The notes under the pieces: generated by a model | Databases searched by the model: none | Told to the model about the DNA's origin: nothing | Seen by the model: only the letters and a program-made list of their open reading frames with translations | Position numbers and translations under genes: made by a program | In this document: positions 1-64,000 of the stretch, piece after piece | How the letters are laid out: each line of letters opens with the position of its first letter | Position numbering within the stretch: the first letter of the stretch is position 1 | Assembly (NCBI GenBank): GCA_046563655.1 | Contig: CM102286.1 | Location: 12,090,001 to 12,154,000, forward strand | Direction: 5' to 3' | Length of the DNA stretch: 64,000 nucleotides | Source: Yuukianura sp. NJ FZ-2021 | Taxonomy: Eukaryota

Positions 1-51
1 TTCAAATTTTGTACTTTCCTGTTGACGATGTTCCGTAAAAAAAATAGAAGT

Positions 52-1260
52 ATGGAAGAAACAACAGAAGACATTGAGGCCAAGTTGCGACATGGACTAC
101 ATCAATGGCCATCAATGTCTAATGCAGAATTGGACGCTTTTGGTAAATGACATTGGGGAGAATGCATATTTCAAATAACGCTTTCATTTTTTTTTGTTTT
201 AAAAGACTCAGAAATCCAACGGATTTTATCGGTGGACTTGCACGAAGATTCACAGAGCCTCCATGATGCTGAAGCGAAACTTTCCGCTAATCAGATGAAG
301 ATCATTCAATTATTCAAAGGCGAAGGTCAAGACCAAGAGGGAGGCAGGTTAGGCAAGTTGCGTTGTTGGCTGCGCAGTATGAAACTCAAATTTACGAGAA
401 ACTGGCCACAATCCAATGGAGTCATGTATGTCTCGACGCTGTTTGGGTTCAATGTCGTTTGGAACAAAGCTGTGTGCGAAGAAGAGTACTTTCGAATTGT
501 AAGAGCTTTTTCTATAACTACATCTCAAGATAATAACAAATTCGATTTTTCTACAATTGGCTAATGTTAAAATATGTATCAGCTTAACGTAATGGCAATG
601 GAGGCAATGCCAGGGAGTGACTTCATTTCCTCCCACTTAACAATGGTTCGCGTTGCTAGTGCTTTGCGGTGGTGGTGCCCTATAGTTCCAGATGTAGTCG
701 ACGAAGCGTTCGGGTTTCTCTCATGGAATATTGAAGCGTCTCCCCACGAACGCTTCTCAGCTAAACAACGCGGAGCAGTTCTGAACGTCGAGAAAGGAGT
801 GTTGATTAGTGTTTGCTCCACGGGCGTCGACTTTCAAGTGACAACATTTGACCATGGATCGTTTTCTCTCGCCAAAGAAACTGCACAAGGAGGTGAAAGT
901 TTTATTGAAACGATTTTTTTGTGGGGTTTCTCAAATGAGTTTTAAATTTTAGTCCTTGAGAAATTCAAGTCAGCGATTGCAAAACTGGGGAAGATCCATG
1001 AAAAGACGCTGCAGGGTTTCCGCATCCGTGTCAAGCTTTGCAAAGAAGCGCAACAATGTATCTCTTTGAAGGACATTCCAGAAGTAACGATGCAATCAGC
1101 TCTGCCTCATAAGGCAAACTACAGCGAAGTCGTCGAATTTTCGAGAGTTTTAGCCGCTGCTGATGAATCACAAATTGAAAAGGAAAAGCGATTACTGCTC
1201 AAGAAACTTTCAAAATTTATGACGAAAGAAGAACAGCAGCAAGAAAATCAGTCCATGTAA
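52..1260 (+). CDS. Uncharacterised protein, about 333 aa, 4 exons (52-142, 206-498, 583-892, 953-1260); may be 5'-incomplete
   Basis: GT-AG introns of 63, 84 and 60 bp with compatible phases join ORF-track pieces 232..564, 574..945 and 1066..1260 into one frame (MEETTEDIEAKL...QQQENQSM*). AATAAA near 1323. An AG at 47-48 could be an upstream acceptor. No family recognised. Confidence 0.75.
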
Positions 1261-1868
1261 AAATACAATACAAACGAAAGCCGGAGGCAAGCATCAATGA
1301 AATTAATTTGAAGCCATTTAGAAATAAAACCTCATAATTGCCGTATGTAGTACTACTACGTTGTAGTGGTACTCAAAATTAAAAAACGAATTACCATATG
1401 AATTTGAATTCGAAACTAATAACTATAACCTTACAACTACAATTGATAATTATTATTGACATTAACTAAAAACCAAACCTGTTTTCCTATTGTTTTGAAT
1501 AGTTAATGCTTCAGTTTGAGTTGAGACGAGCAGAATGGGTGTGCAAACTTCACAGAGATGTGAGTTTGTTATGTATTTTTGTCAAGCCAGAAAGTTGGGT
1601 TTATTTTGTTGGCTGCCCGGCCGAACTTTTTTTTTTTACTTCCTTCTTCATCGGATCGACATCGGACACCAGTTAGTTGCCTTGCAGAACAATTAAACTT
1701 GGAATTAATCGTACGTTTTTATCGCATTTGGTAACTTTCAAACTCTGAATGCATAAATGAACTATTCGTTTACCATAACAGTTATGTCCTAAGTGATCCG
1801 ACGTTATCAATTGATTTCTGTTTTAAATAGTGTTGTTCTTTTTAACATCAGGTGTCAGGTCCCCCTTG

Positions 1869-3307
1869 ATGGAATCCGAAACATTTCAAAAGGTCGAACT
1901 TGCAGAAAGCAACAACGAGCCTCTTCATAAAAAAGTCAAAACAGCAGGCGCAGGCGGCGATACTGAAACGGCGAATGGAGAGGACTCTAACGGTGTAATC
2001 GTAAAGACGTACCAGCTGAATCATTTTGGACACATTGAATTTAAGCAGATTTTGAGTAACAGCGTCGACTTCAAACGAGTTACGGTTGAGGGAACATATA
2101 AAGGCGACACCGCTGTGATCATACTGGACAAAAAGCCTTTCACGGAGGAAGGCCTGAAGACTACTTTTTTTTCTGAAAAGTCTGGACTTACACTTCTATT
2201 TCAAAACGATATTTACGGCAGCTACAACTGTTTGCCTGAAGAACAAGCAGCAGGTGAATGAATTAATGCGCTCTTACTTTCGTACCAGTAAGAAGCGACC
2301 ACTCAATTAATAGCCGATCTTTTTATTACAGAAATCAAGGCAACTGTTATTGCGCCAGCTACTCAAAAGCATATCGACAAATACAAGTTTTCTCAGTTGT
2401 ACTTTGTTGAGGAAACTCCGGAGTTGTACGAAAAAGTGACTCTTCCGTACTTGGAATCCACTCGTTTCAGCGTCGATGTATGTTTTTCGGTTTCATTGTA
2501 GGAATAGTCATGCAGAATCCGTGTTTGGATTGATAACATGTCGCTCTTTTTTTCTAGTGGGTTTATAACGTTCTTGAACATAAGAAAGAGGCAGAAAGGA
2601 TCGTTTTTGAGGACCCTGATCTCAAAACAGGATTTATTCTTGCCCCAGACTTGAAGTGGGACGGGAAGTCAATTGAAAATTTATATCTAACAGCAATCGT
2701 TCACCGAAGAGATATCAAGTCCATCCGGGAGCTTACAGCTGAGCATTTGCCACTTTTGGAAAACGTTTTGGAGCAGGGAACGGTGAGTGGACACGGGTGG
2801 GTAGATAGTAGTCAATCCCAATATTCCCAATAAGCTTTATTTCGTTTTGGAGTTCGTATTCGGACTTCGAAATTCACAATTATCATTTATCACGTGAGGT
2901 CACCAACTTCTTATGAATGTTTTCGTTTGTTTTAGAAAGCGATTGTTGAAAAGTACGGTGTAAAGCGGAGCCTACTTCGTGTTTACTTTCACTACCAGCC
3001 ATCCTATTATCATCTTCACGTACATTTCAACAGTGTCCAAAACCAAGTTGGAGGTAACGCTCAATCAGTTTACACCAAAAGTAAATGATGTTACAGACAC
3101 GAGTCATGAAAATGCCACAGGCCTATTTTATAATGTAATATTTGTTTGCATGCAGGAACATTTACCGAGAAAGCCCACCTTTTGAGGACGGTGATAAATA
3201 ATCTCAAGCGCGATAGTTTGTATTACGCCGAAGCGACGATCCCGTTCGTCGTAAAAGAGTGCGAACCTCTCTACAAAAAACTTGTGGAGTATGGCTACCA
3301 ATTCTGA
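1869..3307 (+). CDS. DCPS: m7GpppX diphosphatase (scavenger mRNA decapping enzyme), 5 coding exons (1869-2253, 2332-2477, 2558-2782, 2936-3053, 3156-3307)
   Basis: The spliced protein has [61 protein letters not shown] and the HIT motif [13 protein letters not shown]. All introns are GT-AG and in phase. Stop TGA at 3305-3307. Confidence 0.95.
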
Positions 3308-5462
3308 ATCACCTACTTCCACTACATTCATATCATCACCTACGTCCTCCCCTACTGATGTAGAAGAAGCCGCCACTGGTGTGGTAGAACCCACCACCGC
3401 TAATACAGAAAAAACAACTGCAGAAGAACCCAGCACCACTGTAGATGAACCGACCAATATAGAAGAACTCAGCAATTCAGAAGAACCCAGCAATTCCGCA
3501 GAACACATCACTATGGAAGGGCCCACCACCATTACCATTTACCAAGAATCCAACGAAGACCCTACCACCACAGAAAAACCCACCACTACAGAACAATCTA
3601 CCAGCACGCAAAAACCCCCCATTACAGAAGAATCCACCACTGTAGAAGAACCCACCAATACAGAAGTACTCAGCACCACAGAAGACTGCCCAATTATAAA
3701 AGACCCCCCTACATCCGAAGCACCCACCACCATAGTAGAACCCCCTGTTACGGAGGAACCCTCCATTGCAGAAGTACCCACCAACACAGAACAACCGACA
3801 ACTTCAGAAGAATCTACAACCACAGAACAACCCACCACTTCACAAGAAGCTACCAATAAAGAAGAACTCATCACTGAAGAACCCATCACCAAAGAACCCG
3901 CCACTGAACAACGTATCACTGAAGAACCCATCGCTGAAGAGCCCATCACTGAAGAACCCATCACTGAAGAACCTATTACTGAAGAACCTATTACTGAAGA
4001 ACCTATCACTGAAGAACCCATTGCTGAAGAACCCATCACTGAAGAATCCATCGCTGAAGAACCCATCACTGAAGAACCCGCCTCTTCAGCCGAAGCCACG
4101 GCTACTGATACAGAAGAACCCACCACTTCGGAGGAACCCAGCACTACAAAAGTAGCCGCCATTACTGACAACCAAGAAACCGCCACCACCAACGATTTTA
4201 ATTCAATCCTGGTTTTTGCCGAGTATCTTCCGAGACTTAGCATTTTGAACCTTTTTGTTACTTCCAACGAAACTGCCGCAGACTCCAGCGTCACCGTACT
4301 GAATGACACTCAAACATTAGCACTAACTAAACCTTCACTCTTCTGTCACTTCAATGATATTGCCTTTGATTGCAGTTGTCCCATTACAGCATGTCATTTC
4401 AATCAGTTTCCAAACACCCGTCACTTCCGCTTGGTGACTGAACCCCTCAATTGTACTGCAGGATCTTCTTCTATGGAACTCTTAAACCTTCGCTTGGAAT
4501 CACAAGATCAAACCTTCATGCGGTTGTTTCACTCTTCCCAGAATCCATTATCTCTTGAAGAGAATCAAGATTATTCACTTCACTGTCAAAACTGCAACTT
4601 CATTTTACGAGAAGGCGCCATTTTCAAAAAAATTCGTCAAGTTCCTTCCGATGGATGGGAAGAGAGAGCCAACGAGTATTGGTTCTGCCACCCACCGGAA
4701 CCCAATGATTTGGATTCACACTGCGTCTCCAAAGAGATGCAGTCGGAATCCAAACCTGACACTGGCGATTCAGTTACTGAGTCCTTGGAACAATTAACCG
4801 TTGACGAACCACCAGCTTCCGATATTTTTCAATTGATGTCAAATCCAGAAAACTCTATTTGTCTATTCGGGCCCACCTATTGGATACTCAACTCAACCGG
4901 CTTACTAATTAATCGGGATGACGACATTGCAAATTGTGGGAACTGCCAGCAAGAATTGGGCTTCTTCTTGTCCAAGCATTCCGTTCAAATATGGAATTTC
5001 GGGGTTTATTGGACTGGAGGTAGAGAGGACATTTCTACTTCATTGTCAAGCCCAACTTTGGACTTTCGCAGAATTGTATTTTCTTTACTTCGGGAAGCCA
5101 GTACTTCAATAACTCAAATTCTGCTGAAATCAGTTGATCGTGACAAGGTCATCTTCCTCTGGATTTGGGACACAGACGCTGATGTTCTCGTGGGAATAGA
5201 AGATGAAGAGGAAATTGGAGACGGACCTGGAATTTTGCACATGGAGAAGCGAAAAGGTGTCAAGCTCTTGTACAAAATTCTTCCTGGAGAGCTGGATTCC
5301 GGAAATATGGACGTGGATATGGAAATCACTGTCCCGAGAAACGTTGCTGATGCGGCTCTGGATACCATTTTGAGAACTCCCGTCACCATGAACTGCAAGG
5401 TTCCTTCTACGGGCAAAGTTCAGACTGAGATTCAACTCGAATGCGGATATCTCTTGTATTAA
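3291..5462 (+). CDS. UBE3D: Intronless 723-aa ORF: about 300-aa acidic Thr/Glu/Pro-rich repeat region followed by a UBE3D/Ipa1-like (HECT_2 family) domain
   Basis: First ATG is at 3291. The C-terminal half shows VFAEYLPRL, a CxxC (LHCQNC), the signature RQVPSDGWEERANEYWFCH (cf. LPSENW.E...W.CH), a second CxxC (CGNCQQELG) and a KLLY motif. ATTAAA near 5503. Confidence 0.8.
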   Translation: MATNSESPTSTTFISSPTSSPTDVEEAATGVVEPTTANTEKTTAEEPSTTVDEPTNIEELSNSEEPSNSAEHITMEGPTTITIYQESNEDPTTTEKPTTTEQSTSTQKPPITEESTTVEEPTNTEVLSTTEDCPIIKDPPTSEAPTTIVEPPVTEEPSIAEVPTNTEQPTTSEESTTTEQPTTSQEATNKEELITEEPITKEPATEQRITEEPIAEEPITEEPITEEPITEEPITEEPITEEPIAEEPITEESIAEEPITEEPASSAEATATDTEEPTTSEEPSTTKVAAITDNQETATTNDFNSILVFAEYLPRLSILNLFVTSNETAADSSVTVLNDTQTLALTKPSLFCHFNDIAFDCSCPITACHFNQFPNTRHFRLVTEPLNCTAGSSSMELLNLRLESQDQTFMRLFHSSQNPLSLEENQDYSLHCQNCNFILREGAIFKKIRQVPSDGWEERANEYWFCHPPEPNDLDSHCVSKEMQSESKPDTGDSVTESLEQLTVDEPPASDIFQLMSNPENSICLFGPTYWILNSTGLLINRDDDIANCGNCQQELGFFLSKHSVQIWNFGVYWTGGREDISTSLSSPTLDFRRIVFSLLREASTSITQILLKSVDRDKVIFLWIWDTDADVLVGIEDEEEIGDGPGILHMEKRKGVKLLYKILPGELDSGNMDVDMEITVPRNVADAALDTILRTPVTMNCKVPSTGKVQTEIQLECGYLLY
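3869..4080 (+). repeat. 15-bp coding minisatellite (ATCACTGAAGAACCC)n encoding (ITEEP)n, about 14 units, inside a wider degenerate EEP(T/S) array (about 3360-4190)
   Basis: Directly visible tandem units with synonymous and ACT/GCT variants. Confidence 0.95.
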
Positions 5463-5730
5463 GACTTATTTTTTGCATTGTTTGAATCGTTTTGGTATAT
5501 TGATTAAAAACATCAATGTTAAATATCCGAAATAGTCGATTAACATGCGGGGTTTTTGTTTGTTTTTCGTTATGGAAAAGTTTTTTTTTTCAGAAGGAAA
5601 GTTTGCCTGTGGTTTGGTTTGGATAGTTTGGAAAGGGAATGGGAAGGTGTAAACTTTTTATAAAGTTGTCTGTCACTTGAGTTTTGTGTATGTATGAGTT
5701 TCGCTATTCGGTCATTCAGTTTTCAAGTTC

Positions 5731-8700
5731 ATGATTGGACGGACTCTGCCTTTCTGCTTCTCCTCCACTCTACGTTTCCGTCAATTCTTTTGGTCAACAT
5801 TGCAGCACTCGACAATGGCACCAGTCCCAAGTCATTATGATTATTTGGTTATCGGAGCTGGATCGGGTAAGCACTTTATTCATTGATTTAAAAACGTATA
5901 CCTCATCTACTCCGAATGAAATAATCTTTAAGGACGGGTAAGAGGCAGCGTTTGTTTACGATTTGGTGTCAGCCATTGTCATTAGCAACAAAGCAAAATC
6001 ACTGCTCAAACTTGCAAAAGTCGGCACTGTTTCCAATGATTGACAAACCGAAGTTTTTCGCAGGATAGGAATTCAAACAACCTGGGACTCAACAACAACC
6101 TTGTGCCCATGGAAACGGTTGATTTCGGTGCCGATATTTGCAAATTATTGAATAATGTCAGAATTACATCTCTTTTGTCTTATAACTTTTTTATTATAAG
6201 ACCTAAAAATGCGTGTAAGGTGTCTAAAAATCCGGAAGACCATGGCGCATAATAGTTAGGGGCCAATTTCCAAATTTTTTGTGTCATACAATACTTATAC
6301 AAAATTGAACCTTTGTATCGGATTTTTAGTATCATTCAGCAGCAAGAAGTCAAATTCTGACGCCTAATAATTATTCTACGAATATCAAGGAATTTTTAGA
6401 GCCATTGCACAAATTTCTAGGTGATTCCTGTGAAGACTTATTAAGCCTGAAAGTTAATTAATTTGAGGCAAAACGAGACCCACCGTTGCCATGTCTTATT
6501 CCTTCTTAAGTCCAAACAGAAACAGATTAACCGTAATGTAACTACGCCAGTTTTTTGTAGGCGGGATTGCCAGTGCACGACGTGCGGCAGAATTTGGTGT
6601 CAAGGTAGCTGTTATTGAATCTGGACGATTAGGCGGAACTTGTGTAAGTATATTGATTCAATATTATTGAATATGGACCACCCTTGTAGTTGTATCCTTG
6701 TATCGGATATCGGATCACTAACATTTTCGTGTTTTTTTTTTCCTTTTGATTTCAGGTAAACGTGGGATGTGTACCGAAAAAAGTAATGTTTTATGCATCG
6801 AATTTGCGAGAACATGTTCACGATTACAAGGGCTATGGATTTGACGTACAACTTAATGGATTTGATTGGGGGTGAGACTGAGAGTGCATTCGATTCGTAA
6901 AATGGAAACGTTTTTTAGTAATGGTGGAGAATAATGTATTTTTAATTCTTCTAGTAAACTAAAAACCGCCAGAGATGCGTACATTACTCGTCTGAACGGG
7001 ATTTACGGAACGAATTTGAGTAACTCGAAAGTGGAGTTGTTCCGAGGAGCTGCAAAATTCGTCGGTAAGTCAGCTTGTGTTAGCATGGTAATGATACTTG
7101 AAGCGGTTCCATGTCATAGCGGCCGGATTAAAAGCTGTCAATCCAATAACTGCCGATGGCAAAACCAGTCGAAGTTAAGGAAAAAGGTTGTGAAAAAACT
7201 CAAATTGGTTGTTAATTTAATTAATCAAATTCTAACTGAAAATCCTAAACTAGGCTACATTAATTAACCTAACCTACTTATTTAGCTTAAGTAATTCTAA
7301 CACTCGCCGCGTTGGTATCGGCCCCTTTTGGTTCGGCTACTATACCTGCCAGACCTGAAGCAATTAACTATACATTATATATGTACTTGTATTTGTATTA
7401 TGATTTTTATAGGTGATCATGAAGTTGAAGTGAACGATACGCGTATTACTGCTAAACACATCCTGATTGCCACGGGCGGTTATCCACGTATCCCCGAAGA
7501 TATTCCTGGGGCAAACTTCGGGATTTCCAGTGACGGATTCTTTGAATTGGAGAAACTACCAGAGTAAGCCGTATACTTTATTCTCATGTCATTGTTTTTT
7601 AAAAAAAACTTTGCATCAACTCGTAGAACTGTCTGCGTCGTTGGAGCTGGATATATTGCGGTAGAGGTAAATTAAAACCCCATTCTAGTCTTTCTCTTAT
7701 TTAGTTTTTGTAAATGGGAAGGCAAATGCTTTTCACCTTAGTACTTAAGCTACCGTACCGTACTGTGCTACAGTACGGAAACAATGATATTTCTACAGTA
7801 TAGTTTGTTTTATTATAGTTGGCAGGTATCCTTCAGTCTCTCGGCTCGAAAGTGACAATGGTTATCAGAGGGAAGCAAGTGTTGAGGACATTTGATACGC
7901 TTATCAGCGACAAAGTTACGGAGAACTTGGAACAAAGCGGTATAACAATCAGAAAGGAATCACTGGTGAGGTTTCTTTAGGAATCATCTTAAAATCTACT
8001 TGAAGAAGGTGAATTAGTATTGCAAAATATAACCTCTTTTTTAGGTCACTGAAGTCAAGAAAGGTGATGGCGAAAAATTGACAATTTCAACCAACCATGG
8101 TCTACTCGAGGCGCCAGTGGATTGCTTGATCTGGGCAATCGGGAGGGATCCACACGTTGATATTGGACTAGAAAAAACAGGAATCAAGCTAGATGCAGAA
8201 CGTCACATCATCGTTGATGAGTAAGCATATTTAAAATAACACTGAGACGTTATATAAATTGTCAGATAGCAAAATAATTGTTTTCTGGTGAAGATTCCAG
8301 AACACCTCTGTGCCTAACGTGCATGCCATTGGAGATGTTTGTGGGAAGTGGCAATTGACCCCTGTAGCAATTGCCGCCGGCCGAAGACTGGCTCATCGTC
8401 TATTCAATGGTGAAACGAACCTGAAGCTCTCCTATGACCAAATTCCAACAGTGATATTTTCTCATCCACCAACTGGGACTGTGGGAATGAGTGAAGCGGA
8501 GGCACGTAGCAAATACGACAAGGTCAAAGTCTATTCCAGTGCTTTCGTCCCAATGTACTTTGCAATGTCGGAACGGAAAGTCAAAACGTACATGAAGGTC
8601 ATTTGTCAAGGAGATGACGAGAATGTCGTTGGCCTCCACATGATTGGAATGGATTGCGACGAAATTCTTCAAGGATTTGGAGTGGCAATTAAGATGGGAG

Positions 8701-8774
8701 CAACTAAGAAACAGTTTGATGAATGCGTAGCTATTCATCCCACTTCTGCCGAGGAACTGGTTACGCTACGTTAG
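5731..8774 (+). CDS. GSR: Glutathione reductase, 9 exons (5731 or 5815-5866, 6561-6643, 6756-6871, 6955-7064, 7413-7563, 7627-7666, 7819-7965, 8045-8220, 8294-8774)
   Basis: [23 protein letters not shown] motif, redox centre [32 protein letters not shown] motif, C-terminus [15 protein letters not shown] with no thioredoxin-reductase tail. All introns are GT-AG and in phase. AATAAA near 8842. Confidence 0.95.
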
Positions 8775-10109
8775 ACCAAAGCTATCACAACCAAATTGAA
8801 AGTACTAATCGTAAGTATTCAATTCGTGGGTGCTCATGATTAATAAAACATTCATTTTAAAATATAACATTTAACATTCTCATTTGCTCAACGAAGGATT
8901 CTCGAATTTCCGGGGTTGACTAGTTTCAGCGCTTAAGTAGATGTCAACATATTTTCCCGTTTATTGATACAGAACAAAACGGCAACCCTAACTGGAAATT
9001 AATCACTCCAACATTAACTCTAACACTTGATTGATAAAAAGCAATTTAACCTTGTCATATCTAGTTAACCGATTATGATTTTGATTGTTGATTATGCAGT
9101 TTTGACGTATAGAAGTTCAGAAGATTGATATATTCTGGTTGATTGATTATTGTAGCGTGATGAGATGAGTTTTGAAATTGAAAAGTGTCCGAGGTCACCA
9201 CGCGTTTGTGTAGGTCAATTTCAGTCTTTCTTGCTCCAGGTATTTTCCATTTGCTATTTGATATTAATTTGATCTAGTAAACTACCCTTGATATCCGATT
9301 TTTATGTGAACAACTTGATTGATATACGTTTGGTATTCTTAGAGCTTATATGTATGTTCTTTTTAACAGAGTATACTTAGTAAGTTTTTAGCAACTTTTT
9401 TTTGACGAAGAAAACTAATCTGAAAACATCTAAATTTTAAATCTGTCAAAGGAATTAATATCATAAACTTATTGAGGGAGAGTACAAAAATCACGTTCAA
9501 TTTGTTTAGTTATCAGAAATTTCACGTCCAGCGTCATGCGTCAAAAGAAAGCAAATACTGTGTTCACTCATCCAACCAGAAATTAAGTTTTTAACGAAGT
9601 TAATTTCTCTTTTGAAAAGCAACTTTCGCTTCTTGGAAGCACGACACATCCAAAATGAAATGATACTAAAGTGTCAAGTTGTCATTCCATTCATTGGAAT
9701 TGAAACACAACTCGCGAATTTAACACTTAGCAGTATGGAGAAAGCGTGATACTTTCTCCCATTAAGCACATGCGTAATACATCCAGGCGTAATAGAATAC
9801 TTAGCAAAATATTTCAATTTAATATTTCAAATAAAGCACCACACGCTCTACAATCAAACTCCGCTCGTAGTACATTTTGGCAAGAAGTTATTTTTATCCC
9901 CGTAATTGGCAAAATTACGTTATAATGTTACCGCAACAGCTTACAGGTTTTTCCGAAAGGTAAGCTGCAGAATACACCATATGGAAGATACAAAAGAAAA
10001 TTATGAGAATCACTCTCTCAAAACTTTCAAAATTTCTAAGTACCATTCAAACAAAAGTTTTTCGATTGAGTGCTTGCCAAACCAAAAAAATAACTTTCTC
10101 CATGCTTGG

Positions 10110-10196
10110 AACTTATAATTCCTATAACTCCTGTAATTTATAATTTCTATAATTCCCATAACTTATAATTCCTATAATTCCCATAACTTGTAATTC
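10110..10196. repeat. 25-bp minisatellite (AACTTATAATTCCTATAATTCCCAT), about 3.5 copies, downstream of the SNAP-25 stop (probable 3' UTR)
   Basis: Tandem units start at 10110, 10135, 10160 and 10185 (partial). Confidence 0.85.
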
Positions 10197-10466
10197 ATCA
10201 CATAAATTCACCTCCATCTTAATTGCTTACTTAATTAGGCTTTTGGAACAAAGAAAGTAACGAACTAAAAAGTAATCTATTAATTATACCCTCCTGTTGA
10301 TTGTCACTCACTCAGAATATCAAGATTTCATTGTTAGCGTTTTTCTTGTTTTAGTGTTTTGTTAGTTAGGCAAAATGCAGGTCGGTGAAAGTGGAAAGTT
10401 AAGTAACAGCATTTTAGCCAAACACTGTTACATATCGGATGTCTTCTCTGATAAGGTTATATATTC

Positions 10467-13400
10467 TTAAGATTTAATAAGTTTTGCAGCCCTCTCATTA
10501 GCTCCAGATATCCTTACTTCATTTGACATAGCCTGAAACAAAAATCGAAATTATGTGACACTTTTCAAATTTTGATTAGTTCTTTGAATTTTTGAATAGA
10601 TTTTAACCGTACTTTGGCATTTATTCTGTCGATTTGTACGTTCTGTCCACCAATTTCTGATCCCATGTCTATTGCCATGTTACGCAGATTCCCAATCATA
10701 GTAGAGACTTCCGTCATGTTCTCTTCCATTTCATCTTCTCTGGCGTCATTTGTGATCCTATAAAGAGTTAAAATAACATTCGTAAAAACATTCTTTGAAC
10801 AATAATTTCAAAATTTCATTTTGAAGTAGTAATCTTTGATCTTACTTGGCAATAAATCCACCTTGTGCAGTCATTCCGTTTCGGTCATCTAGTACTCTCG
10901 TTGGCTGATTATTTACGACTTTCCCATCGTCATTTCCCTTCCACGTACCCGCATCTTCCTTAAAGTCGGATCTCCTACAAGTTAAAAAAATATTTTTGAG
11001 TCAAACTTTCCTACTTGTGTATTAACTGCTTAAACTTTTGTAGGAAACACTTAGCATAAAATCGGGTTCCACTTTCACCGGAAGTCTATTTTAAAGTTCC
11101 CCAGAACTAACCAGTTTTAAATCAAGTTTTAAAAAACTTCCGGTGAAAGTGAAACCAGATTTAAAACTCTCGCTGTATGTAACTTGTTTTTTCCACATTT
11201 CTGCTACTGTCCTTGACCTTTTCAATGTCTCCCCTACAAGGTTAAACCCACAAGTAAACAAAATTTTCCAAAGTACTTCACCAAAAACCACACTGCAACG
11301 CCGTGTACAACTTAAAGTCCAAAGCCCCTCTGGACACCGACTGGATTAAACCTGCTGAGTCTCTCTCCTGTGCTGCTTTCTCTCCTAAGCTTTCTCTTAA
11401 CCAACCTTCCCTAACATTACAAAAGTAGCCTAATCTTACTCATGTCACTCCAGAACATAACCATATCCCAAGTTCCAGGCAAGTGAACAGCAACAATAGG
11501 GTGAAAGCGTCTCTTTGGACTGAAAGTCCGGGAAATTCAAATCCCTCAATAAGACATGATGCTAATTATGTATTTCCGAATACAATGTAACTTTCTATAG
11601 CCTTGGTTCCTATTCGCAAGGACACAAAGAGATGCTCATTTTCGTACACAATTGGTTTTAGTATGCAATCTTTGTCAAGAAGATTTGTTATAAAAGGTTA
11701 CATAGGTTATCCTGCATCTTCTCAGTCTCCTATGCTAAGATACACCCTTCGTTCTTTCGTCTTGCTTTCACCAACTTTCGGTCTAAGTCCTCTGGCTTTA
11801 AAGCCCAATTTATACTTTTCGTTTCCCTGACGTTGCCCAGGGAAAAGTTTGTCGTAGGCGTCTATAACAACGGAATTTTAAATACAAACGTAATGAAATT
11901 TTTATTAAAATCGTGAACTACGACAAACTTTTTCCTGGGCAACGTCAGGGAAACGAAAAGTATAAATTGGGCTTAAGGGCCGTTTATACCGGAGCTCTGG
12001 ATGGATTTTCCTTCCACTGGACGTCCGGTCCAGTGGAAAAAATTTGTCTCGTTCATACCAGATTTTGGGGAAAGTGAGGGGTGGATTTTTTTTCCATGGA
12101 TGGATTTTCCTTCCAGTGGAAAAAAATCCAGGGACGCGGTATGAACGCTGTTTTTCCACCCTGGATTTCAGAAAGGCGCCTGCCTTTCCATTCAAAGTTG
12201 AAATGTGTCAACAAAGAGTTAATTGCTGTTTTCAACTGCTGACAACATCAAAATAACTAATTATAGTTAACAATGGAAGACTCAGGAGATATTGAAGATT
12301 CAGAGAACGTATGATACGAATTATACCAGAACATTTTTTCAGTATACATACAAGGACTAGCAATACTTGCACATGACAGATTAATTGTTACTCTCAGGTT
12401 AGCGCTAACCTCGTATTAGTAGGTTAAATTAAATGTTGATACGTTGTTAGGCGTAATTCAACCTATTTACTTTGACTAATTATTTAAAAAAGTAATTGAC
12501 ATTCCAAAAACTGTACTTTTGAGATTAGTTTCGTCATTCGAGCTTATTGTCTCAAAAGTTCCCATGTATGATTGGGGCACACTGCAAATTTGATGATCAA
12601 TCCAGACCAAAAGTTGAACTGAGTGAACTTTTGGTCTGGATCGTTTCTCCCATCTCTCAACATTACAAGAAAATCCAGTGGAAAAAATTTCCATGGACGG
12701 ATTTTTTCGGTGTGAACGATGGAAATCCAGTCCAGTGGAAAAAAAATCCACCCCAACTTTCTCTGGATGATCCATCCAGACGGATTAAATCTGGTGTGAA
12801 CGACTGGATTGCAGTCCAGTGGAAGGAAAATCCATCCAGTGGTCCGGTATAAACAGGCCTTTAGTCGTTTGGGAAATTATAGTACCTGCACAGACTTTGG
12901 AGGACGCCGGAGATATATTTTATAACTTTTACTTTCACCTGTTTTCCACGTCCTCAAAAAAATAGACTCCAAATTGTAGCAAAATTGGGAAAATCATGAA
13001 AGCGTGACTAGAAACCTCGAGTAAACAAGAGCGTCTCTCAAATAAGACAAAAACTAAGTTAATACCAGGATTGAGCAACGACCGAGAACAAAATTACAGG
13101 AAAAGCAACTACCTCATTGAAGTAGAGCCCTTAGCCTTTTTTTTTTAAACCACCACCTTAGAACCGCCTAACCTAAAAAAAAACGTCTAGCCTACCAAAA
13201 AAGACAGTAACGTTCTAGCTGTTGAAAGTTGGTTGTAACATGATGAAGATGCTTTCAGAAAAGTGGTTTTCCGCAAGAAAAAAAGTTCCACTAAAAAGTA
13301 AAATCTCATTTGCTTTATGTCTCTCTTCTTTTCTACCTCAACATCTAACCACCATGTCTCATTTTTTTTTCTCTATGTAAGTTCCTTTAATCAAGGATAT

Positions 13401-16400
13401 TTCTACAAATGAGACTTGTAAGGTTTGCTCCACTGAAAAAGTACTGCAAGTATCTACACAAGATAGATTTATAATTAAAATCCGTTCCTCAACTAAAAAA
13501 AATAACGAGCACAAGCACAATTTTTTTGGGAGCAACACATGTTAGGTTAAGTCGGTTAGCCTAACCTAACATTTTCCCCAGAAAGATTTTCCCTCTCGAA
13601 TTTTCCGTAGAAAAGAACATTATCCTGATTCTTTCTTTTTCTTTACTTTCTCTGTGACATCCTAACGATGTTATTTCTGCCTCGTTCATGCCAACGTTAA
13701 TCCTGTTCCTTTTGCCTCTCATTTCACCAGCACAGAGCAACTCTTATTGCCAAGTTCTCAAAACTCTCCAACTGTGGTGAAAGTGAGCGGCTCCACTTCA
13801 ACGGCAACGATTTCACAGAATTTTGCAATAAAGTTGTCGTTAGAGAGAATATTTTGTTGAATAAAATCGAAATTGAACAAACATTTGTCTCTGTACGTAA
13901 AGTTATACATAACATTTTCCTTCTGGAACAAAACCCAAAGGAGAAAGTATGGGAGTCGTTATGTTACTACGTTACCCTAGTCTAACCTAACCTGAATAAT
14001 TTACTGCTAACGTCCAATCCAGTACTAGTCCATTTCAAACCACATACGCATTCACTCACTACCCGGAGAAAGCAAAATCCGCATTTTGTTTTTAGTTTTA
14101 CTCTGAAATTTGACTTGTAGCGAGCAACTAAATTAGAGCAATAACTCCCCTGCGGGAAGCTGCCATTTTTTGTTCTTTCTGCCCCATTTTTTTCGTTCTT
14201 TTAAGCCTATCAATTTAAACTGTATTTTTTCTAAACCGCGTAGCACTTACGTTGCATTACACTAGAAAGAAAATTACAAAAAAAATCAATTTACTTGTGC
14301 CAAGGTAGTACACACAGTCCACAGCATTTCTCCATTCCAGACAAATTCTTCTCAGCTTCTTTCATGTCTGCATTGATTTGGTCCATTCCCTCTTCAATCC
14401 GATCCAATTGTTCTAATACCATAGGAAAGAACATATAAAGAAATGTTACAAATTGAAAACCAAAGTACAAGAACATAAAATTGAATCAAAGCATTTAGAA
14501 AAGCTCAAGAGCGTGACTCAGTAGCTAACAAGTCTTCCATTTTCAATACACTATGTAAGTTACATCTTTCCATTTCCAATAACTTGCATTTTTCCATTTT
14601 TCCATTTTCAATACGTTACATCATGGGACTTACATCTTCATCTCCAAAGATGTCTTCTCATGAAACAAGCAAACGTTAATTTCAATTTAATTTAGACTTC
14701 AATAGACTCGCTTTGTCCCGGAAATTATTAATTTCCCTCCAATTCAATACGTATTCATCATCTTCGCTTTAGTTTTCCATTTCCTTAGTCAGAAATGCTT
14801 GTTTTGTAGCATTTCTGTGATAAGGTAGGCTATGTTTTCTTAAAACTTTAAGGAAAGTGATACTTCCTTTCTCGAGACAAATTCAACTTCCTATAGAAAA
14901 CAGGAAAGAAGATCTTCCTGAAGGTATCCAATGGAAGACTTGTTAATTAAATGTCACAACCAGGAGAGATAGAAGCAAAAGTACATACAATATACTTGAA
15001 CTAAACTGCTTAAGCAATTCCATGAAACGCGAAAAGCAAACTAATGACACACAAACTGTAAGCTTTTTGGGCTTTTGAGGACATAAACAGAAGCAAAACG
15101 TTCTCAAGTTATAATCGATTTGTGCCAAGCAACATTCTTCTACTTTCGGAATTGTTACACAAGCGTCAAAAATTAATTTGTAAGAACAACCAAAACTGTA
15201 ACATAGTTCTAGTTCCACAAAGTGGGTTTGTTATTTTGAATTTGAAATGAGGTAAACTACGGAATTACCGTATTTTCCCAAATAGTGCACACCGGTGTAT
15301 TAATTTTGTTTCCAGTGGTGGTGTACTAATAGGGACCCAGTGTACGGAGCACTATTAGGGAAAGTACGGTATCTTATTACGGTAACCGTACATACCACGT
15401 TGCTTGCTAATAGAAACTAATCAATCATTTCACCCGCTGGCACCTCTGTAAACTTATTTTCGCACAAGAAAGCTCAATTTACTTTTTTTTCTGGGGTGAA
15501 GTTATTTTTTTTCCGTTCGCGCCTATGGCGCATGCTTCTCAACAGGTTGAAATAAAACACGTCTTCAACCGCGGGCTTTATAAAAATGAGACAAAAGCTT
15601 TCTATTCTCCGAAAACACCTTCTCAAATAGCACTCGTAGGGGATATCAAGTTCCTTTCCTAAAACTCGTAATTTTCGACATAAAAATAGGAAAGAGTAAA
15701 ATGAAAATAAAAGTTTTTTTTGTTTCATAACAAAGATTTTTTTCATGAAACACTCAACACTGTAGTCCTTTAACGCAATAAGATTCGTGCGATAAACTTT
15801 AGCCACCAATTTAAAAGTTAGCGCTACTCGCGTCGGCCCGGCCTAGCTTTTGTTATTGTACTTTTCAAGTATATTTATTCGGTTTAGAATTTCAAAAAAA
15901 ATTTCTTCTCAAGAATTTAGATGAAAAGTTTGAGAAATATGAAAGAACGTTTTCAAATTGCGTTTTAATGGTCGTTAATCATACAAAAGAAACTGACGTT
16001 GACGTAATAAGTCTTCCCTAATTAAGTATCGAATTTCTCACATCTATTTATATTATGCACAATATAACTCCGCTTGTCCGCTTAAAACTTTTCCACTTGC
16101 CGAAGTTATATATGGAAATTGAGAAGCTCTGTCAGTTACTACCCACGCTTCTTCGAAAAATCTTCAAACAGAAGTACTGACGACAACCAATTGGTTACTT
16201 TCGGGTTCCGTTACAGCAAATAGCAAACAATTCATAAGCAAAGCCAAGCAAAGTGCCGTAAACTGAATTCAGACACAGCAAAATGCCACAACTAAAACAA
16301 TTAACTTAACACAAATAAAATTAATTAATCCTTCTAAGCTACCTACACCGGTTTAAAAAAATTCAAGGACGAGGGCAAGAGCAGAGTAACAATTTCAAAA

Positions 16401-19400
16401 AAAAATGCACCACAACCGCAACTACCGACAAACTACAAACTTTGTCTAATTTCTAAAACAAAGGGGTTGCATCTAAAATAATTATTTCCTCAACTAAAAA
16501 AACACAAAAACAAAAAAAAATGCAATACCGCCTTGTACGTCCAGCATTTGCAGAGTCCTCGCACCAGAATCTTGGCTCTACAAAAATTCAATGCATGACG
16601 AAAAAATAAAAAAACAAACACAAAAATGGCTATTTTCATGTTTACTAGTGATGCAACGGGTACGAAGTACTACGTCGTTACTTCGTGCGAGTAGATGCGA
16701 GTACGAGTAATCGCTAAATACTCGTACTTCGCAACTCCAGTACTTCGCACTCGCAAAAAATTCAACGAGTACCAGGCTAGTACTTGCTTTAAACCAACAG
16801 CAACTTTATTTTTCAATTTTCTTCAAAATCCTTAAATTGTTATGCAAAAAAGCTAAGGTTTCTCCACGAATAGGCAGAAGTCGATTCCTTTTGTCTTCGT
16901 AGATTGTTCCTTTCTCTGAGAATAACCTTTCCCTGCTAATTGAGCTCGCTGGCGCTGACAGAATTTTTTTTGCAGCGACGCTGAGTGTGGAAAAAGAAGA
17001 ATGAATTTGTGCCCAAGTCTTAATCATCCCTCTTTGTTCTAGGCAGTTTAGCATAACAGTCAATTTCGCTCTAAAAAATTTCGGAATTTTTTTTTCAAAA
17101 TTTTGAAAAAAAAATTTTTTTCCCCGAATTGCATGAAAATCGGTTTCTAGGCTAATGTGAGTATGCTGAACACGATTCTGAAAGAATTTTTCAAAAACTG
17201 TCTTTTTTTCGGTTTCCTGATTTTAGGTTAGCTTAGGTTACTGTCCCTGGCAACCTAACTTGAACAAAACCTTGGTGTTTTTCTACTGGGCGATCAGCGA
17301 AAAATACGAACGCTTTTGCAAAAATCTCACATCGCCCCAACGACATGTGAGATTGTTTGAACAATAAGAGAAGGTTTATTAACTAAAAAAGTTAAAAATA
17401 TGTCAAATGTATTTAAAACGGACTTTTAAAAAAGCAGGAAACGTTCATAATTAATTTTCCAGTTTCTTTAAACGTCATTTGTTACATTAATTTGAAACAT
17501 TTTAAACTTCGTTAGTTATATTGTTCAAACAATCTCACATATCGTTGGGGCGATGTGAAATTTTTGCAAAAACGTTTGTTTTTTCGCTGATCGCCCAGTA
17601 GAAAAACACCAAGATTTTGTTCAAGTTAGGTTGCTAGGAGTAGTAGGTTAGGTTGGGTTTTTTTGAAAAATTCTTTCAGAATCGTGTTCAGCATACTCAC
17701 ATTAGCCTAGAAAGGGCCTTTGTTATTGATTCTTAACTTTAAAGGGATTGGAACGTGTCGACAAACTGTCGTTATATACACGTGAGTTCGCATTCAGTTT
17801 GACCATGTTGTACTCGCGATTACTCGCGCGAGTAATGCTACTCGCGGGTAGAGAAGTCGTCTCTACCCGCCAGTAATTGTACTTCGCAACTCCGTACTCG
17901 TTGCATCACTAATGTTTACGAAAAAAAACACAAAATAACTAAAAAATGGTTCAACGTCACTGCCGTTGTTCCAAGTATCAAAAAATATTCATTCAAAATA
18001 CAAAATAGACCGTACTCATAAATTTCATATTCTTGCAAAAATTTTCTAAAACGAACTTAAACCTAAATGTGTCCTACAACCTGATAGATTACTTACTACT
18101 CTAATCAAGTAATTTGTTCAAAACTCAATTTATGAAAATATGCAATTAAACTTGTGAAAGCAGCATTTTTCTTAGCAAAAATTGATAGCTAATTTCGGCT
18201 GCTAAAAAAAGTTGCATAAAATTGAATGTACAGAAGAACCTCTCTTATAGCAACTTGCTCCGGGGAGCACACCATTTCATCAAATCAATTACAAAGAAGC
18301 GATTTTCGTCAAATGAATTTCCCCGAAACAAATTACAACGAGAGTCCTTTCATCACAACGCAAGGTGATTTACTCCGAAACGTTATATTAGATAAAAAAT
18401 CAACGACGATGTTATAGTACATGTTAATTAATACTATTAATAGTAAAAATAGTTGTTAATTGATATTAAGCTAAAAATCACGGCGTTAGATTTGTTAAGT
18501 TAGGTTGTTAGTTTCAGATTGCTTATATTAGAAGAACGGAGATATTAAGTTTGGCTTGGCTGGTTAAACAACTATATGTTTCGGTGTAATTCACCTTGCG
18601 CGCGGTAAATGGTTTCGGGGAAATTCATTCGGCAAAATTCTCTTCGTGTGAAATTCATTCATTCATTGAAATGGCATGGTGCCATCGCTGCGATACCGTA
18701 AAATCCATGATTTTACATTGAATCAGTCGCACCACCCTCAAAAAGTTTTAGCTCCCTGCAAAAACGTAGGTTTGAAGGTCTCTCGGCAGTCGCGAAGCAT
18801 AAAAATGAGTTGCCATAAGAGAGGTTCTTCTGTATTGAATTTTTTATTAAGTTTGGATTTACTCTCCGCATCAAATCCGCTCTCTTCATCCTTGTATCAG
18901 ATCCCTAGCACTTAAACATGGACAGACAACTTCTTGAAGTAGGTCGCAAAGATGGTTGTCAAGTATAATTCGATCGTGTGGTGTAATGGTTACAGCAGGG
19001 AACGAACACGAAAGAAGCTGGTGGTTTTTGGTGACGTGTTTGTGTTTTTTGTGAAGGAGCAGGGGAAAAAACACGACAACAATCAACAACAATTACAATT
19101 TAGTTTCCATCAATTTGAATATTAAAAGCGTGATTTTTATGTTAGTACATCACATTGAAATTGGAATAAAAAATGTTTCACAAACTGACCTCCCTGATCG
19201 TCTAAACAGACGAGCGTTTTTATGCCTGCTTCTTTGCTCTAGATTTTTTTTTTTCGAAATCATCATTAGATCGAGTAGTGTGTTGTAGCAAGTTGTGGAA
19301 GTGTAGTAGCACAAAGAAATAAATTCAAAAAACAGAAATGAAAGGAAGAAAGTTTTCAATTGTGTTCAAAGGCATTACTCAAAAACGCAAAGTTTAATTT

Positions 19401-21672
19401 TGAAAAACAAAATTAGAAAATGAAAACCTTGGAGGCTAATGTTAAACATTACACAATTCAGCATTTCTAGTTTTGGCATTCTAAATTCTAAAAGAAAATG
19501 TTTTTCAGCAGTGAAAATTGGAAAGTGAAAATCAGAAGTGAAAATTTTCAGAGAGTTTGTGGTTTTAGTGTTGGAGAAAACTGAAAATAAATTTCAAAAA
19601 GTAAGTTTTATGAAAACTCGGATAGGCAACAGTTGGTTTTGTGCTTTGCTTTGTGACTTTAACGTTACTAGGGTACGTTTCTTTCTATGTATGCTGGATC
19701 GATACACTAATTCCTTTCTACTACTTCTCAACTTTCACCGTTTCATGCTCCATTTTTTATAAATTATAATTGATTTGACATTTAGATGTTTTCGATTTCA
19801 ATCAACTTTGATCTTCCTCTAAGCAACTCTAATCTACTATTGTGAAAACTTTTTTGAAACTTGTCATTTTTTAATACAAGAAGCTTAAAAAGTTTTAATA
19901 AATCATAGTTCCGTGTATGTTGCTAATCATTTTTTCCTCAAAATAATTTCCTTTACGTGATGTTACTCTTTTTTGCTTTGTGTTTGTGAACGTAGGTGGG
20001 TCATGCAATACTAAACACAAAAAGGAAGTGTGTAATAAAACCTACGATGAAAGTGAGTTGCAAAAGGTTTCCTAAATATTTCCTTTGACATTTCCCATTA
20101 ATTGACCTCACTTGACATTATTTATGAGTTCCTACAGCACGCGCCAAAATTTAGAAGAAAAAAAAACAATAATAAATATGTCGAAACCAAAATAAAAACA
20201 GAAAGCGAAATTGGACAAAAAATTTTTTTTTCCTTACCTCTTCACATAACTGTCTCATACGCCTCGTACTTTCCAGGGACTGAAAATAAGAAAAACGAAT
20301 TAATGTGTAAGATTCACAACAAAATTTCAATTTCCCACAGCATTTCACAATTTCGTACAAAAAAACAAAACCAATTTCTGAAAATGTCACAATCCGCACC
20401 CTATTTTCCAAGTGATCCACTGTAGCAAATGAGTAAATTCTTCTCCCCGACATTCTTGTTGTTGCTCAAAACCAAAATTTCAGAAAAACTTTCTCTTCGA
20501 AAAAAATTTTCTCTTCGGTCTTGAGTTTGAGACGTAAACAATAGCAGAAAAAACTAGGAACGCTAGAAGCTTTACTACAATTCTTGCAACTTTCAATTCC
20601 TTCTCATCTCAAATTCAATTAACGCAGAGTTAAGAAAAGTAAAATAGTAAAAAGGAAACTGTATTTGGAGCAATCCTGAGGTTTTTATGACTGAACGTGA
20701 AGATTTTATGAGAAAGGAAACGACTAGGGGAATAAAACGCTAAAGAAAGCAGTGGATTTTGGTCTCAAAGAATAACTGCTGTCATTGAATCGACGAGCAA
20801 ACATGAACTACTGGTTGGATTCAATGGAAGATTTGAAGAAGGAACAAGTGAAAGCCAGAAAAAGAATAAAAGTTCAACAGTGCGCAACCACCTACCCTAA
20901 AACCTAAACTGTGAAACTACTTCTGCTACTTGAAGCTGGAGAAAGCACCTTGCCATACGTTCCCGCCAACCAACAGAACGAGATGAATGTCGCTTTGAGT
21001 CGATCTGCACCACTTTCTCTTGGACGACCACCGTCGTTTTACTTGGCTTTCTCCTCACAACCACATAAACCATCTCCACCGCTTGAAAACTGTGGCAAGG
21101 CAATCCACAGATGAAAATCATATGAATGGGTCCTTCAGTTTGCCATGGAGAGGAAGTATATTTTTAGCACAAGATTCGAACTAGTTATGAGAACTAAAGC
21201 AGAAAACTTGCCAAGCATCCAAGCAAGCATTACAGGTGTCACTTTTTCTGTACAAGTATTTTGACAGTATACACTTTCTCTTTACAAGTATTTTGACAGT
21301 ACACTTTCTCTCTTTTGTTTCAAACCAACCAAGCGGCAATCAGTACAAGAAGACAGGAGTGGAGAAAGGGGGGACAGTAAGAACAGGAAATGACAAGATT
21401 CCATTTTCATTTTCGTTTCATTTCCACAAAAAAAAACGACAACAAAAAGAAATACAACTTTCACCGCCAAAACGTATAACTCCAACTTAGTTTTTTACTG
21501 CCTGTCTACTTCAATGAAATATAACCAAAAGCAAAAAATAGGGCAGAACGAAAAAGAAAAATGGAATGAATGGATTTTTTTCTTCATTTTTTCTTACCTC
21601 GTCCACTACTTGATTGGATTTCATTTGATATCTCTGCAGTTCAGACCGCGGATCTTCTCTGTCGGACGCCAT
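10467..21672 (-). CDS. SNAP25: Synaptosomal-associated protein 25, 207 aa, 7 coding exons (21598-21672, 20238-20279, 16529-16577, 14295-14412, 10846-10974, 10613-10757, 10467-10532)
   Basis: Spliced protein [119 protein letters not shown]...[14 protein letters not shown]...[13 protein letters not shown]...[21 protein letters not shown]. Exon sizes 42/49/118/145 nt match the conserved SNAP-25 layout. Confidence 0.95.
11802..11973. mobile_element. PIF/Harbinger-like MITE, 172 bp hairpin
   Basis: About 56-bp near-perfect TIRs AGCCCAATTTATACTTTTCGTTTCCCTGACGTTGCCCAGG...; TAA on both sides (11799-11801, 11974-11976). Confidence 0.85.
11976..12860. mobile_element. PIF/Harbinger-like non-autonomous element, 885 bp, with subterminal repeats
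   Basis: TIRs AGGGCCGTTTATACCGGA...TGGATGGATTTTCCTTCCACTGGAC and GTCCAGTGGAAGGAAAATCCATCCAG...CCGGTATAAACAGGCCT; TTA flanks at 11973-11975 and 12861-12863; repeated TCCAGTGGAAAAAA motifs at both ends. Confidence 0.85.
15268..15369. mobile_element. Tc1/mariner-superfamily mini-MITE, 102 bp
   Basis: TIRs CCGTATTTTCCCAAATAGTGC and GCACTATTAGGGAAAGTACGG, with TA on both sides. Confidence 0.75.
16646..17911 (-). mobile_element. hAT deletion derivative retaining the 3' end of the transposase (dimerisation domain)
   Basis: Perfect 8-bp TSD ATGTTTAC (16638-16645, 17912-17919); TIRs TAGTGATGCAACG(G/A)GTACG; subterminal TACTCG/TACTTCG repeats; ORF 16806-17063(-) [37 protein letters not shown] is the hATC motif. 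Confidence 0.93.
17144..17713. mobile_element. Foldback / long inverted-repeat insertion nested in the hAT element
   Basis: TTTCTAGGCTAATGTGAGTATGCTGAACACGATTCTGAAAGAATTTTTCAAAAA at 17144 is mirrored ending at 17713; a second arm pair of about 120 bp lies at 17245-17365 and 17518-17640. No clear TSD. Confidence 0.75.
18231..18832. mobile_element. pogo/Tigger-like MITE carrying a nested imperfect inverted-repeat element (about 18265-18683)
   Basis: TIRs CAGAAGAACCTCTCTTAT(A/G)GCAACT with TA on both sides (18229-30, 18833-34). Inner arms share GAATTTCCCCGAAAC and CGCAAGGTGA(T/A)TTAC(T/A)CCGAAAC in opposite orientation. Confidence 0.8.
21251..21311. repeat. Tandem duplication of about 31 bp (TACAAGTATTTTGACAGTA(TA)CACTTTCTCT) in a SNAP-25 intron
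   Basis: Two adjacent copies starting at 21251 and 21283. Confidence 0.8.
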
Positions 21673-24439
21673 TTTGTGTCGAATTTGAGCCTGAAATAAA
21701 AAAAGAGAAAGTTTTTCAGAATATTTTTTTGAAATATTAATTTAATCATTTGAGTGAAAGGTAATAAAAAAAAAGTTAAGAATGATTTGTGACCATAATT
21801 GGTTTAGTGTTGACATAAAATATAAATTGTGTTTTGGTTTGTATATGGAAAGTAGCCAATTTTTTTATTGTTTGTCGAAGAAATGACTCGTTCTAAACCA
21901 AACTTTCTCTTGTAGAATCCAAATTCCGGAATACAATTTGTACGGAATACGAAATCGTATTAAAATTTTCTGATGGAGACAGGGCTTCCTTTGCTCAAAT
22001 TTGTTTTTTTTTCCAATTTCAATTTGGTATAACGTTAAGGTTATAAACATTCAAATATCTTATTTGTTTACGTCAATGGAAGTCTATTCTTATCCAGTCA
22101 CTTCCAGTACAAAAAAACTTCTCTTTTTCCTGGAGATTTGTCACGACGGTTTCCCGGATTTGGAAAAGCGTGATGTCTCAAGGCACAATTAAATGAGACG
22201 CCGGTTTAAGAGGAAAAGATTTGCGTGTGGCAAATTTTAATTAAGAATCAAAGGCATTTGAAAATGAGAAGGTCTTCATTAGCTAAATGAATTCTAGCCA
22301 CTACCCTAACAAACACTCACATTACCACAAGTCATGTCAATGTTAAAAACGACTTTCGCAGCAGGATACTTATGAGATTCCATTTTCAACTGCCAGACTA
22401 CCTCCAGGAAAAAATCGAACCAAAAAGCCCTGCAATTGTACTAGTTTTGCCAATATGGAGTTCCACCCACATGCTACAATGCTGGAAAATCCTAATTTAA
22501 GATACCTGTGGTTCTACTCACCATTTTTCATTACTTTCACATTCTACTTTTCCATTTTCTGCACAAGTAAAACCGCCTTCTTCCATCCAACTTCTTTAAA
22601 ATAATCAATAATCCAGCAGAGACGAAAATCACAATTTTATTCTAACTTTTCCGTCAAACGGAAATTTCAAATCGTCTTTGGCTTTTCCATGCTCTCAAAT
22701 TGTCAAAAAATTCACCTGTGGTAGCACAAGTGGAGCAAAGAGAAAGACAAACAGAAAAAGAAAAATATTTCACATGAGATATTCACTTTCTCCAAACAAA
22801 AAAAAATCCAAGCAAGCGTTGCAACAAAAATTCTCGTAATTCAACAGATTGCAAGAACAATGAATTCAAGGAAAAAAATCTTAAACTGAATTCAAGCTAA
22901 TTATGAAGTGTGGCAATAAATAAAACGCGTCAAATAGAATAAAGTAAGAAGCGATCTTTAAAAAGCGCTTGCGTCATAAAACCTTGCCGCGTTACGTGAC
23001 TAATTAAACTTGCGGTTACCCGGTTTTCCGCTACGTTGACCTACAGAAACTCTAAACGTAAATGGCAATTTAGAGTTTCGCTCCGCCGAACACATTACTA
23101 CAGGTCTTCAGCGGAAATTTTTAACAGTTTGGTTCCAACTTTCAAAAAATGTTAATATTCAAAATTTAAATATTCGGTACTTAAAGAAATTTTGCCGACA
23201 GCTACTAAAGAACGTCTCAAAATCAAAGTGGAAAATATCTGAAAAATCCACACATGAAATAGAAAGTATCGAATTTGCGTTTCTACGGCTAGAGCAAAAC
23301 CAATCCTACTGTCTAATTATCACAAACTTTAGTTATAAACTAAAGAATTAATGGTTTTAAATTATGTTCTAGAGGATTATGAAGTATCTGAATTGCAATT
23401 ATTAAAAGCGCCTTTCTATCCTCTTTTCTTAGGTAATGGTTTCATAAATAATTCTGCCGAACAAGTAAATGTAGACTTCTAAGTATGAGCTGGATTGGTT
23501 AATTCGGGATCGATATTTATCATATTCGTTTCGCTCTACTTTCTTTCGTTGTGCCAGGGAAGTGCATTGTTAGGTTGCAAATGTCTCAATTTTCGAAAAA
23601 ATTGGTCATACATGGGACTTTTGCGGTTTAACATCGCACAGGAAGCGTTGCTTATTTTAAAAATGAAAACGCCAATAGCAATTTTTGTTTGTGAGAAAAG
23701 TGCAAGGTATTGATTTCTGTTGAATGAGCAGCGTGATTCCGGACCGGATAATTCTCTTTCTCTCAGAATTTGGAGAAAGCAAAAGCCAATTTGTGTTCTA
23801 AAAATGTTCAGCAGCACGGGATTTTCCTTTGAAAAAAAACTTTTTGATCTATTCTGAGAAAAAAACAATCACAAAATAAAAATAGTAATTTGATTCTGAT
23901 GTGCAACCAAAGTACATCAGAAGTATTGTGCTGTGCATCCTTGCATCTCGCGAATGTATGAAATGCCTTTTGCAAGCCGTTTATAACGTTTACGCCCTCT
24001 TTACTCGTTTCTTGCCACGATTCTTTGTCACGATTCGCCAATGCAAGGGTGAGATATAATGGCTTAAGAAAGGTATACTATGGATTCTACAATAGACACG
24101 AAAATTGTAAGAAAAAGAGACAACCTACTTGAAAAGTTGAGAAAGCAAAAGTTTTGTTGGACGTTTCGACGGTTGATGTATAAGCCAGTAAGTGGAAGTG
24201 AATAGGAAAAGAATTGAAAAGAAGGTCAAACTAATGATGCTTTCTTACTTTCTAGTTAAGGGCGTATCCGATTTGCTTGGTAGTTTCCCTGTATGTCTTT
24301 TTAGTCAGAGGAAGGTAATCCGAGTCCAATTTCCAAAAAAAATTCGTGGATTTTGTCACTGCACAGAAACAAAACTCAAAAAATCACACTTTGGCTTACA
24401 ATGGTAAACGTAATCCACTCAAAAGCTTTCACAACTTAC

Positions 24440-25260
24440 CGATGAATGATTCTGAGCTTCTGTAGTAAGGTGAAGAGCTTCTGTCTGTCTTGGTAGAGTG
24501 TATATTTGTGTCTCGATTTATTGAATTTTTATTTATTGGAAGTGGGTGGATGGATGGAAGCGGCGAAGCGGGTATCACAATGTCTCTCGTCCGCACCTTT
24601 TCAGCTTTCAGCCTACCGATGAAATGAAGTTTTCTTTTCAGCACAACTTGACTGACTGTCCTGTCCGCTCAGAGTTCGTGACGTCTGACGAAGTTTTACT
24701 TCCAAGTAGTGACTCCCCAACGACTGACACACTTGCTACAAAAACAACATAAAAGTTAGCATGCACTTTCAGCAAAATCCCATCCCCAGCATGATATAGT
24801 AGCAAAACCCACTCGGGTCGAAAGAACTTAAACCCACTTTAATACTTTATAGTTTATACTTGGTTACTCGATACCTTTGGCTAGTAAAATCTGTTGTAAT
24901 GTGTAGGCATTAGGATTTATAATGAGGCAAAAGTGCAAATCGACGTGCTACAGGCAAAAACACCCACATATTAGACACTTATATCTAGACTAAAAGCGTG
25001 AGTCAACATAGCTTACCGAGGTTTTAATTTTTAAATGCCGAATGAACCTGTGTATGAGTCAACTTACCTGGTGAACGGTGCTGCAGATGAGGTGATAATT
25101 AGTTAATCAGACCAATCCATGGGATCAGCTGATTGGAGCAAGTGAGCAATAAACGGAGGTGTTTGCGTGTCTGTGGCTTATGTGCGTGTGTGGAGTTGAT
25201 GCGATGCAAATCCAAAATGTTTTTCAAATTGAAATATTTCCGAATTCCGATCCGACTCGT
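24440..25260 (-). other. Probable non-coding 5' UTR exons of SNAP-25 (donors below 25068 and 24440)
   Basis: Consensus minus-strand donors CAG|GTAAGT and G|GTAAGT. The first coding exon has an acceptor 18 nt upstream of its ATG, so an upstream exon is required. Upper boundaries are approximate. Confidence 0.45.
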
Positions 25261-25970
25261 CTAACTAGTTTCATTTCCTCCAACGCAATTCTTTTTTCTG
25301 ATATAAAATTGACCTTTGTGAAACCCATTAACCCATGGTCGTAATATTAACCTTTTGGATTTAATTGTGATTTATCACAGTGCAGGCAATATTACCCAGC
25401 ACTACCTTTCTTTCTATTGTACCAGGACTTTCTTGTCTGAAAAAATGACGATTTAATGTTCTATTTTCACATTATGTTCAAATCAAAATAAATGTGTTCC
25501 CTTTTATGTTTTATTTGCAAAATGATGTAATTTACTTTACTACTGGCGTTTCTGTGAAAAAAATTCTCTCCCTTAACAATTGAACTGTAGAATAAACGTG
25601 CTTGAAAGTTTTAAAGCATTGAAAACCTAAAAAAGCTAGAAATTTTTTCAGTTTGACTAGCAGAATTCCTAGTTTCAAGACGCTAATTTATGTCGAAATC
25701 TTATAAGTATGCGTTACATCTTTACAACAAGCACAATAGGGGAAATTAAGTCTGAGTTTATTTGTTTGCCACTGATGAGAGTTTAGTTGACTTCAACCAC
25801 CGAATGGATGACGCGATAGAGAAATATTTTCTAAAAACCCGCGATACATTTATCGAAATATTTACTGAAAAAACTTCCAACCCAGAATATTTTTTATTTT
25901 TTGTAAAATTTTTTATGGTTGTCATGTATGGAATTCTTTTATACGTTCAAATCCTCTCTGATCTATGTGC

Positions 25971-26053
25971 GTGGCTATGGCTGAGCGGTCTAAAGCGATA
26001 GACTAGAAATCTATTTCCCTCTGGGAGCGTAGGTTCGAATCCTACTAGCCACG
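25971..26053 (+). tRNA. tRNA-Ser(AGA): tRNA-Ser, anticodon AGA
   Basis: Acceptor stem GTGGCTA/TAGCCAC, discriminator G, anticodon arm ATAGA-CT AGA AA-TCTAT, long variable arm TCCC-TCT-GGGA, T arm GTAGG-TTCGAAT-CCTAC, and an oligo-T Pol III terminator from 26059. Confidence 0.95.
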
Positions 26054-26936
26054 GGAACTTTTTTTTCCCCTTTTGTACTGATTTTTTTTTGCTAATTAAA
26101 TCTTGAATAAAATCGCTTTAATCCACATTTCTCCCAAGAATATGGACAAAACAAAACGAAAAACCGAGACTAATTTGTTTCGAACCTTGGCTCTCAGAAC
26201 GAAATAGATTATCGCGTTCCCAAATCATATTTTCTCAATTTATGTTGTACAATAAATTCAAATATTATTCAAATAAATTTGAATTGTACAATAAACGTAG
26301 AAAGTTACACTTTTGTAAAGAATGGTCGGGCAGCCCTACCCATCCCCGTGCTTGTAGTATAGTTTTTTTGTAGCAGCATTTATTGCACGAAAAATAATTT
26401 TCAGCAATGCACCGACTTTTATGGAATAGTACTACTGCTGATATAACAAGACTTTCTAATGGAGGATACTTCTCCATTCCTACAACCACGACATCTTATA
26501 TTCATCGATTTTTTAATATGTGACGTTAGTGCGAAGCTGTCAAATTTTATGACATTATCTCAATTTCTAGGGTTTCACCTATTTAAACCTATTTAAAAAC
26601 ACTAATTCCTGGAGAATTTAAAAAGAAGCACTTCAATCATTATTGTTTTTTCATTTTCTGGATCTGGATCTGTACAAATGAACGTATCATCATGGTAACG
26701 CGGCGCTTGTTTACATACAACTCAAAATATTTCATTTTGTTGAGTGAAAGTCAAGCAAGGAACAAGACGGGAACGTGCGTTGTACTTGTGCCGCAGCAGG
26801 TAATCAAACCAAAAATAGCTTTCAATTAGACTCAGAAGTTAATTATGACATTTGCACTTGCTTCACTTTGTTTTTGTAATTTTTAAAGTCACGCTTAACT
26901 AAAACTACGTTTTAGGTGGCGGTGGCGTCACGGATC

Positions 26937-27479
26937 ATGGGTGTGGCCTCTTTGGCCTGCTTCTGGATACTGCTTCTCACAAATCTTTGGTCCATTGGAG
27001 CCAAGCGTCCGGCTGAAGACTTCGCCAAGCCATACCCGAATGTCATCTACAGCCGCAAGCCCGGGGAAACGGCGAAGCCTGGTGAAACGTGTAACTTTAA
27101 CCACACGAATTTGAACGTCACAGAGGTCAAATTCGCTGATTTTGACCACCCCTGCCAGGAGCCGTCCAAATGTGAATACGTTTTTGACAAACAAGGCAGT
27201 CCAATCCGCCTTTCCGTAGAAACTCTGTTGGTCCGGGGCGATGGACTTGAAAATGGGACTGCTACTTTCAAGTCTCCCATTTACTACAAAAAGTGCTTAT
27301 GCCCCAGCAATACAATTTTTAAGTTCTCCGCCAAATCGTGTAATAATGCGAATCGGACTAAAACCCAGGACTTGGGAATCTTTTGTTCTGGAGCTCATCG
27401 CAAGACTACTACTAAATTGGAACTGATTTTGGCCTTGACCAGTGCCGTCTCCATCGTCTTTCTTCTGCCTTTCAATTAA
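26937..27479 (+). CDS. 180-aa secreted, probably GPI-anchored cysteine-rich protein of unknown family
   Basis: Signal-peptide-like MGVASLACFWILLLTNLWSIGA; 7 further Cys; N-glycosylation sequons (NHT, NVT, NGT, NRT); small residues SGA then a hydrophobic tail LELILALTSAVSIVFLLPFN*. 5' UTR intron 26800-26915 (GT-AG). AATAAA near 27676. Confidence 0.75.
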   Translation: MGVASLACFWILLLTNLWSIGAKRPAEDFAKPYPNVIYSRKPGETAKPGETCNFNHTNLNVTEVKFADFDHPCQEPSKCEYVFDKQGSPIRLSVETLLVRGDGLENGTATFKSPIYYKKCLCPSNTIFKFSAKSCNNANRTKTQDLGIFCSGAHRKTTTKLELILALTSAVSIVFLLPFN

Positions 27480-28680
27480 GTATCGCCGCTAAACTTCTGA
27501 ACGGTGCAAAATTGACCTCAATGCTACCAGAATGCAGTCAATTGCCAAAATTACAGTAGGTTCCGGCTTTCGATGTGCTTCGAGCATCGATTGCATTCAG
27601 CCAATGAGCTCCGTTCATGCTTGAAATTTTCTAATCGACTTCTCTAAAAATTTATTCAAACGTTTCAAAACTTGTAATAAACGAGCGAATTCCTTACCTT
27701 CCGGAAGTTCTTGACAAATATGTCTTGTGAGTTTGCGCAGATTTATAAATTTTCACGACAATGTTATTATTGAACCAACTGTATAATACAGTCTGTATTG
27801 CTGTTAGTAAAATTAACTACCGAAATGTCATATAAAGTATGTCGAAAGGAAGTTGTGCAAAGTTGACCTCTGTGACCCCGGTCGTCATCTTAAGCGATTT
27901 CCCAGTAGGTTCTCGATCCAAACGTTGCAACTGGCCGCCATCTGACGGATTGCTCTGAAGGAGGCTCAAAAACAAAGGCATAACGGCGGGTAATGGAATT
28001 TTTTCTAAGAGAAAAATATTTACCAATTTTTTTTTACCCATAATAACTTGGAGATATCTATAGCTTTCTCCCATAGTTAACTATGGACTTTCACCCTATT
28101 TTCAGATTACGTGATACCATACAGCCGAAGCAATGCAAAATCGCATATGGGCATCGGAAATATTTTCTAAATTATTTAAATTATCGGCTAATTAGTTAAA
28201 AATTAATTCACATTAGTTTTGTAAATAATAAAAATTAATAATTAATCCAAATTAATAATTAGTTAAAATTAATTTAATAATTAACTGGTAGTAAGTAACA
28301 AAATGGAGTTAATTTCTTTCACAAAGCTGAACTAATGACAAATGGTTACCAAAGTTAACCAAATACTCAGGACAATATATGTAAAGACAATATTACAAAA
28401 AATCTCTCAAAAAATATTTCAGCGGTAAAGCTGTATCGTGCTGGGTACCCCTTCAACCGCCAGCATTTCAGGTATCTTTGGTAAAAACTTGACAAAATGC
28501 ACATGAACGGCGTTTCCGGGACTAAGTTTTTCTCAAAAAATAAATTTCATTTTTTCCCCAAGTTTTCTACCTCGGAAAAACTATTCCGTGTGTAAAGTTG
28601 GCTAGACTGGGTTAGGTTAAGTAAAGCAACGCTTACCCATACGGGTACATAAGTTAACAATTTCAAAAAAAAATGCACTT

Positions 28681-30800
28681 AAAGGGCGTGGTTAGTACTT
28701 AAACTTTTTCCAAAAAACTTATTTTTTTTGACAATTTTCCAAAAAAAAAATGTTACACTTGTAGTTTTACCTCGGAAAGGGCACCCACGAGAGTTAAAAA
28801 ATTCAAAATTCCACTTCAAGGGCGTGATCAGCAGTACAGCTTTTTTGAAAAATTTCCAATTTTTTTTCTGATTTACAACCGCGGAACCAATGTTGCACGC
28901 GTAAAACAATCTCGGAAGCGGTACCCTCAGAATAGTACCCCCTTGGGGTACCTTAGTAAAAAATTTCAAAATTTTTGCTTAAAGGGCGTGGTCAGCAGTT
29001 ATGTTTTTTTGAAAAATTTCCAATTTTTTTTTCTGATTTACAACCGCGGAACCAATGTTGCACGCGTAAAACAACCTCGGAAGCGGTACCCTCGGAAGGG
29101 TACCTCCTTGGGGTACCTTAGTAAAAAATTTCAAAATTTTTGCTTAAAGGGCGTGGTCAGCAGTTATGTTTTTTTGAAAAATTTCCAATTTTTTTTTCTG
29201 ATTTACAACCGCGGAACCAATGTTGCACGCGTAAAACAACCTCGGAAGCGGTACCCTCGGAAGGGTACCTCCTTGGGGTACCTTAGTGAAAAATTTCAAA
29301 ATTTTTGCTTACAGGGCGTGGTCAGCAGTTATGTTTTTTTGAAAAATTTCCAATTTTTTTTCTGATTTACAACCGCGGAACCAATGTTACACGCGTAAAA
29401 CAACCTCGGAAGCGGTACCCTCAGAATAGTACCCCCTTGGGGTACCTTAGTAAAAAATTTCAAAATTTTTGCTTAAAGGGCGTGGTCAGCAGTTATGTTT
29501 TTTTGAAAAATTTCCAATTTTTTTTCTGATTTACAACCGCGGAACCAATGTTGCACGCGTAAAACAATCTCGGAAGCGGTACCCTCAGAATAGTACCCCC
29601 TTGGGGTACCTTAGTAAAAAATTTCAAAATATTTGCTTAAAGGGCGTGGTCAGCAGTTATGTTTTTTGAAAAATTTCCAATTTTTTTTCTGATTTACAAC
29701 CGCGGAACCAATGTTGCACGCGTAAAACAACCTCGGAAGCGGTACCCTCGGAAGGGTACCTCCTTGGGGTACCTTAGTAAAAAATTTCAAAATTTTTGCT
29801 TAAAGGGCGTGGTCAGCAGTTATGTTTTTTGAAAAATTTCCAATTTTTTTCTGATTTACAACCGCGGAACCAATGTTGCACGCGTAAAACAACCTCGGAA
29901 GCGGTACCCTCGGAAGGGTACCTCCTTGGGGTACCTTAGTGAAAAATTTCAAAATTTTTGCTTACAGGGCGTGGTCAGCAGTTATGTTTTTTGAAAAATT
30001 TCCAATTTTTTTCTGATTTACAACCGCGGAACCAATGTTACACGCGTAAAACAACCTCGGAAGCGGTACCCTCAGAATAGTACCCCCTTGGGGTACCTTA
30101 GTAAAAAATTTCAAAATTTTTGCTTAAAGGGCGTGGTCAGCAGTTATGTTTTTTGAAAAATTTCCAATTTTTTTTCTGATTTACAACCGCGGAACCAATG
30201 TTGCACGCGTAAAACAATCTCGGAAGCGGTACCCTCAGAATAGTACCCCCTTGGGGTACCTTAGTAAAAAATTTCAAAATTTTTGCTTAAAGGGCGTGGT
30301 CAGCAGTTATGTTTTTTTGAAAAATTTCCAATTTTTTTCTGATTTACAACCGCGGAACCAATGTTGCACGCGTAAAACAACCTCGGAAGCGGTACCCTCA
30401 GAATGGTACCCCCTTTGGGGACCTTAGTAAAAAATTTCAAAATTTTGGGTTGAAGGGCGTGGTCAGAAGTTTTTTTTTTTTTTGAAAAATTACAAGTTTT
30501 TTTTTCACTTTACAACCTCGGAAAAACTGTTACACGTGTAAAACTACCTCGGAAGCGGTACCCCAACGACGGTACCCCCTGTGGATACCTAAGTTGAAAA
30601 TTTCACCAAATCCACTTGAAGGGCATTGTCAGCACTTAGTTTTTTTTGAGAAAACTCAAGTTTTTTAAGTTTTCAACTTCGGAGAAAATGTTACACGTCT
30701 AATTCTATTTCGGAATGGGTACCCACGAGAGGAGAACCCCTTAGGGTGTATAAATTAAAATTTTCAAAAAATCCAGTTCAAGGGCGTGTTCATCACGTAG
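28681..30800 (+). repeat. About 164-bp satellite array, left arm, about 14 units with degenerate edge units
   Basis: AGGGCGTGGTCAGCAG recurs at about 28981, 29146, 29311, 29476, 29639, 29802, 29964, 30126 and 30289, with degenerate copies at 28681, 28818, 30452, 30618 and 30779. Confidence 0.97.
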
Positions 30801-31143
30801 ACTTCTTTAAAATTTTTCACCTTTATTTTTAGTTTTTCGTGTGGGAAGAAATATTTTGGAAGTAAAGTTGGATTGGGCTGAATAACCACTCGAAGTGGTT
30901 TCCACAAACCCCACGGTACCTATAATCCAAAAATTGGAAAAATTATCAGGACCAATTTTCGCACACCTAGAATTTTTTTTGCAATTTTGTCCAAGTTTAG
31001 AAAACAAGAAAATGAAACAAAGCGCAAAACACTCTAAATATTTTTTCAGAGGTGTTTCAGATTTTTCGTTGCAAATTTCTATATCTCACAATCATACTCT
31101 AATTGACGATGCGACCGACCGACCGACCTACCGAATCACCTAA

Positions 31144-32147
31144 GTGGATTGCACAATCTCTAACAATTTACATTTGAGATTTTTCAAAGTTAAAATGGAT
31201 CGCACAATTCCTAACAATTTGTATTTGAGATTTTCAAAGTTAAAGTGCATCGCACAATCCCTAACAATTTACATTTGAGATTTTTGAAAGTTAAAGTGGA
31301 TCGCACAATCCCTAACAATTTACATTTGAGATTTTTGAAAGTTAAAGTGGATCGCACAATACCTACTAACCTAACCTAACAAACTAAAAATTTTCTCCCA
31401 GTATGAAGATACCATTACCCAATAAATGACAAATTGTTAGGAATTGTGCGATCCATCTTAACTTCAAAAAATCTCAAATTACAAATTCTTAGGAATTGTG
31501 CGATCCATCTTAACTTTAAAAAAATCTCAAATACAAATTGTTAGGAATTGTGCGATCCATTTTAACTATAAAAAATAAGCTTACAGTGAAAATGAAAAGG
31601 TTAGCAAAGTAAAGTCGCTTTGTCCAAAAATCGTGAAGGTAGAAATGCTACCTTCACGATTTTTGGACAAAGCGACTTTACTTTGCTAACCTTTTCATTT
31701 TCACTGTAAGCTTATTTTTTATAGTTAAAATGGATCGCACAATTCCTAACAATTTGTATTTGAGATTTTTTTAAAGTTAAGATGGATCGCACAATTCCTA
31801 AGAATTTGTAATTTGAGATTTTTTGAAGTTAAGATGGATCGCACAATTCCTAACAATTTGTCATTTATTGGGTAATGGTATCTTCATACTGGGAGAAAAT
31901 TTTTAGTTTGTTAGGTTAGGTTAGTAGGTATTGTGCGATCCACTTTAACTTTCAAAAATCTCAAATGTAAATTGTTAGGGATTGTGCGATCCACTTTAAC
32001 TTTCAAAAATCTCAAATGTAAATTGTTAGGGATTGTGCGATGCACTTTAACTTTGAAAAATCTCAAATACAAATTGTTAGGAATTGTGCGATCCATTTTA
32101 ACTTTGAAAAATCTCAAATGTAAATTGTTAGAGATTGTGCAATCCAC
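31144..32147. repeat. 51-bp tandem repeats (TGGATCGCACAATYCCTAACAATTT...) in four blocks of alternating orientation around the palindrome centre
   Basis: Forward units at 31144, 31195, 31245, 31296 and 31347 (partial); reverse block 31431-31573; forward block 31717-31860; reverse block 31930-32147. Confidence 0.95.
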
Positions 32148-32489
32148 TTAGGTGATTCGGTAGGTCGGTCGGTCGGTCGCATCGTCAATTAGAGTATGAT
32201 TGTGAGATATAGAAATTTGCAACGAAAAATCTGAAACACCTCTGAAAAAATATTTAGAGTGTTTTGCGTTTTGTTTCATTTTCTTGTTTTCTAAACTTGG
32301 ACAAAATTGCAAAAAAAAATTCTAGGTGTGCGAAAATTGGTCCTGATAATTTTTCCAATTTTTGGATTATAGGTACCGTGGGGTTTGTGGAAACCACTTC
32401 GAGTGGTTATTCAGCCCAATCCAACTTTACTTCCAAAATATTTCTTCCCACACGAAAAACTAAAAATAAAGGTGAAAAATTTTAAAGAA

Positions 32490-34945
32490 GTCTACGTGAT
32501 GAACACGCCCTTGAACTGGATTTTTTGAAAATTTTAATTTATACACCCTAAGGGGTTCTCCTCTCGTGGGTACCCATTCCGAAATAGAATTAGACGTGTA
32601 ACATTTTCTCCGAAGTTGAAAACTTAAAAAACTTGAGTTTTCTCAAAAAACTAAGTGCTGACAATGCCCTTCAAGTGGATTTGGTGAAATTTTCAACTTA
32701 GGTATCCACAGGGGGTACCGTCGTTGGGGTACCGCTTCCGAGGTAGTTTTACACGTGTAACAGTTTTTCCGAGGTTGTAAAGGAAAAAAAAACATGTAAT
32801 TTTTCAAAAAAAAATAACTGCTGACCACGCCCTTCAACCCAAAATTTTGAAATTTTTTACTGAAGTACCCAAAGGGGGTACCCTTCAGAGGGTACCGCTT
32901 CCGAGGTAGTTTTACGCGTGCAACATTGTTTCCGAGGTTGTAAATCAAAAAAAACTTAAATTTTTTCAAAAAACATAACTGCTGACCACGCCCTTTAAGC
33001 AAAAATTTTGAAATTTTTTACTAAGGTACCCCAAGGGGGTACTATTCTGAGGGTACCGCTTCCGAGGTTGTTTTACGCGTGTAACATTGGTTCCGCGGTT
33101 GTAAATCAGAAAAAATTGGAAATTTTTCAAAAAACATAACTGCTGACCACGCCCTTTAAGCAAAAATTTTGAAATTTTTTACTAAGGTACCCCAAGGGGG
33201 TACTATTCTGAGGGTACCGCTTCCGAGGTTGTTTTACGCGTGTAACATTGGTTCCGCGGTTGTAAATCAGAAAAAAATTGGAAATTTTTCAAAAAAAACA
33301 TAACGGCTGACCACGCCCTTTAAGTAAAAATTTTGAAATTTTTTACTAAGGTACCCCAAGGGGGTACCCTTCAGAGGGTACCGCTTCCGAGGTAGTTTTA
33401 CGCGTGTAACATTGTTTCCGAGGTTGTAAAGTGAAAAAAAAATGGAAATTTTTCAAAAAAAACATAACTGCTGACCACGCCCTTTAAGCAAAAATTTTGA
33501 AATTTTTTACTAAGGTACCCCAAGGGGGTACTATTCTGAGGGTACCGCTTCCGAGGTTGTTTTACGCGTGTAACATTGGTTCCGCGGTTGTAAATCAGAA
33601 AAAAACTTGAAATGACCACGCCCTGTAAGCAAAAATTTTGAAATTTTTCACTAAGGTACCCCAAAGGGGTACCCTTGCGAGGGTACCACATCCGAGGTAG
33701 TTTTACGCGTGTAACATTGTTTCCGAGGTTGTAAAGTGAAAAAAGCATGGAAATTTTTCAAAAAAAACATAACGGCTGACCACGCCCTTTAAGTAAAAAT
33801 TTTGAAATTTTTTACTAAGGTACCCCAAGGGGGTACTATTCTGAGGGTACCCCTTCCGAGGTTGGTTTACGCGTGTAACATTGGTTCCGCGGTTGTAAAT
33901 CAGAAAAAAATTGGAAATTTTTCAAAAAAACATAACTGCTGACCACGCCCTTTAAGCAAAAATTTTGAAATTTTTTACTAAGGTACCCCAAGGGGGTACT
34001 ATTCTGAGGGTACCGCTTCCGAGGTTGTTTTACGCGTGTAACATTGGTTCCGCGGTTGTAAATCAGAAAAAAAATTGGAAATTTTTCAAAAAAACATAAC
34101 TGCTGACCACGCCCTGTAAGCAAAAATTTTGAAATTTTTCACTAAGGTACCACAAAGGGGTACCCTTGCGAGGGTACCACATCCGAGGTAGTTTTACGCG
34201 TGTAACATTGTTTCCGAGGTTGTAAAGTGAAAAAAAAATGGAAATTTTTCAAAAAAAACATAACGGCTGACCACGCCCTTTAAGTAAAAATTTTGAAATT
34301 TTTTACTAAGGTACCCCAAGGGGGTACTATTCTGAGGGTACCCCTTCCGAGGTTGGTTTACGCGTGTAACATTGGTTCCGCGGTTGTAAATCAGAAAAAA
34401 TTGGAAATTTTTCAAAAAAACATAACTGCTGACCACGCCCTTTAAGCAAAAATTTTGAAATTTTTTTACTAAGGTACCCCAAGGGGGTACTATTCTGAGG
34501 GTACCGCTTCCGAGGTTGTTTTACGCGTGCAACATTGGTTCCGCGGTTGTAAATCAGAAAAAAAATTGGAAATTTTTCAAAAAAACATAACTGCTGACCA
34601 CGCCCTGTAAGCAAAAATTTTGAAATTTTTCACTAAGGTACCCCAAAGGGGTACCCTTGCGAGGGTACCACATCCGAGGTAGTTTTACGCGTGTAACATT
34701 GTTTCCGAGGTTGTAAAGTGAAAAAAAATGGAAATTTTTCAAAAAAAACATAACGGCTGACCACGCCCTTTAAGTAAAAATTTTGAAATTTTTTACTAAG
34801 GTACCCCAAGGGGGTACTATTCTGAGGGTACCCCTTCCGAGGTTGGTTTACGCATGTAACTTTGTTTCCGAGGTTGTAAAGTGAAAAAAAATTCAAATTT
34901 TTCAAAAAAACATAACTGCTGACCACACCCTTGAAGCAAAAAATT
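32490..34945 (-). repeat. About 164-bp satellite array, right arm (inverted), about 16 units
   Basis: GCTGACCACGCCC recurs at about 32820, 32981, 33142, 33306, 33471, 33612 (internally deleted unit), 33775, 33938, 34102, 34266, 34428, 34593, 34756 and 34918, plus two degenerate inner units. Confidence 0.97.
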
Positions 34946-35527
34946 TGTATTTTTTGGAGTTTCCTATTTTAATACAAGACAAATCTCAATACTTTTTAAT
35001 TTCATTTATAGTCTTTGTTTAATTTTACTCGAAATTCAACTTAATTTCAAATTCATATTCAACGTTAGTTTAATTTAATCCGATTAAATCTTTTTAAAAT
35101 CAATTACATTCAATTTAATTCAAATAATTCAATTTTATTTTATTTTATTTAATTTGATTCTAGTTGATTCAATTTTATTTGCTAAATTAATTGAAACTAA
35201 TTTTTGTGTAATTTAATTAATTCTATTTGCCCATTTCTGTATTTGCGTCACTTCCGCACTGCAGGTACGACGCCTCTGGTGAGTTCAACTTTTTTGATTA
35301 TGCAAATAAGGAGAAAGCTATAGTTATCTTCAAATGGACACCCATTTTTTTTTTGCAAGTTTTATCTCTCACTTTGAGACTGAGATTTATTAACGTTTGT
35401 TAACTAAAGAGCGAGGTTAGATGAGGCTTTGCTTAACGTTAATGTCTTTTGCTATTAACACATGAGGATGAATCTCTTTGTTTAGTGGACAGTTTAAAGT
35501 ACGGAGGAGGGCAAGAACAAGGGCTTA

Positions 35528-36873
35528 ATGGTTAGCCTCAGTCCCAACGTAAGTACTTTTTTTTTCTAAATGCTTTAAAATTAAATATTTCACTTGTCAA
35601 TGGCAGTTACTTTTCATACTATACTGTGTTCGATTTTTAATCGTTTTGGTTTTATTTCACGTTTTTAGAGCAACAGAATGTCATTCTCACATCCAGACAG
35701 CGATCCGGAGAGCTTACATCAAAATGGAGACACAACTGAAACAAATACGATGCTGGCAGGCTCCGATTTAGACGTTACGAGACTTTTATCATCAAGGGGC
35801 GGATCCGAAGAGGAAACACTTCAAATGCCTTACTCGGGTTTCGTTTTTAAACCAGTCGAAACGATTACTACGAGCATTCTGCTAACGATTTGCGCAGTAA
35901 GTTTCAAAGTTTCTCTAAATGATAAAACACTCATCAATGGTAACAAAATAATATGAGCTGAATTTGTGTCGAAGGTCTCTCTTTTTGTTATCTCCGTTCT
36001 GATGCCAATTGAATGCGAAGTTAGAGAAGCTTGCCACATTACGACATCGTCGATGCTTCTTTACCTACACTGTCTCTTCTGGGGAATCTCTCTGGTAATT
36101 TTTAAAACCTGTTGGAATAAAGTTATAAGGAGCCATAAAAGTTGTGATTTCTTGATTTCTAGATCTGTGACCAAGCAATCCAGTATCAACACATCAAAGT
36201 GCGCAGGCGGGGATATTTAGAATTCTATGCCGAAATGCGTCTTCTCAGCCAGCTTCCTTTCTGGACAATTTCAACTTGTAAACGAAAACGAAACACTTTC
36301 TGGTTCTAACTCTTTAATATGATTAAACTTTTATTTGAACTAGGGAGTACACTACTCTTGTCCGTGTCGACTATACTTCATGACTACTGCAAAGAAAATG
36401 GAAATTGCAGCGTCGCTATTCCGCTCAAGAAATCTGAATACGTTATGCTTTGTATTGGGATCGAATTGGTGATTCTAATTCCAATACTTTTCATCTACCT
36501 TTGTAAGTTACCGAAACCAGTAGCCAAAAACTTGTATTTCTATTTGTAATATTGTATTTTTCAGGCAAAATCTGGAGGTTCAATTCCGCCAAATCATTGC
36601 CTGATGTTCTCCGTCACGACGAAATGACAACTCTGCAGCAGGAATTCAGTCAAAACAGGTTTGAATACAACAATAAGACTAAATCATTACAATTCAGTAC
36701 AATTTTGATGTTCCGAATGTCATTGTAGTTTGGGTCACATCGATGAAGAAATCTACCAGAGACAAGCTGACCTTATACTGTACTACAAAGAGCAAAACGC
36801 AATGCTCAGGAAAACAGTTTTGGATCTGAACCATCAACAATACAACACGAGACGTTGTACTCCTATGGTCTAA
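35528..36873 (+). CDS. TMEM192: Transmembrane protein 192 (lysosomal), 7 exons (35528-35548, 35669-35896, 35975-36094, 36163-36277, 36344-36502, 36565-36658, 36729-36873)
   Basis: MVSLSPN start, FKPVET, four hydrophobic helices, HIKVRRRGYLEFY, KIWRFNSAKSLPDV and the C-terminal coiled coil QADLILYYKEQNAMLRKTVLDL. Introns are GT-AG and in phase. Confidence 0.88.
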
Positions 36874-37183
36874 ATGGCCACTCACAACATAAAGCAACTT
36901 CATTGCTAAGAACGGACAGGAATCAACTATCCATCGGTTTTAGGAAAACATCGAGATTAACGCACCTAATTAGTTTGTTATAGTCCTACGATTTATGTTT
37001 AGAAACTTTAAATTGCTTTTATCTTTTAATTTCTTTTAAAGTCATTTTTATATCTAGCTAGCTAGTTCATTGGAAGGTTAGCACTCACCAAATGCTATTA
37101 AAGCATCGACGAGAAACGAGACGTATGTCGTCAATGGTTTACGTTACTACTACTTCCAGGGAAATAAAGTTCACAACTTCTTA

Positions 37184-39051
37184 TTACTTCAAGTTGAGCA
37201 TGCTCTTGACTGCTCTTACAATGTCGTGAGGTTGCGGTAAGCAGGCCGCTTCAAGTGAACGAGCATAGGGCATTGGAATATCAGCTCCCGTAACACGCAG
37301 TACGGGTGCATCCAGTTGGAAGAACGCATTGCCTGAAAATGTTGAAAGCTTAGTTGGATTCATGCATTCAAAGTCACGAATGCGTTTACTTTACTTACTT
37401 TCACTGATCCGAGCGCTAATCTCTGCACCGATACCGGAGAATGACCATCCTTGTTCTACGCAAACAATGTGATGTGTTTTTGCAAGACTGTTCAAGACGG
37501 TGTCCATATCTGTGAGAAATCGAAATCATAATAAGATATTACCTTAAAATATTGGAATACTTGGCAAGTATTCCTTGAAATGTTATTCAGATCTTAATCG
37601 TTGTGATGGAGTTACCTAAGGGCCTTAGAGTTCGTAAGTTAATTACTTCACAATCAACACCGGAACCTGCTAGTTCCTTTGCAGCGTCTAAGCAGAGTTG
37701 AACTCCCTTTGAGTGGCTAACCAACGTCACGTGAGAACCTAATAAATGTGCAAAAATGTATTAGGAGTTTGGCGTGAGATTTGAATTCATCTTAAATTTG
37801 TAACTTCTTGAATTTAAACGATCATGCTTGCCTTACCTGACTTTTCGATCTTCGCCTTGCCAATAGGTATTATAAAATCTTTGGATTGAGCTTCCGCTGA
37901 CATTTCAAATGGCAATCCATACAGGATTTCATTCTCAAGTACCACAACTGGGTCTGGATCTCTAATGGCTGATTTCAATAATCCCTTAGCATCTTCGGAA
38001 CTCCAAGGAGAGAGTACCTGAATTAAAAAGTTCATTGAGTGTTAATTGATTTCCAAGTTAAATCAAATCAATCAACATTACCTTCAAACCTGGGCAGTGA
38101 CTGTACCAGGCTCCATAACATTGAGAGTGTTGAGCTGCTACACCGGAAGCCGCACCATTCGGGCCTCGAAAGACAATTGGGCAGTTCACCTACAGTAAAT
38201 CAAAGTAAATGGCAAGGTCTTTCTTACATTTAGGAAACGGAAGCCGAAAAGCAGACTTACAGTTCCGGCAGACATATAGAATGTTTTGGCTGCAGAGTTG
38301 ATAATTTGATCGATAGCTTGCATGGCAAAATTAAATGTCATGAATTCACATACAGGGCGAAGACCTGCCTAAAAACCAAAAGACAGTTGGTTAGGATATC
38401 TTATTGTATTAATTTATTAACGAAAGAGCAAAGTAGCACAGTCTACTCCAAGTGATTCCTTACCATTGCAGATCCCACAGCGATTCCAGTAAATCCCATT
38501 TCGGCAATAGGTGTATCTATAACTCGTTTGTCTCCATACTTCTTCCAAAGACCACGCGAGACCTGTCATAAAACATTATGTCAGATTAAGACGACGTTAT
38601 GCATAATGCTTATAACGATTATGAAGGGATATCGTGCGTGTGTGCATTTAGCCTAGTTACTTTATAGGCGCCATCATACTGAGCCACTTCTTCGCCCATG
38701 ATTAAAACTCTGCCATCCCTCTCCATTTCTTCGTCCAACGCCTCGTTGAGGGCATCTCGAACAGTGACCTAACACATCAATTTAAAAAAAAAGGTAAGTC
38801 ATACGTTTCAAAATCATAATTTAATAAACTATAAGCGTATCATTTACCTGTTTCGCTAATGCTGAAGAAATGGAAAAATTCCTGCCGAAAACTTGAGAGA
38901 CCCTCTGCAATAACCAAAATAAGATTCAGAATCAATCGGTGTCCGTTTATCTCTATACAAATGACATGCGCAAATACATACAACCCACTACTATCCCCAG
39001 CGCCAGCAATACCTGGATATGACCACGTCCATTAATCGCTGACTTCAACAT
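37184..39051 (-). CDS. PDHB: Pyruvate dehydrogenase E1 subunit beta, mitochondrial, 10 exons
   Basis: Presequence [27 protein letters not shown], then [101 protein letters not shown]. Stop at 37184-37186. Confidence 0.97.
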
Positions 39052-42000
39052 GTTTAACTTCAAGTAGACGATTGTCGACCGCGCCTAGGTTATGATGAAT
39101 TGATTAAAACAGATCGACGACAGCGATTTTGATTAGATTTGACCCCGTTTTCTTCGTGGCTAATGCAGGTCCTACGATACGCCAAACTCCTTTATTGCTA
39201 TCGTGCCGTCGGCAAACCTAATACCGTGTGAACCACTTACCGATCAGCTGAAGAGCAGCAGACGGACAGGTGACTACAAATTACAGTATTTTTGACAATG
39301 AACATTCAGCGACCTAATGACGTGTTGGCCAAGAGTACACGCACTCATCACCATGCACCCACTAAGCACATATGGGAACTCCTATTTAGTGTTGGGCAAA
39401 TTTATTTTTACAAATCAACTATAAATTAAACCGTGCGTACTTGTTAATTAGCACTTAACTATGATTCATGGTAATTATGATGCGCTTTAATTACTTCTGA
39501 GGAAATTTGAACGTGAAACTGAACTACTGGCTAAACCTTTTGCAACTGCATAATCGATGTAAATGAAAATTCGGTTTTCGAAGGTAAGTATTGCTTTCTC
39601 CATCATCCTAAAAACTTTCTCCACAGACACTTTCTCTACACGTCAATTCTTAAGTTGTTTATCGTTGGAAAGCTTAACTTTTATGTCAAGGACTAACAGT
39701 AGATACTTTTCACTTCACCAAACTGAATATTTTAAATGGTTGGTTTAGTTCAAAATTTTGGTTTTGCGTCAGAAAAAATATACACAGTGGTCCTTATTTC
39801 AATGTACTATTTCTTCTAGTAGTACAATGCTTCCCAACAAAATTGGCTTAGGTGATATAGCTTCAGTTCAGCATTAAAGTTGAAAAAATTTTGGCATTCT
39901 AGACAAAATTGCCCTTGGAAAAAAGCTGTTCGCGTGCACTCATGAAGTGGAACACCGAAGTCTGGCTAAAAATCTTTCAGACTTGTTAAACGGCTGTGAC
40001 AACCTAACCATGTCTTTATGAGAATAAAAACATTGACTCTGATTCATGCGAAAAGTAAATTTGCTTTCTCTTTGTCTCCCACGCAGCTTCCTCGCAGCGT
40101 TTTTATTGAAATTGTTAACCAAACGGCTGAAAATGCTCCTTCCTTGTATTAGATTCTGCCTCTTGAAAAGCTCCCGGAAGTTTCAGTTATATTTAGCATT
40201 TTGCACAAAAGGAAGATCCCGTTGTCGGAAATTTATTCAAATAGAGTCCTCCAGGCATCGTATCGCAGTACTTACTGACGTGTAAGCTTCCCCAAACAAA
40301 TATTTGCCTACTTCACTCACTCCCGTGCACTACGTTTGTATGAACAGAAGCTTTCCAGAGAAAAATAATAAGCAACTCCAGATTTTTGTGTCAACTTTGT
40401 TCCATTTCATAGTCTACTTTCTGTAACATACAATTCTGAAACGGAAACATTAAAAGCATGTTTACAATACGACACAAATGTTCTCTCCAAAGCCCAATTA
40501 ATCATGTCATAGTCAAAGTCAAGTTAAAAAGTCGTTTTTTTTTTCTAAAAACACGGTTTCTCCAAAAACACAAAAAAAAAACCCACACAAAAAAAACATA
40601 AAAAAAAAGAAGACGATAACATCCGCTAAACACCCATCGCGAAAATGCCAAATTTACTTTTTCAATTGTTTAAGTTTGAAATTGAACGTTAATTTCATGT
40701 CATTGTCATTCAAACAACAGAATCTCGAAACTTCTTCAAAGTGAAGCAATGACTTCGCTGTACTTTTGTTAAGCTTGAAATATGAAGCTTTTACCGTATA
40801 GCTTGAAGAAAAACCACACGCATGCCCTCTGAGTTTTTAGAAATTTTGATTAGCTTGCATTCCTATACTACTTTTAAAAAATTAGCTCAAAAGAAGTGCT
40901 TGTTTGAGTTTTTGTAGTTGTTTGTTTTTCGTTTTCAAAGAAGGAAACAATGAGTCAATGACCGTGCAACGGTTTCAAATTACAACAAAAGAGTGTATTC
41001 GCTTTTGAAAAAGAGGCGCTGAAAATTTTGAAACACTACTACTGTGGGGCATGACCCCTCGTTTCAGATTACTACAATTGAATAATTTGATATCCCATTG
41101 AGCACGAATAAGTTGGAAAAGTGTGTTTAGTATTCCCCGGAGATTCAACTTTTGTTATACAAAAGCCTTCCGAAAAAAAAATGCTGGATATGGTGCAGCT
41201 TTAGTTAGCAATGTCTGGATTCTTGCACAGCGGAAAAGGCGTTATAAAACCGTTGACCACAATTTCATGTTGATATGTCATGCAGAAATGAATGAATTCC
41301 GTACTTCAAACACGCACTTGTCTCATCAACACATTAAATTTCATTGTTGTGAAGTCGTGACTCGCTGTTAACTTTAATTCCAATTCCAGCGTCTATTGCC
41401 TATAGCATACAAAACGTGTGGACCAAATAAGAGAAAAAATTGCTCTAGAAATTATACATTTTTTCTAACTCTTTAGCTATAAATGTCCCGCTGGTCCGTT
41501 TCCGTCATTTGATGAAATTTTGAGCAAATTCACAACTTTGAAAATGAAAAAACGTTAAAATTTTTTACCTGATTTAAAATCTGAAATTCAAGGACGTGGT
41601 TTTTTCATGCTTAGAACTTTTTTGCTCATTCGAACCAGGAAATGAGTTTTTAATTTAAAATAAATTTGTGATTTGGTTCAATAATGGAAAAGTAAGTGCA
41701 TATCAAGTTCCGCTTTTACGTAAAGTTTGTAACTTCAAAAGAATACAAAATCCTGTTCCAACATCAAAGTAACTCAACTTCACACAAAACTACAAATGTC
41801 TGATTAATTAGCAGATTATTAATTGATGAAGAGATGGTCTACCTTTACCACACATACTGTAGAACAGGAGAGTTCGTGAGGAAAACTTAACAAATAATCA
41901 AGGACGACCAATTTCAAGTTAAACTGCTTCATAAAAACCTTTTAATGACTACTTTCATTTATATGCTTTTAGATTTCAATAGTTTCCTGTACTTACTTTA

Positions 42001-45000
42001 GTTCTTTCTCTCATGTTGATTCAAAAACCTCATGCTAAATTTAGCTTTTATACTGTTGTCTTTTTCAGCGCAAGGTTTGTTGACTTTAATTTTCTTTAAC
42101 AGGTTGGTAATACCTCATGTTTCTCCGATTTTACAAGAAAAAGTGTATTTTCATTTCAGGCCATTCTTGTCGTACCAATACACCGGATTTTTTAAATTTT
42201 GCATACGAATTGGTACCAATTTTTTCGATTTGTACCAATTGGTACTAATTCTTTGTTTTTTCGTTGTTTTTTTTTTCAACAAGCGAGGTATTACCCAACG
42301 TGTTAAAGAAAATTTATTTTTTGTTGTCAAGAAACCTTGCTTCCTCGTGACTCTAGACTTGATGATGTATTTTGGAAAATAAACTTTAGAATGAAAACGA
42401 AACATGATTCTAGAAGCATCAAGCACTGTCACGTGGATACACTGGACTAACGAAGGTCAAAAGCTGTTTAAGGTGGCTACAACATTTAGTGCAGCGTTGG
42501 TATAAAACGACTATAAAAACCTATGGTCGTTATATTTTTTTTTTTGGAAAATGGTCTATAAAAATCTAGGCAATTTAGACGAGAAGTGGGAGATTGGTAA
42601 TGGTAATGGCATGACACGAACTTATATACCATCAGCAGTACTTTTTATATACTAACATTTTCCAAAGTTTCCATAATGATCTCATGCACGGCTATTTTGA
42701 ACGTTGAAGTTCCTGTATTACCTTACCTTTCCTTTTTGCAAACAGCATTAGTCGTTTTATGCCAAAGTCCAAAATCCTATAGACGTTGGCTAAACTTTTT
42801 TTCTGTCTAGAAAAGTCAAAGTACCCTTAACATTTGTTTCAAAAATTTTTTTGTTCCAACTTGGAAATCAAGATATCCTGCTTAAGCCTTTCCTTTTTCT
42901 TTTGAAAAGCTGGAAAGGTAAGAAGAGAGCCACTTTCTCTCGTGCCTTTCCAAATATCAAGACATATGTATAGATTTTTGGCAGAGGACCAACTTCCAGT
43001 AACTACTCACAGAGAAAGCAAAGGTTTTAGGCTTAAGCGAAACCTCTACTGTTGCTGCTCGTGCTGCTTATGATGTTGGCGCTGGGCTGGAGAAAGTCTT
43101 AGCGATCGATTTTCTGTGCTTTCTGTCTGTGCAAAGCCCAAGCCATTGCTAACTATGATGCCCAAGGAGATCCCTTCGCCTTTCCTTTCCTTCAAGGGAA
43201 CCTTTCTGCTCAGCCCTGCTCTGCAGTAGTCAGCTTGGCGAAATTTTCGGACTCTCACGGCCGGAAATTTCTGAACGTAAGAATCCTCTAGACGGTGAAC
43301 GGTGATTTATTGACGGGCAAAACTTAGCTTCCGAATGTATGGAGATAGATGGAGATAGGAGGCCTTATTTTTGAAAATAATTGTTTATACTTTGCTGGTA
43401 CTTTATGTTTTTGTCAGTCCGTGCACGAGCGTCCTGGTACGACTTGGCACAGCTTTCCGTTTGGTGAAAGTACCCTACACAGTCCTCCTCTCTGGTTGGA
43501 CTTGTCGTGGACTGCCATGCGTCTTGAGTTTCAAAAGTTTTTTGGAATTGGAGCCAGGAAAAGTGCCCTTCTTGCCCTGCCTCAAAAACCTTTTCCATAA
43601 GACTTTACAGTATACGAGAATACTTTTTAGGAAAAAGTGGGAACATTTCAAACAACCAGTAGTTTCCCTCCAGAGGCAAAGCAGACTGGTTAGATACAGA
43701 AAACCCAGCGTTCAAAAGCGGAGTTCCAGTGCACAAAAGGGCTGGAGAAAGTCCGAATCCTGAATAACGTAGCGTGTAGCGGCGGCCACTCTGTGGAGAA
43801 AAGCCTTTTAACCCTCCTTCTTTGACCGTGTATCATTTTCAATTGACTTGAAAACCCAAACTTCAACGAGCTCCGGAATCAATCAATAGAAAATCTGACT
43901 TTCTCCGAACTTTCGCTGCTCACTTTTCCTCTTGTAGCTTTTCAAGGAAAATCCTGTCTTTTCCGGCTTCCAATTTTTTGAAACCCGGCGCAAGAATTTG
44001 GAGAAAAGAAGAATTTCGAAGAAAAAAGTTAAAGAAAAAAAAAGAAGTCGAAATTTACACAGAACTGACAGAGGGAGTAACTTTTTTGGAGGAGAAAATA
44101 TTACTTCTGACTTTCTCCGAGTCTTTTTCCGGATCCTAAAAGTGAAACTTCAGCATAACCGAGAGAAGGGAGCTTAATCTCTTCAAAATTCAGAAAACCA
44201 AGAAAGAATTCAAGAAGTGCTGGCGAATGCTAACGCTTTTGCTGCTCCTCCTACACCCTGCAAAAAATTTTGCACACAAGAGCTCGAGCCAAAACGCCAC
44301 ACCACAAATCGACTTCGTTCTCTGCTCCCTCCAGAGAAGAACTTAGCACAAATTCCGGTTCAGTTTGTATACAGAGCTAACGCCCAGCAGAACCAACATA
44401 TCCATAACCTCTGCTCCTCCGGTGGCGCTTTTCCGAAATTTTGAGCTAAATTTGTGCAATATCAAAAAGAAAACAGAAACTGCAACAACATTTTGCCTGG
44501 CGTGTGAAGCTTGATTGCAGGAGTGAGTCCAAATTGAACCAAATTTACGTCTTCTCGAACAGCCATTAAACTTGAACTGTACAGATCATCATCATCAACT
44601 ACTACCACAATCCAGAATTGGAACTCTTGAGAGTTAAGCTTCGGCAGAACGCCTCCACTTCGCAAAAAAAGTAAAGTGTCTATTTTATTTGCTTTTGTTG
44701 ATAGGGACAATAAGTGTACCATTATCCATTCACTCCCAGTTCCAACACTTACCAGTTCTGTACGTAGTACTAAGCATCAAAACACAATGGACTTGAACAG
44801 GATGAAGATTTAACTGAGGGTTACCCTAACTTACTGCTGGAATACTTAGGCTAATGGTTATAAACACTATTAGTCACAACGACTTTGAATCAACAACCCT
44901 CCAGAACCAGTTAGCTGTCATCTCAATCCAGTATCAACTTAAATTTCAAAAAAACAACTTCGAATAACCTGTCGAGCTGCATCTTTCTTTTGGAGCAAGC

Positions 45001-46062
45001 CACAGTGTTTTATATCTTTTTTGAAAAAAAAATTTAAGCAATCTGTCAATGTTCGACACAAGACGAATTGTTGTCTCAAGTGATTTTGAAAACCTGTCAA
45101 AACTGATTTCTGCAACCGAAACGCAAAAAGTTAGAAAAAATTGTCAAAAGTGAAATCAGGATTAACGAAGATCAGAATTTGGAAAAAAAAATTGTCAACA
45201 GCAAACATTTGCCTAATCAAAATCGGAATTCTCCAAAAATTGAAATCTTGATTAAAGAAGATCAAAAGTTTCGAAAACCAAAAGAAGAACCCAAATTTGG
45301 TGCTTGCGTCATTTGGAAGAGGAAAAATTCAGGAAATGAAGATGAAATTCAAGTAACACAAAAAACTTATAGTGTGTTTTTGTTTCAAAAAAGTTAAAGA
45401 AAAAATCTGCTCATCATGATTTCACGCCTGTCAGATCCAGGTTATCAATTCCATAGGAAAAGGCCACTTTTCAGCCATTTATTCGCCGTGAACCACCGTA
45501 AAAGGCATTACCATCACTGTCTCGTTCGACAGCCTTCAGTCTAAAAAGTTTTTTTCGGGGAGTTCCTTGCAAAGTGAAAGAGAATACCCGGGTATCTTAG
45601 ACAGCCAAGGAATCAGTTACTTTAGTGTGATAGAATCGGATCACTTGTCACTCCATTTCTCTGTAGAAGACAAAAGAGAAAATAATGAGCTACTTGGAAC
45701 AGCTACTAACAAAACCTACAATGACGATGGTAAAAGTGGATAACAAAAGCGGACTTTCTTCGAGAAAAGTCAGAGAAAACTGTACTTGAGTAGTCTTGAA
45801 AGTTAATTAATTAGGTTGGTAACACACCAGTGCGGTGAACTAACCAGAGAAGAAGTGCTTCCTTATATTACCGGTTTCACTGGAACTCTTTAAGAGTGTT
45901 GGTGGGAATAATTGCCATTGTGGATTTGCGGTTAATTTTGAAACTGAAGGTTTTGAAATTTCGAAAAAAGGAGTTCTGAAACTCTGCGTATAGTGTGGTT
46001 TGAAATTGGAATTGAAAGTGTGAAATGATGGGAGGCATAGGTAGTGGTCTGGACTTGACAAA

Positions 46063-49000
46063 ATGAGCAACGACAGCCTCCTTACGTTGACAACTGAAGT
46101 ATTATTTCCTTCAGTCGACTCTGAACTGGAGAATGAAACGACGATGGCTACTCCAAAAATGGGGTCAATTGAACGGTCGCTAGCAACGGAAGATGAAGAT
46201 AACCAAGCACTTGATGTAAGTTCAGAATTTTTGAACTCGTATGATCAAATATAATCATAATATAATCTTTCTAGTATATAAAATCTTTCTAGAAAAACCA
46301 TAAACACTGGTCCTATTTTTTGTTTTGTTTTGAAACATGGCATGACCGAATCCGTAATTGTCGTTTTCTGGCCGTTTTCTAGGTCAAATCAATTTAGCAC
46401 AATTTCAACCTTACCATTTTGAATTTAGAACAAACGTAAAATTACTGTGTCCACTTTTGACAAGGAAAAGTAAAAGGTGGAAAAATCAAATTCAAATCGC
46501 GACTCCTCTCAGTGAGGGATAAAAGGCATTAGAAATTAGATGTTTTTCTATCTCGAATTTTTTTTTATTTTGCACTGAAAGGTGAATTACCGCCTCCTAA
46601 ATTTTTCGCTTGTGACTACATACAATATTTGCATTGTATTGGCGTGCAAATTGTTAGCCAACTTCAGCACAACACTTCGATAAGTTTTGCGTTTGACAAA
46701 AATAAAAAGCGGTATTAGTTTTATGTTGTTTAACTCTCTAAACCCAAAATCTTCTCATGAATTTTTGAAATTTAAACGTTATAGAAGACGTATAGACAAC
46801 TTTGACATAACATTTCACTTTTATGCAGAAACTTTTGTGAAGTTCCATGGAACAATTTAGAAGAAAAGATAATAGAACAAGTGCAAAAAAGCCATAGGCC
46901 ATAGTCAAGGTTTCATTTTTAACAAAAACAAGAGCATGTTGTTTAAACACATTTGAAAACACGGGTATGCTCTGCTTAGATAAACATTTTGCGTAGGGTG
47001 ACCTTAAACTCAAGTTGAAGTTGACCTTTGAGTCAAGTATCAAGGAGTGTTTGTTGCTTTTCCTTTTTCAAACGTCGACTCACTCTCAAAGTAAATCTTT
47101 CATATTCTTAAACTTACACTTTCTCAAGAGTAAGTGAACATTTACATTTAATAACAAATTCAGACTTACAAGATGAACACATTTCTAATTTCTCAAGTTT
47201 TTTTTTTGCAAAGAATTAAAACAAAATCTAAACTTAAAAACTTTTGGTGGACCAAACGAATTGGGGGAATTCTTGCTAGTGGAAAATTCAAAGCATTTAA
47301 CAAAGACATCAAAATTATTTTTTGAGCTGACAAAAAAACTTTCGGATTATTGTGTAATCCTTGCACAAGAATTAAAGTAACACGCGCGTCTAGTTTACGC
47401 TGAAATTAATTACGCCAAATTAAACCTAAGTTTACTTTACTGGAATTATTTCATTTCCAATTGCGAAGCGAAGAGCTGTTTAGAAAAAAAAAGGATTGCG
47501 GTTTTCCTCTGACTTGCAAGTTGCAGTTCTTTCTACTCTTGTTGACTAAAGCTAGAGAATCTAGTATTAAAATTTTAATTAACTAAGAACATGACGAATC
47601 AACGGAAGTTTTTAACAACCTTCCAGGAGATCCAAAAAATGAAAAGCAAAGCCCGGATGATTTTGAAAACAGAGTCTGAGCCTATGATATTTCAAAGTTT
47701 TGAAGTTGGAGGGAAAGGCTTAGCTTTTCAGTCTCTAAGCACCTTTTGGATTCGCGGAAATTTTGAAAAACTGTGTGCGTCAGATCTGTTCTAAAAATTA
47801 TCTTTGTGCACCTTGCTCATATTCATCATATTTTTTCTATTCCCAAGAGACAGTGTTGTGACATAACAAAATCAGGTCTCAGCATACTTCCAAAAAAAAA
47901 TTCCAATTTTAACTTTTGAAATTGGCAAATGACTTGACTTTAGGCTAAAGTTAAAAAAAAGTCTATAAATAAAATTTCAGGCACCTCCATGTTTTTCAAA
48001 AATAGCGTTTTTAAAAATAAGCAACCGAACTTCTGTAATTTATAATTTTGATATTTTTTAATGAATGGGGCATTTAAGGGGGAGAGAGCGTGCGACGTGT
48101 TCTAAAAATAAAGTTTTTAAAAACTTTACGTTTTTTAAAATGACACAAAAGCCTCCTGTTCATTTCCATCCTAATGATGGGCTCTTTTTTAAAAATAAAA
48201 AAAGAGATTCATCATAAACGCCTCGGCTTTACGTAGGTAAACTCCTTTTGGCGGCCATATTATTTTGGCACTTCAAAATCCATCTGTCTCCAAGGACACT
48301 TCAAACGTTCCCTTCTATTCAAAGGGCACGAGTGAAGTTTCTTATAAAAAAAAGTCCAAACCCTGAATGGTTTTGGTCCTCGTTTTTCGAAAATTGAAAA
48401 CCCAATTCCGCTTCTTGTTGAAATGGGAAAAGCAGCTTATGAGCCCCCCGTGCTTCGATCGCTGCAGAAAAAAATTGAGACGGAGCAAGAGTTATATCAA
48501 ATCAGACTTCGTCATTATTACTTTCACCAACAAATCGAAATTGGGAAAAGACTCCTGGAGGCTCTACCTAGAAGATGGAACTTTGAACTCCCCAAAGGCA
48601 CAGGAAAAGAAATAGGTTTAGGTTGTTAGGTTAAAGTTAGGTTAGGGTTAGGCTACCTTTCTCCTGAGGCTGCCCATTAGCCCCCCTTCAGCCTTTCTCT
48701 CCTGCCCAGTACAAGGTTGTTGGCTAGGCGTTTGGTTTAGAAAGAATGGAGAAAGGTAATGAATTTCCCGAGGTGAGGAATCTGTCATCATCATCGTTCA
48801 GAGCGCCGTGGCCACACTCCGCCGTGGTGTTAAGAGAGATTGAGTACTTTATGGAGAGACAACCGGAACAATGGGATCACATTCCAAATGATTCTGAAGC
48901 TTTTTGCTTTTGGCGCTTCGGAAAGTGAGTGAAATCAATCCAAGTCTTTCTCGCTTTCTCTACTTTCACCAAACCTTTTCAATTCTCAAACAAAAGGCTA

Positions 49001-52000
49001 AGCACTTCCATTTGTTTTGTATTTAAACATACCCCGAAGGCTATAGAGTATAAGAGCAACAGAATCCAATGGACGCAATATTTTTTTAAAAATTTAAAAA
49101 ATTGAACAAAAAAAAGTTCGGGTAGATTTTCAAAACAAATTTTTTTTTAGATTTCCATACCTAGTAGGTCGGATTTACGTAGAATAGCTTTTAAAATTTT
49201 ATGCGTTTTGTTAAATGTGTAAAAATTTGAATTTAAGTTACTATTATAAATGCTAAGTGTTAACTTCTTTTTTTTTTAATTTCAAAAAACTTGCGTTAGA
49301 CCCTGGTTGCATTAGGTAAATTAAAAGTTAACTTTTGGAACATTTTTTTAATAGATTTTAATAAAAATTGAGTTTTGAGGGTTGGTTAAACCTTTTTTGA
49401 AGTGTTTTTTTTTTTTTGCCAAAAGTGTTCAAAAGTTTTGAGTTGGTTCAGTGTTACAACCTAGGGTGAGTTTTGGATTACAAAAATTTTCAAAATTTTG
49501 AGGATTTGCAATGCTGCCGAAAAGCCGGAAAGTGTGAAGTACGTCTTTAATTAAATTTCCGAATGGTTTCCTGGTGGCCAGAAGAGAAAGTAGTCGAGAG
49601 GATGACGAGGAAGGAGAAAGCGATGAATTTGATAATTATGTTCTCATCATTACTTTTTTCTTAAGTCGAGTTTCCTGGAGATGAAGAAGAGGAAGATGCG
49701 AAGATGATGAGGAAGATGAAGGTTTCTTTTCATTAGGAAATGCTTTAACTTTATTACCTCATGGTCCACAGGCAGGGATCAAAAGTCACTTTTCCATGGG
49801 TTCTGGAACACTTTTCTATACGCTAGGATAGGTTTTGTCTAGCGCTGCTTCATATACAAAAACTCTCGACCTGGCGGAAGCTAGGATCAAAAATCTTCCA
49901 ACCAAAAATTTATGCTTCACTGAACCTTACCAACAAAATTTGTTCCTGGTTTCCTTAAATCTCTGATCTCATTTTTCCCACGGTCACAATTCACTAACCG
50001 CAGAAGCGGAATGAGCCGTTCACTCCATGGGGAAGAAAAATTCTGGACAAAATAGCTATCCACAGGCACCATAATAACAAAAAGTGACTTTCAGAATATC
50101 CGGAATACGCGTCAAACTCGAATCTGAAAACTCAAAATTTCAAATTTCTGAAGTTAGTTTGAAATTACAAGACCAAGGTTATAACGAACAGCCTAAGCAG
50201 TAAAAAGTTTTAAGCGATTCTCAGAATTTCCTTCAGGAGTTTCATCATTTTTGGTGCGTTTATTGTTTATGTTTTTGGTTTTTGAAGGTTTTCAATTTGT
50301 ACTTTTATTGCCGCAGGCAAAACAACAACCGGAAACATTTTGATGCACGAGTCAGGGTCAGAGCTTATAAAATTTTATATTGCAACAACAAATTTCAGTT
50401 CTCAAGATTGAGAAACTCTATGAAGCCTAATTTCAATCTCTGAGTCATCCAAATTTTTCAAAATTCGATGCTTCATTTCTATGGTTAAGCAAGAACGTGA
50501 TTTTAGGAGGTCAAAGGTCAAATTTGTGGTGACGTCAGAAAGGTTTTGTAAAAAATCCGTTTTCACAAGAAATCAATTTTGGTAATACTCGTTTCTCTCA
50601 ATTGCCAAAATTTTTGGAATTGGAGTTTTCCGCCTACACACAATTTTGTAGTGGCTTGATGAATTTGATCTTATTTCTAAATCGACAAGTTTTCTAAAAA
50701 AAAATCAAGTGCCAAGTCGAATGTCACTGAACAGGATCGATTTTATACAAGAAGTCGTGCCAAAAATCAGCCGAAATGCTCATGATACATGAGGTTCAAG
50801 GTTAAAGGTCACGCTAAAAGTTGGAAGAGAAAGTGCTTTCTTCTGAAAAGAAAACCGAAAAACTAACTTTTGGCACAAATCATGCAATTTTCCTTATAGC
50901 GTTGTCCCTTTTCAACTTTTGTCTTTTAATCATTTTGGATGATCTTGTACCAAGTACGCTCCACTGCATTTAGTCTTTTCGTCTTTCACTGGCTTTTCCA
51001 CTTTGAACAAATTTGAAACATAGTCGAGAGATGATCCATCTTAGGAGAAAAGCAACTTTCTTGAAGGGCGATGTGTTCTAGTGCACCCTTGACAAAATGG
51101 TTACAAAGCGCCCATCATCCAAGAAAAGCTCCAATCTTTTCATCTTATTAGACTCTCAGGGTTTTACTTGAGGATGACAAGCATATGACAGTTGATCCAC
51201 CATGTCATCAAAAGTAAAGACCTACGTCACGGTCTTTTTCAAAAAAATTCAAAAATAACCGCGCCACGACCCAACTTCCACTATAAGCTCGATCCTGCTT
51301 TTTCCAAAACACAAAACTTTCGTGTTTTTCGAAACTACTAACTTTAAAAATTCAGAGTTTCCAACCTCCAATTTTAGTTTAATTGTAGCCTACGCCAACA
51401 ATTTTGAACATTTTTTGAAGTAAAGATTGATTTGATTTTTCAAAATTTAAGAATCCTGTAACTGTTAGAATAGTTGAGTGTGTTAGAGCTGTAAATTACA
51501 CAGTTATGGGACTTGGACAGTCTAAAACACTAATTACGACGATAGTGAAAATGGTTTATAGTCTTCAGGGACCACTTTGGGCGAAACCCGGCCATTTTCT
51601 GCTCCCCAATTTTTGCAACATTTGCCAAAGATTAACGTTACCTCAGTCTTATAGCGTCATAACCTAACTATACGCTAGAACTACCAAAATCGAGCGTGTG
51701 GAGGGCAGATGCCAATTAATGTGATGCGACAAGCATTAATCGTAACAGCTACCGCTAGCGTTAGCGCCCGTGCAAGATCTAGTGCTACAAATGTCATGTG
51801 TGCTTTTACATCGCTGGTCTTAGTGACAGATAAATTACCGCACTAAGGTCGCTACGGCGTAAAACTTTGAACGTTGAGTTAGTGGCATTGGTTAGTTTAA
51901 CGTTAGGTTGAATGTTATTACAAAAAGCTCTAAATCTGCCAAACCACACTTTAGGTTAGGGCGGGCTTAAGAGTATGTCGCGGAGTGAATTCCTTTGTTC

Positions 52001-55000
52001 ACTAATAAATTTAAAGCCAATGTCAAAGAACTGAACATCCTTGAACTGTTGAACTTTAATTTTTACCTCGTGTGGTAGCATTTTAATTTGTTTATAAAAC
52101 ATTTTGACTGCGGAACGCTTTGAAGATTTGGGTTTCACTAAAACTTTAAACTTTTTGAAAAAAAGATCCACTTTTGAGTAGAACCAAGAAATGTTTGTTT
52201 GTTCAAAGAAATAATTTATTTAGGTTAGGCGAAAGTATACTTAAGTTGGTTGAGGTTTTATTAAGCTCGGTTTAACAAAACAAGCAACTTTTTTAAACTT
52301 TCAAGACTAAACAAGCATTTTTACTATTTCATTACAGCTGGGTCCAATTGAAGTGGAACATGTTTGAAAAAGCGTGAGAAAATTTAATTTCGGTCGAACA
52401 CTTTTTTTTTGGTCTAGACTCGTGCACCCTACTTTCAAGTTTCAGTTTCAGCAGAAACTCTGTCGGATCTCGACAGACACAAACCACTACGATCTTGATC
52501 AAATTCAAAATCCAGTTTCCGTTTCCCCTAAAAAAAAGAACTTCCATAAAAATCTTGAAGTTCTTAACTTTTCAGGAAATTTGGAACGGTTACAGTTTTT
52601 TCCTTCCTTTTAGAAAAGAAAAAGAATCCAAAATGGATTCTGACTTTTTCCATAAATCACGAAACCAAAAAAAGTTTACTTTGGTTGCCAAAATTGCTTT
52701 TTCATTAATTTCCCTTTGATATCGATAGTACTCCAAGTTATGTCTGGTTGACATTTATTGACAAGTCTATCCTCAGACTTTTTCATATGCTTAGTGCTTA
52801 CGACTTCCGACTAAAGTGACCTTTACGTGGTTTCAATGCCACCAAAATACTTTATGCATTTTATAAAATGGATTGCGTGGTGTGGTATGAAACAAACGAA
52901 CAAAGGCCGAAGGTTAGACGAAATGGCTTTATTCATGTCATGTCATGCGCGGCAAATTCAACTTTTGTCAATCTTATACGCATACGCACAGAATTAATCG
53001 AGGTTCTGCTGGATTCTTTTAGTAATGACGGTTGAGGTATTTCCTTAATGCAAAGAAGAATATTCTATTACACGCTAAATTTCAACGACCCCCGTTTCAA
53101 TTACTAATTAGTTCAGTAATTAGTTAACTAATTACGATTAAAATTCTATTAACATTAGCAACTTATCCTAAAATGTGCTTGTCTAAAGTAATCCGAAACT
53201 GTTAACCTTAGCAATTCAACATAGTTTAAACCGAATAGCCTAAACCAAATTCACCATTTCTGGATTTTGACTAATTTTTTTTTTGGATTTTTTGGATTGG
53301 ATTATTGGATTTTGGTGTGTTTTGGCTTAGGGTTAAAGAAAATTTGACTTTTTCAAAAAATTCCTTTAAAAAATTGAAGGACAATTTTTTTGAACGTTTT
53401 CCAAAAAGAAAATGAAGGTAGAGACAAATTAATTTAAGGGAAGTATCCTATTCGGTTTTTGAATTTGATCAAAATGTAAAATCTGAAGAATTGGAGCCAC
53501 TGTAAGAATCTAATTAAAAAGTTAAGGAAGAGGCGTGTGACTCTGGTTCTAATTCAATTCCGAAAACCGACAGTGGAATTAGATTCCTCTTACCTTTCTC
53601 CTTAAATTTTCTTACGACTAACGAATAGACTTGGAGAGAAAAGACAAAAAGGTTTTAAGGGCTCCCAGGGTTTTAAACTGTAAGCTGCTACTCGGAAAAT
53701 GCACTACTGCGCGCCAGTGGTTAAACACGTCGACCTGTTTTGGCTGGAATGAAATTAAAAGCGCGGGAGTAGAGGAAGCTTTACATGTCGAAACAGCTGC
53801 CATATTAAATAATTTAAACTCAAAGCGTGAGCACAAAGCTTTTTTTTTTGGTTTAGCACGGAATGGAGGCAGTTTCAAAATGTCACCGAAGTAATTTTGG
53901 TGTGGACGCCTTGAGTATGGGTGTAGAAGCCGAAAATAGAAAGAAAAAACAGGGCCAGTGGATTTTATTAGTAGTAGGTGGACTAAATCGACTATGTTAG
54001 GTTAGCCTAGGCCACATGACGTAAATAACTGTTGTAGTGCAGAAAAGTTCGGCAGGTATCGATTAGGTAATGGTCGGACATAGTGCTGAAGGAGGAGGAG
54101 ACGTAAATAGCTTAAGCCTGGACATGGATACGGTTGGAATCGAAGAGTGCGGAAAACTTATGTTAGTTTTTTGAATTTCCCACAATTTTAGCACTTGCTC
54201 TCTTCTCATGTATTATTAACGTTACCATAATTAGCGTTAGTAAGTGGCTGACCTCCTGCGTTGTCAAAATACTAATGCTTCCCCATTTCAGATTTTACTA
54301 GCCGATTAGAACACGTGGCAGAGGCAATAAATTCTTGATCAGTATAAGGAAAACCATGTTGTGGGCGATAATTTTCTTACATTTTGAAACATGTTTTGAG
54401 TTTTGAAAACGGAGTAAATTTTTTAGGTTTGAAATTGAATTGCAGAAATTCTCAAGGCGGGAAATTGCTTTGACCTTTTACGAAATTTTCAGTTTAGGTG
54501 AAGACGTACGGGAGAACAAAAATAGATAGAGTTAAATTCGAAATTAAAAAAAGTAGAATTGCAATCGAAGAATTGCAGATTGTAGGCGAAGGTTTCGACC
54601 TTGACGAGTGTTTCAAAAATTTATTAAAAGTCAAGGTGGTTAGACATGTTGATTGATTAATTTTGAATATTTTATTAGAAGGTACTTTGTCATTGATTTA
54701 AGTTGTCATTTTTTGTCAAGGTTGATGCCAATATTGGTTTTCAAGTACAAGAAAATTCGACACGGCTATTTACAATTGGGAATTTAAACGTTATCTCATG
54801 TCATGACATACGACGTAAATAATATACCGAAATTCATCATATTATATATGTTGTGTAAGAAAATGTAACAGCGAGCATAATAGCACTAACATCATTTAAC
54901 TTTCTGATCAATTTTAGTCCAAAGCAATTAAAATTGCAATATACATAGTGATACAGCAATCCAAATTTTTTCAAATCAAAGAAAAATTTTTTCTATAGTT

Positions 55001-58000
55001 AGTTCCTTCTGCTGCACTTTTTTTCAGTTTATTTTGGCGTTCTTTAAAAAACATTAAGGTGATAGTGCAGCACTGTGAAAAAATTATTGGTTTTAGAAAA
55101 CTCCAGATTTTTCAAGATATTGAAAGTTTAACGACGTCGTTTTGAAGAAGTAGTGTTAAAAACCGTAATGTGAACTGCTAATATTAGTTTACATCACCGT
55201 ATGCTGTTGAGTGCCTTCGTTAAGCCTCTTTCACACCGGATACGCCGCAACAACTGCCGACGGCAGTTGTGACGGCGTAACAAACTGCCGTAGACAGTTG
55301 TTGAAGGGTTTCACACTGCACCACCGGTTCTTTTTACGCCGTAAATTTTTTCTACGGAAAGTTTTACGCCGGTCTCGGTGTGATACAGCTTCATTTGTTC
55401 ACAATTCTTGAAAGGAAACTTTCAGTGTCATATGGGACAACCAATGAAGTAGATGAATTGAAAACAACCGAATCATTACTATTATTGATGTGCAATTGTT
55501 CCATTACCATTCTTTGGGAGGTGTAGCCGACGTATTTCGGAATAGGGTGATGTATTAAGACAAATTAATAGTTAATTAGCTAATTAACTATTAGTTAACA
55601 CTTAAACAATGTTAATCCTTTTGTTTTTCTACTTTCGTACTGGTGATTTGATTATGTAGAAAGAAGTGGGGAAGGATGATCAGCTGAGATGAGATGAGGA
55701 ACTTTCCGTCCGGAGCACTATGGCACGGGAAGGTCAAAAAAATTTAAAAAATCTGAAAATACTCTATTTTTTACGAGGAATTCGAATTTTCAACTCCCGT
55801 TTCACAAATCTCAACCATTTGACCTCTGGAGGTCATAAAAGGTCAAATTTTGAAGTTGCTCAGAATAGGTCGAGTAAGGTATCGTTGGAAAGGTCATTTG
55901 TCACTGATTTCAAATTTGTATGCATATTGACTTTTATTTTTAACCATGTGACCCCTAGAGGTCATAAAAGGTTAAAGGAAAATTCAAATAACGAATGACG
56001 GAATTCACAAAATTCAGTTGGTATCCGAATACGATTCTAATTTTATGCAGTGTATTTAGATTATAAACTTAACTGGAATTCAGTGAAGTGTACAGATATA
56101 TTACAGATCCATCACGAATGGATTACAAGCTAATCATCATCTAACGGAAGTTCTTCTTCTTCCTGTAGCTCGATTTCCACCAAAAGTTTATCAATATCGC
56201 TCACGCCACTGAAATCTGTGTCATTGTCAGAGTCTCCTCCATCCTCTTCATCCTTTTCGTCATCATCTTGTGCTGTACTTGCGGATGGTTCGTCAGGCTG
56301 CGCCAGCAAAGCCAGTACTTCTTCTGGAATTGGATACCTGTTATAATCAGTGTTTGCATAAGCTAGATTTAGGTACGTTGAATGAAGTGACGAGTTTGTA
56401 GTCTAGTGCACATACCTTACTCTTTTGTTCATTCGCATCTGAAGATCGATGCTTGATAATATTGGATCAGAGGTATCCATGGTTCTAAGAAACATGTCTC
56501 CCATGTTATCCCTTCTTGTAGTTTTCCTAGCATGATCCAATCTGAATTTTCGATAATGTTTGTTCCTCGCTTCTTGAGCATCTTCTGCTAGCATTCCGAC
56601 TGGCAATATACTATGGGTAAGGATTTGGGAACCATGGATAAGAATTTTATGGAGCGTAGCAGGCATAGGATACCAGCTGTACAGTGCCACATAAGCTTCT
56701 GCTGTTTGTTTGCAAAGTTCACCAAATAGAACTGGATCCAAAGGCAGCTGGCATGAAAGTGCAATCAGAATTGTCCTGAAGTTCTTGACCAGTGAAACAT
56801 CTAGACCAAGAATTGTTGCAAATTTTTCATAGTTTCGAAATGCGATCCTTGCAGTATTGCCATCATTCGTGGTTCCTGCTCCTTGTTTCACGTAATCTAC
56901 ACGTATACCCAGCGCATCTCGTAGTTCGTGCTGTAATTGTTCCTTTCTGATGGCTAAACTTGTGTTTCTCTTCCCTCCCGGAACTCTCCAAACTGGGGGA
57001 TTGAATGCTAGCCGATAGGAAATATGCAAGCAGCACTCAAGTAGCCGAATCCAAGCGTGCAATGGGCTTATACCATGCTGAAGATTGGCGGGGTTCGGTG
57101 TGAATACTTCCATGCTCATGTTTCTCAAGTCGTTGAACTGAGATGGTTTTGCGGAACAAATGGGGCAAGATTGAGATGAAGAATTGGTTTTGATATTTAG
57201 AATCTTCCCGTCAATCATGGTCATCAGCAGAATGAAGTTGACGTTCAATTCTTGGCCTGTAGTTTCAAGCATCAATTTACACGGCTGTAATGTCCGGATC
57301 TCGGCTTCCATCTTTTCAATTTCGTGTAGAACGAGTTCTTTGGATTCTGGTTGAAATTGAAGCCGGACTGGTCTGCAAAATCGTGGTGATTGAGGCGTTA
57401 AATTATTCCAGAGGATCACTACATCTCCCTCTTCTGTGATTCGCTGTAACCGCAATGGAGAAATTGTGGTTGCAAATAAACTTGCATCGTTGACAGCAGT
57501 AGCACTTCTGTTTTTATAAATGGAATGATCAGAGCTTCCATCACAACCCCAAGACACAATAAGTTGAAGATCAGCAGCCTCACTGGTATGCATTGCGAAA
57601 AATGTGGAAATAACGTTGTCCTGAAGTTTAACAATGCGACCGACAGTATGATCAAGCAGATTTTGAAGCAATACTTCCGCTTTTGCATCATCAATGAAAA
57701 GTTGATCCATGGATGGTCGACAAGCTAGCTTCTCTTGCGCAACTCTGTTGTATCCGGGAAAGATCAGCACATCATGCTCAGCAACACCTTTGGAAATCGC
57801 GATGTATTGACTCTTGCTGAGGTTATTGGCCAGAATTAAAGACAAAGCTTCGACACAAGTGTATTTCCGAGGTTCCTTCTTTTTTTCAGCAAACAGGGTC
57901 CGTCTTGCTACTGTCAAGGAGTGTGGACTCCTCTGTGCCACTTGCAGAATTTTGGCCAAATCCTGTCTGCCAGCAGTTCGGGCAGCATAAGTTGCGGCAC

Positions 58001-61000
58001 ATACGAGTCGTCTCGGAGTACCAGCAAACTGTCCCGCAATATGGATTGCGTCTAGTCTCCTGGAACTATCACCCAGCTCATCATACGGCAATTTTGGTCT
58101 GCCTCTGCCGCGACCCCGGCCAATTGATGTTGGTTGTGCAAGATCCAGCTTTGCAGTTGCTGAATGCCCAGTCTCTTTTTGTTCTTCCATTCCACGGCCT
58201 AGGCCAACTGAAGATAACGGTTGAGGCAAGCTTTGTTCGTCAACAGCAGAAACCACAGAGCTTGATGCTGAGCTAGATGTGTCGGATAATTCCATGTCCG
58301 GAATCTAAGAAGCATAAATTGTGTATCACAAACATTGGTGATGACGTCAGTTTAAAAAACAGTATAAAAAATTCACTAAATTACCTCAAATTCACTTTCT
58401 AACCAGCTTTGGTTTTTCAAGCTGTATGTACGGCGATTGCGGCCTGAACGATTCCATCTGTCCTTGTCCCTAGAACGCAGAGCACTAACAGATTTTCGCA
58501 GTTTTTCAATGGCAGCTTCTGCGAGTCTGCGACGATTGATTCCCAGCTTCTCAATAATATATTTTACTCCAGCCTCGACATCTTCTGTGGTGGAATCCGT
58601 CTTAAAATTTTGGATAACGTCGCCCTTCGTAATCACTATTTTGTCAGACATCTGAAATTACAAAATAACTAATGTCATTTTTCTCTCGAAATTACTTTCT
58701 CCAGGATTCTCCAAAAACAGAATACATATGAATGATTAAGCTAGAGTAAACATTAAAATATTACCTTGTTATGAAACAGATTTGATAAAAAGTTGGATTT
58801 GAGCCTTTAATTGTGAATAGTAATACAAAACCAACTATGAAATGAATTTTGTGTTGAAATTGAAATTTTAAAATGTGTTGTGTTTGAGGTGCTCCTGTCT
58901 CCCTCCTGTAAGGAAGCCGCAGCTGACCGCAAGGAATAATAAACTACTATGTATAGGCTTTAAGCCTATATAGTCCCCTCCCAGTTTGGACCCGGGACTT
59001 GACGGTGCGGGCAGTTGGAAGTTGTGCCCATGCTGGTATGGGCAAACTTGGTTTGAATACATGGCGCTATGAGGCCAAAGCGTTGACCGAAAAATTTGAA
59101 ATTTTGCACAAAAATCCCTTAATGATAAAGGTATTTAAAAATGCAAAAAACTCAGAATCCATACGGCGGTATTTTTTGAATTTTTTTGACCTTCCCGTGC
59201 CATAGTGCGGAGTTGGTCCAAAAGTTGAAACTTTTCAACTTTTGGGGCTCCCATCTCCTCCTGTAGGAAGAGTTGACGGCGTAAAATGTGACGGCGGCAG
59301 CCGTGAGTCAATGTGAACACCACACCCGTCTTCCGCCGTCAACTTTCTCTTCCGTCGGCCAACTCACCGCCGGTGAGTTGGTTTGGTGTGAATGGATACG
59401 CCGTCACAACTGCCGTCGGCAGTTGTTGCGGCGTATCCGGTGTGAAAGAGGCTTTAGAAAATGACTCCAAATCCCTCTTCCTTATGTCCATATTATTACT
59501 GCTTTTCAGTGTTATGAAAGGTTTGGATTCATTTGATGGGAACTTTGGGAGAGCGATAGGTTGTTAATGTTAGGTTCACCAAGTGGGAAAACTGTTTATT
59601 TTTCTAATCTTAAGACAAGCGTTGTTCCTTCAAAGGCGCTTAGCACTGCTAGTATAGCATCGGAGGTTGTAGGTTACAAAAAACCAGGGAAGTTAAAGTT
59701 AGGTTACGTCTCCAGATACTGTAATTTCCCTCTTGAAGACCTCTTAACCGTCGTACATGCCCTATTTCATTTCTTCGAAAAGTTTATGAGCCCTCTACTA
59801 TCTCTAAGGCCAGGCCAAGGACTTTCTCCAGAATTAAATCCTTAATTTTATCATTTCACTTTCTTCTCAACTTTCCCTAACGACGTTTCGAGCACCACAA
59901 AGTGCAAATTTCGGTTTATTCAAACTGAGTTTGGATTCTAAAAAAAAACTTCCTGTGCTTGCGCGTGCGCATTCACTTTTTATCCTTATTCTTTTAACTC
60001 ACATTTTATTTTAGTGTATGGAGAAAGTCAAAGATTGAGGAAAAAAAAACTTTTAATCCGGCAACAACCTCAGATTGAGAGGTGTTGGATAGTTGCCAAA
60101 TTTTCTTTTTGATATTTCTGAAAGATCTAGACGCTTTTTTGCACTTTATATAGAAAAAATGTGTCTGAAATTTTGAGACTCAGCCAGGGTCAAGGAAGCG
60201 AGTAGACGATCAATGTCATCTTCAATGACAGGCAAAATGAGTATATCTCGTGCCAAAATTGTGATGTTCCTTCCCTCAACTGCATTTTTTCGGACTTTTT
60301 TTTTTTTTTAGAATTTTTTTTCACACATTTTATGGTCCAGTTTGAAACTCCAACAGATAGCGGAACTTGATTTACAAACGGGCAGCCGAGCGTTTCAAAT
60401 TCCTGCCAATATTTCGTTTTTTAAGAAGCGTAACCACAAGAAACTTGCAACTTTCGAAATTTGTATGTGTCTATGTTCGTGTGTAATGGAGCATGTTCGG
60501 GCTTGGCATGTTTCTAAACTCTAAATTCTGAATTTCTAAATTCTAAAACACATAAAACACCAAAGAACTTCTTTCGTGTTGAGATGTGCTTTAATTCTAA
60601 AAAGATTTTCAGAAATTACAAGTCTAAGGCTATTCGTTTTCGGTTTTTTTTTCAGAAAACTTTGAATACGGTTTTCAGCAACTTCAAGGGCGGGGTTATT
60701 TCGAACTTTCAAAAAAGTTTTTGGTTGATCCAAAATAGTACTCAACTTTTTTCAGTGCTTCCCGTTTCCCATGTTTCCCTCTTTTCATTTTTTTTTGAAA
60801 ACTCGCGCTTCCAGTTCCAAGTTACTTCTTTCTCTCAGTCTTGGCAAAAAGTAATTTGGCTGATTGAATGGATTTTTGGGGGAAGTTTTTGGAAGCAGGA
60901 AGATATAAAAAGAGACGTACGGTTTTTCGGCACAAAAAAACCGTAAATCACTTCAACTACCAAGCCTTCCTACTTTTTTCCTGCCTTAGACTTGTTCAGA

Positions 61001-62363
61001 TGTGATAAATTAATTCATTTGATTTCTTTTATGATTTATTTTACACCTTTCTTGGCAAAGAAACTACCTTGGCCTAACCCAGTTTCCTACAAATAAAATA
61101 TAATAATAAAATAATTAATATATTATATTTTTATATACTATAGGTTGCTCTTAACTCACTCAAAGGACTCATCTACGTCAGCATCATCGTGGCAGCTGTG
61201 ATTGGGAACATGCTCGTAATCGTGTCAGTAATGCGACATAGAAAACTCCGCATCCTCACCAATTACTTCTACGTGTCACTCGCCCTGGCTGACATGCTTG
61301 TAGCCCTTTGCGCAATGACTTTCAACGCTGCCTTGGCTCTCAACGGAGGTGAGAAAAACAAGAAGAAAAAAAATTTCTACAATTTTTTTTGAAATTTTAA
61401 AAAACTTAGCAGCGTCTTCCGGCTTAAAATGACAGAGACAGATTCTGAACAGTTTCTCAACCTTAGCACTTTTTCTTTCCAAAATTTCATACTTTCAGTA
61501 GACTTTTCATTTTAAAGTAAAGCCGGAGTCTCTCTACACTTTTTTTTTGAATTGCTGGAAAGTAACAAGATGGCTCCAAAGTTCAAACTATGTTTTTCAA
61601 ACTACGCGCTAGCAACTACGGTCTGACTCGTTTTAGGAAGATTTGTAGATAGCAGATGCTACACGCTAAGGACAAGGTTGGTCCAAGGCAATAAAATCTT
61701 ACCGCGGAGCCTACGGTTAAAGTTTTCCAAGTTTGAATTTTGCCGCTGCGCCATGTTCCCTATGCCGCATTTTCTGGCTTTAATGGATTCTCTTCTTTAA
61801 AAAATGAGTTTTTCAAAACGGAATAGGTTTAGGCGTTCAAATGGGTTTTAGAACTTTTTCAGAAACTTAATCTAACGTCTAACCTGCAGAAAGACGTGAA
61901 TAAAATGGTAATACTATTTGAAATCTGGGCCTGTTCAGCTCCTGGTGAAAGTTCTCCTTGACCTTTGACCTCTAGCTCCTCCTTCTTCCTTAAGCATAAG
62001 GAGATTATTGGTCCTAATGGAATAATAGAAGAGTTCTAGCGTGGTAATTGGCTTCAGGCTACAATTTCCTTGAGCGTTATGCCTCACGACGCTCTTAATG
62101 TGATTTGCACTTAACCAGTTCATTATTGTATTATAAAATTCTTGTATTATATTATATTCATGTGTTTTATTATATTTGTGTTGCTGCAGGGCGATGGCTC
62201 TGGGGAAAGGTGCTCTGTGATGTGTGGAATTCCATGGACGTCTACTTCTCAACAGCATCCATCCTCCATCTTTGTTGCATCTCAGTCGATCGCTACTATG
62301 CCATTTGTCGGCCACTGGAGTATCCTCTCAAAATGACGCATAAGACAGTACGCATCATGATTG
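46063..62363 (+). CDS. Beta-adrenergic-like octopamine receptor (class A GPCR), 5' part: exons 46063-46215 (probable), 61144-61348 and 62190-62363; presumably continues beyond the window
   Basis: TM1-2 [42 protein letters not shown] and TM3 [30 protein letters not shown] are typical of Octbeta receptors. Exon 46063-46215 gives an N-terminus with NDS and NET sequons and a phase-0 GTAAGT donor that fits the acceptor at 61144. Subtype not assigned. Confidence 0.9.
55716..59207 (-). mobile_element. Full-length Transib DNA transposon, 3492 bp
   Basis: 37-bp TIRs CACTATGGCACGGGAAGGTCAAAAAAATT(T/C)AAAAAAT with one mismatch; GC-rich 5-bp TSD CGGAG (55711-15, 59208-12); encodes a Transib transposase. 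Confidence 0.97.
56130..58651 (-). CDS. Transib transposase (RAG1-core homologue), 787 aa, 3 coding exons (58385-58651, 56416-58304, 56130-56337)
   Basis: Catalytic D-D-E in WGCDGS, MIDGK and EDAQEARNK; zinc ligands CPIC and [23 protein letters not shown] and NDGNTAR blocks; GRGRGRP hook. GT-AG introns 58305-58384 and 56338-56415 keep the frame. No internal stops. Confidence 0.93.
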
Positions 62364-64000
62364 GTAAGCTCATTGTTTTGTTAGTTATAGTTTGTCTGTT
62401 TTTAGAAGGCACTTTTCGACGTTTTTTCAGTTCCATTGCGACGCTTATAGAAAAACTTAGCTTGTCAAAAACACTTTCTCCATTAGGTCTGTACACAAAA
62501 TTTCAAGAATTGATAATTTCTATTTTAACGTTATAAGTCGACTGGAATTGTTTCCAAATTTGAAAAGTGACTTCTAAAAAGAGACTATAATTGTAGTACT
62601 TATACAAAATTAGACTTAGTGAGACTGATTATGTCCGTCATTGGACATAAATCCTTGATGACGCTTATTTTGAGCCCAGATATTCTCGATTCATGACATT
62701 TTGGTTTTAAAATTAGTGCGCGTGGGAGTTAAGTGCCATGTAAACCTCCAACTTAACCAGAGGCAAAGTCAGTTCAATATTTGTCTTCTATTTTTTCCCT
62801 AAAAAACAGTATTCAAAATTACCGCTTGGTGAAGCCTCTCGGGTTTTAAGGAAAAAGTTTTACCCCAGCACTCTTTGAAATGAACAGAAAAAAGTTTCAA
62901 AACCTGAAATGCACTTTTATAATTTTTGGCTGAACAAAACTGACAGCACATGAAAACAAAATTTTGAGGTCGTCAACCTATCTCAATGCTTTTAATACGG
63001 AGCGAAACTTTCCAGACAAAAATTTGACCTCATTTATTACAATTTTTTTTCCAAAACTTTTTTTCTTTCATAGACATAAATTTTCGGATCAAATTTTCTG
63101 AATGGTTTCAAAAAGTGTTGAGATTTTTTCCGGATAAGTTTGCAAAAGAATCTGTCGCTGAATGAATTTGGTTGGTTTTTCGGAGTTGATGAAAACAAGA
63201 AAAACGGGATCCGATTAATCGCTTTCTTTTTCTCTTCCAAGAAAACCAGAATCAGGTAAAAGTTTTCAAACAGCAAAATTTTCAGAAAAAATCACGTTTC
63301 GAAATCCGATAAAAGGAACAATAACAGGATTCAAAATTTTTTTGGACTCTCAGGTCAATTTGTCTGTATCCTGCGAAGTTAATGGGACCTGACGAAGACC
63401 TTTGCTTTTCGTGAGGTGGCTGTCAGTAGAAGGAACTTTTCCCTTTTGGAATTAGTTTATTTAGGAAATCGCTGAAGAAGTGATCGCTTTATTCCCAAGC
63501 ACGACCCTAAAACTAATCATAACTTTTGACATGAGGAAGCTCGTCCGACAACTTTTTTGCACGTTAGAACGCTTACTTTCACCGGTGGTACTAAAAGGAA
63601 AACTTTCTTTGTCCCAAAAGTTACACAAAAAGCGCCAAATCAAATGAAAACCCTTCGCTAGTTTTGATACAACCGAGATTTTTTGACAGGCACTGCACAG
63701 TAACTTGTTCGTTCGAAATTGTTTGATTTTCCAAACTCATTTCCAACATAAAGTTCCAAATTTTTGACATACACTTAACTAAAAGATGAAGCGAAAACAA
63801 AATTCATTCTAAGTATAAAAACTTTCTTTTGAAAGTCCGTAACTACAAATTCGGCACTGCCAAAATTTCGAAATTGGAACTACATTTGCATACCATGTTA
63901 ATAAAAATTGAAATTTGTAAAACTTAGACAAGCATTTACAAGTTTGAAGTTAAGGCTTAAGTGGAAATATTTTCGGAAATGAGTAATATGACTTTTTGAA

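Follow-up and report, generated by a model that had tools for sequence, protein, structure and literature searches.

Overlapping DcpS and UBE3D reading frames in Yuukianura sp.: a conserved pair and candidate dicistronic unit with leaky scanning

The DcpS-UBE3D locus and conservation of the overlap

The window, by which we mean the whole stretch of DNA analysed, comprises 64,000 nt of the forward strand of Yuukianura sp. NJ FZ-2021 (GCA_046563655.1, CM102286.1:12,090,001-12,154,000). It carries a gene for the scavenger decapping enzyme DcpS, the end of which runs into a long open reading frame (ORF) for the ubiquitin-ligase-like protein UBE3D. The features considered here are as follows, in window coordinates:

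1869..3307, + strand: DcpS gene (scavenger decapping enzyme), five exons, modelled from GT..AG borders and translation
1869-2253, 2332-2477, 2558-2782, 2936-3053 and 3156-3307, + strand: DcpS exons, with GT..AG borders
1869..1871, + strand: DcpS start codon, T at -3 and G at +4, context cccttgATGgaa
1975..1998, + strand: stray out-of-frame ATG opening a 7-codon ORF, C at -3
3291..3307, + strand: dual-coding overlap of 17 nt, read as YGYQF* for DcpS and as MATNSE for UBE3D
3291..5462, + strand: UBE3D ORF, 723 codons plus stop (stop 5460-5462)
3354..4079, + strand: in-frame coding minisatellite (tandem repeats) in the UBE3D ORF
3513..3515, + strand: second in-frame ATG (Met75), A at -3 and G at +4
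3855..3860, + strand: AATAAA within the UBE3D ORF, the first canonical poly(A) hexamer past the DcpS stop
4221..5366, + strand: HECT_2 (UBE3D/Ipa1-type, PF09814) domain, residues 311-692, E 4.1e-26
5503..5508, + strand: ATTAAA, 41 nt past the UBE3D stop, poly(A) signal candidate

The translated exon model of DcpS gives a protein of 341 aa that contains no internal Met and ends in EYGYQF* (last codons GAG TAT GGC TAC CAA TTC TGA, with the stop at 3305-3307). When Pfam was applied exon by exon, PF05652 (DcpS) matched exons 1-2 and PF11969 (DcpS_C) matched exons 3-4, and the translation of exon 4 includes the histidine triad HLHVHF, a HIT-type domain feature of DcpS. Identity to the DcpS models of Orchesella is 61-64%.

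The UBE3D frame is +1 relative to DcpS and runs without interruption from 3255 to its stop codon (5460-5462). The ORF begins with MATNSE, continues through a T/E/P-rich coding repeat of ~300 residues and ends with the HECT_2/UBE3D domain, for which the Pfam match covers profile positions 1-349 of 369. HMMER over representative proteins yielded 30 UBE3D relatives, which a word-index homologue search had missed. Invariant C, W and H columns of HECT_2 were common to the window protein and seven relatives in an alignment, and the full-length HECT_2 match, conserved Cys pairs and WFCH motif identify the protein as a member of the UBE3D/Ipa1 group; its nearest atlas clusters were all HECT_2. An initial annotation of this DNA had named both families correctly, as the DcpS, DcpS_C and HECT_2 matches attest, and the 17-nt overlap, the +1 frame open from 3255 and the only other Met at ~3513 that it described can all be read directly from the letters.

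The UBE3D ATG (3291-3293) lies inside the last DcpS exon. Met75 (3513) is the sole alternative in-frame start ahead of the HECT_2 domain, and ATG 3291 is the only start that retains the conserved UBE3D N-terminus, which upholds its earlier assignment as the UBE3D start. Further downstream, the AATAAA at 3855 is the only canonical hexamer able to end a separate DcpS mRNA, and the ATTAAA at 5503 is likely a poly(A) signal shared by DcpS and UBE3D.

A single related DNA locus was found, a metagenome locus (L001), and the ATG comparison below is thus one between two species; searches of genome and viral contigs with UBE3D and DcpS exon 3 as queries returned no further related DNA. A second metagenome match, L002, was set aside as spurious (69% GC, 51 UBE3D residues matched, 0 of 10 other queries). 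L001 carries DcpS followed by UBE3D on the same strand, in the same order and frame and with the same 17-nt overlap, its UBE3D ATG at 2173 being 17 nt ahead of the DcpS TGA at 2187-2189, and DcpS intron positions are the same as in the window. Between the two loci, DcpS is 61% identical (209/344) and UBE3D 36-38%, synonymous sites are saturated, and synteny is limited to the DcpS-UBE3D pair, with differing flanks.

Within the overlap, window and L001 differ at a single site; the difference leaves UBE3D unaltered and replaces Q by E in DcpS. All five DcpS third codon positions in the overlap are identical, as opposed to 12 of the 44 elsewhere in the last exon (hypergeometric P about 0.003), and the E and P of the UBE3D frame immediately past the DcpS stop are also kept in L001. 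Because L001 shares the overlap and shows this contrast at third positions, the overlap is, as judged from the two loci, more than chance. An earlier suggestion had been to check whether a related genome keeps the overlap and its frame, and L001 provides a positive answer. The fixed 17 nt are best seen as dual-coding lock-in rather than as a coupling device.

The overlap also appears to be spread wider than these two loci. Among the close UBE3D relatives with an N-terminus, the first hexapeptide allows YG[YHF]xx* to be read in the -1 frame in seven of eight (one of the seven, P0001, being the L001 ORF itself), compared with 0 of 18 distant UBE3D relatives and a background of 25 of 732 Met hexapeptides. 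The Orchesella gene models described below, which combine DcpS and HECT_2 in one protein, point the same way. P0042, a springtail-like DcpS fragment, ends in SGYLF* and leaves no room for an ATG at the same place.

ATG content and start-codon contexts

New here is the near-absence of ATG from the DcpS coding sequence in both species. The spliced DcpS CDS contains ATGs only at positions 0, 106 and 1009 in the window and 0, 259 and 991 in L001, leaving a single stray ATG between the DcpS and UBE3D starts in each case (in 1009 nt and 991 nt, respectively). The L001 stray ATG is in a different place from that of the window, also has C at -3 and opens a 3-codon ORF. Few AUGs thus separate the first and second starts at either locus, as leaky scanning would call for.

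The idea of ATG depletion arose post hoc, after the sequence was seen, and the probabilities from shuffling are to be read in that light: synonymous-codon shuffles gave a mean of 5.5 out-of-frame ATGs for the window (1 observed, P 0.0035) and 4.8 for L001 (1 observed, P 0.0145), while codon-order shuffles gave means of 9.2 (0 of 2000 as low as the 1 observed in the window) and 8.0 (1 observed in L001, P 0.001). ATG densities in control sequences were 16.1 and 16.0 per kb for the UBE3D domains of the two species and 10.6-21.1 per kb for three other long ORFs of the window. DcpS introns contain 13 ATGs in 413 nt in the window and 11 in 530 nt in L001 (21-31 per kb), and the depletion is therefore restricted to mature-mRNA sequence. 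The in-frame part of the ATG desert is weak alone, because DcpS proteins are generally Met-poor (internal Met is lacking altogether in 7 of 60 homologues of full-length size). The DcpS parts of the Orchesella models contain two internal Met, which counts against an ATG-free first ORF there. We infer that scanning ribosomes were the selective force against AUGs.

Start-codon contexts agree with this pattern. The DcpS start has T at -3 in L001 too (ccatcaATGtct), and A at -3 and G at +4 flank the UBE3D AUG at both loci. This combination of suboptimal ORF1 AUG and good ORF2 AUG is expected under leaky scanning. Upstream of the DcpS start, a good acceptor at 1851 could pair with a candidate donor at 1560; with a start site further upstream, this join would bring in two ATGs, one at the junction and one in frame at 1535 (A at -3, G at +4). 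If used, it would weaken the argument from a weak first AUG for the window.

Together, the scarcity of ATG in the first ORF, the weak context of its start and the strong context of the second start point to leaky scanning. We consider it somewhat better than an even chance (probability about 0.55) that DcpS and UBE3D constitute a conserved dicistronic unit in which UBE3D is made in this way. A single capped, spliced mRNA would hold both ORFs, and the majority of 40S subunits would initiate at the DcpS AUG. A fraction would bypass that AUG, because it has no purine at -3, and would scan ~1 kb of nearly AUG-free exon sequence before initiating UBE3D at the first strong AUG, 3291, placed 17 nt ahead of the DcpS stop.

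UBE3D might instead be transcribed from a promoter of its own, starting in DcpS exon 5 or immediately ahead of it. The two genes would then be separate units, the DcpS mRNA being polyadenylated within the UBE3D ORF or reading through it untranslated, and the overlap would persist only since undoing it would damage a gene. Neither 3152-3290 in the window nor any part of L001 exon 5 contains an ATG, which would permit a short clean UBE3D leader; each UBE3D ORF holds one canonical poly(A) hexamer (3855 in the window, 2529 in L001); and monocistronic transcripts for one or both genes are given for 114 of 159 Drosophila dicistronic loci in PMC4528330. However, the two hexamers are at non-homologous places, and the last intron contains six ATGs in the window and seven in L001, so that a start site there would fill the UBE3D leader with AUGs. 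Separate units also leave unexplained both the ATG depletion across exons 1-4 in the two species and the weak context of the DcpS AUG, and we regard them as possible but unlikely. Inspected by eye, the last intron has promoter-like motifs that are not shared between the loci, namely a TATA-like run in the window and a DRE-like TATCGATG in L001.

Possible routes from one mRNA to two proteins

The initial annotation suggested that one mRNA may encode both proteins, either by termination-reinitiation or by +1 slippage. The shared mRNA is now the best reading, with the overlap kept in L001, whereas neither of the two routes gained support.

For reinitiation, ribosomes ending DcpS at 3305-3307 would back up 14 nt and restart at 3291, which would make UBE3D output depend on translation of DcpS, an arrangement known from some viral overlapping ORFs. 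Viral termination-reinitiation with overlaps of similar size exists, and the DcpS-UBE3D junction resembles the calicivirus type in having a stop and a start few nucleotides apart; this spacing (within 17 nt) is kept in L001 and fits the N-termini of the same seven of eight relatives. TURBS-type elements carry a UGGGA motif that can pair with 18S rRNA and lies upstream, no more than about 100 nt from the junction. Neither TGGGA nor even GGGA occurs in exon 5 of the window or L001, leaving no such motif upstream of the junction, and no stable junction structure is common to both (z of 141-nt folds -2.97 in the window and +0.74 in L001). Reinitiation past an ORF of 341 codons is normally very inefficient, and it neither needs nor gives a reason for an ATG-poor DcpS or for a weak first and strong second start. 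We hold this route to be very improbable.

Slippage, or a short splice-out, would join the two frames into a DcpS-linker-UBE3D fusion. The window and L001 both have TTCTGAA at the junction, but dual coding already accounts for this identity. As in antizyme-type +1 frameshifting, a sense codon followed by UGA lies at the frame change; the antizyme shift site is UCC UGA U, and the sequence here is TTC TGA A. With UUC in the P site no re-pairing is possible in the +1 frame, and the last DcpS sense codon, as deduced for the relatives, varies, because residue 5 of UBE3D can be S, C or F. Folds of the downstream 101 nt (z -1.16 in the window, +0.64 in L001) revealed no shared structure, and neither an ATG-poor first ORF nor the two start contexts is needed for frameshifting. 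The other proposed slip site, AAA-AAA-C, reads TAC AAG AGT in L001 and is therefore not conserved; as a -1 heptamer, moreover, it would shift ribosomes into a frame other than that of UBE3D. In contrast to antizyme- and calicivirus-type systems, no conserved shift codon, stimulatory structure or UGGGA was found at the DcpS-UBE3D junction, and UBE3D has its own conserved strong AUG.

Splicing offers little more. L001 has a 52-nt GT..AG candidate (2140-2191) in the right phase for a fusion, but of 100 GT..AG pairs with the correct phase in the window, a crude splice-site filter retained none, and none was common to L001; a splice-mediated fusion was rejected for want of a convincing or shared pair. 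Fusion was seen only in two automatic gene models, those of Orchesella cincta and O. dallaii, which link DcpS to HECT_2. They join at different places, and the O. cincta junction peptide back-translates in the other frame to YGYEF*, a normal DcpS end plus stop. Prediction artefacts would be expected to look like this. The 30 UBE3D relatives from the representative search all have lengths of 202-474 aa and are unfused, and we consider a fusion protein highly improbable, whichever way it might be formed. A spliced-leader operon was also rejected: the UBE3D ATG sits inside the DcpS coding sequence, and therefore no single pre-mRNA could yield both mRNAs by trans-splicing.

Leaky scanning on a shared mRNA can be set beside known cases. 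Dicistronic cellular mRNAs of animals are known chiefly from Drosophila, and the mechanism that makes the second protein is mostly unknown. The second cistrons of Drosophila stoned (stnA/stnB) and Snapin undergo translation through context-dependent leaky scanning, and their first ORFs have no in-frame internal Met codons (PMC2978622; Wall et al. 2005, cited in PMC3372440). The present locus is likewise an arthropod cellular locus with two long ORFs, the first free of internal Met, on what would be a shared mRNA. It differs in that the two ORFs, which are in different frames, share 17 nt, and in that depletion extends to out-of-frame ATGs. FlyBase lists 159 dicistronic pairs as well as 18 pairs with out-of-frame CDS overlaps, most of them under 40 nt, and 26 of the 36 genes in these 18 pairs are on polycistronic transcripts (PMC4528330). 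DcpS and UBE3D resemble these pairs as same-strand neighbours with a short stretch read in two frames. Neither DcpS nor UBE3D turned up in 12 of the supplementary files of PMC4528330, a result that speaks neither for nor against a Drosophila counterpart.

The tricistronic uENF1-uENF2-PP mRNA of Bombyx mori expresses its downstream ORFs through leaky scanning, with start-codon context being decisive (PMC2978622), a role that we propose for start-codon context at DcpS-UBE3D as well. The Bombyx ORFs are short, encode cytokine precursors and retain one internal Met in ORF1 (PMC2978622), whereas ORF1 here is a 341-codon enzyme. Green-algal bicistronic loci combine a weak Kozak-like context at the ORF1 start with a strong one at that of ORF2 and with a scarcity of AUGs ahead of ORF2, are long conserved and had their mechanism tested by mutation (PMC11892635). 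DcpS-UBE3D displays the same diagnostic set, here from sequence alone; the algal loci belong to another kingdom, their ORF1 is usually short and their ORFs are split by a short spacer (PMC11892635). No related report was found in the literature on dicistronic genes in Collembola.

If leaky scanning does operate, the locus would offer a clean dicistronic case that can be diagnosed by sequence, from a 17-nt overlap and a nearly AUG-free first ORF of ~1 kb, both of which have been retained in the face of saturated synonymous sites. For annotation, DcpS and UBE3D should be kept separate, unlike in the two fused Orchesella models. The locus also suggests a testable idea, that both proteins need co-expression. 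UBE3D/Ipa1 has been linked to CPSF73/Ysh1 (PMC7236606, PMC9385686, PMC11904178), and no literature linking DcpS with UBE3D was found. An obligate and ancient DcpS-UBE3D bicistron in springtail-like hexapods, with the ratio of enzyme to factor set by one promoter and by start-codon strength, is a bold extension that we think decidedly unlikely. It would fix the ratio between clearing of leftover caps after 3'-5' decay and control of CPSF73 levels, and would functionally couple the two ends of mRNA metabolism, and the ~1 kb AUG-free DcpS ORF would then rank with the longest leaky-scanning tracts in cellular animal mRNAs; a functional "mRNA-end pair" of DcpS and UBE3D is speculation.

A repeat insertion in UBE3D

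The T/E/P-rich insertion of ~300 aa between MATNSE and the domain is missing from all 30 UBE3D relatives and is, by this comparison, specific to the lineage of the window species. It is encoded by the minisatellite, the units of which measure 21, 18, 18 and 15 nt (e.g. EEPIT). Over 310 codons the UBE3D frame contains no stop, compared with 9 and 21 in the other forward frames, and the differences among units comprise 9 synonymous and 10 non-synonymous changes.

An overlapping DcpS-UBE3D gene pair

The window DNA is eukaryotic (37% GC, with short introns bordered by GT..AG) and carries the following features:

1869-2253, 2332-2477, 2558-2782, 2936-3053 and 3156-3307, + strand: DcpS gene, five exons, 341-aa product
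3291 (first ATG) to 5460-5462 (stop), + strand: UBE3D ORF, 723 codons, +1 frame relative to DcpS, open from 3255
3354-4079, + strand: in-frame minisatellite in UBE3D, T/E/P-rich, ~300 residues, EEPIT and TTEEPT-type units
25971-26053, + strand: tRNA gene (Rfam RF00005, 63 bits), the only gathering-level Rfam match in the 64-kb window

Pfam's N-terminal DcpS family and DcpS_C are both found in the DcpS exons, histidine triad included, and the gene ends GAG TAT GGC TAC CAA TTC TGA (stop at 3305-3307). HECT_2 (UBE3D/Ipa1 family) matches residues 311-692 of the UBE3D ORF (E 4e-26), and the ATG at 3513 is the sole further in-frame Met upstream of that domain. The initial annotation had placed the DcpS stop over the UBE3D start; because exon model, stop, ATG, frame and domain were all re-read, we judge that observation correct on all points, including coordinates, frame and the sole other Met. 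The UBE3D/Ipa1 family has been linked to CPSF73/Ysh1 (PMC7236606, PMC9385686, PMC11904178).

Upstream, a multi-exon gene at 1-1260 (+) ends in TAA at 1258-1260, with AATAAA at ~1322; three of the exon ORFs in it had no Pfam match. Downstream, a gene at 5815-8000 (+), starting ~350 nt past the UBE3D stop, encodes a pyridine nucleotide-disulphide oxidoreductase of glutathione/thioredoxin-reductase type (Pfam Pyr_redox, Pyr_redox_2) and is not syntenic in L001, the related metagenome locus.

L001 was the one locus of related genomic DNA compared; a second metagenome match, L002, was rejected as spurious (GC 69%). The L001 DcpS has five exons with intron positions as in the window and is 61% identical to the window DcpS (209/344 aligned positions). 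Immediately 3' lies a UBE3D ORF of 438 codons, 36-38% identical to that of the window, whose ATG at 2173 is 17 nt ahead of the DcpS TGA at 2187-2189. Conservation of overlap and frame in a related genome, which had been proposed as a check, was therefore found in L001 (17-nt overlap). P0001, the best UBE3D protein match, is not independent evidence because it is the L001 ORF itself. Synteny was limited to the gene pair, and the flanks differ.

Outside the overlap, DcpS third codon positions in the last exon were identical between window and L001 at 12 of 44 sites, essentially saturation, versus 5 of 5 inside it (hypergeometric P ~0.003, our own arithmetic on these counts). Within the overlap the two loci differ once, by a change that replaces Q with E in DcpS and is silent in UBE3D, and the UBE3D-frame E and P directly past the DcpS stop are also conserved. 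Because the overlap is conserved and the L001 UBE3D has no further ATG upstream of the conserved domain, the +1 frame is under selection from the UBE3D start ATG onward.

ATG depletion and the start codons

Neither DcpS protein contains an internal Met. ATGs occur in the spliced CDS only at 0, 106 and 1009 in the window (1009 being the UBE3D start) and only at 0, 259 and 991 in L001. The stray ATGs lie at different sites in the two loci and are both out of frame with C at -3; the ORFs that they open run for 7 codons in the window and 3 in L001. Shuffles conditioned on each protein and its codon usage, for a post hoc hypothesis and two species' DNA, predict more: synonymous-codon shuffles expect 5.5 (window) and 4.8 (L001) out-of-frame ATGs (P for one or fewer, 0.0035 and 0.0145), and codon-order shuffles expect 9.2 (window; 0/2000 as low) and 8.0 (L001; P 0.001). 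As a caveat, DcpS is Met-poor generally, with 7 of 60 homologues lacking an internal Met. The depletion is specific to the mature DcpS message, because ATGs are more frequent in all the controls: 16.1 and 16.0 per kb in the UBE3D domains, 10.6-21.1 per kb in three further long window ORFs, and 13 over 413 nt and 11 over 530 nt in the DcpS introns. Both loci place T at -3 of the DcpS AUG; around the UBE3D AUG they share A at -3 and G at +4.

We regard a weak first AUG, about 1 kb of nearly AUG-free sequence and a strong second AUG as the diagnostic set of leaky scanning, and it leads us to favour a shared DcpS-UBE3D mRNA translated by leaky scanning as the best explanation (probability roughly 0.55). 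Some ribosomes would scan past the DcpS AUG, cross the nearly AUG-free ~1 kb and use the UBE3D AUG as a second start; it follows that the 17-nt overlap would be a locked-in dual-coding stretch, not a coupling device. Leaky scanning has been demonstrated by experiment for green-algal bicistrons (PMC11892635), for a tricistronic mRNA of the silkworm (PMC2978622) and for Drosophila stoned and Snapin, in which the first ORFs are free of in-frame Met codons (PMC2978622; Wall et al. 2005, cited in PMC3372440). FlyBase counts 159 dicistronic pairs, and 18 pairs have short out-of-frame CDS overlaps (PMC4528330). DcpS-UBE3D matches the stoned/Snapin class on sequence-level criteria, being known here from DNA, with the defining trait of that class, a single mature mRNA, presumed. 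It stands out for the length of its AUG-free enzyme ORF and for the conserved 17-nt overlap. The pair is new to the literature searched, in which no paper linked DcpS with UBE3D and the sole co-mention of both names was unrelated.

That UBE3D has its own promoter, within DcpS exon 5 or shortly before it, is a possible but rather doubtful alternative: it fits the 139-nt ATG-free leader and the single poly(A) hexamer within each UBE3D ORF (window and L001), but it leaves both the ATG depletion of exons 1-4 and the weak DcpS AUG unexplained, and the last DcpS intron is ATG-rich (6 in the window, 7 in L001). Termination-reinitiation, one of the routes first proposed for the shared mRNA, was not borne out and is improbable. 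The stop-start distance would suit it, but the UGGGA motif was not found, the 141-nt junction stretch has no common structure (z -2.97 in the window versus +0.74 in L001), and it supplies no reason for the ATG desert.

Upstream of DcpS, a strong acceptor at 1851, 17 nt ahead of the ATG, and candidate donors at 1560 (GTGAGT) and 1731 (GTAACT), among features noted at 1511-1559, 1731 and 1851, suggest a 5'-UTR intron. If transcription began far enough upstream, the 1560-1851 join would bring an in-frame ATG in strong context (1535) into the message, together with an ATG formed at the junction, which would count against leaky scanning. L001 has an analogous candidate 5' intron, with its donor at 467 and its acceptor at 602; a TATAAA lies upstream at 359, and the candidate first exon that follows it is ATG-free.

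The repeat stretch of UBE3D

The minisatellite lies between the conserved six-residue N-terminus MATNSE and the catalytic domain. Its tandem units are 21, 18, 18 and 15 nt, every length a multiple of three, and over 310 codons the ORF frame has 0 stops, versus 9 and 21 in the other forward frames. The 15-nt units differ by 9 synonymous and 10 non-synonymous changes, a synonymous share above the neutral-drift expectation, which makes translation the most likely reading of this stretch. A HMMER search over 1.84 billion representatives gave 30 UBE3D relatives of 202-474 aa, none with the T/E/P-rich insertion; in full-length relatives the domain starts at about residue 14-34. The insertion is thus lineage-specific and is probably a disordered acidic linker.

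Fusion models and the reach of the overlap

A DcpS-UBE3D fusion protein, made by splicing or, as had been proposed, by +1 slippage at TTC-TGA-A or AAA-AAA-C, is very unlikely. TTCTGAA is conserved between window and L001, but dual coding already accounts for this. The last DcpS sense codon seems variable among relatives, AAA-AAA-C lacks conservation and would shift ribosomes into the wrong frame, and no downstream structure is common to both loci, so the slippage proposal did not hold up. As for splicing, the window has 100 GT..AG pairs of the correct phase; 0 survived a crude filter, and there was no match to the 12 pairs of L001.

The named sequences closest to the window DcpS are two Orchesella (springtail) models (61-64% identity; next best <=56%), 740 and 794 aa long, each annotated as one DcpS+HECT_2 protein under the name m7GpppX diphosphatase (P0035 of O. 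dallaii and P0040 of O. cincta). Because their join points differ and the O. cincta junction peptide can be back-translated to YGYEF-stop in the other frame, these look like prediction artefacts to which the same overlap gave rise, mis-fusions of two overlapping genes. Among close UBE3D relatives having the N-terminus, 7 of 8 open with a hexapeptide whose codons, read in the -1 frame, could give YG[YHF]xx-stop (MATNSE, MATNSK, MDTNCK, MDTCSN, MDTNFN, MATFCN and MATSSK; P0006 is the exception), a suggestive count without a probability because the sequences are mutually related; compatibility was 0/18 in distant relatives, against a background of 25/732 Met hexapeptides. A springtail-like DcpS fragment, P0042, ends SGYLF-stop and cannot contain the overlap ATG. 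Overall, these protein comparisons are suggestive of an overlap extending beyond the window and L001.

A different natural DcpS fusion occurs in some other lineage, in which DcpS homologues of ~680-710 aa (P0064, P0068, P0071 and others) combine DcpS with HD-type phosphohydrolase domains (PF12917, PF13023).

Follow-up and report, generated by a model that had tools for sequence, protein, structure and literature searches.

RAG1, the recombinase of antibody genes, descends from the Transib family of transposons. According to Kapitonov & Jurka 2005 (PMC1131882), Transib families have termini of about 38 bp, with a CAC-initial heptamer (consensus CACAATG), a spacer of 23 bp and an A-rich nonamer, AAAAAAATC, and their target site duplication (TSD) is 5 bp long; both terminal motifs of the nonamer-binding region of RAG1 are reported there as conserved in the Transib transposase. 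Both the ends that resemble recombination signals (RSSs) and the equivalence of the Transib GRP region to the nonamer-binding domain (NBD) of RAG1 are described in the same paper, in Tao 2022 and in the Martin 2023 preprint. The best solved relative of the element described here is HzTransib from Helicoverpa zea (PDB 6pqn, 6pqr, 6pqx, 6pqy), likewise a single-gene element with a DDE triad and a C2/H2 zinc site and, according to the Martin 2023 preprint, the same 5-bp TSD length. Further comparison is offered by the RAGL transposons (ProtoRAG / BbRAG1L, PDB 6b40) and by the vertebrate RAG1 core (PDB 3gnb for the NBD bound to DNA, 5zdz, 6oet, 4wwx).

In the window analysed here, a whole stretch of 64 kb of DNA, the segment 55716-59207 (3,492 bp, with one minus-strand gene inside) is very probably an autonomous, structurally intact, HzTransib-like Transib DNA transposon, lying in a high-copy MITE-like repeat copy of an invertebrate genome. 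Its terminal inverted repeats (TIRs), at 55716..55752 on the plus strand (3' side of the gene) and 59171..59207 on the minus strand (5' side), measure 37 nt each and differ only at TIR position 30, and the window contains exactly two occurrences of their first 20 nt, where 100 shuffles give an expectation of 0.00. They are flanked by a perfect TSD of 5 bp, CGGAG (left copy 55711..55715, right copy 59208..59212), which is present once in contigs of paralogous or unoccupied sites (joints 55710 to 59208 and 55696 to 59208). Both arms begin with the heptamer CACTATG (55716-55722 and 59201-59207), identical to the consensus of Kapitonov & Jurka 2005 at 6/7 positions, and the general layout of their families (terminus length, CAC-initial heptamer, A-rich nonamer about 23 bp away, 5-bp TSD) is found likewise here. 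Internal to the left TIR, two 35-nt direct repeats that are 89% alike are located on the plus strand (55813-55847 and 55942-55976, span 55813..55976); each contains the palindrome TGACC(N4-5)GGTCA, followed by AAAAGGTCAAA or AAAAGGTTAAA, an echo of the TIR-internal AAGGTCAAA. Allowing at most one mismatch, AAGGTCAAA has 46 matches in the window, 5 of them within the element and 4 of those in 55730-55976, and the repeats may be candidate additional binding sites for the transposase.

The gene is modelled as three exons on the minus strand, which encode a stop-free protein of 787 aa, as originally predicted. Exon 1 (58651-58385) encodes 89 aa of a Transib-specific N-terminal domain, for which a Pfam search returned only a sub-threshold CUT match (E 0.018). 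It is followed by intron 1 (58305..58384; 80 nt, GTAATT..TCTTAG, phase 0, 28% G+C) and by exon 2 (58304-56416), a frame of 633 aa that comprises, in this order, a disordered Ser-rich linker, an RG repeat with the motif GRPK, an NBD-like helical domain and a catalytic body resembling the RAG1 core (DDBD, RNase H fold, zinc site, CTD). Intron 2 (56338..56415; 78 nt, GTATGT..TAACAG, phase 2) precedes exon 3 (56337-56130), which consists of a conserved 13-aa motif and an acidic C-terminal tail and ends with the stop codon TAG at 56130-56132. If intron 2 is left unspliced, the frame that leaves exon 2 meets a stop within 5 codons, being open as far as 56403. The introns contain 27-37% G+C, versus 44% in exon 2. 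Splicing is supported by homology, as exons 1 and 3 are colinear with the termini of the relative P0004 (residues 1-84, E 3e-11, and residues 673-729, E 3e-9, respectively), and the exon 1/2 junction, WLESEFE|IP, corresponds to an uninterrupted WLESEFEIP in the same protein; the gene would thus be spliced as modelled. Upstream, a putative 5' UTR intron of 113 nt (58652..58764 on the minus strand, GTAATATT..AATTTCAG, 27% G+C) with consensus splice sites is predicted.

In a PDB sequence search the exon-2 frame matches HzTransib (6pqn_A) over query residues 150-631 with E 7.2e-94, the RAG1 chains with E 6e-7 to 8e-4 and BbRAG1L with E 1.6e-5, and exon 2 also holds a match to the Pfam RAG1 profile (PF12940, E 1.3e-9). 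The AF2 model of the exon-2 product (mean pLDDT 82.1) retrieves 6pqx_A in Foldseek with E 7e-37 and TMt 0.87, and with VIA the same chain is aligned over 462 residues (Z 39.7, rmsd 2.5 A), while RAG1 and BbRAGL chains give Z 22-28. The first catalytic Asp (CDG motif, 57540..57542, exon-2 residue 255, which is protein residue 344), the second (IDGK motif, 57210..57212, exon-2 residue 365) and the catalytic Glu (EARNK motif, 56571..56573, exon-2 residue 578), all on the minus strand, are conserved in 119, 114 and 118, respectively, of the 120 relatives listed for these counts, and the Glu aligns with that of ESGNK in RAG1 (alignments to u48141 and u97700). The zinc ligands C380 (57165-57167; 119/120), C383 (57156-57158; 119/120), H552 (56649-56651; 120/120) and H557 (56634-56636; 117/120) span 56634..57167 on the same strand. 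All seven residues are kept in columns that are invariant or nearly so (114-120 of the 120 relatives), and the complete DDE and zinc motifs of the original prediction are present, as is the intact Transib with RSS-like ends that it proposed.

Over the whole catalytic body the identity with HzTransib is 35-39%. Residue 10 of the solved HzTransib chain (497 aa) aligns with exon-2 residue 150, so that this chain lacks the approximately 239 N-terminal residues of the present protein, made up of exon-1 domain, linker, GRP motif and NBD-like helices, and the present protein also has an additional acidic tail of about 60 aa. The statement that HzTransib is considerably shorter holds for the solved chain (497 versus 787 aa), but the norm in the family is different, with a median of 684 aa among the 120 relatives listed. 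Compared to vertebrate RAG1, the identity is only 13-17%, but the order of domains (GRP-headed NBD, DDBD, RNase H fold, ZnC2/ZnH2, CTD) is the same, and both have a motif of the GRPR/K type, a C-terminal tail that is acidic and signals with a heptamer and an A-rich nonamer; the element lacks a RAG2 partner gene as well as an N-terminal RING or zinc region, its ends are symmetric rather than 12/23, and it is a mobile element with a TSD, whereas RAG1 is a host recombinase. With the RAGL transposons it shares the RAG1-like core fold (Z 25.3), CAC-initial TIRs and the 5-bp TSD, but a RAG2L gene is absent from the 3.5-kb element, and the CCGHC clamp is absent as well, because the C-terminal tail contains no Cys and no His. 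The GRP motif, present here, is missing from BbRAG1L according to the Martin 2023 preprint.

The RAG1-like GRP hook of the original prediction does exist: a 10-aa stretch (58092..58121, minus strand) ends with the AT-hook-like GRPR/K motif (58092-58103), which heads an NBD-like domain (57870..58103, minus strand; exon-2 residues 68-145) of the GRPK motif and four predicted helices. However, it does not distinguish this element: of 120 relatives examined, 101 span this position and 87 of these have GRP, as do 12 of the 19 metagenomic relatives in alignment A2, and in both A1 and A2 the conservation of the G and R columns is 90% or more. The motif is a trait of the whole Transib family. The proposed comparison of a predicted structure with the RAG1 NBD gave a divided result. 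In the whole model, VIA aligns residues 64-70 with residues 386-392 of mouse RAG1 in chains with a resolved NBD and residue 145 with approximately residue 459, and chains with an NBD yield about 50-60 more aligned residues than chains without one. The domain modelled alone (pLDDT 84.5), in contrast, has no significant fold match in Foldseek (best E 5.3), and its VIA alignment with 3gnb_A (Z 4.4, rmsd 4.1, 59/68 residues) is in the noise range, ranking 13th in a list with unrelated helical proteins; a profile of the domain against the PDB finds no RAG1 chain at E <= 10. The whole-model alignment supports the view that the GRPK-headed helical domain occupies the position of the RAG1 NBD.

The ends permit two readings. 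The arrangement originally claimed, CACTATG followed by 12 nt and CAAAAAAAT, is read at both ends, inside the left TIR (55735-55743) and inside the right TIR (59180-59188). A second A-tract at either end went unmentioned in the original prediction: AAAAAATCT begins inside the left TIR (55746-55754), and AAAAAATAC, on the inward-reading strand, lies partly inside the right TIR (59169-59177). In both cases it occupies TIR positions 31-39, so that each end has two A-tracts, separated from the heptamer by about 12 bp and by 22-23 bp. A functional signal of the heptamer, a 12-bp spacer and CAAAAAAAT, symmetric as 12/12 and with the hook reading the 12-spaced tract, is favoured by this nonamer, which is the same on both ends and is also the longer A-run of the two. 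12-spaced A-rich blocks are found in some relatives as well (L072 AGAAAAACG, L053 family ACAAAAGCT, L005 AAAAAGCTG), and Transib families with an RSS12-like end are on record in the literature. However, the inverted repeat with its one mismatch extends through the second A-tract as far as position 37, and this agrees in length with the 38-bp consensus in print, in which 23 bp separate heptamer and nonamer. With a 22-bp spacer, the second tract agrees by hand alignment with the consensus nonamer AAAAAAATC of Kapitonov & Jurka 2005 at 8/9 (TAAAAAATC) and 7/9 positions (CAAAAAATA). TIRs were found at 12 of 80 loci of relatives, and over 18 ends of nine Transib families (the two ends of this element counted in) A is commonest at TIR positions 33-36 (14, 14, 17 and 14 of 18), above positions 20-25 (8-13 of 18), in agreement with that consensus; the A-block that the eight other families commonly conserve has a spacing of about 23 bp. 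In L006, L029 and L037 an ACAAAA block is present at the 23-bp spacing only, and two of these, L006 and L037, carry GRP as well. The 12/12 reading is therefore doubtful, and I consider a signal made up of the 12-spaced tract unlikely, although this tract, perfectly conserved on both ends, is additional to what Kapitonov & Jurka 2005 describe for their families.

The near-identical TIRs, the perfect TSD, the open frame and the unoccupied sites suggest a recent insertion. The latter come from contigs that are not independent, as the window itself may derive from the sample behind them: an exact unoccupied site joins 55710 to 59208 with 5 letters shared, and paralogous repeat copies read ...GTCCGTC-CGGAG... 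with the element absent. The contigs of unoccupied sites may represent not the allelic site but host repeat copies that are paralogous to it. It could be argued that the element is an assembly artefact or contaminant DNA, as one of three runs (X3) has no contig over the interior 56408-58823, which is no proof of absence. This I regard as extremely improbable, since two runs contain the element (with word shares of 1.00 and 0.86), one contig crosses the left junction and continues into a high-copy repeat of the host itself, a true insertion accounts for the TSD and for the empty paralogous sites, and deletion derivatives with the same ends are found in all three runs.

The proposed survey of copy number and divergence returned a single full-length variant in these contigs, with the other family members internally deleted and diverged by about 10% (20 letters differ in about 178, and 39 in 334). 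In a contig of 3,383 nt (55564-58946) the flank runs into the element unbranched with 0 differences. The contigs suggest a single full-length copy, accompanied by derivatives that are diverged and have internal deletions, and by unoccupied sites; with only one full-length variant seen, nothing points to the autonomous copy having been amplified recently. The closest protein found, in a search scope without Repbase families, is less than 50% identical, and hence nothing points to a family that is young and expanding either. These three observations would also fit a copy that only looks intact and is immobile, whether because it is transcriptionally silent, because substitutions elsewhere than in the known motifs inactivate it or because it is a single-copy transposase gene nearing domestication. 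I consider this a real but somewhat less probable explanation, as the TIRs match at 36/37 positions, the TSD is perfect, 787 codons over three exons are free of stops and 7/7 catalytic and zinc residues are retained, and as two preserved TIRs and a position inside a MITE copy are unexpected for a domesticated gene. The chances that the protein is catalytically competent seem evenly balanced, and the element is possibly active.

By analogy with HzTransib and RAG1, a transposase dimer would pair both ends, nick at the border of heptamer and flank, leave hairpins on the flanking DNA, release blunt transposon ends and integrate these at positions staggered by 5 bp. Through the minor groove, the GRP motif together with the helices that follow it would read an A-rich block in either TIR; the block conserved in the family is the one about 23 bp from the heptamer, and this element has an extra block at 12 bp. 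The value originally attached to the element, as a model of the pre-RAG state and a genetic tool, was overstated, as candidates of this sort are very numerous, with 758 cluster representatives that match at E <= 1e-30. The RAG1-like traits of the element are the published norm for Transib rather than something new.

The element occupies 55716-59207 (3,492 bp) and is bounded by inverted repeats. Its terminal inverted repeats (TIRs, 55716-55752 and 59171-59207) are 37 nt long with one mismatch at position 30; the inverted-repeat search gave arms of 38 nt, the extra base being chance-complementary flank. Both ends read CACTATG, 12 nt and CAAAAAAAT, as the original prediction had stated, and continue with TT or TC and AAAAAAT until the inverted repeat stops at position 37. 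Since the repeat runs on past CAAAAAAAT, there is a second A-tract at a distance of 22-23 bp from the heptamer, and both tracts (TIR positions 20-28 and 31-37) fall within the 37-nt TIR. Transib ends are expected to start with 5'-CAC, to carry a heptamer like that of an RSS and to have a nonamer-like A-rich block some 23 bp (or 12 bp) from it. Within the 64-kb window there are exactly two matches to the outermost 20 nt of the end, one per strand and at the element's two ends (0 expected, 100 shuffles), and no second copy of the element was found in the 64-kb window. Each end is flanked on the outside by the five bases CGGAG, a target-site duplication (TSD) of 5 bp as in other Transibs.

The Transib is nested within a MITE-like repeat of about 740 bp (55222-55715 and 59208-59454), and the insertion looks recent. 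This host repeat has perfectly matching inverted ends of 58 nt (55222-55279 and 59397-59454) with TTA outside both, which suggests a 3-bp TSD, and its word depth in contigs, in the thousands, makes it a very high-copy family. More GC-rich palindromes are present inside it, for instance at 59394-59438. The contigs come from three sequencing runs (X1-X3), all of one sample, possibly the source of the window itself. Contigs of the host repeat with a single CGGAG read straight across the insertion point (joint 55696 to 59208, depth 2,351), and one contig holds the exact unoccupied site (55710 to 59208, 5 letters shared, depth 44); these unoccupied sites may be paralogous, not allelic. An unbranched contig of 3,383 nt (55564-58946) begins in the flank and enters the element without a single difference, at a depth of 92.5, which is near the 80-92 of the two variants that the low-copy flank shows at 59631. 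In run X3 no contig covers 56408-58823, which is compatible with presence. The sample also contains non-autonomous relatives, namely internally deleted derivatives of two kinds that share the ends, one with its joint at 55897 to 59039, the other at 55968 to 58876 with 352 unrelated letters between. As to the copy number and divergence that were to be checked, the contigs show one full-length variant and derivatives that are about 10% diverged, a pattern that fits one full-length copy and older non-autonomous relatives; they give no copy number.

The gene is on the minus strand, where a stop-free frame of 633 codons (56403-58304) holds exon 2. Exon 1 (89 codons) begins at the first in-frame ATG, 58651, and exon 3 ends at the TAG at 56130-56132. 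Both introns on this strand are of the GT..AG type, the first of 80 nt with 28% G+C and the second of 78 nt with 37%, against 44% in exon 2. The predicted three-exon product is 787 aa long. In the relative protein P0004, exon 1 corresponds to residues 1-84 (E 3e-11) up to a shared end, WLESEFE, after which P0004 goes on with IP, the same as exon 2; the match to exon 3 is the C-terminal stretch of 57 residues (E 3e-9). The splicing model is a prediction from homology to relatives, and as such it agrees with the complete-looking 787-aa three-exon frame without stops that had been proposed. A putative 5' UTR intron (58764-58652, minus strand, 113 nt, 27% G+C) is marked by good consensus splice sites only. 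No second gene is apparent by frame length in the 3,492-bp element, the stop-free frames outside the transposase reaching at most 101 aa, so that on the same measure the element has the single gene of a Transib and lacks a RAG2-like partner. A Pfam search returned no significant match for exon 1 or for residues 1-150 of exon 2; with E 0.018 and 15.5 bits, where the cut-off is 24.4, a match of exon 1 to the CUT domain remained below threshold and was rejected.

Compared with PDB sequences, the exon-2 frame matches HzTransib by far the best (E 7.2e-94, 318.8 bits, query 150-631, chain 10-472), while RAG1 chains match at 6e-7 to 8e-4 with at most 31.7 bits, BbRAG1L at 1.6e-5, and RAG1L with at most 27 bits. 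The protein is a RAG1-core-like transposase that is nearer by bit score to Transib than to RAG1 or RAG1L, and RAG1 (PF12940, E 1.3e-9) is the only significant Pfam model. An AlphaFold2 model of the exon-2 frame, built with 24 relatives (mean pLDDT 82.1), superimposes on HzTransib chain 6pqx_A over 462 residues (Z 39.7, rmsd 2.5 A); with RAG1 and BbRAGL chains Z is 22-28. As expected of a Transib, the DDE triad (D255, D365 and E578, exon-2 numbering) and the zinc ligands (C380, C383, H552 and H557) stand in conserved columns, common to 114-120 of the 120 relatives listed. By scores alone, the element would be assigned to the HzTransib-like group. Neither a convergent RAG1L-RAG2L pair nor a RAG1-type N-terminal zinc/RING region, the marks of a RAGL transposon, was found. 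The TIRs, the TSD, the HzTransib match and the conserved columns together confirm an intact Transib with RSS-like ends and with DDE and zinc motifs. The family is large, with 5,204 cluster representatives matching at E <= 0.001, of which 758 reach E <= 1e-30, and the closest full-length matches are at most about 49% identical, which makes the element a distinct lineage of a common family. Many of the Transib relatives carry the precomputed Pfam label PF26100, possibly a recently added model of a region specific to Transib; a Pfam scan of two relative proteins, P0037 and P0061, did not return it.

The spacing of the A-rich blocks can be compared with that in other families. I searched 80 metagenomic loci encoding relatives for ends of the form CAC...GTG, 1.8-6 kb apart and with at least 22 of the 30 terminal nucleotides complementary. 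Such ends were found in 12 of the 80 loci, and identical 5-bp flanks in five of those 12. Five of the 12 loci constitute one family, for which L053 was kept as representative (L017, L061, L078 and L080 were left out of the count). Among the resulting 18 ends from nine families, the element's own two ends included, A is most frequent at positions 33-36 (14, 14, 17 and 14 ends, respectively) and rarer at positions 20-25 (8-13 ends). The loci L006, L029 and L037 have an ACAAAA block at the 23-bp spacing only; an A-rich block at the 12-bp spacing as well is seen in three of the eight other families with ends found (L072, L005 and the L053 family). The peak at positions 33-36 across the nine families agrees with the published heptamer-23-nonamer consensus, as Kapitonov & Jurka (2005, PMC1131882) give a 38-bp Transib consensus of CACAATG, a 23-bp spacer and AAAAAAATC, and describe most Transib families as RSS23-like at both ends, with a few that are 12/23. 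Both symmetric and asymmetric TIRs are reported for Subgroup II Transibs (Tao 2022). The present ends are alike through position 37 except for position 30, so they do not form an asymmetric 12/23 pair, and the signal pair is symmetric. The 'symmetric 12/12-like' description thus holds for the symmetry; for the spacing it relies on the A-tract at 12 bp, the less conserved of the two, and a 12/12 reading of these ends appears doubtful from the sequence comparison.

The GRP motif, GRPK at 58092-58103 (minus strand), is situated at the N-terminal edge of a domain resembling the nonamer-binding domain (NBD) of RAG1. In the AlphaFold2 model, exon-2 residues 1-67 are disordered, and four helices follow the motif (residues 79-138, pLDDT 76-84). 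For RAG1 chains with a resolved NBD, the alignment starts at model residues 64-70 and mouse RAG1 residues 386-392 (model 64..624 with 5zdz_C 386..1007, 68..626 with 6oet_A 391..1008, and 70..627 with 4wwx_B 392..1008), whereas with chains lacking the NBD the alignment begins at model residues 145-147, equal to RAG1 459-461. This register puts the GRP of the element at about RAG1 389-393, where a published review locates the GGRPR motif, and the two sets of boundaries place the NBD-like domain exactly in the position of the RAG1 NBD, directly N-terminal of the DDBD. At the level of the predicted model, the positional equivalence of the two domains is thereby shown. For the isolated domain the likeness is less marked. 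Folded alone it reaches a pLDDT of 84.5, and the comparison that had been proposed with the RAG1 NBD gives a weak match to the NBD-DNA structure 3gnb_A (Z 4.4, rmsd 4.1, 59 of 68 residues), in a GRP-to-GRP register but at rank 13 among unrelated helical chains. With Foldseek the three best matches to the isolated domain are RAG1 chains, but at E 5.3-6.8, and none was obtained at E <= 0.001. A profile of 20 sequences of the domain, from an alignment with metagenomic relatives, retrieved no RAG1 chain from the PDB sequences at E <= 10, and only matches at chance level (MetJ, E 0.14). A homodimer prediction of the NBD-like piece scored 0.01, a value that speaks neither for nor against a dimer.

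The original prediction of a RAG1-like GRP hook is therefore correct as to the presence and position of the motif, but not in regarding it as special to this element. GRP is found in 87 of the 101 relatives covering the position, among the 120 listed (median length 684 aa), and is followed by R or K in 21 of the 101; it is also found in 12 of the 19 metagenomic relatives aligned. The consensus that follows the motif, F/Y and then R-S/T-K-R-R, is common to the relatives too. According to Kapitonov & Jurka (2005, PMC1131882), Transib transposases keep both motifs at the termini of the RAG1 nonamer-binding region, an NBD-type motif of Transib is already in print (Tao et al. 2022), and a preprint by Martin (2023) defines the GRPR/K motif and identifies an NBD-GRPR/K in Transib; conserved positions between Transib and the RAG1 NBD are likewise claimed in published alignments. 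The RAG1-like features are real, yet family-wide and already published. Peculiar to this element, as far as the aligned sequences indicate, is only the RG repeat before the motif (58092-58121 together with GRPK), with three extra GR dipeptides ahead of GRPK that are absent from all 24 relatives in the alignment. A local expansion of a repeat could have produced these dipeptides and so added arginines beside the AT-hook-like motif.

By analogy with HzTransib and RAG1, a transposase dimer would synapse both ends, nick at the heptamer border so that the flanks end in hairpins and the transposon in blunt ends, and insert with a 5-bp stagger, while the GRP motif and the helices behind it would touch an A-rich block of the TIR. 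In its acidic tail the protein contains no Cys or His, and hence no CCGHC clamp of the kind used by BbRAG1L; this absence would make an NBD-dependent, RAG1-like hold on the distal TIR the more likely arrangement. The two A-tracts of each end, at 12 and 22-23 bp from the heptamer, are in phase, with about one helical turn between them. One might imagine that the GRP-headed NBD-like domain uses either tract, the 12-bp site at one end and the 23-bp site at the other, so that a symmetric element would form a 12/23-like synapse. If each end then lost one of its tracts, asymmetric 12/23 Transibs and ultimately RSS-type signals would result, which would make dual-tract ends a candidate intermediate toward the 12/23 rule. 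I consider this scenario improbable; if true, such ends would bear on the origin of that rule.

Two 35-nt subterminal direct repeats (55813-55847 and 55942-55976) lie at the gene-distal end of the element and might serve the transposase as accessory binding sites. In each, a TGACC..GGTCA palindrome precedes AAAAGGTCAAA or AAAAGGTTAAA; AGGTCA is also the half-site of nuclear receptors. Both TIRs contain the AAGGTCAAA core as well; it is not enriched over the whole window (46 matches, 40.7 expected) and is notable only for its clustering at the left end of the element. Elsewhere in the window, a 220-aa stop-free frame at 28703-29365, with about three tandem units of some 65 aa (...FLIYNRGTNVARVKQPRKRYPRKGTSLGYLSKKFQNFCLKGVVSSYVFLKNFQFFF...), is a tandem DNA repeat with a unit of about 195 bp. 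A 735-aa stop-free frame at 3255-5462 consists of a Thr/Glu/Pro-rich, mucin-like repeat (EEPITEEPIT...) in its first half and a globular, Cys-containing part in its second. An exon for the C-terminal part of glutathione reductase is present at 8292-8774, its product being at most 74% identical to any protein, with the best matches spread over a copepod, an annelid, molluscs and ticks. The host is accordingly an invertebrate animal, and the protein collection contains no close relative of it.

The RAG1 core is accepted to descend from the Transib lineage, in which HzTransib is the only transposase known to have been characterised biochemically and structurally. HzTransib lacks the N-terminal GRP/NBD-like region that is predicted in the protein of this element. 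Martin et al. (2023) explicitly call in their preprint for biochemistry on further Transib transposases, and an intact copy with well-defined ends could serve for this. As the model or tool that the original prediction envisaged, the element is a reasonable substrate, being a full-length Transib with an NBD-like domain, though not a unique one, as many relatives are equally suitable (GRP in 87 of 101). For the annotation of the genome, it is a recent-looking DNA transposon nested in a MITE-like repeat, and for the family, judged from its sequence, a distinct lineage within the known Transibs.
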